NCBI RefSeq assembly: GCF_056712565.1
Contig: NZ_CM160072.1
Direction: 5' to 3' (one strand)
Length of the DNA: 64,000 bases
In this document: in pieces, positions 1 to 64,000 of the stretch
Position numbering within the stretch: position 1 is the first letter of the stretch
How the letters are laid out: every line of letters begins with the position of its first letter
The notes under the pieces: model-generated
The model's input: only the letters and a program-made list of their open reading frames with translations
Databases searched by the model: none
Told to the model about the DNA's origin: nothing
Position numbers and translations under genes: made by a program

Positions 1-1
1 G

Positions 2-382
2 GATACTGTGGTTGCCACCAGCGATAAAAAGCGTTTTAGTTATTCCAGTGATGGTAGGTGCATCCGCGCGGTTCAGGGGCATTCGACTTCGCAGGTCGCT
101 ATTTCCTTTGCCGAAAAAACACCGCCACAGTTTCTCTACCACGGTACGGCAAGCCGTTTCCTTGACGAGATAAAAAAACAGGGGCTGATTGCAGGTGAGC
201 GTCACTACGTACATCTCTCTGCTGATGAAGCAACGGCACGCAAAGTGGGAGCAAGACACGGATCGCCGGTTATTTTAACCGTCAAAGCACAGGAAATGGC
301 GAAACGAGGCCTCCCTTTCTGGCAAGCGGAAAACGGGGTCTGGCTGACATCAACGGTTGCGGTTGAGTTTCTTGAGTGGTAA
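2..382 (+). CDS. kptA: RNA 2-prime-phosphotransferase KptA, C-terminal part; the 5-prime end lies upstream of the window
   Basis: Frame of ORF 8..382 stays open to the window edge; translation matches the Tpt1/KptA C-terminal region as remembered from K-12; synteny with yjiJ downstream. Confidence 0.85.
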
Positions 383-394
383 GGGAAACTTCCC

Positions 395-1573
395 TCATGA
401 AGTGACCACTTGTAGCTTAAATAATTGCACTGTGCTGATAAGCGCAGCAATAAACAACGCCGCCGCGCCGCAGAGAGTGGCGCTGGCAAGCGCCGATGTT
501 CCATTGCTGAGCATACTAGTCAGCGCCGGGCCGAGGATTTGCCCAATGCCGTAAATGAGCGTCACAAAGCCTAAAAGATTGAGATTTCCCGGTACGCTCA
601 GTTGGCGGGCGATAGTCATCACCAGAGATGTCGTGCCCATAAAGGTACCGCCAAAACCAAGACTGCTGATGATAAGCAAGAGAGGCGAGTCGCTGGCGAG
701 AGTAAGCAGCACACAGATAGCCTGCACCAGCAAATTCGCCGTCAGGCAGGGCAAAGCCCCCCAACGTTTTGCTGCCCATAGCCAGCCAAAGCAACCAGGC
801 ACAATTGATAAGCCGACTAACGTCCAGAGATGGGCGGTTAACAATGGTGAGCCTGCATCTTTCGCCATGAGCGGCAGGTAAGTCGCGACGATGATATAAC
901 CAAATCCCGCCAGGCCGTACAGAATAGCCAGTAACCACCAGCTCATTATCTGTTGCTCCGTTTTTGCCAATGGCATTGGTGTGATGGCGTGTTTTTTCGA
1001 GGGCATTAAAAGCGTAAGTGCAATCAGCATCATGCCAGAAAGCGCCCCGGCGCCTTGCCATAACGTTTGCGAGGAGAGGTCAAAATGCAGGCCTGCCAGA
1101 ACATATTCATTGCCCAGTGCGATGCCAATGCCAACGCCAGAAAACAAAGCTGCCAGCACAAAAGGATGGCGCGTGTGCTGCATAATCAGCGTCGAACCAA
1201 AAATCAGCATACCGGCGCTGGCGACACCCGCCAGGACGCGAATCAATAACACCAGAATAAATGGCGGCAACCATGCCATTGCGAGGATCAACAACCCGCT
1301 CGCCAGGGCAGAAGCCAACAGAAATGGGCGCAGGCGCGATGGCTGGTGAAATGCGCCAAAAGAAAATAGCAGACTGCCAGCCAGATACCCCGCATAGTTG
1401 CCGCTGGCAATCCACGAGAGCTGGCTAAATGAAAACGATCCTTCCGCCATCATGACGGGCAACATAGGCGTATAAAGGAAGCGGCCTAAACCCATACCTA
1501 AGGTCAGAACCAGCATCCCGAAAAGCGCGGTGCTGAAAGAAAAGCGTTCTACGGGATGCGTGGACGAAGGCAT
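395..1573 (-). CDS. yjiJ: MFS-family transporter YjiJ
   Basis: 392-aa ORF, multi-helix hydrophobic profile, same length as K-12 YjiJ; synteny. Confidence 0.9.
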
Positions 1574-1640
1574 GTTTAACCTTGTTTGTCATTTTTGTTG
1601 TTAACAAGTTAATAACAAAAAGGTGAAGCATGCCAGCCTG

Positions 1641-3593
<1,953 letters not shown>

Positions 3594-3596
3594 TCC

Positions 3597-4748
3597 TTAC
3601 AGCATCTCAATAAAGGCCGCGACACGGGTACTGAGCTGCCCGACATCCGAGGTGGAGTAGTCTGTTTCAATAGCGATATAAGGAATGTTGTGCTGCTGGC
3701 GCACATGACGTTTAATCGCCAGCGATTCCACCGCGTAGGTATGGCACGCCTGCAAAATCACATCAACTACGCCATCGACCTGATATTCCTCCACCATCTG
3801 GCTGAGCATTTTCAGGCGCTGATCGTTCGGCGAAACACAGGAGCAGCCAATCGCCAGATATTTATCCGCCAGCGCGTCGTAGACATCGCCCGTTTCTGCC
3901 ACGCATTGCTCGGTCGCTTTCGCCCCGGTGCAGTTTTCATAACCGACAACCCAGCCGCCATTCTCTTCAATCGCGCGCACCACTTTTTCTGCTGCGCCGC
4001 CAATCGGGCAGCCGGTGATTAAAATGCGCGGACGCGGGTCCAGTCGCTGGCCTTCTTCCCACTGCTGACGAACGCGGGCGGTCATTGCATCCAGTTCATT
4101 GATCAACGCCTCTTTATCGAACCGGAAGGTTGCGCCGTAAACCACTTTCAGAATGTCGCTGCCGCTAAGCGCCGGAGGATTTAACTGCCCAAGATGATAA
4201 AAGTTGGCCAGTGCGCGACGTTCGCGGTTTTTCAGCGCAATGGCATCGCGCAGAGCATCTTCGCTAATCTCGTGCCCAAAACGTTCTTCTACCGTTTTTT
4301 GCAAGCGCAGCATCTCGGCTTTCCATAATGCACGCGAGGCATCGTCCTTAACGCTGTTTGGCAACTGCATCACATGAACGGGCTTAAATTCTGCCATGTA
4401 TTCATACATTTTCTTTTTGCCGTCGCAGGTGGTTTCACCGACCACCAGATCAGAAAAGTAGAAGTAGGGGCATTTATCGGTTTTGCCGAAGCCGTAGCTG
4501 CTTTTAATCAGCGGGCAGAGGTTGCGCGGCAGATCTTTCTCGGCTTCTTCAATGGTTTCATCAGAGGTGGAACATAGCGAAACCACAACCGCACCGGCTG
4601 CCATCGGGATCTCTTGCGGCATAAAGGTGCAGTAGGTGCCAACCAGCGGAATGCCGCGCTCCTTGAGATCCATGACGGTGAGAAAGCCTTTCTGGCGAGC
4701 TTCAGAGAACTGATCGAAAATGGCGGGTAGATCGGTGACAAGTGACAT
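3597..4748 (-). CDS. yjiM: 2-hydroxyacyl-CoA dehydratase D-component-like protein
   Basis: ORF 3597..4769; start set at the Met of MSLVTDLPAIF to match the remembered K-12 length (383 aa); cysteine-rich HgdB/BcrC-like sequence. Confidence 0.85.
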   Translation of the reverse strand: MSLVTDLPAIFDQFSEARQKGFLTVMDLKERGIPLVGTYCTFMPQEIPMAAGAVVVSLCSTSDETIEEAEKDLPRNLCPLIKSSYGFGKTDKCPYFYFSDLVVGETTCDGKKKMYEYMAEFKPVHVMQLPNSVKDDASRALWKAEMLRLQKTVEERFGHEISEDALRDAIALKNRERRALANFYHLGQLNPPALSGSDILKVVYGATFRFDKEALINELDAMTARVRQQWEEGQRLDPRPRILITGCPIGGAAEKVVRAIEENGGWVVGYENCTGAKATEQCVAETGDVYDALADKYLAIGCSCVSPNDQRLKMLSQMVEEYQVDGVVDVILQACHTYAVESLAIKRHVRQQHNIPYIAIETDYSTSDVGQLSTRVAAFIEML

Positions 4749-4863
4749 GATTTTCCTTCCCCGTACCACGGGAGATAATGAAAAGAGGCCACATTATTAC
4801 CATTCTTTTAGTGTGGTTTATTTGATCTCTCTCGCGGTTAGCCACTTAGTTTTTCATGGATTT

Positions 4864-6144
4864 CTATAAATTGCCGAGGGGGAACAAGGCCGGGAGCTGC
4901 GACAGCAAATACAAAATAAGTCCAATACAACCGCCAACCAGCGTACCGTTGACACGGATAAACTGGAGATCTTTGCCGATATTTAACTCGATTTGCCGCG
5001 ACATATCCCGTGCGTCCCAGCTTTTTACCGTGTCGCTGATATGGCGAGTCAGGAATGCGGAAAACTCAGGCGCAATGCGGTGTGCGGCTTGTTCCAGATG
5101 ACCATTTAACGACGCCCGCAAGGCATCATCGGCAATTAACGTTTCGCCAAACCATTGACCCGCCCGCGCGATACGTTCTTTCACACGAGAATCTTCACTG
5201 TTGATATCCGCATTCAGCCATTCCCGTAAATCCCCCCACAATTCACTGAGATAGCGGTTAAAAGCTTCATCTTCTTTCAGATAGCTTTTTACGGCATCGG
5301 CTCGCGCTGCCATTTCCGGATCGTTTTTCAGCTTGTCGATCAGGGCAAAAGTGGCGCGATCAAACGCATGGCGGATCTGATGCGCACGATCGCGGCTGAT
5401 ATCATCAAGCAAAGAATTCACCGCGTCAGAAACCAACTCCGCGCTATGTTCGCCCAGCCATTCAGTGGGCAAAATTTTGGCTTTCAGTGGATGCTCGCTC
5501 TCCAGCCAGCGAACAATTTGCTGGGCGATAAACTTGCGCGATTTATCGCGCTGGAGAAGGGCGATCAACTGTGCGATCAGCGTATCGAGCAGCACCTGAT
5601 GACGATCGTTTCTGGTCATGCTCTCCAGAATCAGTGCGCTGGTGCCGGAAAGATCGACCTTATCGATCGCCCGGTGGACCGCGCGCTTAAGCAGGCGCTG
5701 AATACGCGCATCATCGGTCAGTTCGAGAAAACCGCTCATGATCTGTAACAGATGCTGACCAACGCGGCGGGCGTTCTCCGGCTGACTAAACCAGTTGCCA
5801 ATCAACAACGCCGGTTCGTGACGTCGAATCAATGCCACCAGCGATTGGGTATCGAGAAATTTTTCCTGCACGAACTGGCCGAGATTTTCGCCAATCCGGT
5901 CTTTATTACGCGGGATAATCGCCGTATGACGAGAAATGATCGGAATCGGCACGCGGCGAAACAGCGCCACCACCGCAAACCAGTCCGCCAGCGCGCCGAC
6001 CATCGCCGCTTCAGCAATCGCCTTCACACCGCTCACCCAAAAATTGGGCGGCAAAAACAGCGTAACGACAAAGGTAGCAGCGGCGATAAGCAGTAAAGAG
6101 AGAGCCAACATTTTGGCGCGTCTGAGTTCAATGAGTTTATTCAT
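4864..6144 (-). CDS. yjiN: DUF445 inner-membrane protein YjiN
   Basis: ORF 4864..6180; start set at [11 protein letters not shown] (426 aa); N-terminal transmembrane segment. Confidence 0.85.
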
Positions 6145-6328
6145 ATCGTAAGAATAGAGCCTGACGGTAAGAAAACGCAAAAAGCGAGATATCTTCCATA
6201 AAAATGTATCGTTTGCAGAAGAATAAAAATAGCCTGGAAACCGCCTCGGGGAATAGGAAATAGCCAGGTGTGAATGGCTTTGTTAGTCGCTAAAGTTGGG
6301 CCATCTTATCTACAGGTGACGGATCGCC

Positions 6329-7249
6329 ATGACAAACTTTACGACCAGCACGCCGCATGACGCATTATTTAAATCCTTTCTCACACACTCTGACACCGCG
6401 CGGGATTTTATGGAGATCCACTTACCCAAAGATTTACGTGAACTGTGCGATCTCGATAGCTTAAAACTGGAATCCGCCAGCTTTGTCGATGAAAAATTGC
6501 GGGCGCTACATTCCGATATTCTGTGGTCGGTAAAGACCCGTGAAGGCGATGGCTATATTTATGTAGTGATTGAACATCAGAGCCGTGAGGATATTCATAT
6601 GGCCTTTCGTCTGATGCGATATTCCATGGCGGTGATGCAGCGCCATATCGAACATGATAAACGCCGGCAGCTACCACTGGTCATCCCGATGCTGTTTTAT
6701 CACGGTAGCCGTAGCCCTTATCCTTGGTCTTTGTGCTGGCTGGACGAATTTGCCGACCCAACTACCGCACGGAAGCTTTATACCGCCGCGTTCCCGCTGG
6801 TGGATATCACTGTCGTGCCAGACGACGAGATTGTGCAGCATCGCAGAGTCGCCCTGTTGGAGTTGATCCAAAAGCATATTCGCCAGCGCGATCTGATGGG
6901 GCTTATTGACCAACTGGTAGTATTACTGGTTACAGAGTGTGCTAATGACAGCCAGATAACTGCGCTGTTAAATTACATTTTACTGACTGGTGATGAAGCG
7001 CGTTTTAATGAGTTTATCAGTGAAATTACCCGTCGACTGCCACAACAAAGGGAGCGAATAATGACGATTGCAGAGCGAATTCATAATGATGGATATATAA
7101 AAGGGGAACAGCGCATTCTTCGATTGTTTTTGCAGAATGGGGTAGATCCTGAATGGATACAAAAGATTACCGGACTTTCGGCAGAGCAAATACAGGCATT
7201 AGAGCAGCCCTTGCCTGAGCGTGAGCCTTATTCATGGCTCAAGAGCTAA
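6329..7249 (+). CDS. rpnD: Rpn-family recombination-promoting nuclease (YhgA-like, PD-(D/E)XK transposase-like), apparently intact RpnD homologue
   Basis: 306-aa ORF beginning [20 protein letters not shown], typical Rpn N-terminus. K-12 has this locus split into yjiP/yjiQ as I recall; here it is one uninterrupted frame. Confidence 0.8.
7061..7249 (+). CDS. Candidate internally initiated small protein (RpnS-like) in frame with the rpn C-terminus
   Basis: In-frame ATG at 7061 preceded by a strong Shine-Dalgarno AGGGAG at 7048-7053 inside the rpn ORF; would give a 62-aa C-terminal peptide. Confidence 0.4.
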
Positions 7250-7275
7250 TCAGAGACGGATGACAAACGCAAAGC

Positions 7276-7374
7276 TGCCTGATGCGCTACGCTTATCAGA
7301 CCTACATTATCTCTGCAATCTATTGAATTTGCGCGGTTTGTAGGCCGGATAAGGCGTTCACGCCGCATCCGGCA
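7276..7374. repeat. REP (repetitive extragenic palindrome) elements downstream of rpn
   Basis: GCCTGATGCGCTACGCTTATCAGACCTAC and GTAGGCCGGATAAGGCGTTCACGCCGCATCCGGCA motifs typical of E. coli REP sequences. Confidence 0.7.
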
Positions 7375-7654
7375 TGAACGAAGCACACTTTACGTGGCGA
7401 TGATAGTGACCTTCCTGCACCAACCTTGCCGCCGCCATTTATGTGAACGGTACATTAACGCTGCTGGTGGCAGCAAATGCAGACCCGGTGCGTGTTACAG
7501 CAGGTGAGAGATGAACGGTTAAAGGATATTGGGTTATGCAGGGAGGATGTGGTGTAATGGAGAGAGTCCTTCACGAAACGATGGGATTTATATGTCACCT
7601 CGTCAGATAAGGGGTTATTATTGCGAAATCATCGCTTCACGGAAAGACGTCAGA

Positions 7655-9748
7655 ATGAAAGCTACAGAAGCCCGCCTACTCGATTTTTTAAAACGTTCGC
7701 AGCAGTTCGTTATTACCATTTATCAACGGACTTATTCATGGACAGAACAACAATGTCGGCAACTTTGGGACGACATCATTCGTGCCGGAAAGCGTGACGA
7801 TATATCAGCGCATTTTATCGGTTCGGTTGTTTATATTGAGCAGGGGTTGTATCAGGTTTCTGGTATTTCTCCGTTACTGGTCATTGATGGTCAACAAAGG
7901 CTGACGACCGCAATGTTGCTGATTGAGGCTTTATCGCGTCATCTTGGCGAAGACGAAGTTTTTGATGGCTTTTCAGCAATGAAATTGCGTAATTATTATT
8001 TACTCAATCCTTATGAGTCCGGCGAGAAAGGATTTAAATTACTGCTGACCGAGACTGATAAAGACAGTTTGCTGGCGTTAATAAAACAAAGACCAATGCC
8101 AGAAAACTATTCCCATCGAATAATGGAAAACTTTACTTTCTTTGATGAACAAATTACCAAACTCGGTGATGACTTGATCCCCTTATGTCGTGGGTTAGCA
8201 AAGTTATTAATTGTCGATGTGGCGCTTAATCGTGGTCAGGATAATCCGCAACTGATTTTTGAAAGTATGAACTCCACCGGTAAGGCATTAAGTCAGGCCG
8301 ATCTGGTGCGCAATTTTATTCTGATGGGCCTCGAACCAGAGCATCAAACCCGGTTGTATGAAGATCACTGGCGTCCAATGGAAGTCGCGTTTGGTCAGCA
8401 AGGTTACAGCGAATATTTTGACAGTTTTATGCGTCATTATCTGACGGTAAAAACGGGGGAGATCCCTCGGACAGATGAAGTCTATGAGGCATTTAAACTC
8501 CATGCCCGCAGCCAGAGTGTTGCTGAAAAAGGCGTAGATCGGCTGGTTGAAGATATTCACATCTACGCGGAGTATTACTGTGCAATGGCATTGGGAAAAG
8601 AAAGTGACAAATCGCTTGCTACGGCTTTTCAGGATTTGCGCGAGTTAAAGGTCGATGTGGCGTATCCTTTCTTACTGGCGCTTTATCATGACTATAAAAA
8701 TGGCGTTTTGTCTCACGAAGATTTCCTGAGCATAATTCGTTTAATTGAATCTTATGTTTTCCGCCGTGCAGTATGTGCGATTCCGACAAATTCTCTTAAC
8801 AAGACGTTTGCTACTTTTTATAAGGTCATTAATAAAGAAAAATATCTGGAAAGTATTCAGGTACATTTTCTGAATCTGCCTTCATATCGTCGTTTCCCCA
8901 ACGATGATGAATTTAAACGGGAATTAAAAGTTCGTGATCTCTATAATTTCCGTAGTCGCAGCTACTGGTTACGACGACTGGAAAACGATAAACGCAGAGA
9001 GCGCGTGGAAGAGTTTACGATTGAGCATATTATGCCGCAGAACGAAAATTTGTCGGCTAAATGGCGTGAAGAGCTGGGAAGTGACTGGCAACGCATTCAT
9101 AAAGAACTGTTGCATACGTTGGGGAATCTCACATTAACGCGCTATAACTCCCGCTACAGTGACAGACCTTTCGCGGAAAAACGCGATATTGAAGACGGCT
9201 TTAAACATAGCCCGCTCTATTTGAATATCGGTCTTGGACAGTGCGAAAAATGGGATGAAGCAGCCATTCGCGCCCGTGCAGATCGTCTGGCCGATCTCGC
9301 GGTTCAGGTCTGGCAAGCGCCTGCTCTTCCTGAAGAGGTTTTAGCTGTTTATCGGGCGCAGCCGGAGAACAAAACCAGTTACAGCCTGAGTGATTATCCT
9401 TTTCTTGCTGATGGTTCGCATAGCCGGGTGTTATTTGATCATCTTCGCGATGAAGTTATGCGCCTGGACGCAGGGATCACGCAGGAAGTTTTAAAGCTCT
9501 ATATTGCGTTTAAAGCTGAAACGAATTTTGTTGATGTTGTACCGCAAAAAAGCCGACTGCGGTTGTCGCTTAATATGCAGTTTCATGAACTGGTCGATCC
9601 GAAAGGTATTGCCAAAGATGTGACAAATGTTGGGCGATGGGGCAATGGTGATGTGGAAATTGGTTTCAGTGACCTCGCACAACTTCCTTACATTATGGGA
9701 TTAATTCGTCAGGCATTTGAAAAACAGATGGAGAGCGCGTTGGTATAA
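7655..9748 (+). CDS. DUF262 (ParB/Srx-like, DGQQR motif) plus DUF1524 (His-Me finger, HNH-like) fusion protein; putative GmrSD-family type IV modification-dependent restriction endonuclease
   Basis: ORF 7529..9748 (739 aa); start proposed at ATG 7655 (MKATEARLLDFLKRSQQFVITIYQRTYSW, ~697 aa). N-terminal motifs IYQRTYSW and VIDGQQRLTT; C-terminal motif EHIMPQNE...HTLGNLTLTRYN; a further ~100-aa C-terminal extension. Lies between rpn and symE-hsdSMR-mrr. Confidence 0.7.
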   Translation: MKATEARLLDFLKRSQQFVITIYQRTYSWTEQQCRQLWDDIIRAGKRDDISAHFIGSVVYIEQGLYQVSGISPLLVIDGQQRLTTAMLLIEALSRHLGEDEVFDGFSAMKLRNYYLLNPYESGEKGFKLLLTETDKDSLLALIKQRPMPENYSHRIMENFTFFDEQITKLGDDLIPLCRGLAKLLIVDVALNRGQDNPQLIFESMNSTGKALSQADLVRNFILMGLEPEHQTRLYEDHWRPMEVAFGQQGYSEYFDSFMRHYLTVKTGEIPRTDEVYEAFKLHARSQSVAEKGVDRLVEDIHIYAEYYCAMALGKESDKSLATAFQDLRELKVDVAYPFLLALYHDYKNGVLSHEDFLSIIRLIESYVFRRAVCAIPTNSLNKTFATFYKVINKEKYLESIQVHFLNLPSYRRFPNDDEFKRELKVRDLYNFRSRSYWLRRLENDKRRERVEEFTIEHIMPQNENLSAKWREELGSDWQRIHKELLHTLGNLTLTRYNSRYSDRPFAEKRDIEDGFKHSPLYLNIGLGQCEKWDEAAIRARADRLADLAVQVWQAPALPEEVLAVYRAQPENKTSYSLSDYPFLADGSHSRVLFDHLRDEVMRLDAGITQEVLKLYIAFKAETNFVDVVPQKSRLRLSLNMQFHELVDPKGIAKDVTNVGRWGNGDVEIGFSDLAQLPYIMGLIRQAFEKQMESALV

Positions 9749-9762
9749 CGTGGCGAATAATA

Positions 9763-9786
9763 CCCGGTAGCACTGGCGCTACCGGG
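9763..9786. terminator. Hairpin between the convergent GmrSD-like gene and symE (possible bidirectional terminator)
   Basis: Inverted repeat CCCGGTAGC / GCTACCGGG with a 6-nt loop; no clear U-tract, so weak. Confidence 0.35.
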
Positions 9787-9794
9787 TCAATGTA

Positions 9795-10136
9795 TCAGGC
9801 GACTTTCTGTTTACCCGCAATCACCCCAATAAACTCCTGCACCTGCCTTTGTTTACGCGCCGACAGCTTGCACACCTGGCGAAGCGACTGCATCAGTTCG
9901 CTCTCTTCGGCGGCGGGGGGTTGGGCGGTGAGGACAATACAGCCTTCCATCACTTTGACATCTATCGCCGTGCCAGTGGCAAAACCGGCGGCTTCCAGCC
10001 ACTGACCTTTCAGGGTGATGGCGGGAATACGGCTGTAATCCGGGTAGCGACTCGCATAACTCACGGTTAATTGACGGTTATTTGCCGGGGAGACTTCTGC
10101 TTCGAACGGTTGTGCAATAGAATGCGTGTCAGTCAT
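9795..10136 (-). CDS. symE: SOS-induced toxin-like protein SymE (AbrB/SpoVT fold)
   Basis: ORF 9795..10193; start set at [15 protein letters not shown] (113 aa) matching K-12 SymE; LexA-box-like site upstream. Confidence 0.88.
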
Positions 10137-10207
10137 GATTACTATTCTCCATAAATAGTGATTGTGATGAGCGGTGCGGGTGTGTTGGCGCACATCCGCA
10201 TCGCGCT
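10131..10207 (+). ncRNA. symR: SymR antisense sRNA (approximate bounds) overlapping the symE start and 5-prime UTR
   Basis: Placed by established knowledge of the symE/SymR type I-like pair; coordinates approximate, not derived from a promoter or terminator read. Confidence 0.4.
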
Positions 10208-10213
10208 AAATAC

Positions 10214-10229
10214 CTGGATATATCATCAG
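10214..10229. promoter_or_regulatory. LexA box-like site upstream of symE
   Basis: CTGATGATATATCCAG on the symE strand fits CTG-N10-CAG, 12 of 16 matches to CTGTATATATATACAG. Confidence 0.5.
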
Positions 10230-10364
10230 TAAATACAGGGAAAGTCCAGCTAAAAATAGAATAAAATGGGAAGTTTCTGGAACGATTTAAATATATTTGT
10301 GTGAGTTATGATTGGCGTAAAAATAATAAATAGCGCACCAGAAAGGTGCGCCAGAAAATAATGA

Positions 10365-11732
10365 TCAGGACTTTTTACGCGAGGCTTTTTTACCCCCGCT
10401 GGCTGCGCGTTCAGCTTTGATTTTCTCCAGCAACGCGGCGGCGCTGTTTTCACCGCTGATTAATTCCGGGTTTTCGGCCCGCCACTGGGCGGTGAGTTCA
10501 CCACGGAACGCTTTTGCCAGGATGGATTGCGTCAGATTGTTGACGCGGGCTAAGGCGTTGTTGACCTGTTTTTCTATTGTGTCGGCGTAGGCGAAGAGTT
10601 GCTCGACGCGGCGAACGATTTCAGCTTGTTCGGGAAGGGGGGGAACAGTTATTGGGTATGCAATTAATTTCTGTGCATTAATATTTGATTGACTGACCCC
10701 ATCAGATTTAACTGAATAGCAATATTGTCTCCCCAAAATGCTATTTAAATGGTAGTTAAGATAGTCAGGGTTTAAATCAGGTAAACATTGAACCCTAATC
10801 AAATAACCTGCATAAATAGCTGGTTGCTCTGATTTATATATGGCTGTTTTCCCGACAAGTTCAGGACTATTTGTACGATTGAATAATACATCATTGTACT
10901 CAAGTTTATACTTTTCAATTTCTATGGTATCTGACGTATAGACTAGATCCGTCCAGTCCAACTTTCCTCCCTGAAGATTGCCCATTCTTAATACAGGAAT
11001 GAGTCCTTCTTTATTAGACTTAGATGACGTTCCGTAACTTGGTTTTTTTATAAACTCCCCAAGTTTGCCTTCTCTCCACCCAGACAGGCTTGAATTATCT
11101 CTCCAGTCTTCAGTTAGTTTTCCTCTCACCGCTGCACCCAGAACCGCCTGACGAAAACGTTTCAGGATTTGTGGGATTTGCTCAAGACGTGCTTTGGTGC
11201 TGTCTACCTGTGCCAGCAGCGTATCGAGTTTTTCAGCGATGATTTTTTGTTCGGCAAACGGTACAAGAACAAATGGTAATGTTTTCGCAGAACTACCAGA
11301 AATTTCTTTAAAAGTTGTTCCTGTGCCCATTTCCTCTGCAATATGTCTGATGTTGCGGAGAAAGTAATATGCATAATCAGGAAAAATGTCTGAAGGAAAA
11401 GCAAAACTTTTGAAACCCTGGTTAGTCGCAATCTCATTTGCAGCAATAGCAACATATCCAATCGGTGCCCGGCTACTAAAAAGTATAGTGCCTTTGGGCA
11501 TTAGTTTTGCTGAACAAGAGGAATAGCCTAGTGTAGTTAAATCTCTGGCACCATGTGAGATATATTTCTCTTTATAACCGCTCAAATCGGCAGGCGTAAG
11601 CCAGGCGACTCCCTCACCCGAAGGTGCAAAATTTTCAGCGACTCCCGATTTTGGTGTCCCACCAGAGATGACATCAGCAATGTCGCCTATTTCAATCTGT
11701 TCCCACCCCTCCGGCAATTTCCCAGCACTCAT
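10365..11732 (-). CDS. hsdS: Type I restriction-modification specificity subunit HsdS (type IA framework, non-EcoKI target-recognition domains)
   Basis: 455-aa ORF; N-terminal MSAGKLPEGW, central PFAEQKIIAEKLDTLLAQVDSTKAR...ILKRFRQAVLG and C-terminal PPLPEQAEIVRRVEQLFAYADTIEKQVNN...KAFRGELTAQWRAENP framework segments conserved, variable blocks between; 4-nt overlap with the hsdM stop. Confidence 0.9.
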   Translation of the reverse strand: MSAGKLPEGWEQIEIGDIADVISGGTPKSGVAENFAPSGEGVAWLTPADLSGYKEKYISHGARDLTTLGYSSCSAKLMPKGTILFSSRAPIGYVAIAANEIATNQGFKSFAFPSDIFPDYAYYFLRNIRHIAEEMGTGTTFKEISGSSAKTLPFVLVPFAEQKIIAEKLDTLLAQVDSTKARLEQIPQILKRFRQAVLGAAVRGKLTEDWRDNSSLSGWREGKLGEFIKKPSYGTSSKSNKEGLIPVLRMGNLQGGKLDWTDLVYTSDTIEIEKYKLEYNDVLFNRTNSPELVGKTAIYKSEQPAIYAGYLIRVQCLPDLNPDYLNYHLNSILGRQYCYSVKSDGVSQSNINAQKLIAYPITVPPLPEQAEIVRRVEQLFAYADTIEKQVNNALARVNNLTQSILAKAFRGELTAQWRAENPELISGENSAAALLEKIKAERAASGGKKASRKKS

Positions 11733-13318
11733 TCCTTCACCCCACCAAATGCTTCTTCCAGCAACTGGCGCTGCGCATCCGCCTCATCGCTCGCCCCCAG
11801 TTCACGCATCAGCGCATCCAGTTCAGACAGCGCCTGTACCAGTTCACCCATCGCTTCTGCCGCTAATACATCCGGCTCCGGCAGGTTGTCGGCATCAATA
11901 CTGTCTTTATCTTTCAGCCAGGAGATATCCAGCGAATCGGATTTCGCGGTGCGGATCCACTCGCGGCTGAACTTGCGCCAGCGGCTGGTAGCAAGATGCT
12001 GGTCGGTGTTTTTGTTCTCTTCGCTGTCGGCAATTTCCGTCTCTTCGGCGTTAAAACTCCATTCACCTTCAGTGCGCGGGCTTAAGCCGTGCGGGTCTTC
12101 GCCAAACACGCGCTCAAACGGTTGCAAATGCTCGTCGGTAAACGGCGTGCGTTTACCAAAGCTCGGCATATTGGTCCGCAGGTCGTACACCCACACGTCA
12201 TCGGTGCAGTTCTTATCCTGATTCGGGTTCGCCACCGTCCCTTTGATAAAGAACAGCACGTTGGTCTTCACGCCCTGCGCGTAAAAAATACCGGTCGGCA
12301 GACGCAGAATAGTGTGCAGATGACACTTATCCATCAGGTCACGACGGATGTCCGTACCTTTGCCGCCTTCAAACAGCACGTTATCCGGCACCACCACCGC
12401 CGCACGACCGCCGGGGTGCAGCGTTTCGATAATATGCTGCATAAAGCACAACTGTTTGTTGCTGGTCGGGTGAACAAAGGTGCGGGTAATGTTGGTGCCT
12501 GCGGCGCTGCCAAACGGCGGGTTAGTGGCGACAATATGCGCCTTCGGCAGGTTTTCGCCGTCGCTGCCCAGGGTGTTGCCCAGACGGATTGCGCCGCCGT
12601 GGTCGAGGTTGCCTTCAATATCGTGCAGCAGGCAGTTCATCAGCGCCAGACGACGGGTGCCGGGCACCAGTTCGAGGCCGATAAACGCGCGGTGGATCTG
12701 GAAATCCTGCGTGTCGCCATCAAGGTCGTCCAGATCGTTAGTCTGCGACTTAACGTAGCGGTCGGCTTCAATCAAAAAGCCCGCCGTACCGGCTGCCGGA
12801 TCCTGTACCACTTCACGTGGCTGCGGTTTCAGCAGATGAATAATGGTTTTAATCAGCGGACGCGGGGTGAAGTACTGGCCCGCGCCAGACTTGGTTTCAT
12901 TGGCGTTCTTCTGCAGCAGCCCTTCGTACATATCGCCGAAGTCATCGCGCGACTTACCGTGCGCACCGTTGTACCAGTCCAGTGAATCCATATTGCTGAC
13001 CAGTGCGGTTATTTGTTTCGGCTCGGTGATGGTGGTACTAACATTATGAAAAACTGCCTGTACCAGCTTTTTGTCATCTTCGCCTAAATGCACGAGCATT
13101 TTTCGGTAGAACTGCAACTGCTCCTGGCCGATGCGGGATTTCAGGTCATCCCAGCGGTAACCTTCCGGCAGGTATTCCGCTTCCTGCCCGGTCTCTTTAC
13201 ACATTTTCAAAAACAGCAGCGAGGCGAGTTCATTGACGTAGTTTTGATAGGAAACGCCGCCATCGCGCAGGTTGTCGCACAGCTTCCACAGCTTCGCGAC
13301 CAGATCGTTATTGTTCAT
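11729..13318 (-). CDS. hsdM: Type I R-M N6-adenine DNA methyltransferase subunit HsdM
   Basis: 529-aa ORF; NPPF catalytic motif (IVATNPPFGSAAG) and AdoMet-binding region; same length as K-12 HsdM. Confidence 0.95.
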   Translation of the reverse strand: MNNNDLVAKLWKLCDNLRDGGVSYQNYVNELASLLFLKMCKETGQEAEYLPEGYRWDDLKSRIGQEQLQFYRKMLVHLGEDDKKLVQAVFHNVSTTITEPKQITALVSNMDSLDWYNGAHGKSRDDFGDMYEGLLQKNANETKSGAGQYFTPRPLIKTIIHLLKPQPREVVQDPAAGTAGFLIEADRYVKSQTNDLDDLDGDTQDFQIHRAFIGLELVPGTRRLALMNCLLHDIEGNLDHGGAIRLGNTLGSDGENLPKAHIVATNPPFGSAAGTNITRTFVHPTSNKQLCFMQHIIETLHPGGRAAVVVPDNVLFEGGKGTDIRRDLMDKCHLHTILRLPTGIFYAQGVKTNVLFFIKGTVANPNQDKNCTDDVWVYDLRTNMPSFGKRTPFTDEHLQPFERVFGEDPHGLSPRTEGEWSFNAEETEIADSEENKNTDQHLATSRWRKFSREWIRTAKSDSLDISWLKDKDSIDADNLPEPDVLAAEAMGELVQALSELDALMRELGASDEADAQRQLLEEAFGGVKE

Positions 13319-13519
13319 TGTGAGTTCCGTAAATTAAACAACGGCCCGCATTGTTTGGGGCCGCAGAAGAAGAAATTGCCGAGGGTAATATACACAAAAT
13401 CATTCAGGTTGCATCAAGGCGGCAAGTGAGTGAATCCCCGGGAGCGTACAGAAGTACGTGACCGGGGTGAACGAGCGCAGCCAACGCAGAGGCAGCCTGA
13501 AGGATGAAGTGTATACGTG

Positions 13520-16500
13520 TCAGGCCAGCTCGTCCCAGATATAATCGCTGAATTTATCAAGCAGGTTGTCGAGATTATCGTCAAAGGTTCTTTGTAGCAT
13601 CGCCTTACCGCCGCGGCGGTGGAAGTTGCCGGTTTTGAAGACATCGTCGTCGAGCACCACTTTCTCTTTCAGCGCCTGCGCTAAACGATCGAGCCAGCTT
13701 AATTGCTCGCTGCTCCAGTCGTTTTCACCCTTAATGCGCGTCAGCGCGTGATCGACACGTTCCTCAAACGGTTTCAGCGCATCGCCCACCGCAGCGCGGC
13801 GAATATGACCAATCAGCCGGGCGGCGATATCTTCATTGCGCGTCTCTTTCCATGCTTTGCGCAGGGAAGATTCCTCAAAATGCTGGCGGTCAAACCACTC
13901 CTGGAGCTCGACCAGCCCTTTACGGGTGAGATCGCGCGGGCGATTGATCACCGCCTGCAATGCCGGCTGCGCGTTCGGGGAACGTTGCACCAGCGAGTCA
14001 AAGGCTTCGAGGAAATCCTGCGGCGTGTCGTAATCACCGTACAGCGATTTTACACTCACCACTTCATCGTCGATATCGAGGAAGATCGGCGCATCATTCA
14101 GGTTGTTGATGTCCGTTTTCAGCTTTTCCAGACGGGCGATAAAGCCAGGCAGTTTGTTAAAGACTTCGGCGCTCCAGTGCGGCCCTTTTTCCCGCAGGCG
14201 CGAGGCGAAGCCGTTAAAGTTCACGCCCGCCGCGTCCTGGCATAGCTCATCCAGACGACGCACCTGTTTATCTATCGTTTCGCTGCGGTCACGGTTAAAC
14301 GTGGCCAGGCCGATGATGCGCTGGAGCTTCGCCACCAATTGTTCATGGCTGTGCTCGGCAAAGCTACGGCCATCCGCTTCGGTGATTTTATAGGTTTCTG
14401 AATCGGTAATTTCATTGACCAGCGTTTGCAGTTCCACCTTCGGACGCACCACCACCGGACGCATGGTGTCGACGCTCTCCAGCGTGCTGTAGATATCGAC
14501 ACAGTCGAAAATCTTAAAGCTGGTTTTATTCACGTCCGGGCATAAGCGCGTGGCGCGGCCTTTCATCTGCTCGTACAGAATACGGCTGCGTACTTTACGC
14601 AGGAACACGATATTACAGATCGACGGAATATCGACGCCGGTTGTCAGCAGGTCGACGGTTACCACGATATTGGGCAGCCGCTCTTTATTGAAGCGGGTGA
14701 TCATGGTCTGCACTTTGCGCGCGTCTTTATCGGCATCACCGGTGATCTTGATGATCGCGTCGTGCTCCAGTTGCGGATACTTTTTCTTGAACGCGGTACG
14801 CAACTCTTCCACCACCATATCGGCATGGGCATTGGTAACGCAGAAGACCAGCGTTTTTTGCGACCCGGTCGGGTCAAGGTAGTTGGTGAGCTCGTTACAG
14901 ACGGCGCGGTTAAACGCCGGGATCACCAGGCCACGGTTAAAGTCGGCGACCTCAAAATCCTGATCGTCTTCCAGGGTATCGTTGATCACTTCTCCCTGCG
15001 GGCTGATGCGCTCTACCTGTTCGCCCTTGGAGAGATAAACCCCCTCCTGGGCGTTGCGGGTGATGATCTGAATCGGCGGATCCTGGTCGATCAGAAAACC
15101 GTCGATAACCGCGGTACGGTAGGTATAACGGTAAACCGGCTCGCCGAAAATCTGCACCGTATGCAGCGCCGGGGTGGCGGTGAGGGCGATTTTTACCGCA
15201 TCGAAGTGATCGAGAATGCGACGGTAGGCAGAAACGTAATCCAGCTGGCTGCGGAACTGCAGCTCGCCTTCGGTCTGCTCTTTATCGAGAATATAGCCGC
15301 GATGCGCTTCATCGACGACGATACAGTCGTAACGGGCCACCGGCATCGGTTCATCTGATTGTAGGGTGCGTTTCACCAGCGACTGTACGGTGGCAACGTG
15401 AATTTTGGTGCTGTCTTCGGGGAATTTATCCGTCAGCCCTTTAATGTCGAAAATGCTGTTGAAGGTGTCGCCGTTAATACGCGTATCTTCAAACGCCCCC
15501 AGTGCCTGCTCGCCAAGAGAACGGCGATCGACAAGGAAGAGAATGCGTTTAAAACGCTGGGACTGGATCAGGCGGAACATCATGGCAATTGCGGTGCGGG
15601 TTTTACCGGTACCGGTCGCCATCGCCAGCAGGATCTCTTGTTGACCCTTGACGATTGCCTTTTCCACCGCGCGGACGGCATCTTCCTGGTAATAACGCAG
15701 GCCCAGCTCGCTCATGCCCGGGTTATCGGCAAACCACTGATTCTGTTTTTGCGGTTCGCTGCCGAGCATTTCCAGCAGCTCTTCCGGGCGATGCCACTCG
15801 GGTAAGGCTTTCGACATATTGCGGGTATCACGCACGTCGCGATACCAGATGCCACTTTTAGTCTTCATTGCTGCGCGATATTCGCGCCCGTTGGTGGAGT
15901 AGCAGAAGGGGATTTTAAACCGTTGTTGGCCGCTGGTGTCCTGCCAGCTAGTTTCATACTCCGGCACAGCTTCATGCACTTCATCCGGTGAGTAATGCTC
16001 AAGCAAGGTTTCCCGCAGGAAGCCATTATCGAAGCATTTGCTGTAGCGATACGACTCATTGAGCTTGCCGGGAACGTCGATATTTTTACGTTTCGCCTCT
16101 ACCACCGCGATGGGCTTGAGGCCGACAAACAGCACATAATCCGCAAAGCCCTGATTACCCGTTTCATCTTTCCCGGTCGGCCATTCGGCAATGGCTTTAT
16201 TGACGCCGGGTTCCGGGCGTGCGCCTTTGGAGAAGCGCAGGGTTTTGCTATCGGCCTGCCAGCCTGCTTTACGCAGTTGCGCGTCAATCAGGAAGCGACT
16301 CTCTTCTTCGCTAAGGTTGAGTGTGCGCTTGATGGCCTGATCGGTAATTTCTTTGTGGTAAGCCTTACGTTCCTGTTCGGTCTGTTTGGCCAGCTCCGCG
16401 TTCTTCTCGGCGAGCTGTGCTTCCAGCGCCGCAAGGCGAGCCTGGGTTTGCGCTTCTGTTTCCTGCTGTTTGCCTTCCAGAATGGCGATATAGCCGTTCA

Positions 16501-17032
16501 GGGCAACCAGCTTCTGCTGTTGCGCTTCGACTTCTGCCCGAGTCTGCGCTTTTTCTCGCGCCTGCTGTTCAAGCTGTTGTTTTAGCGTCAGCACTTCCTG
16601 GTGATAGAGGTTTTCGCCACGTTCCGGCAACACAAATACCGGCACCGGGAAGTCATAATCTTTGGTGACCAGACGGTAGTACCAGACAGCCAGGCGGAAC
16701 CCGAGTCGCAGGCACATCTGGGCATCGTCGAGATCGTTATGGTATTCGTGCACCGCCTGGTTACCAATGCGGCGTAATTTGTGGAATACAGAGAGAATGT
16801 TGTCATCAACGAAGGCGATTTTGCCGAGTTCGCGCAGGAGATCGTGTTGATTCTCACAAGGGGGGATGTTGAGTAACAGACCAAGATGTTTCGCTGTAGC
16901 TTCGCCAAACATACGCATTTTAATCAGCGTCGTGTTGGGATCATCCGGGTAGTTATTTTCCGCCGCACAGGCGATGGCATAAGTGAAGTCGTTGACGCCC
17001 TTCAGGAATTCGAAGTTGGATTTATTCATCAT
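13520..17032 (-). CDS. hsdR: Type I R-M restriction subunit HsdR (SF2 helicase/translocase plus endonuclease)
   Basis: 1170-aa ORF; Walker A (AMATGTGKT) and DEAH-like (VVDEAHR) helicase motifs; synteny. Confidence 0.95.
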   Translation of the reverse strand: MMNKSNFEFLKGVNDFTYAIACAAENNYPDDPNTTLIKMRMFGEATAKHLGLLLNIPPCENQHDLLRELGKIAFVDDNILSVFHKLRRIGNQAVHEYHNDLDDAQMCLRLGFRLAVWYYRLVTKDYDFPVPVFVLPERGENLYHQEVLTLKQQLEQQAREKAQTRAEVEAQQQKLVALNGYIAILEGKQQETEAQTQARLAALEAQLAEKNAELAKQTEQERKAYHKEITDQAIKRTLNLSEEESRFLIDAQLRKAGWQADSKTLRFSKGARPEPGVNKAIAEWPTGKDETGNQGFADYVLFVGLKPIAVVEAKRKNIDVPGKLNESYRYSKCFDNGFLRETLLEHYSPDEVHEAVPEYETSWQDTSGQQRFKIPFCYSTNGREYRAAMKTKSGIWYRDVRDTRNMSKALPEWHRPEELLEMLGSEPQKQNQWFADNPGMSELGLRYYQEDAVRAVEKAIVKGQQEILLAMATGTGKTRTAIAMMFRLIQSQRFKRILFLVDRRSLGEQALGAFEDTRINGDTFNSIFDIKGLTDKFPEDSTKIHVATVQSLVKRTLQSDEPMPVARYDCIVVDEAHRGYILDKEQTEGELQFRSQLDYVSAYRRILDHFDAVKIALTATPALHTVQIFGEPVYRYTYRTAVIDGFLIDQDPPIQIITRNAQEGVYLSKGEQVERISPQGEVINDTLEDDQDFEVADFNRGLVIPAFNRAVCNELTNYLDPTGSQKTLVFCVTNAHADMVVEELRTAFKKKYPQLEHDAIIKITGDADKDARKVQTMITRFNKERLPNIVVTVDLLTTGVDIPSICNIVFLRKVRSRILYEQMKGRATRLCPDVNKTSFKIFDCVDIYSTLESVDTMRPVVVRPKVELQTLVNEITDSETYKITEADGRSFAEHSHEQLVAKLQRIIGLATFNRDRSETIDKQVRRLDELCQDAAGVNFNGFASRLREKGPHWSAEVFNKLPGFIARLEKLKTDINNLNDAPIFLDIDDEVVSVKSLYGDYDTPQDFLEAFDSLVQRSPNAQPALQAVINRPRDLTRKGLVELQEWFDRQHFEESSLRKAWKETRNEDIAARLIGHIRRAAVGDALKPFEERVDHALTRIKGENDWSSEQLSWLDRLAQALKEKVVLDDDVFKTGNFHRRGGKAMLQRTFDDNLDNLLDKFSDYIWDELA

Positions 17033-17219
17033 TGTTATTAATCCATTGCTGTGTGGGCCTGTCCAAATATTTAAGGCCCATAACGCCCTATCTTAGCTTT
17101 CTGTACCTTTCCGGGCAATGACCGGAGTCACAGCAACTGACTCATTTCTAACGTGTTCGTCTATTTTGGTAGTGTTATAGTAGCCGAAAAACATCTACCT
17201 GATTCTGCAAGGATGTACT

Positions 17220-18134
17220 ATGACGGTTCCTACCTATGACAAATTTATTGAACCTGTTCTGCGTTATCTGGCAACAAAACCGGAAGGTGCAGCCGCGCGT
17301 GATGTTCATGAGGCTGCCGCGGATGCATTAGGACTGGATGACAGCCAGCGATCGAAAGTCATTACCAGCGGACAACTTGTTTATAAAAATCGTGCAGGCT
17401 GGGCACATGACCGTTTAAAACGTGCCGGGTTGTCGCAAAGTTTGTCGCGTGGCAAATGGTGCCTGACTCCTGCGGGTTTTGACTGGGTTGCGTCTCATCC
17501 CCAGCCAATGACGGAGCAGGAGATGAACCATCTGGCCTTCAATTTTGTGAATGTCAAACTTAAGTCACGGCCGGATGCCGTCGATTTAGATCCGAAAGCC
17601 GACTCTCCCGATCATGAAGAACTTGCAAAGAGCAGCCCGGACGATCGGTTAGATCAGGCGCTAAAAGAGCTTCGTGATGCGGTGGCTGATGAGGTTCTGG
17701 AAAACTTATTGCAGGTTTCTCCTTCGCGCTTTGAAGTCATTGTTCTGGATGTTTTGCATCGCCTGGGGTATGGCGGCCACCGTGATGATTTGCAGCGTGT
17801 TGGCGGTACTGGAGATGGTGGCATCGATGGTGTGATATCGCTTGATAAACTTGGCCTGGAGAAAGTTTATGTTCAGGCAAAACGTTGGCAGAATACTGTA
17901 GGCAGGCCAGAATTACAGGCATTTTACGGCGCACTGGCTGGGCAAAAAGCGAAACGTGGGGTGTTTATTACCACTTCTGGATTTACTTCTCAGGCGCGTG
18001 ACTTTGCCCAATCCGTCGAGGGTATGGTGTTGGTTGATGGGGAACGCCTGGTGCACTTAATGATCGAAAACGAAGTAGGGGTTTCTTCACGTTTGTTGAA
18101 GGTGCCGAAACTGGATATGGATTATTTTGAGTGA
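17220..18134 (+). CDS. mrr: Mrr type IV methylation-dependent restriction endonuclease
   Basis: 304-aa ORF with N-terminal winged-helix and C-terminal Mrr-cat region; divergent from hsdR as in K-12. Confidence 0.92.
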   Translation: MTVPTYDKFIEPVLRYLATKPEGAAARDVHEAAADALGLDDSQRSKVITSGQLVYKNRAGWAHDRLKRAGLSQSLSRGKWCLTPAGFDWVASHPQPMTEQEMNHLAFNFVNVKLKSRPDAVDLDPKADSPDHEELAKSSPDDRLDQALKELRDAVADEVLENLLQVSPSRFEVIVLDVLHRLGYGGHRDDLQRVGGTGDGGIDGVISLDKLGLEKVYVQAKRWQNTVGRPELQAFYGALAGQKAKRGVFITTSGFTSQARDFAQSVEGMVLVDGERLVHLMIENEVGVSSRLLKVPKLDMDYFE

Positions 18135-18140
18135 AATATC

Positions 18141-18172
18141 AGGCCGGATGCGGCTGCGCCTTATCCGGCCCA
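18141..18172. repeat. REP element between mrr and yjiA
   Basis: GGCCGGATGCGGCTGCGCCTTATCCGGCC palindrome. Confidence 0.7.
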
Positions 18173-18179
18173 TAACCCC

Positions 18180-19136
18180 TTACTTCCTCAACCCCGCAAA
18201 CGCCGCCCGAATCTCATCCTCCGGCAGCTGAATCCCGATAAACACCATCGTGCTATGCGGTTTTTCATCGCCCCACGGCCTGTCCCAGTCGGCGCTGTAG
18301 AGGCGCTGGACGCCCTGGAACAGCAGGCGGTTAGGTTCGCCGTCAATCCACAGCATCCCTTTGTAACGCAGCAGTTTATCTGCCGATTCCAGCAGCAGGT
18401 TTTCCATCACGCGGGAAACTTCGCTGATATCTACCGGGTAATCCAGTTCCACCACAATCGACGAAATATCGTTTTGTTTGTCCGCGATAAAGTGAAAACG
18501 TGGCTTGGTGCTGACGACGTTTTCTTCCAGCATAAAACCGTTGGTGTTGAACAACAGGCCCAGGTCGATGTCGCCGTGGGTGACGGTGTAGACCGGTGCA
18601 CGGGCGTTGATGCGCGCCAGGCGTTCACGCAGTTTTTCTGCTTCGCCTGCGACGTCGGTTTTAGTCAGCAGAATACGGTCGGCGTAGCCAACCTGGGACT
18701 GGGCGATGGTGAACTGGTTCATCTGCTCATCGGCATGTACCGCATCCACCAGCGCAATCACGCCATCCAGCAGGTAACGCTGGCATAAAATCTCATGGGA
18801 GAAAAAGGTCTGAATAATCGGGCCGGGATCGGCCATGCCGGTGCATTCAATGACCAGACGGTCGAACTGAATATTGCCCTTGTCGAGATTATCCAGCAGG
18901 TCGAGTAGGGCGTCTTCCAGCTCGTTGGAGCGCGAACAGCAGATGCAGCCGTTGGTCAGCGTTTTGATCTGCGTGGCGCGGTCGCCAATCAGTTGATCAT
19001 CAACGGAGACTTCGCCGAATTCGTTTTCAATCACGGCAATCTTGTAGCCGTGTTGTTCGTTAAGAATATGGCGCAGCAGGGTGGTTTTTCCTGCGCCTAA
19101 AAAACCGGTGAGTAGGGTAACTGCAATCGGGTTCAT
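18180..19136 (-). CDS. yjiA: CobW/COG0523-family GTPase YjiA
   Basis: ORF 18180..19220; start set at MNPIAVTLLTGFLGAGKTTL (318 aa, P-loop right after the start) so it does not overlap yjiX. Confidence 0.9.
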   Translation of the reverse strand: MNPIAVTLLTGFLGAGKTTLLRHILNEQHGYKIAVIENEFGEVSVDDQLIGDRATQIKTLTNGCICCSRSNELEDALLDLLDNLDKGNIQFDRLVIECTGMADPGPIIQTFFSHEILCQRYLLDGVIALVDAVHADEQMNQFTIAQSQVGYADRILLTKTDVAGEAEKLRERLARINARAPVYTVTHGDIDLGLLFNTNGFMLEENVVSTKPRFHFIADKQNDISSIVVELDYPVDISEVSRVMENLLLESADKLLRYKGMLWIDGEPNRLLFQGVQRLYSADWDRPWGDEKPHSTMVFIGIQLPEDEIRAAFAGLRK

Positions 19137-19146
19137 GCTCTCTCCA

Positions 19147-19350
19147 TTAACAACAGCGCATACCGCCTTTACCATCGCCGCCGTAGCGCGCGTTCTGGCG
19201 TTCGCGGAAGAATTCTTCATAGCTCATGTACGGCTTGTCGGGATGGTTGGTCTTCATATGCTCGACGTAGTTGTCGTAGTCTGGAATGCCAATCAACATC
19301 TTCGCCGCCTGGCCGAGATATTTTTTTGCCTGTCCTAAGTTACCAAACAT
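19147..19350 (-). CDS. yjiX: DUF466 small protein YjiX
   Basis: 67-aa ORF ending in a CC motif, immediately downstream of btsT as in K-12. Confidence 0.88.
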
Positions 19351-19398
19351 TTTGCCTTCCAGATATGCGTAAAGCCCGGAAGGTCCGGGCTGGGGATT

Positions 19399-19465
<67 letters not shown>

Positions 19466-19467
19466 GG

Positions 19468-21618
19468 TTAGTGGTGCGAAGAGATCTTCACGCCGCCTTC
19501 CGGGATTGGAACGTACGGTGTTTCTTTGTCAGTACGTTTGTCGCTGTTACGCACCTTCAGCCAGGTTTTGAAACCGTAGAAGATGATGCTGTACACCACA
19601 ATCAGGAACAGAATACTCAGGCCTGCGTTGGTGTAGTTGTTCACAACGATGTGGTTCATGTTGGCAATCTGCTGCGCCGTCAGGTCAGTACCGTTAGCAA
19701 TCTTCTCTTTGTACTGGCTCGCCATGTAGAAGAAGCCTTCCATCTGCGGGTTGGTGCTGAACAGTTTCAGGCCCAGCGCCCAGGTGGTGCAGATAAGCAG
19801 CCATACTGCCGGGATAACGGTAACCCAGATGTATTGGGTGCGCTTCATCTTAATCAGTACAACGGTGCCCAGTACCAGCGCCACGGCTGCCAGCATCTGG
19901 TTGGAGATACCGAACAGCGGCCACAGGCTCTTAACGCCGCCCAGCGGATCGACCACGCCCTGATACAGCAGGTAGCCCCACAGACCCACACAGCCCGCAG
20001 TACCGATGATACCGGCAACCAGAGAGTCGGTTTTTTTCAGGAACGGGATGAAGTTACCCAGCAGGTCTTGCAGCATAAAGCGGCCAGAACGGGTACCCGC
20101 ATCCAGCGCGGTCAGGATGAACAGGGCTTCGAACAGAATACCGAAGTGATACCAGAAGCCCATGTCAGCCATCGGCAGCACTTTGTGGAACACGTGAGCG
20201 ATACCTACCGCCAGCGTTGGCGCACCACCTGCACGGTTCAGGACAGAAGGCTCACCAATGTCTTTCGCGGTTTGCAGGATCTGCTCTGGCGAAATCACGA
20301 AGCCCCAGGAGCTGACGGTCGCTGCCGCGTGTGCGGTAACGTCTTTCAGCTGTGCCATGATGATCGGCGCGTTCTCGCCACCCATTTCATGCAGGTTAGG
20401 CATGGTGATGCCGAGGCCAGCAGGCGGGGTGTTCATCGCGAAGTAAAGACCCGGTTCGATGATGGACGCAGCAACCAGCGCCATAATCGCCACGAAGGAC
20501 TCCATCAGCATTGCGCCGTAGCCGATGAAACGCGCGTCGGTTTCATTAGCCAGCAGTTTCGGCGTCGTGCCGGAAGAGATCAGCGCGTGGAAGCCAGATA
20601 CCGCACCACAGGCGATGGTGATGAACAGGAACGGGAACAGAGCGCCTTTCCACAGCGGGCCAGTACCGTCAATGTACTGGGTCATGGCAGGCATTTTCAG
20701 TTCCGGGTTCAGCACCACGATACCCAGCGCCAGGCCGACGATAACGCCGATTTTCAGGAAGGTTGCCAGATAGTCGCGCGGTGCGAGGATCAGCCACACT
20801 GGCAGCAGTGCGGAAACAAACGCATAGCCAATCAGCGCGAAAGTAATGGTGGTATCTTTAAAGGTCAGTGCCGGACCCCAGTACGGATCGTGAGCAATCA
20901 CGCCACCGAAGTAGATAGAGGCAACCAGCAGCACGATACCAATGACAGAGACTTCACCCACACGCCCCGGACGAATAAAGCGCATGTAGATACCCATAAA
21001 CAGCGCAATCGGTACGGTTGAGCAAACGGTGAAGACCCCCCACGGACTTTCGGCCAGGGCTTTAACCACAATCAGTGCCAGAACGGCGAGGATGATGATC
21101 ATGATTAAGAAACAGCCAAACAGCGCGATAGTCCCCGGTACTGGTCCCATCTCTTCTTTGATCATCTCACCAAGAGATGCGCCGTTACGGCGAGAGGAGA
21201 TAAACAGCACCATAAAGTCCTGAACCGCACCGGCCAGCACGACCCCCGCCAGCAGCCACAGCGTGCCAGGCAGGTAGCCCATCTGCGCGGCGAGAACCGG
21301 ACCCACCAGCGGACCAGCACCGGCGATAGCGGCGAAGTGGTGACCAAACAACACGTAACGGTTGGTCGGAACGTAGTTCAGACCGTCGTTGTTAATAACC
21401 GCAGGCGTCGCGCGCGTGGGGTCGAGTTTCATCACCTTCTGGGCGATGTACAGACTGTAGTAGCGATACGCCACCAGATACACCGACACAGAGGCGACCA
21501 CGATCCACAGGGCGCTGACGTGCTCCCCCCGACGTAATGCAACTACCGCGAGGCAGAATGCACCGATGATTCCGAGAATCACCCAAGGTATGTGCTTGAA
21601 TATCTTTTTAGTATCCAT
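19468..21618 (-). CDS. btsT: CstA-family pyruvate/H+ symporter BtsT (YjiY)
   Basis: ORF 19468..21633; start set at MDTKKIFKH (716 aa); polytopic membrane protein; synteny. Confidence 0.9.
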   Translation of the reverse strand: MDTKKIFKHIPWVILGIIGAFCLAVVALRRGEHVSALWIVVASVSVYLVAYRYYSLYIAQKVMKLDPTRATPAVINNDGLNYVPTNRYVLFGHHFAAIAGAGPLVGPVLAAQMGYLPGTLWLLAGVVLAGAVQDFMVLFISSRRNGASLGEMIKEEMGPVPGTIALFGCFLIMIIILAVLALIVVKALAESPWGVFTVCSTVPIALFMGIYMRFIRPGRVGEVSVIGIVLLVASIYFGGVIAHDPYWGPALTFKDTTITFALIGYAFVSALLPVWLILAPRDYLATFLKIGVIVGLALGIVVLNPELKMPAMTQYIDGTGPLWKGALFPFLFITIACGAVSGFHALISSGTTPKLLANETDARFIGYGAMLMESFVAIMALVAASIIEPGLYFAMNTPPAGLGITMPNLHEMGGENAPIIMAQLKDVTAHAAATVSSWGFVISPEQILQTAKDIGEPSVLNRAGGAPTLAVGIAHVFHKVLPMADMGFWYHFGILFEALFILTALDAGTRSGRFMLQDLLGNFIPFLKKTDSLVAGIIGTAGCVGLWGYLLYQGVVDPLGGVKSLWPLFGISNQMLAAVALVLGTVVLIKMKRTQYIWVTVIPAVWLLICTTWALGLKLFSTNPQMEGFFYMASQYKEKIANGTDLTAQQIANMNHIVVNNYTNAGLSILFLIVVYSIIFYGFKTWLKVRNSDKRTDKETPYVPIPEGGVKISSHH

Positions 21619-21937
21619 AGTAAAACCTGGCATGTATTGATTAATAGTTGGCCGAAGCCGTTCTAGGTTTGCGTTGCGTTTGAGGAGGTAAATTGACCGC
21701 TATCCTGCAGTGATGTTGCCAGAGTTACGCGCGCGTAAAGTAAGGTAAATAACTGAGTGGTTATTTTAGGGACGTAAGCGGTCAGGAATGGCGGTGAGCG
21801 GCAAAGGCGTCGTTTAAGTGACCATAAATATGTGATTTATATCACATATTTATATTGCGAATAATTTATGTAAATAATGGCTTTTTAAATTCAGGGGGTG
21901 AATAAAATTACTCGGCGTCATCTCCGCGGGATTTTCA

Positions 21938-21964
21938 TAAAGTTTTTCCTTTCCAGGCCGAAAA
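21938..21964 (+). promoter_or_regulatory. Sigma-28 (FliA) class 3 flagellar/chemotaxis promoter for tsr
   Basis: TAAAGTTT-N11-GCCGAAAA, close to the consensus TAAAGTTT-N11-GCCGATAA, ~30 nt upstream of the tsr start. Confidence 0.6.
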
Positions 21965-21994
21965 TCTTGCATCGGTCCACAGGAAAGAGAAACC

Positions 21995-23650
21995 ATGTTA
22001 AAACGTATCAAAATTGTGACCAGCCTACTGCTGGTTTTGGCCGTTTTTGGCCTTTTACAACTGACTTCAGGCGGTCTGTTCTTTAATGCCTTAAAGAACG
22101 ACAAAGAAAATTTCACTGTTTTACAAACCATTCGCCAGCAGCAATCCACGCTGAATGGCAGCTGGGTCGCTTTGTTGCAGACGCGTAACACCCTCAACCG
22201 CGCGGGTATCCGCTACATGATGGATCAGAACAATATTGGTAGCGGTTCAACCGTTGCTGAGCTGATGCAGAGTGCCAGTATTTCGCTGAAACAGGCGGAA
22301 AAAAACTGGGCGGATTACGAAGCGTTGCCGCGTGACCCGCGTCAGAGCACCGCCGCAGCGGCAGAGATCAAACGTAATTACGATATTTATCACAATGCGC
22401 TGGCGGAGCTGATACAACTGTTAGGTGCAGGCAAAATCAACGAGTTCTTTGATCAGCCGACCCAGGGATATCAGGACGGTTTCGAGAAGCAGTATGTGGC
22501 TTACATGGAGCAAAACGATCGGCTCTATGATATCGCCGTCAGCGATAACAATGCCTCCTACAGCCAGGCGATGTGGATTCTGGTAGGCGTGATGATCGTC
22601 GTACTGGCGGTCATCCTCGCCGTCTGGTTCGGTATTAAAGCCTCGCTGGTAGCGCCAATGAATCGCCTGATTGACAGCATTCGTCATATTGCAGGCGGCG
22701 ATCTGGTGAAACCGATTGAGGTGGATGGCTCTAATGAGATGGGGCAACTGGCAGAGAGTTTGCGCCATATGCAGGGAGAGCTGATGCGTACCGTCGGTGA
22801 TGTGCGCAACGGGGCCAATGCCATCTATAGCGGTGCCAGCGAAATCGCCACCGGCAATAACGATCTCTCTTCGCGCACCGAGCAACAGGCCGCTTCGCTG
22901 GAAGAGACGGCAGCCAGCATGGAGCAACTGACCGCAACGGTGAAACAGAATGCCGAAAATGCGCGCCAGGCCAGCCATCTGGCGTTAAGTGCTTCCGAAA
23001 CGGCGCAACGCGGCGGCAAAGTGGTGGATAACGTGGTGCAGACCATGCGCGATATCTCCACCAGTTCGCAGAAAATCGCCGATATTATCAGCGTAATTGA
23101 CGGCATTGCCTTCCAGACCAATATTCTGGCTTTGAACGCGGCGGTTGAGGCTGCGCGTGCGGGTGAGCAAGGACGCGGTTTTGCGGTGGTCGCGGGAGAA
23201 GTGCGTAATCTGGCCCAGCGTAGCGCTCAGGCTGCTCGTGAAATTAAAAGCCTGATTGAAGACTCGGTGGGGAAAGTGGATGTTGGCTCTACGCTGGTCG
23301 AAAGCGCCGGGGAAACAATGGCGGAGATTGTCAGTGCCGTGACCCGCGTGACGGACATTATGGGCGAAATTGCTTCTGCTTCTGATGAGCAGAGCCGTGG
23401 TATCGATCAGGTTGGCTTAGCGGTTGCTGAGATGGACCGGGTAACTCAACAGAACGCCGCGCTGGTGGAAGAATCTGCCGCCGCCGCCGCCGCGCTGGAA
23501 GAACAGGCCAGTCGCCTGACCGAAGCAGTGGCAGTGTTCCGGATTCAGCAACAGCAGCGTGAAGCATCGGCTGTGGTAAAAACCGTGACGCCAGCTACGC
23601 CGCGCAAAATGGCCGTGGCAGATAGCGAGGAGAACTGGGAAACGTTTTAA
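21995..23650 (+). CDS. tsr: Methyl-accepting chemotaxis protein I, serine chemoreceptor
   Basis: 551-aa ORF; two TM segments, periplasmic sensor, HAMP, methylation and highly conserved signalling domains, C-terminal NWETF pentapeptide. Confidence 0.95.
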
Positions 23651-23660
23651 CGTAATGATG

Positions 23661-23693
23661 CCGGATGAGTATTTCATCCGGCGTTTTTATTAT
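23661..23693 (+). terminator. Rho-independent terminator downstream of tsr
   Basis: Hairpin CCGGATGA / TCATCCGG followed by a T-rich tract (CGTTTTTATTATT). Confidence 0.7.
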
Positions 23694-24964
23694 TAAACCA
23701 GGAACAGTGAAATCGCCGGGATATATGTCACCAGCATTAGCATTAACAGTAGAGCCGCCAGTAGGGGCAGGGATTGTTTAAAGAAATTTCCCACCGAAAC
23801 TTGCGTGATATTACATACCAGCAGCATCACGGTACCTACCGGTGGCGTGAATGCGCCAATCGACAGGTTGAAGATCATGATGATGCCAAAATGCACCGGA
23901 TCGATGCCAAAGTGTTCGACCACCGGTTTTAATAGTGGTACCAGGATCAGCAAAATGGCGTTTCCTTCCAGAAACATCCCCAGCGTCAGCAGCAATATGT
24001 TGATAATCAACAGGAACATGTATTTGTTTTCGGTCAGCGAAGTCACAAAATTCGCCACTGCGACACCAGCATGTTCCATTGAGAAAATCCATCCCAATGC
24101 GGCGCTGGCCATGATTACCAGCATCACCGATGCGGTTGCGCGTGCCGTTTCGCCCAATGCTTTGACGACATGAGAAATCCGCATTTCACGATAGATAAAA
24201 AAGCCAATCGCCAGCACGATTAGCACCGCTACTGCACCTGCTTCTGTTGGGGTGAAAATGTTAGCGCGAATACCACCCACCACAGCAAAAATGAGGAACA
24301 GCGCAGGCCAGGCCTGTCCCAGCGAGAACACCACCTCTTTGCCCGTAGGCCAGCTTTCACGCGAGGGTTTAGCGTTAGTTTTGCGGGCGACAAGGTAGAC
24401 GGTAAACATCAGTACGACTGCGCATAGCAAACCAGGTACCAGTCCGGCGATAAACATTTTTCCGATAGAGACATCGGCAACCAGACCGTAAATAATCAGG
24501 GCTATTCCAGGCGGTATGATCGGGGTGACTAACGAGCCACCAGCGGTAATGGCGGCGGCAAACGCGCGATTGTAGCCTTTACGTTCCATCTCCGGCACCA
24601 TCATGCGCGACAGCATCGCCGCGTCAGCAAGGTTAGAGGCGCTGACGCCGCCCATCATGGTGCTGACGAGAATGTTTGCCACGCCCAGTCCGCCGCGCAT
24701 TTTCCCCACCAGAACGTTGGCAATGTGCAGGATGCGTTCGGCAATGCCGGTGTAGCTCATTAGTGTGCCGAGCAAGATAAAAAACGGAATTGCCAGCAAT
24801 GATGGGCTTTGCGTTGGCGCGATTAGTCTTTGCACGGCAATTTCAATCGGTACGCTGGAGAAGAATAAAAAGTAAGCGATGATGCCAATAAACATCGCCA
24901 GATAGACCCGAATGTTGAGAAACAAACAGACGATCATTAGCGGAATAATCAATAACCAACTCAT
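23693..24964 (-). CDS. TRAP transporter large permease (DctM family)
   Basis: 423-aa polytopic ORF with DctM-like sequence; 4-nt overlap with the upstream small permease gene; not present at this position in K-12. Confidence 0.85.
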   Translation of the reverse strand: MSWLLIIPLMIVCLFLNIRVYLAMFIGIIAYFLFFSSVPIEIAVQRLIAPTQSPSLLAIPFFILLGTLMSYTGIAERILHIANVLVGKMRGGLGVANILVSTMMGGVSASNLADAAMLSRMMVPEMERKGYNRAFAAAITAGGSLVTPIIPPGIALIIYGLVADVSIGKMFIAGLVPGLLCAVVLMFTVYLVARKTNAKPSRESWPTGKEVVFSLGQAWPALFLIFAVVGGIRANIFTPTEAGAVAVLIVLAIGFFIYREMRISHVVKALGETARATASVMLVIMASAALGWIFSMEHAGVAVANFVTSLTENKYMFLLIINILLLTLGMFLEGNAILLILVPLLKPVVEHFGIDPVHFGIIMIFNLSIGAFTPPVGTVMLLVCNITQVSVGNFFKQSLPLLAALLLMLMLVTYIPAISLFLV

Positions 24965-25434
24965 TGCATTTTGTCTCCGCTATCGGATTGTTTTGTATCG
25001 TTTATTAACCAGTAGAGGGTATAAATAGCCGTTGCCAGTGCGCCGACAGGGACCGCCAGATCGATCCAGAACCAGGAAACTTTCAGAATTTGTGTCACTT
25101 TAAACTGCGCCATTTCGGCTAGTCGGTAGCCCAGCCAGGCCATATAAAGCAGCAGTGCGATGGAGAGAAGGGCGACCAGTACTGCAATAACACGCCTGAG
25201 TTTGCCTGGAAGCATCTCCATCAGGAAGGGAATGGTCAGGTGCGCCCTGTCACGTTCCGCCACCACTCCACCTAACATCACCACCCAAATCATCAGCATT
25301 CCCGACATTTCTTCTGTCCATTGAAGCGGTTGGCCGATGAAATAACGCATAAATACCGCTCCAATTGTCACCACAACCAGAACGAATAGCGCAAAGGCAG
25401 CACTAAATTCTGCCACTTTGCCAAAAAGACGCAT
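24961..25434 (-). CDS. TRAP transporter small permease (DctQ family)
   Basis: 157-aa ORF with four predicted TM helices, located between the SBP and large-permease genes. Confidence 0.8.
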   Translation of the reverse strand: MRLFGKVAEFSAAFALFVLVVVTIGAVFMRYFIGQPLQWTEEMSGMLMIWVVMLGGVVAERDRAHLTIPFLMEMLPGKLRRVIAVLVALLSIALLLYMAWLGYRLAEMAQFKVTQILKVSWFWIDLAVPVGALATAIYTLYWLINDTKQSDSGDKMQ

Positions 25435-25497
25435 GAAACCTCCTGTTAGTGCGTGTCCTGCCTAAGAGAGATGAGGCAGGACGCTGAGCATTAATGC

Positions 25498-26469
25498 TTA
25501 TTGCAGTTGCTGTTGAATGGTTTCGTACAGACCTGGTGTCCATTCCGGGAATTGAGAGTAAACTTCGCGTGCTTTCTTCTGGAATGGTCCAGTATCGGGA
25601 TAGATCACTTCGACGCCGGCTGCCTGCATGGTTTTCAACATTTCGGCATCACGCTCAAGAGTGAGTTTCTGGCTATAGACACCCGCTTCATAGCCGGTCT
25701 GGTGGATCATCTCCAGTTGTTCTGGTGAAAGGGTGCTAAAGAAGGCTTCACCACCTATCCACACTGAGGTATTTGTCAGGTAGTTAACCATTGTCAGATA
25801 TCTTGCCTGCTCATACAGTTTTTGCCCTTGCAGCACTGAAATTGGGTTTTCTACGCCGTCAATAACGCCCTGGGTTAATGCGGGATAAACTTCGCCTAAT
25901 GGCATGGGAGTTGGTGTTGCCCCCATCGCCTGAATGGCTTTTATTTGCATGACGTTATTAGGAACGCGAATTTTTAAACCTGCGAGATCGTCAACGGTGC
26001 GAATGGGTTTTTTCGAAATAATCTGTCGAGTGCCATAGAGATAATTATTCATTACCACATGAATTCCCTTTTTCTTCAGACTTTCATTTTTTTGTTTAAA
26101 CCAGTCGCTTTCATATATTTTGAACAGTTTTTGCGGATCGTCAGTCAGATACGGTCCAAACAAAATCCCCAAATCGGGTTCATAATCGGCAAGAAAAGCC
26201 ACATCACTCAAGGTTATGACATTCATGCCCATCATGGCTTGCTCGGTGACATCCTGTTTTGATCCCAATTGGGAGCTGGGATAGAGCGCAAGTGTTATTT
26301 CGCCATTACTTTTTTTATTTAATAGGTCTGCCCAGTAACGCATGACCACATCCAGGGGTTCTCCAGGGTTATTTTCATAGGCAACTTTTATTGAAATAGG
26401 TTTTGCCTGGATTATTGACGGTAAAAAAAGGGTACTGACAGTAATTAGCATCGCTATTATTTTGCTCAT
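25498..26469 (-). CDS. TRAP transporter periplasmic solute-binding protein (DctP family)
   Basis: 323-aa ORF with N-terminal signal peptide (MSKIIAMLITVSTLFLPSIIQA); first gene of a dctPQM-type operon. Confidence 0.85.
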   Translation of the reverse strand: MSKIIAMLITVSTLFLPSIIQAKPISIKVAYENNPGEPLDVVMRYWADLLNKKSNGEITLALYPSSQLGSKQDVTEQAMMGMNVITLSDVAFLADYEPDLGILFGPYLTDDPQKLFKIYESDWFKQKNESLKKKGIHVVMNNYLYGTRQIISKKPIRTVDDLAGLKIRVPNNVMQIKAIQAMGATPTPMPLGEVYPALTQGVIDGVENPISVLQGQKLYEQARYLTMVNYLTNTSVWIGGEAFFSTLSPEQLEMIHQTGYEAGVYSQKLTLERDAEMLKTMQAAGVEVIYPDTGPFQKKAREVYSQFPEWTPGLYETIQQQLQ

Positions 26470-27138
26470 CTTTACTTACTCCATGCTAAGGAAATAAAAC
26501 TCCAACATTGTTGTCGGGAGTGAAACCTTATGAAAAAGCAGTCATTACTGAAAAGTAGTCAGCGAATAGCAGAATGGCTGCAGATGTATCATAAATTCGT
26601 GCACCGGGTAATACTTTGCTGCTTTTAATCGGTTTTTAATGCATTTTTTGATTGTATATCTTAAAGTTATGTAATGCATGACGTTACAAGGAACACCCTC
26701 TGATGAGTTTAGTTACCGCTGATAAGATCTCTTATTCTGTTGATGATTTATTAAAAATAAAATCATTAATTTGGCTGCGGCCATTTTAAATTGTCAATAC
26801 AGATAAAAACTAAGTGTTGACGCAGAATGGTGGTATCCATTAAATTTATTTAGTGCTGATTTAATACATTTGCTGAACGTATAATTCATGCTGATATTAA
26901 AAGAAAACCGTCATTCACTAAATAACTTGTTCGGCAAGGAAATCAGAGAGTAACGGATGATTCGTTACAACGGGGAAAGGCAGTAAATATTCACGTGGTG
27001 AATTTGTTATCAACTTGAAAACTCATTTTACTGGGTTCCTTCTGATCATGTGAGTGAACGCAGTGATTAATGATTAACGTTAAGTGCTAACCAGAGCGCT
27101 TTTTATGAAGTTAAATTAATAATATCCATTATTTATGA

Positions 27139-28812
27139 ATGAGGAAGCCTGTTTATTATATGGAAATACTTTTAACAATTTTAATTCTTACGTTGGTAGT
27201 ATCATTAACCAGCGTGCTTACACGTCTGTCTCCTGTCCAGATACCACTTCCTTTAATCCAGATTGCCGCTGGCGCAGTACTGGCCCAGCCTATATTTGGT
27301 CTGCATGTGGAATTCAATCCTGAACTTTTTCTCTTATTGTTTATACCACCCCTGTTGTTTGCTGAAAGTTCAAAAATACAACCTAAAGAATTGATCAAGC
27401 ACAGCCGGGAAATTATCAGCCTGGCACTTGTGTTGGTACTAATCACTATTTTTTGTGTCGGCTATGTGATTCATTTACTCTTACCGAATGTGCCGCTCAT
27501 CGCTGCTTTCGCATTAGCCGCCGTGTTGTCGCCTACCGATGCCGTGGCGTTGCTGGGGATTGTCGGGAAAGGGCGTATCAGCAAAAACATCCAGGAAGTG
27601 CTCGAAGGCGAAGCGTTGATGAATGATGCTTCCGGCCTGGTGGCGTTGAAATTTGCTGTTGCAGTGACGATGGGAACGATGGAATTCAGCGTTCATGGCG
27701 CAACCATTGCGTTTTTTGTCGTTGCGTTGGGCGGTATTGCCGTGGGGATCGCTGTTACCTGGTTATATGGTAAAGGGCTGCTGTTGATCAGCCGATATGC
27801 TCACGATGAACCTTCCATTCAGATTGTATTGATGCTTCTGTTGCCGTTTATTGTTTATCTGGTTGCGGAACATTTTGGCTTATCTGGCATTCTTGCCGCT
27901 GTCGCCGCGGGGTTAACAACCAGTCGCATTGGTGTAGTCCACCACGCGCCTATTCGCCTGAGAATTAAAGCTAAAAGTAGCTGGTCGATGCTTGAATATG
28001 TCTTTAACGGCATGGTGTTTCTGATTTTAGGCTTACAACTGCCGGGCATTATTTCGGAATCACTGATCCGTGCAGAAAACGATCCACTGGTGGACACCGG
28101 ATCGCTGCTCCTTGATGTCATTTGGATCTACCTGGCGTTAATGGTTGTGCGCCTGGGCTGGCTTTGGCTGATGCGTCTGTATAGCCGTAAACGACCCGGC
28201 AAACATCCGATGCTGTTTGCTGGATATAAAACGCGTCATATGCTGCTGGCGACCTTTGCGGGGGTGCGCGGAGCTATCACGCTTGCGGGGGTGCTTTCTA
28301 TCCCGTTATTGCTGCCGGATGGCACACCTTTTCCCGGGCGTTACTTGCTGGTATTTCTCGCCACAGGTGTGATCCTCTTTTCGCTGGTTTGCGGCATTAT
28401 TATTCTGCCGTTATTACTGGGGAAAAATGTGGGGATTTTCAGCGATAACCGACAAAAAGAAGAGGAAGCTGCCGATCTGTTTATGGCTAAAATGGCCATA
28501 CTGAGTGTGCAAAAGACCGAGCAACGTTTGCTGCGCGCCAGAACAGAAAACCTCGATAACGAGTTGATTATGGAAACGGGGGCCAGAGTTATCGGTTATA
28601 TGCGACATAGTGAAGAGGATATGTCGCCTAATGATAATTCCCTGCATATGCAGCGTGCGAAGCTGGAAAGAACATTTAATCTGGCGGCGTTAAATGCCAA
28701 ACGCGCGGCTATTTACCAGATGCGCGCAAGGCAAGAAGTCAGTGATGAAACACTGGCAAAAATAGTCAGTGAATTAGATGTGCTGGAAACGTTAATCATG
28801 GATAGCCGATAA
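27139..28812 (+). CDS. CPA1-family Na+/H+ exchanger (NhaP/NHE type)
   Basis: 557-aa ORF; membrane domain with LSPTDAVA and EGEALMNDA motifs, plus a C-terminal soluble domain. The start could be ATG 27139 or ATG 27160. Confidence 0.8.
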   Translation: MRKPVYYMEILLTILILTLVVSLTSVLTRLSPVQIPLPLIQIAAGAVLAQPIFGLHVEFNPELFLLLFIPPLLFAESSKIQPKELIKHSREIISLALVLVLITIFCVGYVIHLLLPNVPLIAAFALAAVLSPTDAVALLGIVGKGRISKNIQEVLEGEALMNDASGLVALKFAVAVTMGTMEFSVHGATIAFFVVALGGIAVGIAVTWLYGKGLLLISRYAHDEPSIQIVLMLLLPFIVYLVAEHFGLSGILAAVAAGLTTSRIGVVHHAPIRLRIKAKSSWSMLEYVFNGMVFLILGLQLPGIISESLIRAENDPLVDTGSLLLDVIWIYLALMVVRLGWLWLMRLYSRKRPGKHPMLFAGYKTRHMLLATFAGVRGAITLAGVLSIPLLLPDGTPFPGRYLLVFLATGVILFSLVCGIIILPLLLGKNVGIFSDNRQKEEEAADLFMAKMAILSVQKTEQRLLRARTENLDNELIMETGARVIGYMRHSEEDMSPNDNSLHMQRAKLERTFNLAALNAKRAAIYQMRARQEVSDETLAKIVSELDVLETLIMDSR

Positions 28813-28982
28813 TTTTATCGCTGCCAGTAATAGGGAATTAAATGATGGCTGAGAGTAATACTTCCAGCATCGTTTATTCCCTATGTATTTCCTTATGGGC
28901 AGAACAATCGCCTGGATTAATACTGCATTAATACAACATAGTGATATAAACCAAGAATCAATGTTTTTAATCTGTACTTAAT

Positions 28983-29888
28983 TTATCGGTGATGTTGCCT
29001 GATGGAACGAATCATTGATTGTTTGGCGGTATCCAGATGGTTTCGCAACGCCGTTATTGCATCTAAATCGCTACGGCAAATCAGGGCGCTGAGAATGGTC
29101 ATATGTTCATCAACAGCAATGATATTGCGCTGTTTGAGATCGCTTTCATCCCATTGATAGTGAAAATGAAAGATCACCGATATAATTTCAAGTGATTGAT
29201 TAAAAAAGATGTTGTCAGCAGCGGATAACAGCATGGCATGAAAATCACGGTCTAATTGAGAAAACATTCGAAAGTTGCTGCCAATGCTGTCGCGCAATGT
29301 CCTGTGACGTTCGAGCATGGTTTTCGCCTGCAACCAGCGAGGGTCATCATCGGGAAGGTTGAGAAAGTGTTGCAGGGAATGTGTTTCGAGCATTTCGCGT
29401 AGCTCAAACAGCTGCTCGGCGTAGGATTGATCGAACTGCTTCATGCTCCATTGGCCGCGCTTTTCGCTTTGAATAAGATTATAACGACCGAATTTCAAAA
29501 GATATTCTCGTACCACTACCGGACTGACGCTTGCCGCTCGCGCCAGCTGAAGTTCGGAAAAGCTTTCTCCGGCGCGTAACTGGCGCAGGTTAATCATGGT
29601 GAAAAATGCCTGCTCGAAAAGACGGTTTTGCTCTTTCAGCGAGGCCGTGATGCAATCAAATCCATCGTTCTGTTCGGGTTTGCGGGCGATAACATAATTT
29701 TTCCCCACCAGGGTGAGCACGCCACATGCGCTTAAATGCTGGAGTATGTGGCGTACCGTAGTGCGACTGATGTTATACATTTCTGCCAGTCCGCTTTGTG
29801 AAGGCAGCGGAGAAGGAATATTGCCCCTCGCCATATCTTCAATCACCTGATTTATGACGCTATGACGTAAATTCTGCGAACGACTCAT
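28983..29888 (-). CDS. lgoR: GntR/FadR-family regulator of L-galactonate catabolism
   Basis: 301-aa ORF with N-terminal winged HTH; divergent from lgoD as in K-12 (yjjM). Confidence 0.88.
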   Translation of the reverse strand: MSRSQNLRHSVINQVIEDMARGNIPSPLPSQSGLAEMYNISRTTVRHILQHLSACGVLTLVGKNYVIARKPEQNDGFDCITASLKEQNRLFEQAFFTMINLRQLRAGESFSELQLARAASVSPVVVREYLLKFGRYNLIQSEKRGQWSMKQFDQSYAEQLFELREMLETHSLQHFLNLPDDDPRWLQAKTMLERHRTLRDSIGSNFRMFSQLDRDFHAMLLSAADNIFFNQSLEIISVIFHFHYQWDESDLKQRNIIAVDEHMTILSALICRSDLDAITALRNHLDTAKQSMIRSIRQHHR

Positions 29889-30026
29889 TCTTCCCTCCAG
29901 TCCGGCATTAAAAGCCGATTTAAAACATTTTTATGCGCGATCATCCGCATATTTTATGGGTAAATTCAGGCGCTCTTATAAATTCGACGATATCTGAAAG
30001 TCATAAAATAAAAGGAGCGGTGAATC

Positions 30027-31049
30027 ATGTCCACAATGAAAGTATTAATTTGTCAGGAAATAAAGAATTTAGTATGGGAAGTCCGGGAAAGACCGGTGCC
30101 AGGCGATAATGAAGCATTAATTAAAATTAAAACTGTCGGGATTTGCGGTACAGATATTCATGCCTGGGCGGGCAATCAGCCATTTTTTAGTTATCCACGC
30201 GTTTTAGGCCATGAAATATGTGGGGAGATTATTGAATCAGGAAAAAACATTCACAATTTTAATATCGGACAGCAAGTTGCGGTAATTCCGTATATTTCTT
30301 GTCAGCAATGCCCGGCGTGTAAAAGCGGTCGTACCAATTGCTGTGAAAAAATTTCAGTCATGGGCGTGCATCAGGATGGCGGTTTTAGTGAGTATTTGAG
30401 CGTGCCGGTGGCGAACATTTTGCCCGCAGACGGTATTGACCCGCAGGCGGCAGCATTGATTGAACCTTTCGCTATTAGCGCTCATGCGGTGCGTCGTGCA
30501 GCCATTGCACCCAGCGAGCAGGTGCTGGTGGTCGGGGCGGGGCCAATCGGTCTGGGCGCGGCGGCAATCGCTAAAGCCGATGGCGCGCAGGTGGTGGTGG
30601 CGGATACCAGTCCGGCGCGTCGTGAACATGTGGCAACGCGTCTGGAATTACCTGTTCTGGACCCGTCAGCCGAAGATTTTGACGCGCAGCTGCGGGCGCA
30701 GTTTGGTGGTTCGCTGGCGCAGAAAGTGATTGACGCGACAGGTAATCAACATGCGATGAATAACACCGTAAATCTGATTCGTCACGGCGGCACGGTGGTA
30801 TTTGTCGGCCTGTTTAAAGGTGAGTTGCAGTTCTCCGATCCGGAATTCCATAAAAAAGAAACGACGATGATGGGCAGCCGCAACGCCACGCCGGAAGATT
30901 TCGCTAAAGTCGGTCGATTGATGGCGGAAGGGAAAATCACTGCCGACATGATGTTAACCCATCGCTATCCGTTCGCCACGCTGGCAGAAACCTACGAGCG
31001 CGATGTGATTAACAATCGTGAGTTGATTAAGGGCGTAATTACTTTCTGA
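30027..31049 (+). CDS. lgoD: Zn-dependent L-galactonate 5-dehydrogenase
   Basis: 340-aa MDR-family ORF (GHE..G zinc motif, GxGxxG NAD site); yjjN position. Confidence 0.9.
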   Translation: MSTMKVLICQEIKNLVWEVRERPVPGDNEALIKIKTVGICGTDIHAWAGNQPFFSYPRVLGHEICGEIIESGKNIHNFNIGQQVAVIPYISCQQCPACKSGRTNCCEKISVMGVHQDGGFSEYLSVPVANILPADGIDPQAAALIEPFAISAHAVRRAAIAPSEQVLVVGAGPIGLGAAAIAKADGAQVVVADTSPARREHVATRLELPVLDPSAEDFDAQLRAQFGGSLAQKVIDATGNQHAMNNTVNLIRHGGTVVFVGLFKGELQFSDPEFHKKETTMMGSRNATPEDFAKVGRLMAEGKITADMMLTHRYPFATLAETYERDVINNRELIKGVITF

Positions 31050-31130
31050 TAAGGCGAGATTATTCAAGTTGCCATGCAGCGTCCGGGGAAGTGTTGGGCG
31101 CTGTTTTTTTTCTGTTTCTCAATAATGTTT

Positions 31131-31175
31131 TGTAGGCCGGAGAAGGTGTGTAGGTCGCACTTTATGCGACCTACA
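31131..31175. repeat. REP-like palindromic element between lgoD and opgB
   Basis: TGTAGGCCGGAGAAGGTGTGTAGGTCGCACTTTATGCGACCTACACA inverted-repeat structure. Confidence 0.55.
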
Positions 31176-31188
31176 CATCAGTCAGGAA

Positions 31189-33480
31189 TTACCCTTCACG
31201 TTCTACCACTTTAATTTCCACCATGCCGATCCCGAGCTTACGCGGCGAGTGCCCGAGGATATTCCCTTCGTTGGTTGAGACAGGTTCCGGTGGCACAATT
31301 ACCAGTGTGTCGGCATCGGTTGGGTTATCGAAATGCAGTGTGGTGGTGGTCACTTCATTGCCCAGCACAAGGGTTTGTTCTTCATTGCCTACGCGTACCG
31401 GAATAGGACGGCTGGCGTTATTGCCGTATGCTTTGGCGGTAATCACCAGGTCAAATTTCTTCGGCAGCGGATGCTTGTACTCGATTTTTACTTCATCGCC
31501 CAGCTGTGCGTTGGACCAGCGGCCCCACGACTCTGGACGAGAAATCCCGCTAAACTGTTTCACCTCTTCTGGCGCACCAGCGACGTTAAAGATGAAACTG
31601 TCGGCTTTGTAGCGAATATCGTTATCAACAATCTTTAGCGTATCGACATTGCCTTTGTAACGCGCCATGTCGATGACCGTATCTTTAAATGCCGTTTTTC
31701 CCTTCCATATTGCTTTGTCAACATGCTGAACAATTTGCTGACCGCCAAGCTGCCCTTGCGAGACACACCAGTCGGTGGAGAGTGCCAGTTCCGGAGCCCA
31801 GAGTTGTGCCATCTTGTAGCAACGGTCAACCCAGACGAAATTGTCGCGTGGAGCGAAATCTGCCAGCTGGAAACGCAGCGGTGCTGAGTATTCGCTTTCC
31901 GGCAGCGGTTCCACGCGTTTGTCTGAAACCCGCAACAGCAGCGGCAAACGGAAATGGCTACCTGAGAAGGCAATCATGTTTTTCTGCTGGTCGATGGTGA
32001 ACTCTTTCATCTCTTTAGGGAATTTCCACAGGCGGATGATATCCGGCTTCCACGCCAATGTTTTCTCTTTGATATTGAGGAAGATTTCCGACATCGACTG
32101 CCCGGATAAACTGCTACGGCCAAGTCCGAGATAGTTATCGCCACCGAGAATGTCCAGCACCGTCGCGCCGTTATCCATCGTATTACGCTTCACTGCCAGC
32201 GTCTCTTGCTGCGGCTTGTCGCCACGGATGACAAAAAACAGGTTATTGCGATCCTGCTTATTAAGGTATTTCCACGCCGTATTGTTCATCGCTAAATGGT
32301 CAGAAGAGACGACGATGACGGTATCTTTAAACCACGGTGACGCTTTGATTTTGTTGATAAACGTCGCAATATTCTCCTGGCTGCAACTTACCGCGCTGAA
32401 TGACTGATTCGGCTTACCGTCAAAATCATATTTTTTGCGGTTACAGGTGCGCGAGATAAAACCATCCGGGTGATGGGTATCGACTGTCAGGGTAAACAGT
32501 GAGAATCGCTGACCTGAGCGGGAAAGCTCTTCAAATTTTTTCCACGCTTCATCGAGAACGGTATCGTCGTAGAATCCCCAGTCGTTGCGATAGTGCGGGT
32601 CGGCCACCACGCTTTTCAGCTCTTCTGAGCCGTATAAGTGGTCGAAGCCGTGCGATTTCAGGAACACATCTTTACCGGCAAAACGCAGATTCGCGCCCTG
32701 CACGAAATAGTTCTGATAACCCGAGTTTTTCATAATATCGCCCAGACAGATGTTCTGCGGGAAGAAGCTGGAAACAGAAGCGGAGGCGTTGCCTTCAAAT
32801 GGGGCAAACAGCGGTATGCCGCACTGAGAAGCCACCATGCCCGCAATCGTGTAATCCGTTCCTGGCAGCTGCTGCGTGTGGCTGAAATCCAGGCCTTCAT
32901 TTTTCAACGCGCCCAGTTCAGGCGTGAGATCCGGGAAAGCCTCGTTATCAAAATAGGTCCGCTCGAGACTTTCGCCGTAGATATAAACCAGGTTGAGTTT
33001 CGGGTCAGGGATAGTTTTCGACGGCTCTTTATAATAAGCCGCAAAGTCCGGGTCGCCGTCGCGTGACTGGGATTTCACCAGTTCCGTTATCTGACGAAAT
33101 GCCGGGCTGGCATCCACTGAACCCAGCGCCAGTAAGAGTGCCAGCAGGCTGTAACCAAAATGGTGCGGATGATGACGACGACGGCGCAGGATCCAGCCCA
33201 GCGCACCGAACACCGCCGCCAGCCCCAGCACAATGCCGATACCAGGCAGGATGTATTTGCTGACGCCAGCACCGGTCAGGCTGTTGGTTAAGGTATAGAG
33301 AACCGCGTCGTTAATACCATCGCCAGTAAAATAGTCGCTGGCAAACAGGGTGATATTTAAAACGACAAATAGCCCCAGTACCGTTAATGTGGCTGCAAAC
33401 CACCAGGTGTTACGTCCCGCTTTCCATGCGTAAATCAGCACAGAGGCGAGAAAAAGGGCGAAAGAGAGTAGTTCTGACAA
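31189..33480 (-). CDS. opgB: Phosphoglycerol transferase I (osmoregulated periplasmic glucan biosynthesis)
   Basis: 763-aa ORF with N-terminal TM helices and sulfatase-like domain; same length as K-12 OpgB/MdoB. Confidence 0.93.
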
Positions 33481-33733
33481 CGGGCGATCCTCACTAAACC
33501 GGGCCGTTTAGCCAACGTTTAAGCTTTTTGAGAAGCACAATGTAATGGCGTCGCCATATTGCTGCAATTCTAGTGTCAAAAAAATGCGATGTTGTTAGGA
33601 ATTAGTTTATAAACAGACTTTTTTGATCGCGGTCGCTTCCCGTGTAACAGGGGTAAAACCGTCCAGGAGCAGGGAAAAGGGCAGGAGAGAGCCGCGTCAG
33701 CCGGGTAACAGCTAAAACGCGGCGTTTCGCGGT

Positions 33734-34231
33734 TCAGGAAATGAAGTTCAGCCCCTGCTTTAACACCAGATCGCAGGCTTTGGTTTTCACCTTTTCTGCC
33801 AGCGGAGTCGTTCCAATATTATCCAGATTGAGTTGCTGACCATCTTTGGTTTTCAGCAAACCCTGAATGCCATCCAGATAGTTGGTGTCTTCTTTTTGCT
33901 CTTCACTGTTCAGGCCCAGTTTTTCCAGTACCTGATTCTTGATGTTTTCGGCATCGGTTACCGAAGCCAGCTTTTGCTTCGCGCAGTATTGCAGAATGCC
34001 TGCGGCGTTGTTCATGTTATCTGCGCTTAAGGCCTGGTTCCCGTTGCTAAGCAAGTTAGTTAATGACGCGAGCGACCAACCGCCTTCCTGTGTCGTGTTG
34101 TTTTGGTTGCCAAGTTCGCTGGCGGCGCTGGAGAGCGCATCTTTCCAGGACGCAGCATGCACCCCGGTGGAAATTAATGCGCTGGCGGCAATGGCACAGC
34201 ACAGAAGATGTTTAATAGTTTTCATCATCAT
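33734..34231 (-). CDS. yjjA: DUF2501 secreted protein YjjA
   Basis: 165-aa ORF with signal peptide; position upstream of dnaC. Confidence 0.85.
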   Translation of the reverse strand: MMMKTIKHLLCCAIAASALISTGVHAASWKDALSSAASELGNQNNTTQEGGWSLASLTNLLSNGNQALSADNMNNAAGILQYCAKQKLASVTDAENIKNQVLEKLGLNSEEQKEDTNYLDGIQGLLKTKDGQQLNLDNIGTTPLAEKVKTKACDLVLKQGLNFIS

Positions 34232-34276
34232 TACTCAAGGTTGAATTGTGTCGCAGTATACCGCCAGAAACGGGGA

Positions 34277-35014
34277 TTAATACTCTTTACCTGTTACACG
34301 GCTACGGTAGCTATCCCAGTTGAAGATCACCCACAAACTGTTACCCAGGCGCATACGGTCCATCACGCGTTCGCCCAGCAACTTGGTCATCTCTTCCATA
34401 TTACTGTTGGTCAGCATCCCGGTTGGGCGTTTGGAAGAAGAGCGGCGATCGACGATCTGGTTGATGATCACTTTTTCGTATTTCGATTCGGTCTGCACGC
34501 CGATCTCATCGATCACCAGCAGATCAACGTTACTCAGATCGTTAAGCAGTTGTTCTTCGCTGGTACCGCTATTCCTGAAGGTATCTTTCATCGCCGACAT
34601 AATATCGGCCACGGTGATGATCAATACGGATTTACCGCGTAGCAGCAGCTCGTTGCAGATTGCCGCCGCCAGATGGTTTTTGCCGGTTCCTGGCTTGCCA
34701 GAAAAGATGAAGCTGGCGATGTTGCCGTCAAACTCTTCGACATACTGGCGCGCTTTGCTTAACGCATTCATTTGCCCTTCACACTCAACGCGATAGTTCT
34801 CAAAGGAGCAGTTCTGATGCAGTGGACGAATACCGGAGCGGTTAAAGGTGCGCTGCATTTTCATCGCCCGATTTTCACGTTCGAGAGCGGCGGAGCGGAT
34901 CGCCCCTTGTTCTTTCTGCCAGGCCAGTAATTCTTCACCCGTTTTGAAAGCAGGTTTGATATGGGCAGGCATCATTTTTTGCAGGCGTTGCATCAGGTCG
35001 CCAACGTTTTTCAT
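34277..35014 (-). CDS. dnaC: Helicase loader DnaC
   Basis: 245-aa ORF with AAA+ Walker A (GKPGTGKNHLAAAI). Confidence 0.95.
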   Translation of the reverse strand: MKNVGDLMQRLQKMMPAHIKPAFKTGEELLAWQKEQGAIRSAALERENRAMKMQRTFNRSGIRPLHQNCSFENYRVECEGQMNALSKARQYVEEFDGNIASFIFSGKPGTGKNHLAAAICNELLLRGKSVLIITVADIMSAMKDTFRNSGTSEEQLLNDLSNVDLLVIDEIGVQTESKYEKVIINQIVDRRSSSKRPTGMLTNSNMEEMTKLLGERVMDRMRLGNSLWVIFNWDSYRSRVTGKEY

Positions 35015-35016
35015 CG

Positions 35017-35556
35017 TTACCCTCTGAATCCTGGTGGAATTTGGCTGTCAGGTTCACTGACCGTATTCACATCTCGTTTCGGCAGTCCGCCGTTGCTGGC
35101 ACGACCGATTTGCAGGCTGCGCGCCAGTTTTTGTTGCCACTGCACATGGTGAAAGACTTTGCCTTCCGCCTGCCAGTAGGCAATGAATGACGCCAGTTCT
35201 TCGGCGGTCACCGACTCTCTTAGTGCCACGCCCCATAGCGCCGCCAGGCGGATAAAGTCGGCATCGGGTTGCCAGTCTGGGTACATGGCAAATTTCCCCA
35301 TGGGTACGGCAACGGGAGCGGTTTGCGGTTCCTGATAGAGTTGATCGTCCAGAGCGACATCGCTTCCCGGACGCGCCAGCTTTTCTTCCAGCGCCAGCAG
35401 TTCAGCCAGGCGTGCAGGAGTGATGGCATAAAACGCCGGGGCATTGTTAGCAAATACGGCAACCACACCGCCTTCAGCTTTTGCCAGAACGGTTTGGTGA
35501 TCGTGTACCAGGGCGTCAATACCAACGACGTCCGGGGTCAAAACTCTGGAAGACAT
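35017..35556 (-). CDS. dnaT: Primosomal protein DnaT
   Basis: ORF 35017..35568; start set at [17 protein letters not shown] (179 aa); 2-nt gap to dnaC. Confidence 0.93.
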
Positions 35557-35663
35557 ACTGTTTCTCAAATATGGAACGATGAACGAGAAGGGAGATAACT
35601 TTTATAGTAACACACGGAGGAGAGGAGGCTGTCTCTCATCCGCGTGCTTTAAGTGAGGCAATT

Positions 35664-36898
<1,235 letters not shown>

Positions 36899-37517
36899 AA
36901 CTCGCCCTTTGTCATAGACGTGCTGCGTATTGTTCAGATAATGAGAATCCATTTGTATCATGAAGCACGGTTGTTTTGCGGTAGGTTAAGATCAAAATTG
37001 CGCTGATTAATCCTGGTTATCGGGAGATGCTCGGTGATAAAAAGCGAATTATCTCTCGCCGTAAACAAACTATCGCATGAATATTATCACTATAATGAAT
37101 TTGTTATTTGGCCTTTACGAGTCAGGATAATAGATAGCTGGGCGCGTTTTTTTATGTTAACAAGTTAAAACCATCAGATTTTATTGAATAAATATTGATT
37201 GTGTGATTCCCGCACTCTGCGGGAAGAGATATTATTTAATTATAAATTAAATGAATGAGATTTCTGTTTTTCATTAAGTATTTCTAACAACTTAATGTAG
37301 ATATTTTAAATGTCTCCAGGCTATTTCACCAGGTTATCATTTGATGCTAACCTTCTGACACATGCAGTGGAGTTGTTGTGCAGCAGGAGTATGCTGATAT
37401 GAAAGTGAATGCTAAGGATAATTTATTCGCTTAATCTATTAATTTGCTGGAAATATTTAAGGAATGAATGCCTTGAATAAACCATCATGATTTTTAGACA
37501 GTGGATGTGGAGGAAAT

Positions 37518-38243
37518 ATGTTGCCAGGATGCTGCAAAAATGGAATTGTTATCAGTAAAATACCTGTTATGCAAGCAGGGTTAAAAGAGGTCATGAGGAC
37601 TCACTTCCCTGAATATGAAATAATATCCAGCGCCTCTGCGGAGGACCTTACCTTATTACAATTACGTCGTTCCGGATTAGTCATTGCTGATTTGGCCGGT
37701 GAAAGTGAAGATCCACGTTCCGTTTGTGAGCATTATTACTCTTTAATCTCACAATATCGGGAAATTCACTGGGTTTTCATGGTGTCACGCTCCTGGTATT
37801 CCCAGGCAGTAGAATTGCTCATGTGCCCTACGGCGACGTTATTGTCTGATGTTGAACCCATTGAGAATCTGGTCAAGACCGTACGTTCCGGCAATACGCA
37901 CTCAGAGCGTATCAGCGCCATGCTGACCTCTCCGGCAATGACTGAAACTCATGATTTTAGCTATCGCTCCGTCATTCTCACTCTTTCAGAGCGCAAGGTA
38001 CTGCGGCTATTAGGTAAAGGATGGGGCATCAACCAGATAGCTTCATTGCTTAAGAAAAGTAATAAAACTATTAGCGCCCAAAAAAACAGTGCGATGCGTC
38101 GACTGGCAATTCACAGCAACGCTGAAATGTATGCATGGATAAATAGCGCGCAGGGTGCAAGAGAACTTAACTTGCCTTCTGTTTATGGAGATGCCGCAGA
38201 ATGGAACACAGCCGAATTAAGAAGAGAAATGTCGCACTCATAG
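37518..38243 (+). CDS. yjjQ: LuxR/FixJ-type transcriptional regulator YjjQ
   Basis: 241-aa ORF with C-terminal LuxR HTH; long AT-rich leader upstream. Confidence 0.9.
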
Positions 38244-38878
38244 AAAAATGCGTCATGAGTCGTATCGGTATTGAGAGTTTATTCAGAAAGTTTGCAGGTA
38301 ACCCTTATAAGCTCCATACCTATACCAGTCAGGAGTCATTTCAGGATGCCATGTCGCGGATCTCGTTTGCAGCGGTCATTTTTTCTTTTTCTGCCATGAG
38401 AAGTGCGCGCAGAGAGGGATTATCCTGCCTGACTGAACTGGCGATTAAGTTTCCGCGTACCCGGCGTTTAGTTATTGCGGATGATGATATTGAAGCTCGG
38501 CTGATTGGTTCATTGTCGCCATCACCGCTGGACGGTGTATTAAGTAAAGCGTCAACGCTGGAGATTTTTCATCAGGAACTCTTTTTGTCATTAAATGGTG
38601 TACGTCAGGCGACCGATCGACTGAACAATCAGTGGTACATTAACCAAAGCCGGACGTTAAGCCCGACGGAGAGAGAAATATTGCGCTTTATGTCGCGTGG
38701 CTACTCAATGACACAAATTGCCGAGCAGCTTAAACGCAATATTAAAACGATCCGTGCACATAAATTTAATGTGATGTCGAAACTGGGCGTCAGTTCTGAT
38801 GCAGGGTTGTTGGAGGCCGCAGATATTCTGTTATGTATGCGGCATTGCGAAACAAGTAATGTGTTGCATCCTTATTAA
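38201..38878 (+). CDS. bglJ: LuxR-type transcriptional activator BglJ
   Basis: 225-aa ORF overlapping the yjjQ 3-prime end, LuxR HTH at the C-terminus. Confidence 0.9.
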
Positions 38879-38915
38879 TCCGCATGATGCCGGGTTTACT
38901 TCCCCGGCAGTGCTT

Positions 38916-39704
38916 TCATTTCAGCGTACAATCGCCACATTGCTGCACATCCGGTAAGCGATAACGCTGGCAGCAAGTGCGGCGCACCAGCAGGCCGTCG
39001 CGTAGCACCACGGTACGCCAGAGTGGATTATCTTCACCGGTAGTAAGCGTTTTCTCAAAAAAGAGGGCATAGCGCAGCGATTCAACCGTCGCCTCGCCGA
39101 GCAGCTGTTTCATCTCAGTCAGATACCAGTTGATCAAATAACCGGTATTGCTCCAGATAAGTTTGCCGTTAATCTCTCCCGTTGCTTCTAGTGCCTGCAG
39201 AACCGGAACCAGCGCCTGGCTGATTAACGTTTCCATTCGCTGCTGCGGCGAATGTAGTGTTGCGTTTTTATCTTCACACACATCGACCCAGAAACAGGCG
39301 GCGCGTCCGGTTTCGTGAAACTCAACGTGGACATGTTCCGGCGACACATCTAATGCTTTTTCCTGAGTCAGCAGCGCCAGCATTAATGGTGGTACCATCA
39401 GGCCGATATACCATTGCGCCCACAGTGAGATAAGCGGTTTGTTTTCGCGGATCATCAAAGGTTGGTTGCGGTAGATATGATCGGAATAGACCGCGAGTAG
39501 AGAACTTAGCGCATTCGGTGATGACCATTGCGCCAGCGTCATGGCGTTAAGTGGGGCGGGTTCATCCAGGCGGATAAACTCCAGCAAATGTTCACGATGT
39601 TCGGCGATCGTTGCCCGCACGGCTTGTGCAAGCCCAGCATCCTGCGGCTGGAGATGCGTTCGCCAGATAACATCTTCATAGAGCGGTGCGGAACGATAGG
39701 CCAT
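38916..39704 (-). CDS. fhuF: Ferric-siderophore reductase FhuF (2Fe-2S)
   Basis: 262-aa ORF with C-terminal C-C-x10-C-x2-C cluster motif (CCQRYRLPDVQQCGDC). Confidence 0.93.
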   Translation of the reverse strand: MAYRSAPLYEDVIWRTHLQPQDAGLAQAVRATIAEHREHLLEFIRLDEPAPLNAMTLAQWSSPNALSSLLAVYSDHIYRNQPLMIRENKPLISLWAQWYIGLMVPPLMLALLTQEKALDVSPEHVHVEFHETGRAACFWVDVCEDKNATLHSPQQRMETLISQALVPVLQALEATGEINGKLIWSNTGYLINWYLTEMKQLLGEATVESLRYALFFEKTLTTGEDNPLWRTVVLRDGLLVRRTCCQRYRLPDVQQCGDCTLK

Positions 39705-39783
39705 AATCGTGATAGTAATCTAAATGATAATTATTGCTAATCCTATCGATAGGTTTACCCGATAGCAAGGAATTTCTCTGGCT

Positions 39784-39830
39784 TGCAAATGATAAAAATT
39801 ATCATATGATATTAGTTATCATTATCAATG
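39784..39830. promoter_or_regulatory. Fur-box cluster in the divergent fhuF / yjjZ promoter region
   Basis: AAATGATAAAAATTATCAT and AGTTATCATTATCAAT resemble the Fur consensus GATAATGATAATCATTATC. Confidence 0.65.
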
Positions 39831-39844
39831 AAAGAGATGAAACC

Positions 39845-40081
39845 ATGTTGCAACGTACGCTGGGCAGTGGCTGGGGAGTGTTGCTGCCGGGATTGCTGAT
39901 TGCAGGGCTGATGTATGCGGATTTATCGCCGGATCAATGGCGGATTGTCATTCTGATGGGATTGGTATTGACGCCGGTGATGCTGTATCACAAACAGTTA
40001 CGGCATTACGTTTTGCTACCATCGTGCCTGGCGCTTATTGCTGGCATCATGCTGATGATAATGAATTTGAATCAGGGGTGA
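39845..40081 (+). CDS. yjjZ: DUF1435 small inner-membrane protein YjjZ
   Basis: ORF 39734..40081; start set at MLQRTLGSGWGVLLPG (78 aa); two predicted TM helices. Confidence 0.8.
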   Translation: MLQRTLGSGWGVLLPGLLIAGLMYADLSPDQWRIVILMGLVLTPVMLYHKQLRHYVLLPSCLALIAGIMLMIMNLNQG

Positions 40082-40119
40082 TAAAACAGTGACGAGACAA
40101 GAAAAGAAGTAAAGATAAT

Positions 40120-40206
40120 TGGTGCGAGGGGGGGGACTTGAACCCCCACGTCCGTAAGGACACTAACACCTGAAGCTAGCGCGTCTACCAATTCCGCCAC
40201 CTTCGC
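40120..40206 (-). tRNA. leuV: tRNA-Leu (CAG anticodon), 87 nt with encoded CCA
   Basis: Reverse complement reads GCGAAGGTGGCGGAATTGGTAGACGCGCTAGCTTCAGGTGTTAGTGTCCTTACGGACGTGGGGGTTCAAGTCCCCCCCCTCGCACCA; type II tRNA with long variable arm. Confidence 0.95.
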
Positions 40207-40240
40207 ACAGTCATCTTACTTTTTTTGATATCGCCTCGTT

Positions 40241-40327
40241 TGGTGCGAGGGGGGGGACTTGAACCCCCACGTCCGTAAGAACACTAACACCTGAAGCTAG
40301 CGCGTCTACCAATTCCGCCACCTTCGC
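40241..40327 (-). tRNA. leuP: tRNA-Leu (CAG), variant copy with one substitution in the variable arm
   Basis: Identical to the flanking copies except GTGTTCTTACGGAC instead of GTGTCCTTACGGAC (tRNA sense). Confidence 0.93.
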
Positions 40328-40355
40328 CCAGTGCGAGCAATATCAACGTGGTTTT

Positions 40356-40442
40356 TGGTGCGAGGGGGGGGACTTGAACCCCCACGTCCGTAAGGACACT
40401 AACACCTGAAGCTAGCGCGTCTACCAATTCCGCCACCTTCGC
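40356..40442 (-). tRNA. leuQ: tRNA-Leu (CAG)
   Basis: Third tandem copy, identical to the copy at 40120-40206. Confidence 0.95.
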
Positions 40443-40587
40443 ATACCATCAATTCTTAAAAAGAATTGCTACCACGGAGGCGCATTCTAGTGGTTTTCAG
40501 CTTTTCGTCAATAGTTAATTATCGACAGAGGTGTAATTGCTGGAAAAATATCCATCAGCGGATTGTGGATAATTCGTTTGTCGGTCA

Positions 40588-40630
40588 GATAAGGCGTGTA
40601 CGCCGCATCCGACACGGTATGCGGCGACAT
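40588..40630. repeat. REP-like palindrome downstream of rsmC
   Basis: GATAAGGCGTGTACGCCGCATCCGACACGGTATGCGGCG. Confidence 0.5.
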
Positions 40631-40641
40631 ATATCAGATAC

Positions 40642-41673
40642 TCAACCTTTCTTCGCCTGGCGGGTCATAATGGCGCGATACACCTTGAAGCGCCCGGTTT
40701 GCGCGATCACTTCATGGAAGCCAAATGTCTCATCCAGCACGTCCGGGTAAGGCAGGAAGGCGTTCGCTACAATTCGCAACTCGCCGCCGCTGTTCAGATG
40801 ACGCACCGCGCCGCGAATCAGCGTTTGCGCGGCATCCAGGCTGGTTTGCATCCCATCGTGGAACGGCGGGTTGGAGATTATCATATCAAAGCGACCTTTC
40901 ACCTCGGAAAAGACGTTGCTGGCAAAGACTTCACCTTCAACACCGTTGGTCGCAAGTGTTGCGCGGCTGGCTTCTACCGCTGGTGCAGAAACATCACACA
41001 GAGTGAGGCGGATCTTCGGTGAATGGCGCGCAAAAGCAACGGAAAGCACTCCCGCGCCGCAGCCGACATCCAGCACTTTACCTTTCGTGTGTGGAGTTAG
41101 CGTCGAGAGCAGCAACTGACTGCCGACATCCAGACCGTCGCGGCTAAACACGCCCGGCAGTGTTTTGACCGTCAAGCCATCGACGCTGTATTCGCCCCAG
41201 AATTTATTGGCATCAAATACCGGCTGCTTTTCCAGACGACCAAAATAGAGGCCGCAGCGACGGGCGCTGTCTACCTTATTCAACGGCGCATAATCGGCCA
41301 GCATCTGCTCGGCGATGCGCACGCCGCTGCGGTTCTCGCCAACGACAAAAATATCCGTGCCCACCGGAAGCAGAGAAAGTAAATTCATCAACTGGAACTG
41401 GGCTTCCGGTTTGTTCTTCGGCCAGTAGTAGATCAGCGTATCGCAATCTGCGACATCATTCGCCGTGGCGACCAGGCTAAAACGGGCGTTATCCCCCATC
41501 TGGCGGCTTAACACCTGCCAGTGGTGGAATTGCTGGGTATGAGCACGGCTGGCCGCGGTATCTAAACGCGCGGGCAGGTCATCCTGTAAGTCTCCGGCAA
41601 ACAGAATACGGCTTTGTTCGAAATCATCACTGTGACGCAGCAAGACTTCACTTGCCGGGGTAAATGCAGACAT
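40642..41673 (-). CDS. rsmC: 16S rRNA (guanine1207-N2)-methyltransferase
   Basis: 343-aa ORF with duplicated methyltransferase fold ([12 protein letters not shown] AdoMet motif, NPPFH). Confidence 0.93.
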
Positions 41674-41775
41674 GGAATGCTCCTCAATTGATACTGGCGG
41701 CGATTATAGCCATATGTTGGCGCGGTATCGACGAATTTGCTATATTTGCGCCCCTGACAACAGGAGCGATTCGCT

Positions 41776-42189
41776 ATGACATCCCGACGAGACTGGCAGT
41801 TACAGCAACTGGGCATTACCCAGTGGTCGCTGCGTCGCCCTGGCGCGTTGCAGGGGGAGATTGCCATTGCGATCCCGCCACACGTCCGTCTGGTGATGGT
41901 GGCAAACGATCTTCCCGCCCTGACCGATCCTCTGGTGAGCGATGTTCTGCGTGCGTTAACTGTCAGCCCCGATCAAGTGCTGCAACTGACGCCAGAAAAA
42001 ATCGCGATGCTGCCGCAAGGCAGCCGCTGCAACAGCTGGCGGTTGGGTACTGACGAACCGCTATCACTGGAAGGCGCTCAGGTGGCATCACCGGCGCTCA
42101 CCGAATTACGGGCAAACCCAACGGCACGCGCCGCGTTATGGCAACAAATTTGCACATATGAACACGATTTCTTCCCTCGAAACGACTGA
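41776..42189 (+). CDS. holD: DNA polymerase III psi subunit
   Basis: 137-aa ORF; 32-nt overlap into rimI as in K-12. Confidence 0.93.
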   Translation: MTSRRDWQLQQLGITQWSLRRPGALQGEIAIAIPPHVRLVMVANDLPALTDPLVSDVLRALTVSPDQVLQLTPEKIAMLPQGSRCNSWRLGTDEPLSLEGAQVASPALTELRANPTARAALWQQICTYEHDFFPRND

Positions 42190-42604
42190 TTTACCAGCGG
42201 CTTACCACATTGAACAACGCGCCCACGCCTTTCCGTGGAGTGAAAAAACCTTTGCCAGCAACCAGGGCGAGCGTTATCTCAACTTTCAGTTAACGCAAAA
42301 CGGCAAAATGGCGGCGTTTGCGATTACGCAAGTGGTGCTGGATGAAGCTACATTGTTCAATATTGCGGTCGATCCTGACTATCAGCGTCAGGGATTGGGA
42401 AGGGCGCTGCTGGAACATCTGATCGACGAACTGGAAAAACGCGGCGTGGCGACGCTATGGCTGGAAGTCCGTGCCTCAAATGCTGCCGCCATTGCCCTGT
42501 ACGAAAGTTTAGGCTTTAACGAGGCGACGATTCGCCGCAATTACTACCCCACCACGGACGGTCGCGAAGACGCCATCATCATGGCGTTACCAATCAGTAT
42601 GTAA
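42158..42604 (+). CDS. rimI: Ribosomal protein S18 alanine N-acetyltransferase (GNAT)
   Basis: 148-aa GNAT ORF ([13 protein letters not shown]). Confidence 0.93.
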
Positions 42605-42618
42605 GACAAGGTGGAATA

Positions 42619-43296
42619 ATGAAGTGGGACTGGATTTTCTTTGATGCCGATGAAACGCTGTTTACCTTTGACTCATTCACCGGCCTGCAGCGGATGTTTC
42701 TTGATTACAGCGTCACCTTTACCGCTGAAGATTTTCAGGACTATCAGGCCGTTAACAAGCCACTGTGGGTGGATTATCAAAACGGCGCGATCACTTCATT
42801 ACAGCTTCAGCACGGGCGGTTTGAGAGCTGGGCCGAACGGCTGAACGTCGAACCGGGTAAACTCAACGAGGCCTTTATTAATGCGATGGCGGAAATCTGT
42901 ACGCCGTTGCCGGGGGCGGTTTCCCTGCTTAACGCCATTCGTGGCAACGCCAAAATCGGCATCATCACCAACGGCTTTAGCGCCTTGCAACAGGTACGTC
43001 TGGAACGCACGGGCCTGCGTGATTACTTCGATTTGCTGGTGATTTCCGAAGAAGTTGGCGTTGCCAAACCGAATAAGAAAATTTTCGATTATGCGCTGGA
43101 ACAAGCGGGCAATCCTGACCGTTCACGCGTGCTGATGGTTGGTGACACTGCCGAGTCCGATATTCTCGGTGGCATCAACGCCGGGCTTGCGACCTGCTGG
43201 CTGAATGCGCACAATCGCGAGCAACCAGAAGGCATCGCGCCCACCTGGACCGTTTCTTCGTTGCACGAACTGGAGCAGCTCCTGTGTAAACACTGA
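42619..43296 (+). CDS. yjjG: HAD-family pyrimidine 5-prime-nucleotidase YjjG
   Basis: 225-aa ORF with HAD motif I (FFDADETL). Confidence 0.93.
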
Positions 43297-43386
43297 TTGC
43301 CTCCCCCCCGTTGATGGGTAAAATAGCCGCAATTTTTCGTTTTCAACAAGCGCGGCGCGATGCCGCTTACTCAAGAAGAAAGAATT

Positions 43387-44976
43387 ATGACGTTGTCTCC
43401 TTATTTGCAAGAGGTGGCGAAGCGCCGCACTTTTGCCATTATTTCTCACCCGGACGCCGGTAAGACTACCATCACCGAGAAGGTGCTGCTGTTCGGACAG
43501 GCCATTCAGACCGCCGGTACAGTAAAAGGCCGTGGCTCTAACCAGCACGCTAAGTCGGACTGGATGGAGATGGAAAAGCAGCGTGGGATCTCCATCACTA
43601 CGTCTGTGATGCAGTTTCCGTATCACGACTGCCTGGTTAACTTGCTCGATACCCCGGGGCACGAAGACTTCTCGGAAGATACCTATCGTACCCTGACGGC
43701 GGTGGACTGCTGCCTGATGGTTATCGACGCCGCAAAAGGTGTAGAAGATCGTACCCGTAAGCTGATGGAAGTTACCCGTCTGCGCGATACGCCGATCCTC
43801 ACCTTTATGAACAAACTTGACCGTGATATCCGCGACCCGATGGAACTGCTCGATGAAGTTGAGAACGAGCTGAAAATCGGCTGCGCACCGATCACCTGGC
43901 CGATTGGCTGCGGCAAGCTGTTTAAAGGCGTTTACCACCTTTATAAAGATGAAACCTATCTCTATCAGAGCGGTAAAGGCCACACCATTCAGGAAGTCCG
44001 CATTGTTAAAGGGCTGAATAACCCGGATCTCGACGCTGCGGTTGGTGAAGATCTGGCACAGCAGCTGCGTGACGAACTGGAGCTGGTGAAAGGCGCGTCT
44101 AATGAGTTCGACAAAGAGCTGTTCCTTGCGGGCGAAATCACCCCGGTATTCTTTGGTACTGCGCTGGGTAACTTCGGCGTCGATCATATGCTGGATGGCC
44201 TGGTGGAGTGGGCGCCTGCGCCGATGCCGCGTCAGACCGATACCCGTACCGTAGAAGCGAGCGAAGATAAATTTACCGGCTTCGTATTTAAAATTCAGGC
44301 CAACATGGACCCGAAACACCGCGACCGCGTGGCGTTTATGCGCGTGGTATCCGGTAAATATGAAAAAGGCATGAAGCTGCGCCAGGTGCGCACCGCGAAA
44401 GATGTGGTGATCTCCGACGCGCTGACCTTTATGGCGGGTGACCGTTCGCACGTTGAAGAAGCGTATCCTGGCGATATCCTTGGTCTGCACAACCACGGCA
44501 CCATTCAGATCGGCGACACCTTTACCCAGGGTGAGATGATGAAGTTCACCGGTATTCCGAACTTCGCGCCAGAACTGTTCCGTCGTATCCGCCTGAAAGA
44601 TCCGCTGAAGCAAAAACAGCTGCTCAAAGGGCTGGTACAGCTTTCCGAAGAGGGCGCGGTGCAGGTGTTCCGTCCGATCTCCAACAACGATTTGATCGTT
44701 GGCGCGGTTGGTGTGCTGCAGTTTGATGTGGTGGTAGCGCGCCTGAAGAGCGAATACAACGTTGAAGCAGTGTATGAGTCAGTCAACGTTGCCACTGCCC
44801 GCTGGGTAGAATGTGCGGACGCGAAGAAATTCGAAGAGTTCAAGCGTAAGAACGAAAGCCAACTGGCGCTTGATGGCGGCGATAACCTCGCTTACATCGC
44901 TACCAGCATGGTCAACCTGCGCCTGGCGCAGGAACGTTATCCGGACGTTCAGTTCCACCAGACCCGCGAGCATTAA
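43387..44976 (+). CDS. prfC: Peptide chain release factor 3 (translational GTPase)
   Basis: ORF 43360..44976; start set at [28 protein letters not shown] (529 aa); G1-G4 GTPase motifs. Confidence 0.95.
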
Positions 44977-45368
44977 TTCTTGCCTCCAGGGCGCGGTAGC
45001 CGCTGCGCCCTGTCAATTTCCCTTCCTTATTAGCCGCTTACGGAATGTTCTTAAAACATTCACTTTTGCTTATGTTTTAGCTGATATCCCGAGCGGTTTC
45101 AAAATTGTGATCTATATTTAACAAAGTAATGACATTTCTGACGGCGTTAAATACCGTTCAATGCGTAGATATCAGTATCTAAAGCCGTAGATTGTCATTC
45201 TACCGATATTAATAACTGATTCAGAGGCTGTAATGGTCGTTATTCATCACCCATCGCTTTTGTGATGGCGACCATTGACTTCTGTAGAGGGTGAAGTCTC
45301 TCCCTATTCAGCAATGCAACCTCGTGTTGCCAGGCTCAAATTACGAGCAAACATACAGGAATAAATCG

Positions 45369-45974
45369 ATGACTATGACAAGACTGAAGATTTCGAAAAC
45401 TCTGCTGGCTGTAATGTTGACCTCTGCCGTCGCGACCGGCTCTGCCTACGCAGAAAACAACGCGCAGACTACCAATGAAAGCGCAGGGCAAAAAGTCGAT
45501 AGCTCTATGAATAAAGTCGGTAATTTCATGGATGACAGCGCCATCACCGCGAAAGTGAAGGCGGCCCTGGTGGATCATGACAACATCAAGAGCACCGATA
45601 TCTCTGTCAAAACCGATCAAAAAGTCGTGACCCTGAGCGGTTTCGTTGAAAGCCAGGCTCAGGCCGAAGAGGCGGTGAAAGTGGCGAAAGGTGTTGAGGG
45701 CGTGACCTCTGTCAGCGACAAACTGCACGTTCGCGACGCTAAAGAAGGCTCTGTGAAAGGCTACGCGGGTGACACCGCCACTACCAGTGAAATCAAAGCC
45801 AAACTGCTGGCAGATGACATTGTCCCTTCCCGTCATGTGAAAGTTGAAACCACCGATGGCGTGGTCCAGCTCTCCGGTACCGTAGATTCTCAGGCACAGA
45901 GCGACCGTGCTGAAAGTATCGCCAAAGCGGTAGATGGTGTGAAAAGCGTTAAAAATGATCTGAAAACTAAGTAA
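45369..45974 (+). CDS. osmY: Osmotically inducible periplasmic protein OsmY (two BON domains)
   Basis: ORF 45291..45974; start set at [28 protein letters not shown] (201 aa, signal peptide). Confidence 0.93.
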
Positions 45975-45989
45975 TTCGTCGTAATTCGA

Positions 45990-46011
45990 CCTCCCGAACT
46001 TTGTCGGGAGG
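45990..46011 (+). terminator. Hairpin downstream of osmY (candidate terminator)
   Basis: CCTCCCGA / TCGGGAGG inverted repeat; no obvious T-tract. Confidence 0.4.
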
Positions 46012-46100
46012 CGCGATGTGCACCACACTAAAAATATCGCATTGAGTGATTTTCACGCTCATATCAAGCGGTGACATTAACTATGGTAAAGGAGACGCTT

Positions 46101-46262
46101 ATGTTTCGTTGGGGCATCATATTTCTGGTTATCGCGTTAATCGCCGCCGCACTTGGGTTTGGTGGTCTGGCCGGTACTGCTGCAGGCGCAGCTAAAATTG
46201 TCTTTGTCGTCGGGATTATTCTGTTCCTGGTGAGTTTGTTCATGGGCCGAAAACGACCCTAG
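46101..46262 (+). CDS. ytjA: DUF1328 small membrane protein YtjA
   Basis: ORF 46071..46262; start set at [22 protein letters not shown] (53 aa) with a GGAG Shine-Dalgarno upstream. Confidence 0.85.
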
Positions 46263-46292
46263 ATTTCAGACCATTAAGAAAATTTTATCCAA

Positions 46293-46324
46293 AGCCAGTC
46301 CAGCGGACTGGCTTTTGCGGTTTT
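46293..46324 (+). terminator. Rho-independent terminator downstream of ytjA
   Basis: AGCCAGTCC / GGACTGGCT hairpin followed by TTTTGCGGTTTT. Confidence 0.7.
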
Positions 46325-46383
46325 AGCGAATAATAAATTGCGTTACTTTGTCATTCTTTCACAACAAAAACAGGAAGGCAGAG

Positions 46384-47457
46384 GTGGGGCAGCGAATACC
46401 TGTAACGCTTGGTAATATTGCGCCGTTGTCGCTAAGGCCGTTCCAGCCTGGACGGATTGCTCTGGTGTGCGAAGGCGGCGGACAACGTGGAATTTTCACG
46501 GCTGGCGTGCTGGATGAGTTTATGCGCGCGCAGTTTAATCCTTTCGATCTTTATCTCGGCACATCTGCCGGGGCGCAGAACCTCTCGGCGTATATCTGCA
46601 ATCAGCCCGGTTACGCGCGCAAAGTCATCATGCGTTACACCACAAAACGCGAATTTTTCGATCCATTGCGCTTTGTCCGTGGAGGAAATCTTATCGATCT
46701 CGACTGGCTGGTGGAGGCCACCGCAAGCCAGATGCCGTTGCAAATGGACACCGCAGCGCGGTTATTTGACAGCGGCAAATCGTTTTATATGTGCGCCTGT
46801 CGTCAGGATGACTATGCGCCGAATTACTTTTTGCCAACTAAACAAAACTGGCTGGATGTGATTCGCGCCTCCAGTGCGATACCTGGCTTTTATCGTAGCG
46901 GAGTGTCGCTGGAAGGTATTAACTACCTGGATGGTGGGATCAGTGATGCGATCCCGGTTAAAGAGGCGGTAAGGCAGGGAGCAAAAACGTTGGTCGTCAT
47001 CCGCACTGTGCCGTCACAAATGTACTACACGCCACAGTGGTTCAAACGCATGGAACGCTGGCTGGGTGACAGTAGCCTGCAGCCGCTGGTCAATCTGGTG
47101 CAGCATCATGAAACCAGCTATCGTGAGATTCAGCAATTTATTGAGAAACCACCGGGCCAGCTGCGGATATTCGAAATTTATCCGCCGAAGCCATTGCATA
47201 GTATTGCGCTCGGCAGTCGGATTCCGGCGCTGCGTGAAGACTATAAACTTGGGCGTTTATGTGGGCGTTATTTTCTGGCAACGGTCGGTAAATTATTGAC
47301 TGAAAAAGCGCCGCTGAGCCGCCATCTGGTGCCGGTGGTGACGCCGGAGTCGATCGTTATTCCGCCTGCGCCAGTCGCCAACGATACGCTGGTTGCTGAA
47401 GTGAGCGACGCTCCGCAGGCGAACGACCCGACATTTAACAATGAGGATCTGGCTTGA
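46384..47457 (+). CDS. yjjU: Patatin-like phospholipase-domain protein YjjU
   Basis: ORF 46348..47457; GTG start at 46384 chosen to match the remembered K-12 length (357 aa); GGGxRG and GTSAG patatin motifs. Confidence 0.85.
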   Translation: MGQRIPVTLGNIAPLSLRPFQPGRIALVCEGGGQRGIFTAGVLDEFMRAQFNPFDLYLGTSAGAQNLSAYICNQPGYARKVIMRYTTKREFFDPLRFVRGGNLIDLDWLVEATASQMPLQMDTAARLFDSGKSFYMCACRQDDYAPNYFLPTKQNWLDVIRASSAIPGFYRSGVSLEGINYLDGGISDAIPVKEAVRQGAKTLVVIRTVPSQMYYTPQWFKRMERWLGDSSLQPLVNLVQHHETSYREIQQFIEKPPGQLRIFEIYPPKPLHSIALGSRIPALREDYKLGRLCGRYFLATVGKLLTEKAPLSRHLVPVVTPESIVIPPAPVANDTLVAEVSDAPQANDPTFNNEDLA

Positions 47458-48233
47458 TTTGCCGTTTTATCGACACCCACTGCCATTTTGATTTCCCGCC
47501 GTTTAGTGGCGATGAAGAGGCCAGCCTGCAACGCGCGGCACAAGCGGGCGTAGGCAAGATCATTGTTCCGGCGACAGAGGCGGAAAATTTTGCCCGCGTG
47601 CAGGCGTTAGCGGAAAAATATCAACCGCTGTATGCCGCATTGGGCTTACATCCTGGTATGTTGGAAAAACATAGCGATGTGTCTCTTGATCAGCTACAGC
47701 AGGCGCTGGAAAGGCATCCGGCGAAGGTGGTGGCGGTGGGGGAGATCGGTCTGGATCTCTTTGGCGACGATCCGCAATTTGAGAGGCAGCAGTGGTTACT
47801 CGACGAACAACTGAAACTGGCGAAACGCTACGATCTGCCGGTGATCCTGCATTCACGACGCACGCACGACAAACTGGCGATGCATCTTAAACGCCACGAT
47901 TTACCGTGCACTGGCGTGGTTCATGGTTTTTCCGGCAGCCTGCAACAGGCCGAACGGTTTGTGCAACTGGGCTACAAAATTGGCGTAGGCGGGACTATCA
48001 CCTATCCACGCGCCAGTAAAACCCGCGATGTCATCGCAAAATTACCGCTGGCATCGTTGTTGCTGGAAACCGACGCACCAGATATGCCGCTCAATGGTTT
48101 TCAGGGGCAGCCTAATCGCCCTGAACAGGCCGCCCGTGTGTTTGCCGTGCTTTGCGAGTTACGACCGGAACCGGCGGATGAGATTGCCGAAGTGTTGCTT
48201 AATAACACCTATACGTTGTTTAACGTGCCGTAG
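47454..48233 (+). CDS. yjjV: TatD-family metal-dependent DNase/hydrolase YjjV
   Basis: 259-aa ORF with HxH metal-binding motif near the N-terminus (DTHCHFDF); 4-nt overlap with yjjU. Confidence 0.9.
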   Translation: MICRFIDTHCHFDFPPFSGDEEASLQRAAQAGVGKIIVPATEAENFARVQALAEKYQPLYAALGLHPGMLEKHSDVSLDQLQQALERHPAKVVAVGEIGLDLFGDDPQFERQQWLLDEQLKLAKRYDLPVILHSRRTHDKLAMHLKRHDLPCTGVVHGFSGSLQQAERFVQLGYKIGVGGTITYPRASKTRDVIAKLPLASLLLETDAPDMPLNGFQGQPNRPEQAARVFAVLCELRPEPADEIAEVLLNNTYTLFNVP

Positions 48234-48445
48234 GCCGGACAAGGCGTTTACGCCGCATCCGGCCGTTGGCGCACAATGCCTGATGCGACGCTGACGCGTC
48301 TTATCATGCCTACAAGTCTGTGCCGAACCGTAGGCCGGATAAGGCGTTCACGCCGCATCCGGCAGCTGGCGCACAATGCCTGATGCGACGCTTGACGCGT
48401 CTTATCATGCCTACAGGTCTGTGCCGATCCGTAGGCCACATCCGG
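48234..48445. repeat. BIME/REP cluster with a tandemly duplicated ~100-bp unit
   Basis: Two near-identical units, each TAGGCCGGA(C/T)AAGGCGTT(T/C)ACGCCGCATCCGGC...GCGCACAATGCCTGATGCGACGCT...CTTATCATGCCTACA, then a third REP-like palindrome. Confidence 0.75.
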
Positions 48446-48449
48446 CATG

Positions 48450-49313
48450 TCACAAATATAGCGCCGGAAATATTAACCGGCTCACCCCGCGCTCCCGTAA
48501 CGCATCAGCCAGTTGTTCCACATCCTCCGGCGTGGCGCTCGGCCAGCTTTGCGCCTCGCCATACACGCCGTGGGCATGAAACGCGTTCAGGCGTACCGGA
48601 ACATCGCCAAGTCCCTTGATTAACGCCGCCAGTTCTTCGATATGTTGCAAATAATCCACCTGGCCAGGGATTACCAGCAAACGCAGTTCCGCCAGCTTAC
48701 CGCGCTCTGCCAGCAAACAGATGCTGCGCTTGATCTGCTGATTATCGCGTCCGGTTAATTGCTGATGACATTCGCTCCCCCACGCTTTGAGATCGAGCAT
48801 TGCGCCGTCACACACCGGGAGCAATTTTTCCCAGCCGGTTTCGCTCAACATGCCGTTACTGTCCACGAGGCAGGTGAGATGGCACAGTTGCGGATCGTTT
48901 TTGATGGCAGTAAACAGCGCCACCACAAACGGCAACTGGGTCGTGGCTTCGCCGCCGCTTACCGTTATCCCTTCAATAAACAGAACCGCTTTGCGGACAT
49001 GGTTAAGCACCTCGTCCACGCTCATGGATTGCGCCATTGGCGTAGCATGTTGCGGACACATCTTCAGGCAGGTATCACATTGCTCGCAGACAGCCGCGCT
49101 CCACGCCACTTTGCCGTCGACAATCTGCAACGCCTGATGCGGACACTGCGGCACGCACTCTCCGCAATCATTACAGCGCCCCATCGTCCACGGATTGTGA
49201 CAGTTTTTGCAGCGCAGATTGCAGCCCTGCAAAAACAGAGCCAGACGACTGCCTGGCCCGTCAACGCAGGAGAAGGGGATAATCTTACTGACTAAAGCGC
49301 ATCTGCTGTTCAT
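48450..49313 (-). CDS. yjjW: Glycyl-radical enzyme activating enzyme (radical SAM) YjjW
   Basis: 287-aa ORF with cysteine-rich N-terminal region and ferredoxin-like Cys clusters; 29-nt overlap with yjjI. Confidence 0.9.
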
Positions 49314-50835
49314 GGCTTATCACGCGCGGCTGGCGTTCCAGAATACGAGTGTTGCGTGCGGCTTCTTCTCCCAGCCAGGTGGTGTTGGTGCGTGAACCTT
49401 CGGCGCGATATTTTTCTAAATCCGACAAACGCACCATATAACCGGTAACGCGAACCAGATCGTTACCGCTGACATTGGCGGTAAATTCACGCATTCCAGC
49501 TTTAAAGGCACCGAGGCAAAGCTGTACCAGCGCCTGCGGATTACGTTTGATGGTTTCGTCGAGCGTCAGAATGTCGCTGATGCCGGAATAATAATAAGCA
49601 TGATGCGGGGCGACAGTTTGCAGATGGGTAATCGGATCTGGCTCATCACCATACGGCAAACGCGCGCCCGGCGTGGTGCCGATATCGGAACTTATCCCCG
49701 ACTGTGCGTGTAACATGGCGCGTTTTTGCCAGCCATATTTCACGGGGGTATTGGCGACAAACTCCGCCAGTTGCGCGCTAATGCGATAACCCACTTCATT
49801 TGCGGCGGCCTCTTTACCGTAGCGTGCGGCAATCCCTTCTTTTTCACACAGCAAGTTAACCGCTTCCGCCAGCCCATACATGCCAAACATCGGCACAAAA
49901 CGTTCAGGGTTAATCAGCCCTTCTTTCACCAGGAAGCTATTCTCAAAGAAGTGTGATTGTTGATAGAGGAATTCACACCGCGCATCGATGATGGCGATCT
50001 GCTGTTGGCAGTAGTGCGGTAGAGTGCGCGTAAAGAAGTCCTCCAGCGATTCACTGCGCTCGGCAATGGCTTTCAGGTTTAGGCGTACCAGCGTGCTGCC
50101 ACCACCCGCCAGCGGCAGTGAGTTGTAACAGCTCACAATCCCGTAGCCCCCTTTTGTGAAAATTTTATCATGCACCGGACCGTTGGCGATGTGCGGTTTG
50201 CTACATTCACAGATGTTTTTCGCCACTTCCAGCAGCAGGTCATCAGGGGTGATATCAGGATCGTAGATAAAGGTCAGGTTCGGTGAAACCTGCTTCAGCT
50301 CTGCGTCTGCACGTAATATCGCACGGGTAATGGGCGAATCAGACGGGCCGATATTGGCATGCATAAAGGCGTCTGGCAGGGTTCTGTCGAGGTAACGCCA
50401 GAAACGTTTTATTCGAATATCGATCTCGTCTTGTGTTAGAATTCTAACATACGGTTGCAACAACGCATCCAGTTGCCCCAGGTAGACCGGCATCGATGTG
50501 ACCGACGGTACATGGTGGTAAAGAATGGTCAGCAGAGAGAGTGCGTCATCAAGGTCTTTCGCGCCTTCCAGCTCCAGCCATTCGGAACCGTTGGCCAAAA
50601 AACGGGCGTAATCGGGTAAGACATAGCGCGGTTTGTACGGCGCATGACCTTCAAACATATCGCAGATTACCCCCTCATCCAGCGCGCGGCGGGCTTCGGC
50701 AGGCAGCTGTGGGTAAGGCAGATTGTTTTCTGCTTCCAGTGCCAGAAAATGGCGCTTCTGCTCCGGGCTAAGTACCGGGCTGGTGACAATTTGCTGGCAA
50801 CGTTGTTGCAGTGCATTTTCATGAGAAGTGGGCAT
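49285..50835 (-). CDS. yjjI: Glycyl-radical-enzyme-like protein YjjI (DUF3029)
   Basis: 516-aa ORF; synteny upstream of its activase yjjW and divergent from deoC. Confidence 0.9.
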
Positions 50836-51032
50836 CTTCTTTTCCTTTTATGCCGAAGGTGATGCGCCATTGTAAGAAGTTTCGTGATGTTCACTTTGAT
50901 CCTGATGCGTTTGCCACCACTGACGCATTCATTTGAAAGTGAATTATTTGAACCAGATCGCATTACAGTGATGCAAACTTGTAAGTAGATTTCCTTAATT
51001 GTGATGTACATCGAAGTGTGTTGCGGAGTAGA

Positions 51033-51048
51033 TGTTAGAATACTAACA
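51033..51048. promoter_or_regulatory. DeoR operator in the deo promoter region
   Basis: TGTTAGAATACTAACA, a 16-bp palindrome matching the DeoR operator consensus TGTTAGAA-TTCTAACA, ~45 nt upstream of the deoC start. Confidence 0.7.
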
Positions 51049-51092
51049 AACTCGCAAGGTGAATTTTATTGGCGACAAGCCAGGAGAATGAA

Positions 51093-51872
51093 ATGACTGA
51101 TCTGAAAGCAAGCAGCCTGCGTGCACTGAAATTGATGGACCTGACCACCCTGAATGACGACGACACCGATGAGAAAGTGATCGCCCTGTGTCATCAGGCC
51201 AAAACTCCGGTCGGCAATACCGCCGCTATCTGTATCTATCCTCGCTTTATCCCGATTGCTCGCAAAACGCTGAAAGAGCAGGGCACCCCGGAAATCCGTA
51301 TCGCTACGGTAACTAACTTCCCACACGGTAACGACGACATCGAAATCGCGCTGGCAGAAACCCGTGCGGCAATCGCCTACGGTGCCGATGAAGTTGACGT
51401 GGTGTTCCCGTACCGCGCGCTGATGGCGGGTAACGAGCAGGTTGGTTTTGACCTGGTGAAAGCCTGTAAAGAGGCTTGCGCTGCGGCGAACGTACTGCTG
51501 AAAGTGATTATTGAAACCGGCGAACTGAAAGACGAAGCGCTGATCCGTAAAGCGTCTGAAATCTCCATCAAAGCGGGTGCTGACTTCATCAAAACCTCTA
51601 CCGGTAAAGTGGCTGTGAATGCGACGCCGGAAAGCGCGCGCATCATGATGGAAGTGATCCGCGATATGGGCGTAGAAAAAATCGTTGGTTTCAAACCGGC
51701 GGGCGGCGTGCGTACTGCGGAAGATGCGCAGAAATATCTCGCCATTGCAGATGAACTGTTCGGTGCTGACTGGGCTGATGCGCGTCACTACCGCTTTGGT
51801 GCTTCCAGCTTGCTGGCAAGCCTGCTGAAAGCTCTGGGCCACGGCGACGGTAAGAGCGCCAGCAGCTACTAA
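51093..51872 (+). CDS. deoC: Deoxyribose-phosphate aldolase
   Basis: ORF 51069..51872; start set at [26 protein letters not shown] (259 aa). Confidence 0.95.
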
Positions 51873-51949
51873 GGCTTGATTTGCCGGATGATGCAGCGAT
51901 GCTCATCCGGTTCCCCGATTACCTCGTCTCTTTTCCACGGGAGGTTACC

Positions 51950-53272
51950 TTGTTTCTCGCACAAGAAATTATTCGTAAAAAACGTGATGGTCATGCGCTG
52001 AGTGATGAAGAAATTCGTTTCTTTATCAACGGCATTCGCGACAACACTATCTCCGAAGGGCAGATTGCCGCCCTCGCGATGACCATTTTCTTCCACGATA
52101 TGACAATGCCTGAGCGTGTCTCGCTGACCATGGCGATGCGAGATTCAGGAACCGTTCTCGACTGGAAAAGCCTGCATCTGAATGGCCCGATTGTTGATAA
52201 ACACTCGACCGGCGGTGTCGGCGATGTGACTTCGCTGATGTTGGGGCCGATGGTCGCTGCCTGTGGCGGCTATATTCCGATGATCTCCGGTCGCGGCCTC
52301 GGTCATACTGGCGGTACGCTCGACAAACTGGAATCCATCCCTGGCTTCGACATTTTCCCGGATGACAACCGTTTCCGCGAAATTATTAAAGACGTCGGCG
52401 TGGCGATTATCGGCCAGACCAGCTCACTGGCTCCGGCGGATAAACGTTTCTACGCGACCCGCGATATTACCGCAACCGTGGATTCAATCCCGCTGATCAC
52501 CGCCTCTATTCTGGCGAAGAAACTGGCGGAAGGTCTGGACGCGCTGGTGATGGACGTGAAAGTGGGTAGCGGCGCGTTTATGCCGACCTACGAACTCTCT
52601 GAAGCCCTTGCCGAAGCGATTGTTGGCGTGGCTAACGGCGCTGGCGTGCGCACCACCGCGCTGCTCACCGATATGAATCAGGTACTGGCCTCCAGTGCAG
52701 GTAACGCGGTTGAAGTTCGTGAAGCGGTGCAGTTCCTGACGGGTGAATATCGTAACCCGCGTCTGTTTGATGTCACGATGGCACTGTGCGTGGAGATGCT
52801 GATCTCCGGCAAACTGGCGAAAAATGACGCCGAAGCGCGCGCGAAATTGCAGGCGGTGCTGGACAACGGTAAAGCGGCAGAAGTCTTTGGTCGTATGGTC
52901 GCGGCACAAAAAGGCCCGACCGACTTCGTTGAGAACTACGCGAAGTATCTGCCGACAGCGATGCTGACGAAAGCAGTCTATGCTGATACCGAAGGGTTTG
53001 TCAGTGAAATGGATACCCGCGCACTGGGGATGACAGTGGTTGCAATGGGCGGCGGACGCCGTCAGGCATCTGACACCATCGATTACAGCGTCGGCTTTAC
53101 TGATATGGCGCGTCTGGGCGACCAGGTAGACGGTCAGCGTCCGCTGGCAGTTATCCACGCGAAAGACGAAAACAGCTGGCAGGAAGCGGCGAAAGCGGTG
53201 AAAGCGGCAATTAAACTTGCCGATAAAGCACCGGAAAGCACACCAACTGTCTATCGCCGTATCAGCGAATAA
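51950..53272 (+). CDS. deoA: Thymidine phosphorylase
   Basis: ORF 51881..53272; TTG start at 51950 ([21 protein letters not shown]) preceded by a GGGAGG Shine-Dalgarno; 440 aa. Confidence 0.93.
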
Positions 53273-53302
53273 CGGTATACTGATCTGATCATTTAAATTT
53301 GA

Positions 53303-54547
<1,245 letters not shown>

Positions 54548-54603
54548 TGGATTTGGGCGGAGCAGTGACTCCGCCTTTAATATGTCACAAAAAGGATAAA
54601 ATG

Positions 54604-55323
54604 ATGGCTACTCCACACATTAATGCAGAAATGGGCGATTTTGCTGACGTAGTTTTGATGCCAGGTGACCCGCTGCGTGCGAAGTATATTGCTGAAACTT
54701 TCCTTGAAGATGCCCGTGAAGTGAACAACGTTCGCGGTATGCTGGGCTTCACTGGTACTTACAAAGGCCGCAAAATTTCCGTAATGGGCCACGGTATGGG
54801 TATCCCGTCCTGCTCCATCTACACCAAAGAACTGATCACTGATTTCGGCGTGAAGAAAATTATCCGCGTTGGTTCCTGTGGCGCTGTTCTGCCGCACGTA
54901 AAACTGCGCGACGTCGTTATCGGTATGGGTGCCTGCACCGATTCCAAAGTTAACCGCATCCGTTTTAAAGACCATGACTTTGCCGCTATCGCTGACTTCG
55001 ACATGGTGCGTAACGCGGTAGACGCGGCAAAAGCACTGGGCGTTGATGCTCGTGTTGGTAACCTGTTCTCCGCTGACCTGTTCTACTCTCCGGACGGCGA
55101 AATGTTCGACGTGATGGAAAAATACGGCATCCTCGGCGTGGAAATGGAAGCGGCTGGTATCTACGGCGTCGCTGCAGAATTTGGCGCGAAAGCCCTGACC
55201 ATCTGCACCGTGTCTGACCACATCCGCACTCACGAGCAGACCACTGCCGCTGAGCGTCAGACCACCTTCAACGACATGATCAAAATCGCGCTGGAATCCG
55301 TTCTGCTGGGCGATAAAGAGTAA
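54604..55323 (+). CDS. deoD: Purine nucleoside phosphorylase DeoD-type
   Basis: ORF 54547..55323; start set at [30 protein letters not shown] (239 aa). Confidence 0.95.
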
Positions 55324-55355
55324 TTGTGTTTTGCTGAAAGGCGATTGTCGTGTGA

Positions 55356-55388
55356 AGCCGGAGTGGGAGACTGCTCCGGCTTTTTATT
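55356..55388 (+). terminator. Rho-independent terminator of the deo operon
   Basis: AGCCGGAG / CTCCGGCT hairpin followed by TTTTTATTAT. Confidence 0.75.
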
Positions 55389-55489
55389 ATCTATTCATTT
55401 CTCTCTCCAGCTTGAATATTTTCGCTATACTTTTCAGTGAAATGTGTTAATAAATCTATTCAAGTATCTATTCACGAATCTATTCATTA

Positions 55490-56821
55490 ATGAGCGAATT
55501 GACCGATCTTTTATTGCAAGGGCCGCGTTCTGCCCCGGAATTGCGCCAGCGTCTGGCAATCAGTCAGGCGACGTTCTCACGCCTTGTTGCCAGAGAAGAT
55601 CGGGTGATTCGCTTTGGTAAAGCACGGGCAACGCGATATGCACTGCTGCGTCCTTATCGCGGAATTGAGCGTATTCCCGTATGGCGAGTGGATGATGCCG
55701 GAAAGGCGCATAAATTCGCCGACATCCGGTTGTGCTGGCCGCAGGGAAGTTGTCTGGTAACAGGCGCAGATGGCGACGAACGGTGGTTTGATGGTTTGCC
55801 CTGGTATTTGACCGATCTGCGACCGCAGGGGTTTTTGGGGCGCGCGTGGGGCAGGAAGTTAGCCGCGCAACTGAATCTTACTGAAGATATCCGTCTCTGG
55901 CAGGAAGAAGATGTGCTCTACGCCCTGACCGTATTTAGCGGTGAATACACCGGCGGCTGGCTGGTCGGGGAGGGGAATTATCAGCGATGGATTACTGCAC
56001 AACGCCCTGCGGCAATTCCTCTGGATCAAAAACTCACCCATTACGAACAACTGGCAAGCGATGCACTGGCAGGAGAAATTGTGGGTTCTTCTGCGGGCGG
56101 TGAGCAGCCAAAATTTACCTGCTATGCACAAACGCCGTCAGGCAATAAACATGTGCTGGTTAAATTCACCGTGCCACAGCAAACCGCGGTCAGCCAACGT
56201 TGGGGCGACTTGCTTATTGCGGAATCTATTGCCGCGCAAATCCTGCGCGACGGCGGGATCCACGCCATCGAGTCAACGGTGCTTGTAACAAGTAACAGGC
56301 AGGTATTCCTTGAAGCGGAACGATTTGACTGCAAAGGTAACGATGGTCGCTTGCCCATTGTGTCGCTGGAGGCGGTGCAGAGTGAGTTTATCTCTTCTCC
56401 GGGATCGTGGCCGGAGGCTATGCGCCGTTTGTGTGAGCAACAACTTGTCACTCACCAGAGCGTGGCGCAAACAGAAGTGATCTGGGCGTTTGGGCGACTT
56501 ATCGCCAACAGCGATATGCACGCAGGCAATTTATCATTTTATTTATCTGAACCACCATTTGCGCTGACGCCCGTCTACGACATGCTGCCGATGGCCTATG
56601 CACCAAACAGCGCCGGAATGTTGCGTGATGCTGCCATTGAGGTGAGGTTTGATCTTAACGTCAGTAAAAGTGCATGGTTAACGGCGATCCCGCTGGCGCA
56701 GCAGTTCTGGCAAACGGTCGCCGGAGATCCGCGTATCAGCGAGGCATTTCGCCACATTGCACAAGAAATGCCGGAAAAAATCCGGCAAATCGAAGGGAAA
56801 GTTGCCCGCATGGGCGGGTAA
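55490..56821 (+). CDS. yjjJ: HipA-family Ser/Thr kinase toxin homologue with fused N-terminal HTH-like segment
   Basis: 443-aa ORF; the N-terminal ~50 aa (LRQRLAISQATFSRLVA) look HTH-like, followed by HipA-like N and C regions; no hipB-like ORF adjacent. Confidence 0.85.
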   Translation: MSELTDLLLQGPRSAPELRQRLAISQATFSRLVAREDRVIRFGKARATRYALLRPYRGIERIPVWRVDDAGKAHKFADIRLCWPQGSCLVTGADGDERWFDGLPWYLTDLRPQGFLGRAWGRKLAAQLNLTEDIRLWQEEDVLYALTVFSGEYTGGWLVGEGNYQRWITAQRPAAIPLDQKLTHYEQLASDALAGEIVGSSAGGEQPKFTCYAQTPSGNKHVLVKFTVPQQTAVSQRWGDLLIAESIAAQILRDGGIHAIESTVLVTSNRQVFLEAERFDCKGNDGRLPIVSLEAVQSEFISSPGSWPEAMRRLCEQQLVTHQSVAQTEVIWAFGRLIANSDMHAGNLSFYLSEPPFALTPVYDMLPMAYAPNSAGMLRDAAIEVRFDLNVSKSAWLTAIPLAQQFWQTVAGDPRISEAFRHIAQEMPEKIRQIEGKVARMGG

Positions 56822-57838
56822 CTATCGCACCGCCCCCGCTATCCATGCCGACAACTCCCGTAGCTCTTTTTCCTGTTCCGGGAAGTCAACCAGCAGCGCT
56901 TCGCACTCCTGTTGCAGCATATCCGCGCGGTACAGACAGCCTTGCAGTCGCCCGGCGAGGGCTTCCAGCGGCGCGGGGTTGAGACTGTCGGTAAACACCT
57001 GGGCGCGGGTGATATGGCCTTTTTCAACGTCGAAATGCAGTTCCACGCCGCCCCAGGTAAAGCGTTCATCCAGCAGATGCGAGAATGCCGGAGCCTGACC
57101 GAAGTTCCATTCCCAGCTACTCTGGCGGGCAAAGGTTTCGGCGAAGTTTGGCAAGTCTGGCGTTTTGTCCGGGGAGATGATTTCCGCTTCCACGCGCTCG
57201 CCATAATGGGCGAAAAAGGCCTCGGTTATGGCCTCGCAAACCTGCTCATGGGTGATCCCCGGTAGCAATTCGGTCAGATTGGTCACGCGGGAACGCACTG
57301 AGGTAATGCCTTTCGCCGCCAGTTTCTTTTTATCCGGATTGAGATAGTTTGCCAGGCGGCTAAGGTCGGAATTGAGCAGCAAAGTGCCGTGGTGGAAGCC
57401 ACGATCTTTGGTTTCGCGATAGGCCGAGCCTGAGACTTTGCGATCGCCTTCGGCGGTTTTCACCACCAGATCGTTACGCCCGGAAGCTTCGGCGCTGACG
57501 CCGAGCGCGTTCAGCGCATTGAGCACAATCGACGTGGAGATAGTTTTATCGTACTCCGGCTTGCCAGCCATAAAGGTAAAACAGGTATTGCCGAGATCGT
57601 GGAACACTGCGCCGCCACCGCTACTGCGCCGCGCCAGGCGGACGTTATCTTCTTCCATCCGCCGGGTATTACACTCTTTCCACGGGTTCTGCGCGCGACC
57701 AATCACTACCGTGTCGGCATTGCGCCAGAGAAACAGAACGCGCTGCGTAGCCGGCATCTGGCGAAAAATACACTCCTCTACCGCCAGGTTAAACCACGGG
57801 TCGTAAGAGTCAGAGATGAGCAGGCGTAATGTGGACAT
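56822..57838 (-). CDS. lplA: Lipoate-protein ligase A
   Basis: 338-aa ORF; BPL/LPL catalytic-domain sequence; synteny. Confidence 0.95.
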
Positions 57839-57865
57839 AACGATTTCCTTTCTTGTAGTAATGGG

Positions 57866-58510
57866 TCACTCTTTTTTCTCGCTTTCTTCCTCTTCCGGCA
57901 CCGGTTTACTGGCGGTTAACAGGAAGGGCGATTGCTGCCAGCGGGTGCGTTTACCCTGTAGCAGCGTGCGGGTCAGCACTACGCCGATTGCCAGCGAGAG
58001 CAGCAACATCAGGCGTAAAATGTTAGTGGTGTTATCCACCTGTTGGGCTTCGGTGGCGAGCGTATGGGTGTCGAGCGTCAGGCGCAGATAGCCGAGCGGT
58101 CCGTTTTTACCCGCAATGGGTTCGACAATCTGCTGGTTAAAATAGCCGCCCGCTTTTTTGCCGTCGAGCGCCAGTCGGTCGCGCACGTCGACGCTTTCGC
58201 CAGAACGGGCGATAAGATCGCCTTGCTCATCATATACGCCTGCGTCGAGAATGCGGCTTTCATCCGTTAACTGATCGAGGATCGCCTGAATGCGTTTTTC
58301 ATCCGGTGAGTCGGTACGCATCCGCGGTGCAACGTTTAGCGTCACCTGCCGCGCCAGGGTGCGGGCCAGTTCTTCCAGCTGTGGATTACGCTGTCGCTGG
58401 TGGTTTTGACTAAACCATGACGCTCCCTGCATCAGCGCCACTAACAAGGCAAGACAGAACAGGACAATCACTGCCCGATGCAGCCGGAATTTCAGTTTTG
58501 TGCGAGCCAT
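57866..58510 (-). CDS. ytjB: Inner-membrane protein YtjB (Smp)
   Basis: 214-aa ORF with N-terminal TM helix; divergent from serB. Confidence 0.88.
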   Translation of the reverse strand: MARTKLKFRLHRAVIVLFCLALLVALMQGASWFSQNHQRQRNPQLEELARTLARQVTLNVAPRMRTDSPDEKRIQAILDQLTDESRILDAGVYDEQGDLIARSGESVDVRDRLALDGKKAGGYFNQQIVEPIAGKNGPLGYLRLTLDTHTLATEAQQVDNTTNILRLMLLLSLAIGVVLTRTLLQGKRTRWQQSPFLLTASKPVPEEEESEKKE

Positions 58511-58615
58511 CTTCCACCCTTTGAAAATTTGAGACTTAATGTTGCCAGAAGCAATGGATACAAGGTAGCCTCATGCGTTATTTTCCCTGCTTCGAACGAT
58601 TTTACAGGAGCCTTA

Positions 58616-59584
58616 ATGCCTAACATTACCTGGTGCGACCTGCCTGAAGATGTCTCTTTATGGCCGGGTCTGCCTCTTTCATTAAGTGGTGATGAAGTGA
58701 TGCCACTGGATTACCACGCAGGTCGTAGCGGCTGGCTGCTGTATGGTCGTGGACTGGATAAACAACGTCTGACCCAATACCAGAGCAAACTGGGCGCGGC
58801 GATGGTGATTGTTGCCGCCTGGTGCGTGGAAGATTATCAGGTGATTCGTCTGGCAGGTTCACTCACCGCGCGGGCTACGCGCCTGGCCCACGAAGCGCAG
58901 CTGGATGTCGCGCCGCTGGGGAAAATCCCGCACCTGCGCACGCCGGGTTTGCTGGTGATGGACATGGATTCCACCGCCATCCAGATTGAATGTATTGATG
59001 AAATTGCCAAACTGGCCGGAACGGGCGAGAGGGTGGCGGAGGTAACCGAACGGGCGATGCGCGGCGAACTCGATTTTACCGCCAGCCTGCGCAGCCGCGT
59101 GGCGACGCTGAAAGGCGCTGACGCGAACATTCTGCAACAGGTGCGTGAAAATCTGCCGCTGATGCCAGGCTTAACGCAGCTGGTACTCAAGCTGGAAACG
59201 CTGGGCTGGAAAGTGGCGATTGCCTCCGGCGGCTTTACTTTCTTTGCTGAATACCTGCGCGACAAGCTGCGCCTGACAGCCGTGGTAGCCAATGAACTGG
59301 AGATCATGGACGGTAAATTTACCGGCAATGTGATCGGCGACATCGTTGACGCGCAGTACAAAGCGAAAACTCTGACTCGCCTCGCGCAGGAGTATGAAAT
59401 CCCGCTGGCGCAGACCGTGGCGATTGGCGATGGAGCCAATGACCTGCCGATGATCAAAGCGGCAGGGCTGGGGATTGCCTACCATGCCAAGCCAAAAGTG
59501 AATGAAAAAACGGAAGTCACCATCCGTCACGCTGACCTGATGGGTGTATTCTGCATCCTCTCTGGCAGCCTGAATCAGAAGTAA
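58616..59584 (+). CDS. serB: Phosphoserine phosphatase
   Basis: ORF 58478..59584; start set at MPNITWCDLPEDVSLWPG (322 aa); HAD motif DMDSTAI. Confidence 0.95.
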   Translation: MPNITWCDLPEDVSLWPGLPLSLSGDEVMPLDYHAGRSGWLLYGRGLDKQRLTQYQSKLGAAMVIVAAWCVEDYQVIRLAGSLTARATRLAHEAQLDVAPLGKIPHLRTPGLLVMDMDSTAIQIECIDEIAKLAGTGERVAEVTERAMRGELDFTASLRSRVATLKGADANILQQVRENLPLMPGLTQLVLKLETLGWKVAIASGGFTFFAEYLRDKLRLTAVVANELEIMDGKFTGNVIGDIVDAQYKAKTLTRLAQEYEIPLAQTVAIGDGANDLPMIKAAGLGIAYHAKPKVNEKTEVTIRHADLMGVFCILSGSLNQK

Positions 59585-59632
59585 TTGCCTGCCCGTCATC
59601 CTGCGGGCGGCACAGCATTAACGAGGTACACC

Positions 59633-61015
59633 GTGGCAAAAGCTCCAAAACGCGCCTTTGTTTGTAATGAATGCGGGGCCGATTATCCGCGCTGGCAGGG
59701 GCAGTGCAGCGCCTGTCATGCCTGGAACACCATCACCGAGGTGCGTCTTGCTGCGTCGCCAACGGTGGCGCGTAACGAGCGTCTCAGTGGCTATGCCGGT
59801 AGCGCCGGAGTGGCAAAAGTCCAGAAACTTTCCGACATCAGCCTTGAAGAGCTGCCGCGTTTTTCCACCGGATTTAAAGAGTTCGACCGCGTACTAGGCG
59901 GCGGCGTGGTGCCGGGAAGTGCCATTCTGATTGGCGGTAACCCAGGTGCCGGGAAATCCACGCTGCTGTTGCAAACGCTGTGCAAACTGGCGCAGCAGAT
60001 GAAAACGCTGTATGTCACCGGCGAAGAGTCGCTGCAACAGGTGGCAATGCGCGCTCATCGCCTTGGCCTGCCGACTGACAATCTTAATATGCTGTCGGAA
60101 ACCAGCATCGAGCAGATCTGCCTGATTGCCGAAGAAGAGCAACCGAAGCTGATGGTAATTGACTCCATCCAGGTGATGCATATGGCGGATGTACAATCAT
60201 CGCCTGGCAGCGTGGCACAGGTGCGTGAAACGGCGGCTTATCTGACGCGCTTCGCCAAAACGCGCGGTGTGGCGATTGTCATGGTCGGGCACGTAACCAA
60301 AGATGGCTCGCTGGCTGGCCCTAAAGTGCTGGAACACTGTATCGACTGTTCGGTGCTTTTGGATGGTGATGCCGACTCACGTTTTCGCACCTTACGCAGC
60401 CATAAAAACCGCTTCGGCGCGGTGAATGAGCTGGGTGTCTTCGCAATGACCGAGCAGGGGCTGCGTGAAGTCAGCAACCCTTCGGCAATTTTCTTAAGTC
60501 GCGGCGATGAAGTGACCTCCGGTAGCTCAGTGATGGTAGTGTGGGAAGGAACGCGTCCGCTGCTGGTGGAGATTCAGGCGCTCGTCGATCACTCGATGAT
60601 GGCGAATCCACGCCGCGTGGCAGTCGGGCTGGAGCAAAACCGTCTGGCAATCCTGCTGGCGGTGCTTCACCGTCACGGTGGTCTACAAATGGCCGATCAG
60701 GATGTGTTTGTTAACGTGGTCGGTGGCGTGAAGGTGACGGAAACCAGTGCCGATTTAGCGTTACTGCTGGCGATGGTTTCCAGCCTGCGTGACAGACCGC
60801 TACCGCAGGATCTGGTGGTGTTTGGTGAAGTCGGGCTGGCAGGGGAGATCCGCCCGGTGCCCAGCGGCCAGGAACGAATCTCAGAAGCGGCGAAACACGG
60901 TTTTCGCCGGGCAATTGTTCCGGCAGCTAACGTGCCGAAAAAAGCGCCGGAAGGGATGCAGATTTTTGGCGTTAAAAAACTCTCCGACGCGCTTAGCGTG
61001 TTCGACGACTTATAA
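59633..61015 (+). CDS. radA: DNA repair protein RadA/Sms
   Basis: ORF 59585..61015; GTG start at 59633 (VAKAPKRAFVCNECGADYPRWQGQCSAC zinc finger, 460 aa); RecA-like Walker A (GGNPGAGKST) and Lon-protease-like C-terminus. Confidence 0.93.
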   Translation: MAKAPKRAFVCNECGADYPRWQGQCSACHAWNTITEVRLAASPTVARNERLSGYAGSAGVAKVQKLSDISLEELPRFSTGFKEFDRVLGGGVVPGSAILIGGNPGAGKSTLLLQTLCKLAQQMKTLYVTGEESLQQVAMRAHRLGLPTDNLNMLSETSIEQICLIAEEEQPKLMVIDSIQVMHMADVQSSPGSVAQVRETAAYLTRFAKTRGVAIVMVGHVTKDGSLAGPKVLEHCIDCSVLLDGDADSRFRTLRSHKNRFGAVNELGVFAMTEQGLREVSNPSAIFLSRGDEVTSGSSVMVVWEGTRPLLVEIQALVDHSMMANPRRVAVGLEQNRLAILLAVLHRHGGLQMADQDVFVNVVGGVKVTETSADLALLLAMVSSLRDRPLPQDLVVFGEVGLAGEIRPVPSGQERISEAAKHGFRRAIVPAANVPKKAPEGMQIFGVKKLSDALSVFDDL

Positions 61016-61035
61016 TAAGAGATACGGAGGGAGAT

Positions 61036-62268
61036 ATGTCGTCATTTGATTACCTGAAAACTGCCATCAAGCAACAGGGCTGCACTCTACAGCAGGTAGC
61101 TGATGCCAGCGGTATGACCAAAGGGTATTTAAGCCAGTTACTGAATGCCAAAATTAAAAGCCCCAGCGCACAAAAGCTGGAGGCATTGCACCGTTATTTG
61201 GGACTTGAATTTCCCCGGCAGAAGAAAACGATCGGTGTCGTATTCGGTAAGTTTTACCCGCTGCATACTGGACATATCTACCTTATCCAGCGCGCCTGTA
61301 GCCAGGTTGACGAGCTGCATATCATTATGGGTTTTGACGATACCCGCGACCGCGCATTGTTCGAAGACAGCGCCATGTCGCAGCAGCCAACCGTGCCGGA
61401 TCGTCTGCGCTGGTTATTGCAGACCTTTAAGTATCAAAAAAATATCCGCATTCATGCTTTTAACGAAGAGGGCATGGAACCGTATCCACACGGCTGGGAT
61501 GTGTGGAGCAACGGCATCAAAAAGTTTATGGCCGAAAAAGGCATTCAGCCGGACCTGATCTACACCTCGGAAGAAGCCGATGCGCCGCAGTATATGGAAC
61601 ATCTGGGGATCGAGACGGTGCTGGTCGATCCGAAGCGTACCTTTATGAGTATCAGCGGTGCGCAGATCCGCGAAAACCCGTTCCGCTACTGGGAATATAT
61701 TCCTACGGAAGTGAAGCCATTCTTTGTGCGTACCGTGGCGATCCTCGGTGGTGAATCGAGCGGTAAATCCACCCTGGTAAACAAACTTGCCAATATCTTC
61801 AACACTACCAGTGCGTGGGAATATGGTCGTGATTATGTCTTTTCGCACCTCGGTGGCGATGAGATCGCGTTGCAGTATTCCGACTACGATAAAATCGCGC
61901 TGGGACATGCGCAATATATTGATTTTGCAGTGAAATATGCCAATAAAGTGGCGTTTATCGACACCGATTTTGTCACTACCCAGGCGTTCTGCAAAAAGTA
62001 CGAAGGGCGTGAGCATCCGTTCGTGCAGGCGTTGATTGATGAGTACCGTTTCGATCTGGTGATCCTGCTGGAGAACAACACGCCGTGGGTGGCGGATGGT
62101 TTACGCAGCCTCGGCAGTTCGGTGGATCGCAAAGAGTTCCAGAACTTGCTGGTGGAGATGCTGGAAGAGAACAATATCGAATTCGTGCGGGTTGAAGAGG
62201 ACGATTACGACAGCCGTTTCCTGCGCTGCGTGGAGCTGGTGCGGGAGATGATGGGGGAGCAAAGATAA
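61036..62268 (+). CDS. nadR: Trifunctional NadR (HTH repressor / NMN adenylyltransferase / ribosylnicotinamide kinase)
   Basis: 410-aa ORF; N-terminal HTH, (H/T)xGH nucleotidyltransferase motif (LHTGH), Walker A (GGESSGKST). Confidence 0.95.
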   Translation: MSSFDYLKTAIKQQGCTLQQVADASGMTKGYLSQLLNAKIKSPSAQKLEALHRYLGLEFPRQKKTIGVVFGKFYPLHTGHIYLIQRACSQVDELHIIMGFDDTRDRALFEDSAMSQQPTVPDRLRWLLQTFKYQKNIRIHAFNEEGMEPYPHGWDVWSNGIKKFMAEKGIQPDLIYTSEEADAPQYMEHLGIETVLVDPKRTFMSISGAQIRENPFRYWEYIPTEVKPFFVRTVAILGGESSGKSTLVNKLANIFNTTSAWEYGRDYVFSHLGGDEIALQYSDYDKIALGHAQYIDFAVKYANKVAFIDTDFVTTQAFCKKYEGREHPFVQALIDEYRFDLVILLENNTPWVADGLRSLGSSVDRKEFQNLLVEMLEENNIEFVRVEEDDYDSRFLRCVELVREMMGEQR

Positions 62269-62297
62269 TCATCTTTATAAGATGTTGAGTGGGATTA

Positions 62298-62345
62298 CTG
62301 ATTCAAAAGTGTACTTAGTACTCCATTTCGGTGTACAATGTACCT
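62298..62345 (+). promoter_or_regulatory. Candidate promoter/operator of the toxin-antitoxin pair (two GTAC-N3-GTAC inverted repeats)
   Basis: GTACTTAGTAC (62311-62321) and GTACAATGTAC (62333-62343); the second overlaps a TACAAT -10-like hexamer just upstream of the toxin start. Confidence 0.45.
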
Positions 62346-62359
62346 GCCAGGGAGGGGGA

Positions 62360-62692
62360 ATGGGTAAGGCGATAATATTTATAGAGACGCCAATGTTTAC
62401 GCGTCAGATCAAGCAGATTGCAACCGATGATGAATTAAAGGAATTACAAAAAGAACTCATCGGAACTCCCGATAAAGGTGATCTCATTCAGCAGACTGGT
62501 GGATTGCGTAAAGTCCGAATGGCTGCGGGTTCACAGGGAAAAAGTGGCAGTGTCAGAATAATTTACTTTCTGGCGACGGAAGAGATTATTTATTTGATTA
62601 TGGCCTATCCGAAAAATGCCAAAGATAGTCTGACAGATACGGAAAAAGCTCAACTAAAGAAGTTGACGAAACTGCTCAAAGGCGAGATATAA
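62360..62692 (+). CDS. RelE/ParE-superfamily toxin, HigB-like (toxin-first gene order)
   Basis: ORF 62282..62692; start set at ATG 62360 (MGKAIIFIETPMFTRQIKQ, 110 aa) with a GGAGGG Shine-Dalgarno; 1-nt gap to the HTH gene downstream; not present between nadR and ettA in K-12 as I recall. Confidence 0.65.
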   Translation: MGKAIIFIETPMFTRQIKQIATDDELKELQKELIGTPDKGDLIQQTGGLRKVRMAAGSQGKSGSVRIIYFLATEEIIYLIMAYPKNAKDSLTDTEKAQLKKLTKLLKGEI

Positions 62693-62693
62693 A

Positions 62694-62978
62694 ATGAGTT
62701 TTTTTGATGAGTTGAAAACCTCTCTGGAAGAGGCTGTCGAGATTAAACAAGGTTTAAAAGAACCTGCACGGGTGACCCGCTACGAAATTGCGGATGTTAA
62801 AGCTATTCGTGAGCAACTCAACGTTTCTCAAAGTGAGATGGCAAAAGCTCTGGGAACCAGTGTGGATACCATTAAAAGCTGGGAATCGAAGCGAAGAAAT
62901 CCTACGGGATTGGCTGCAAAAGTACTTGCCACAATTAAAGAAAATCCTGCCTTTTTCCGGGAACTTGCTTCCCATTAA
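62694..62978 (+). CDS. XRE-family HTH antitoxin, HigA-like
   Basis: 94-aa ORF with central HTH (IREQLNVSQSEMAKALGTSVDTIKSWE); tightly coupled to the upstream toxin-like ORF. Confidence 0.65.
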   Translation: MSFFDELKTSLEEAVEIKQGLKEPARVTRYEIADVKAIREQLNVSQSEMAKALGTSVDTIKSWESKRRNPTGLAAKVLATIKENPAFFRELASH

Positions 62979-62991
62979 TCATTTAACTAAT

Positions 62992-63025
62992 ACCGGATGC
63001 GATGCTGGTGCGCCGCATCCGGCAT
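62992..63025. repeat. REP element downstream of the TA pair
   Basis: CCGGATGCGATGCTGGTGCGCCGCATCCGG palindrome. Confidence 0.65.
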
Positions 63026-63033
63026 TTTACGCA

Positions 63034-64000
63034 TTACTTCGCAATACGCTTGTACTTGATACGCTTCGGCTCCAGCGCGTCTGCGCCCAGCGTGCGTTTC
63101 TTGTACTCTTCGTACTCGGTAAAGTTACCTTCGAAGAACTCAACTTTACCTTCATCCTGGTAATCCAGAATGTGGGTGGCGATACGGTCGAGGAACCAAC
63201 GGTCGTGCGAGATAACCATCGCGCAGCCCGGGAACTCCAGCAGGGCGTTTTCCAGTGCGCGCAGGGTTTCGATATCCAGGTCGTTGGTTGGTTCGTCGAG
63301 CAGCAGCATGTTGCCGCCAACCTGCAGCAGCTTCGCCAGATGCAGACGACCGCGCTCACCGCCGGAGAGTTCGCCAACGCGTTTACCCTGATCAACCCCT
63401 TTAAAGTTAAAGCGGCCAACGTAGGCGCGGCTTGGCATCTCGGTGTTGCCGATCTTCATGATATCCAGCCCGCCGGAAACTTCTTCCCAAACGGTTTTGC
63501 TGTTATCCATTGAGTCACGGAACTGATCAACCGACGCCAGTTTCACCGTTTCACCCAAAGTGATGGTGCCGCTGTCCGGCTGTTCCTGACCAGAGATCAT
63601 ACGGAACAGCGTCGATTTACCCGCACCGTTCGGACCGATGATCCCGACGATCGCTCCTTTCGGGATCGAGAAGCTCAGGGAGTCAATCAGCAGACGATCA
63701 CCATAGGATTTACGCAGGTTGCTGACTTCCAGCACTTTATCGCCCAGACGCGGTCCAGGTGGAATAAACAGTTCGTTGGTTTCGTTACGTTTCTGATATT
63801 CGGTGCTGTTGAGTTCTTCAAAGCGCGCCAGACGTGCTTTACCTTTTGACTGACGGCCTTTAGTTCCCTGACGTACCCACTCCAGCTCTTTCTCGATCGA
63901 CTTACGACGCGCCGCTTCTTGTGAAGCTTCCTGCGCCAGACGCTGATCTTTCTGCTCCAGCCAGGAGGAGTAGTTACCTTCCCACGGAATACCTTCACCG
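63034..64000 (-). CDS. ettA: Energy-dependent translational throttle ABC-F ATPase EttA (YjjK), C-terminal part; the N-terminal part lies beyond the window end
   Basis: Minus-strand frame open from 63034 to the window edge; ABC signature LSGGERGRLHLAKLL, Walker B LLLDEPTNDLD and second Walker A GPNGAGKST visible. Confidence 0.9.
   Translation of the reverse strand, partial: GEGIPWEGNYSSWLEQKDQRLAQEASQEAARRKSIEKELEWVRQGTKGRQSKGKARLARFEELNSTEYQKRNETNELFIPPGPRLGDKVLEVSNLRKSYGDRLLIDSLSFSIPKGAIVGIIGPNGAGKSTLFRMISGQEQPDSGTITLGETVKLASVDQFRDSMDNSKTVWEEVSGGLDIMKIGNTEMPSRAYVGRFNFKGVDQGKRVGELSGGERGRLHLAKLLQVGGNMLLLDEPTNDLDIETLRALENALLEFPGCAMVISHDRWFLDRIATHILDYQDEGKVEFFEGNFTEYEEYKKRTLGADALEPKRIKYKRIAK

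Follow-up and report, generated by a model that had tools for sequence, protein, structure and literature searches.

Among described toxin-antitoxin modules, the closest to the one reported here are HigB2/HigA2 of Vibrio cholerae, which is located in the superintegron, and HigB2/HigA2 of the Acinetobacter baumannii plasmid pAB120. Mutagenesis has shown the importance of R51, R64, Y82 and K84 in V. cholerae HigB2, and alanine at the catalytic lysine lowers activity 3000-fold (PMC5416850). HigB2 has been placed nearer to RelE than to the HigB of Rts1 and is very similar to RelE in its active site and cleavage pattern, although its catalytic tyrosine lies on a strand rather than, as in RelE, on the C-terminal helix (PMC5416850). 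A peptide comprising residues 3 to 22 of V. cholerae HigA2 is sufficient to neutralise the toxin. The pAB120 toxin is toxic in Escherichia coli and acts as a ribonuclease, the module stabilises plasmids, and both the antitoxin and the toxin-antitoxin complex autorepress the promoter (PMC5906591). Also relevant is MqsA, the antitoxin of E. coli MqsR/MqsA, which recognises the 5-N3-5 palindrome AACCT-N3-AGGTT (PMC4894380).

The locus described here lies between nadR and ettA in a 64-kb window (the whole stretch of DNA analysed, to which all positions refer). It is very probably a two-gene type II toxin-antitoxin operon like HigB2/HigA2 of V. cholerae, working by the mechanism proposed below. The family to which it belongs is known, this member of it is uncharacterised, and the module is no new kind of system. 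Apart from a mention in a PIRT-Seq study (PMC12350097), no study of the E. coli module was found in the searchable literature. A higBA locus was deleted in strain CFT073 by Norton and Mulvey, and no tie between that deletion and the present locus was found.

The gene pair and its products

Two small genes on the plus strand occupy the nadR-ettA spacer, at the coordinates and in the toxin-first order given in a preliminary description of this DNA. The upstream gene (62360-62692) encodes a 110-amino-acid putative toxin (RelE type, PF06296, HigB2 subfamily; RefSeq WP_000513550.1), and the downstream gene, nadS (62694-62978), encodes a 94-amino-acid predicted antitoxin with a toxin-binding segment at approximately residues 1 to 32 and an XRE helix-turn-helix at approximately residues 33 to 94. 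A single base separates the two genes (TAA-A-ATG), and nadS and ettA are convergent, with their 3' ends facing each other. Both genes are already present in the RefSeq annotation. The toxin open reading frame extends mechanically back to an ATG at 62282, whereas the RefSeq start is at 62360; directly 5' of the RefSeq start is a Shine-Dalgarno region read from the sequence (62350-62359, plus strand; GGGAGGGGGA), and the similarity of relatives begins at residue 1. The same organisation was found in other genera: of 57 homologous loci, 56 have a NadS gene immediately after the toxin gene, the 57th ending at a contig edge, and among 46 intact pairs the genes are 1 nt apart in 24 and overlap in 17, by 1, 4 or 14 nt. 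The genome-collection scan returned no Escherichia locus; that of E. fergusonii was recovered via the protein cluster.

The spacer between nadR and the toxin gene (62269-62359, plus strand), which holds the promoter/operator region and the ribosome-binding site, has a G+C content of 41.8%, compared to 50.7% for nadR. A promoter/terminator scan found nothing resembling a terminator between nadR and the toxin gene, and an Rfam scan of positions 62000-63400 returned no RNA family. Downstream of nadS, where a REP element had been noted, an inverted repeat at 62993-63022 forms a predicted hairpin (-21.6 kcal/mol, z = -3.7) that carries the REP core GCCGGATGCGGCG, present in 7 copies in the window versus 0.24 expected. 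The hairpin is retained in K-12-type spacers; it is shared by the 3' ends of nadS and ettA and is likely a transcript end or stabiliser.

The initial placement of the upstream product in the RelE/ParE superfamily was borne out by a Pfam search, in which residues 13 to 106 matched RelE (PF06296; E = 5.9e-10), and the best solved-structure matches were chains of V. cholerae HigB-2 (phmmer; E = 8e-17). R53, R66, Y83 and K85 of the toxin align with R51, R64, Y82 and K84 of V. cholerae HigB2 and are invariant across 33 homologues. An AlphaFold model of the toxin fused to NadS, built from a paired alignment, had a pLDDT of 83 and a pTM of 0.75. The modelled toxin, at a pLDDT of ~90 over most of its length and lower in the β2-β3 loop, has a RelE-like fold, and its best Foldseek matches were HigB2 chains (TM 0.80 to 0.87; 5jaa_D, TM 0.87, rmsd 2.0). 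At E ≤ 10 the only Pfam matches were RelE, a weak match to Gp49 and one chance match; because there was no match to the Pfam HigB-like toxin profile, the toxin falls outside the Rts1 and K-12 HigBA family. These comparisons of sequence assign it to the HigB2 (PF06296) subfamily of the RelE/ParE superfamily. Of the HigBA label given earlier, the toxin-first order and the nearest structures (HigB-2 and HigA-2) stand, but the label applies in the sense of HigB2/HigA2 (PF06296/NadS) and not of Rts1 or K-12 HigBA. In NCBIfam the toxin matched only Crn1, below threshold (16.9 versus 125 bits). Like the weak PADLOC matches to CARF proteins (E > 1e-3) and a weak Foldseek match to Cami1, this match is not evidence of CRISPR signalling; we tentatively attribute all of these to RelE-like domains fused to CARF proteins.

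The downstream product matched the NCBIfam NadS model over its full length (NF041265; residues 1 to 94 of 94; 182.6 bits versus a cutoff of 60). Its original classification as an XRE-type helix-turn-helix protein is upheld by a match to Pfam HTH_3 at residues 35 to 79 (E = 6e-10) and by HigA-2 as the best solved-structure match (E = 2e-6, aligned over residues 33 to 91), and in the AlphaFold model the C-terminal domain matched that of HigA2 in Foldseek with an rmsd of 1.0 to 1.4. The N-terminal helix and strand had block-mean pLDDT values of 93 to 96 in the model fused to the toxin versus 48 to 56 for residues 1 to 30 of NadS modelled alone. Thus the N-terminus was modelled with confidence only when the toxin was present, which fits a predicted toxin-binding segment that is disordered alone. 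Assignment of NadS to the MqsA family (TIGR03830) was rejected; the match was below the cutoff (38 versus 61.8 bits) and confined to the C-terminal domain, and NadS contains no cysteine for a CxxC motif.

Operator, promoter and proposed mechanism

Two perfect palindromes of the form GTAC-N3-GTAC lie upstream of the toxin gene, at the positions first reported for them and overlapping a -10-like TACAAT. O1 (62311-62321; GTACTTAGTAC) reads GTACT-T-AGTAC, overlaps a -35-like hexamer, TGTACT (62310-62315), and is identical in E. fergusonii. O2 (62333-62343; GTACAATGTAC) reads GTACA-A-TGTAC and contains the -10-like hexamer (62334-62339). O1 and O2 were the only matches to GTACNNNGTAC in the 64-kb window (0.29 expected). 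They are 22 bp apart, and paired sites 20 to 22 bp apart were also found in homologous loci L004, L007, L010, L017 and L018.

Of the 53 homologous loci over which the motif was counted, all from other Gammaproteobacteria, 46 had it within the 100 nt that precede the toxin gene. Its density was 9.8 per kb upstream versus 0.0155 per kb in the flanks, a difference of ~630-fold. In these loci the spacer of the motif usually reads as a -10 hexamer, and the best promoter-like site overlapped the motif in 42 of 47 sequences (the 46 loci and the window). Because the motif is conserved across loci and overlaps the -10 element, GTAC-N3-GTAC is considered a conserved operator. The overlapping promoter of the window is weak by consensus (8/12) and was not called in a generic promoter scan. 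Within the toxin gene the same scan marked a promoter-like site at 62530-62559, but such sites occur at chance frequency, and an internal nadS promoter is therefore not claimed. The presence of the motif upstream of 46 of 53 homologous operons strongly supports the earlier suggestion of an autoregulatory operator at the two repeats, in keeping with its overlap with the promoter.

In the proposed mechanism, in which toxicity, neutralisation, DNA binding and physiological role are predicted, the 110-amino-acid toxin would be a RelE-like, ribosome-dependent mRNA endonuclease with R53, R66, Y83 and K85 as its active site, and NadS would be translated by coupling across the 1-nt gap. The N-terminal ~32 residues of NadS would fold on the toxin as a helix and a strand and thereby neutralise it, and the C-terminal XRE helix-turn-helix, as a dimer, would bind both GTAC-N3-GTAC palindromes. 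Since O1 and O2 cover the -35 and -10 elements of the operon's own promoter, we propose that the operon is autorepressed. If NadS were lost or degraded, the toxin would be released and translation would stop. The recognition helix varies hardly at all across the NadS family. NadS departs from V. cholerae HigA2 at three of the four residues that contact bases in HigA2, as well as in operator geometry, and its DNA binding is therefore predicted from conservation.

History of the locus in Escherichia and alternative readings

E. fergusonii has an intact module at the same nadR-ettA locus. Intact modules were found in 12% of complete E. coli genomes (672 or 673 of 5426), including the extraintestinal pathogenic strains CFT073, UM146 and APEC O2:K1:H7 and the E. 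coli type strain, assigned to B2. A relic made up of ~26 nt from the end of the toxin gene and nadS codons 1 to 39 is carried by ~79% of the complete genomes, and 464 genomes had no match. Because K-12-type spacers keep the end of the toxin gene and the start of nadS, they are deletion relics and not preinsertion sites. Together with the intact module of E. fergusonii, the relics therefore indicate that the module was ancestral at this site and has been lost in most E. coli, which contradicts the earlier description of the module as inserted between nadR and ettA. The low G+C content of the module points to a foreign origin further back, yet the module is old at the site. The absence of K-12 genes at this position, suggested in the preliminary description, is correct for the intact pair, but K-12-type genomes carry the truncated nadS.

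The reading that competes best with a functional toxin-antitoxin operon is that the module is decaying or domesticated, with a weak or inactive toxin, so that an autoregulated DNA-binding protein and a passenger gene are heading to the K-12 stub. The loss of the toxin in ~79% of genomes is in line with this, as are the several amino acid variants of the toxin compared to a NadS protein that is identical in the five Escherichia genomes examined. The substitution K85I, present in the CFT073 allele and in 223 of 672 carriers (one third), falls on the very residue whose replacement by alanine cost V. cholerae HigB2 3000-fold, and the CFT073 allele, because of K85I, lacks the full catalytic set. 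However, all four catalytic residues are kept in the window allele and in E. fergusonii, the exact 61-mer of the window around codon 85 was found in 281 genomes, and the ~98% lineage retains lysine 85 with a synonymous change. Changes between lineages are mostly synonymous (in the toxin, 5 synonymous versus 2 to 3 nonsynonymous), and neither the two operators nor the close coupling of the genes has been disrupted. Thus, decay seems unlikely to account for the module of the window. The module is dispensable: most E. coli have deleted it, and K85I is present in one third of carriers.

The relic itself contains a nadS stub of 55 codons, which is found in most E. coli, including K-12 and O157 Sakai. 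It begins 33 nt after nadR and retains a ribosome-binding region of its own; its codons cover the predicted toxin-binding segment (residues 1 to 39) but not the DNA-binding domain. All six amino acid changes of the stub are in codons 23 to 39; residues 1 to 22 are unchanged from the intact antitoxin and differ by one residue from the antitoxins of an IncN plasmid and of a small mobilisable plasmid. PIRT-Seq has indicated that the stub is expressed in K-12 (PMC12350097). It is conceivable, although we regard it as doubtful, that the stub is not junk but a retained, expressed antidote peptide against plasmid-borne toxins of the HigB2 family. The intact module accounts for the small gene listed as 'nadS' in K-12 by annotation pipelines and in a recent expression screen.

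The physiological role of the module is probably selfish maintenance and possibly defence. Several type II modules of the RelE superfamily have been reported to defend against phage, and the family is mobile, being found in 887 plasmid records, in a few records of phages or prophages and in PHROG families 5869 and 2104. It could thus be argued that the main role is antiphage abortive infection, in which a phage would deplete NadS or halt host transcription and so free the RNase. Yet with either protein the matches in PADLOC-DB v2 were only to generic helix-turn-helix or, weakly, to CARF proteins, and the module is surrounded by housekeeping genes rather than a defence island. Defence as the main role appears slightly less probable than decay, and it is compatible with, not exclusive of, the toxin-antitoxin operon proposed here. 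It is highly improbable that NadS regulates NAD metabolism with NadR, the upstream open reading frame being an accessory, for although nadS adjoins nadR and bears a derived name, no terminator separates nadR from the module, and the K-12 stub 33 nt after nadR is reported to be expressed (PMC12350097), none of the 57 homologous loci in other genera adjoins nadR or ettA, 46 of 53 loci have the motif ahead of the operon formed by the module itself, the motif is absent elsewhere in the 64-kb window, and NadS always travels with the toxin, small mobilisable plasmids included.

The toxin-antitoxin operon proposed here adds an unstudied chromosomal module of the HigBA2 type to a family that is well served by structural and biochemical work, and yields a well-supported operator consensus that applies to the NadS family as a whole. 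Across thousands of genomes, the locus is a natural experiment with three states, intact toxin, K85-substituted toxin, and deleted toxin with a stub, which could show how chromosomal toxin-antitoxin modules decay.

Comparison with described modules

The module shares with V. cholerae HigB2/HigA2 (PDB 5JAA, 5JA8 and 8A0X) the toxin-first order, a toxin that is ~36% identical with the same fold (TM 0.80 to 0.87) and the same four catalytic residues, and an antitoxin with an N-terminal toxin-binding segment and a C-terminal XRE helix-turn-helix. The sliding IIY(Y/F) strand of HigB2 is also kept in the toxin of the window, and the β2-β3 loop, disordered in HigB2, is glycine/lysine rich and modelled with low confidence here. 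In both systems the operator has TGTAC half-sites and overlaps the -10 element, but V. cholerae has a single TGTACGC-N5-GCGTACA, whereas the window has two 11-bp GTAC-N3-GTAC sites 22 bp apart. NadS is 10 residues shorter than HigA2, and the base-contacting R68, E71 and N72 of HigA2 are replaced by D58, K61 and S62 (three of the four differ). Unlike the V. cholerae module, the module of the window is in a fixed housekeeping spacer.

Acinetobacter plasmid toxins, in the same family as pAB120 HigB2/HigA2, are ~51 to 53% identical to the toxin of the window (tblastn), with ~51% for the A. baumannii plasmid homologue; the pAB120 module is plasmid borne with a maintenance role, whereas the copy in the window is chromosomal. 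E. coli MqsR/MqsA has the same toxin-first order, the C-terminal XRE domain of MqsA is structurally like NadS (3fmy, TM 0.78), and AACCT-N3-AGGTT has the same geometry as TGTAC-N3-GTACA in the window. However, NadS does not have the zinc-binding N-terminal domain of MqsA, and the toxin is not MqsR-like. E. coli RelE and the toxin of the window both belong to the RelE/ParE superfamily, but the gene order of RelB/RelE is reversed and the antitoxin folds differ, NadS being an XRE helix-turn-helix protein, which RelB is not.

A toxin-antitoxin gene pair between nadR and ettA

Two tightly coupled ORFs on the plus strand fill the spacer that begins where nadR ends (62268), as the preliminary description had stated: a 110-codon toxin gene (62360-62692) and the 94-codon antitoxin gene nadS (62694-62978), joined by the sequence TAA-A-ATG with one base between them. 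In a mechanical ORF list the first ORF started at ATG 62282 and was thus longer. The start at 62360 was preferred because of the purine-rich GGGAGGGGGA at 62350-62359, similarity to relatives beginning at residue 1, and a RefSeq annotation with an equivalent start, which comes from an identical stretch in another genome and carries the labels "type II toxin-antitoxin system RelE/ParE family toxin" and "nadS." The predicted REP element downstream was confirmed as a hairpin at 62993-63022 (-21.6 kcal/mol, z = -3.7), and the REP core GCCGGATGCGGCG has seven copies in the 64-kb window versus 0.24 expected.

This kind of system is already known, and both genes are already annotated. However, no study of the E. 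coli module was found in the searchable literature; the sole paper naming nadS reported that its truncated K-12 form is expressed and treated it as hypothetical (PMC12350097). The pair is most likely a functional module of the HigBA2 type, in which the toxin would be a RelE-like, ribosome-dependent mRNase, the N terminus of NadS would neutralize it, and the operon would be autorepressed through two upstream operators, O1 and O2.

An HMM search bore out the family assignments expected for both proteins, with the toxin matching RelE (PF06296; E = 5.9e-10) and the antitoxin containing an XRE helix-turn-helix (residues 35-79). The Pfam scan of the toxin gave no HigB-like match, and the module was therefore placed with HigB2/HigA2 rather than with Rts1 or K-12 HigBA. 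Thus, the earlier HigBA designation held for the RelE-family toxin and the toxin-first order with an XRE antitoxin, but not for the classical HigB-like profile. The top matches of the toxin among solved structures were chains of Vibrio cholerae HigB-2 (E = 8e-17; ∼36% identity). Alanine substitutions have shown that R51, R64, Y82, and K84 of HigB2 are required for activity, with K84A costing 3,000-fold (Hadzi et al., PMC5416850). These residues align with R53, R66, Y83, and K85 of the window toxin, and none of the four varies among 33 toxin-antitoxin pairs of other bacteria.

NadS is a full-length member of the NCBIfam NadS family (182.6 bits versus a cutoff of 60), and its nearest solved relative is HigA-2 (E = 2e-6). 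The MqsA family was rejected for NadS: the score was under the family cutoff, and NadS has no cysteine and therefore lacks the MqsA zinc domain.

In order to model the pair, toxins from 33 loci were fused to their own antitoxins via a (G4S)6 linker, and the resulting paired alignment was used to predict the window pair (mean pLDDT, 83; pTM, 0.75). The modeled toxin resembled HigB2 chains (TM, 0.80 to 0.87), the antitoxin-bound chain 5jaa_D best, and the modeled helix-turn-helix superimposed on the HigA2 C-terminal domain with an rmsd of 1.0 to 1.4 Å. NadS was modeled with a helix at residues 1-18 and a strand at residues 26-32 (block-mean pLDDT, 93 to 96), the same order described for HigA2 bound to HigB2 (PMC5416850). 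When NadS was predicted alone from its own alignment, the strand was lost and the block-mean pLDDT of residues 1-30 fell to 48 to 56, whereas the helix-turn-helix dropped less (64 to 78). This contrast is consistent with a NadS N terminus that folds upon binding the predicted toxin partner.

Candidate operators and promoter

The two GTAC-N3-GTAC repeats noted upstream of the pair are perfect 5-1-5 palindromes, O1 (GTACTTAGTAC) at 62311-62321 and O2 (GTACAATGTAC) at 62333-62343, and the hexamer TACAAT (62334-62339) falls within O2. No other site in the 64-kb window matches GTACNNNGTAC, for which 0.29 matches were expected overall. A survey of one genome per species yielded 57 homologous loci from Serratia, Enterobacter, Pantoea, Pectobacterium, Xenorhabdus, Photorhabdus, Yersinia, Halomonas/Vreelandella, Thioalkalivibrio, and others, whose toxins, over the best-aligning segment, share 48 to 82% identity with that of the window, in most cases at least 60%. 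A NadS gene lies directly 3′ of the toxin gene in 56 of these, the remaining locus ending at a contig edge; among 46 intact pairs, the gap was 1 nt in 24, and the genes overlapped by 1, 4, or 14 nt in 17.

The DNA upstream of the homologous operons could not be aligned apart from the operator motif, which in 46 of 53 loci lay no more than 100 nt from the toxin start. Its density was 9.8 per kb upstream versus 4 matches in 258 kb of flanking sequence (∼630-fold enrichment), conservation that supports the proposed operator function. The consensus is gGT-GTAC-wwT-GTAC-AC, and paired sites 20 to 22 bp apart were found in the window and five other loci. The recognition helix, TSVDTIKSWExKRRNPTGLAAKVL, is nearly invariant across the NadS family, which would fit the invariant operator core.

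Together with its flanks, the motif spacer forms TACwwT, which resembles a -10 hexamer. In 42 of 47 sequences (the window and 46 homologous loci), the motif is overlapped by the best sigma-70-like site, a count with some circularity, given that the motif is -10-like in its own right. This site often has a good -35 element (e.g., TTGACA, TCGACA, or TTGATA) 16 to 18 nt upstream. The window promoter would be TGTACT, an 18-nt spacer, and TACAAT. It matches 8 of 12 consensus positions and was not called by a generic promoter scan, and it is therefore only inferred.

A further promoter-like site lies inside the toxin gene (62530-62559, plus strand), ∼135 nt ahead of nadS, with TTCACA, an 18-nt spacer, CAGAAT, and an upstream TG. 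Sites of this kind are no more frequent here than expected by chance; internal antitoxin promoters exist in some toxin-first modules.

Allelic state and history of the locus in Escherichia

The toxin gene is present in 672 of 5,426 complete E. coli genomes, always as a single chromosomal copy at least 95% identical, and a query with the whole spacer was at least 80% covered in 673. Over its last 24 kb, the window has the same sequence as APEC O2:K1:H7 and strains related to it. The CFT073 module has a single coding difference from the window, K85I (AAA>ATA; L062:3273-3275, window 62612-62614), which replaces the catalytic lysine. Exact 61-mers around codon 85 assigned 281 of the 672 carriers to the window allele, 223 to the K85I allele, and 168 to other alleles; within the last group, the ∼98% lineage keeps the lysine through AAA>AAG. 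Changes between lineages were 5 synonymous versus 2 to 3 conservative nonsynonymous in the toxin gene and 2 versus 0 in nadS. The window, CFT073, two divergent-lineage genomes, and E. fergusonii ATCC 35469 all encode the same NadS protein.

Judged from these alleles, the window toxin looks catalytically competent, and one third of carriers probably have an attenuated toxin. An alternative, a decaying module whose toxin is weak, is supported by the population data but not by the window allele and is considered unlikely. That phage defense is the main role is rather improbable, and a PADLOC match was absent.

Approximately 4,290 further E. coli genomes match only window positions 62664-62818. 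The spacers of K-12-like JME66, DY612, and O157 Sakai retain the toxin gene's final ∼26 nt, in which the nadS ribosome-binding region lies, and the first 39 nadS codons; the other 16 codons of the resulting 55-codon stub are REP derived (L002:3031-3198, L003:3031-3198, and L072:7508-7675, respectively). The stub starts 33 nt after nadR. The preliminary description, which gave no genes here for K-12, was therefore correct for the toxin but missed the stub. Nor does its term "inserted" apply, given these remnants and the order radA-nadR-toxin-nadS-ettA-slt in E. fergusonii ATCC 35469, where both operators are intact (module at L070:2601-3297).

The three stub-bearing spacers have a common left deletion boundary. 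DG351-2 shares this boundary, but its right junction is different and opens into an unrelated island; its nadS also lacks the start codon. It is therefore likely that the toxin gene and promoter were deleted first and that the orphan antitoxin later decayed by different routes. DG351-2 (L065:2531-5145) represents a third spacer state, with nadS frameshifted and an island (SDR, aldo/keto reductase, SRPBCC, and BhsA-family genes) before ettA; the site between nadR and ettA is variable.

Retention of the stub as an antidote peptide is doubtful. The stub spans the whole predicted toxin-binding segment, and residues 3-22 of HigA2 suffice to neutralize the toxin in V. cholerae (PMC5416850). Stub codons 1-22 have no amino acid change from the intact gene, all six changes being in codons 23-39, and plasmid antitoxins differ from the stub at one residue in the first 18. 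Among 13 of the 14 listed stub cluster variants (the N-terminal fragment P0033 was excluded), 1 of 16 counted substitutions fell in residues 1-22 (binomial, 0.003). The skew carries little weight, since a higher mutation rate of arginine codons could account for it.

Identity between E. fergusonii and the window is 98.2% for the toxin gene and 99.3% for nadS versus 94.2% for nadR and 97.0% for ettA, and the lower divergence of the module may reflect later interspecies exchange. The G+C content of the module (41%; third position, 36 to 41%) is low compared to that of nadR (51%; third position, 62.5%), which points to an ultimately foreign origin. Plasmid records with relatives number 887; among them are a conjugative IncN plasmid and a mobilizable plasmid of 5.6 kb in which the pair follows mbeD. 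A few phage or prophage records also contain relatives. Neither nadR nor ettA adjoins any of the 57 loci from other genera, and "NadS" names a position rather than a function; a role of NadS in NAD regulation is contradicted by these comparative data and highly improbable.

Farther upstream, 5.5 kb from the module, the window has a full-length yjjJ (443 aa; 55490-56821, plus strand), whose product carries a HipA-family toxin annotation. Its place is taken in FDAARGOS_536 and O157 Sakai by an 87-aa helix-turn-helix ORF alone, and an IS200C adjoins yjjJ in CFT073. FDAARGOS_536 also has a reverse-transcriptase-domain gene overlapping a SLATT-domain gene (L071:11843-13742), absent from the window, at a lambdoid prophage end beside prfC where the window is not colinear. 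This pair may be a reverse transcriptase-based defense cassette.

Comparison with characterized systems

Validated relatives of the module are HigBA2 of V. cholerae and HigBA2 of Acinetobacter baumannii plasmid pAB120, which is toxic in E. coli, has ribonuclease activity, represses its own promoter, and stabilizes a plasmid (PMC5906591). The V. cholerae HigA2 footprint covers a single TGTACGC-N5-GCGTACA site reaching over the -10 element (PMC11006873); the TGTAC half-site is common to the window operators, but the spacing differs. Of the four HigA2 residues that contact bases, R68, E71, and N72 correspond to D58, K61, and S62 in NadS, whereas R77 is retained as R67. The 5-N3-5 geometry of the window operators is the same as that of the MqsA operator, AACCT-N3-AGGTT (PMC4894380).
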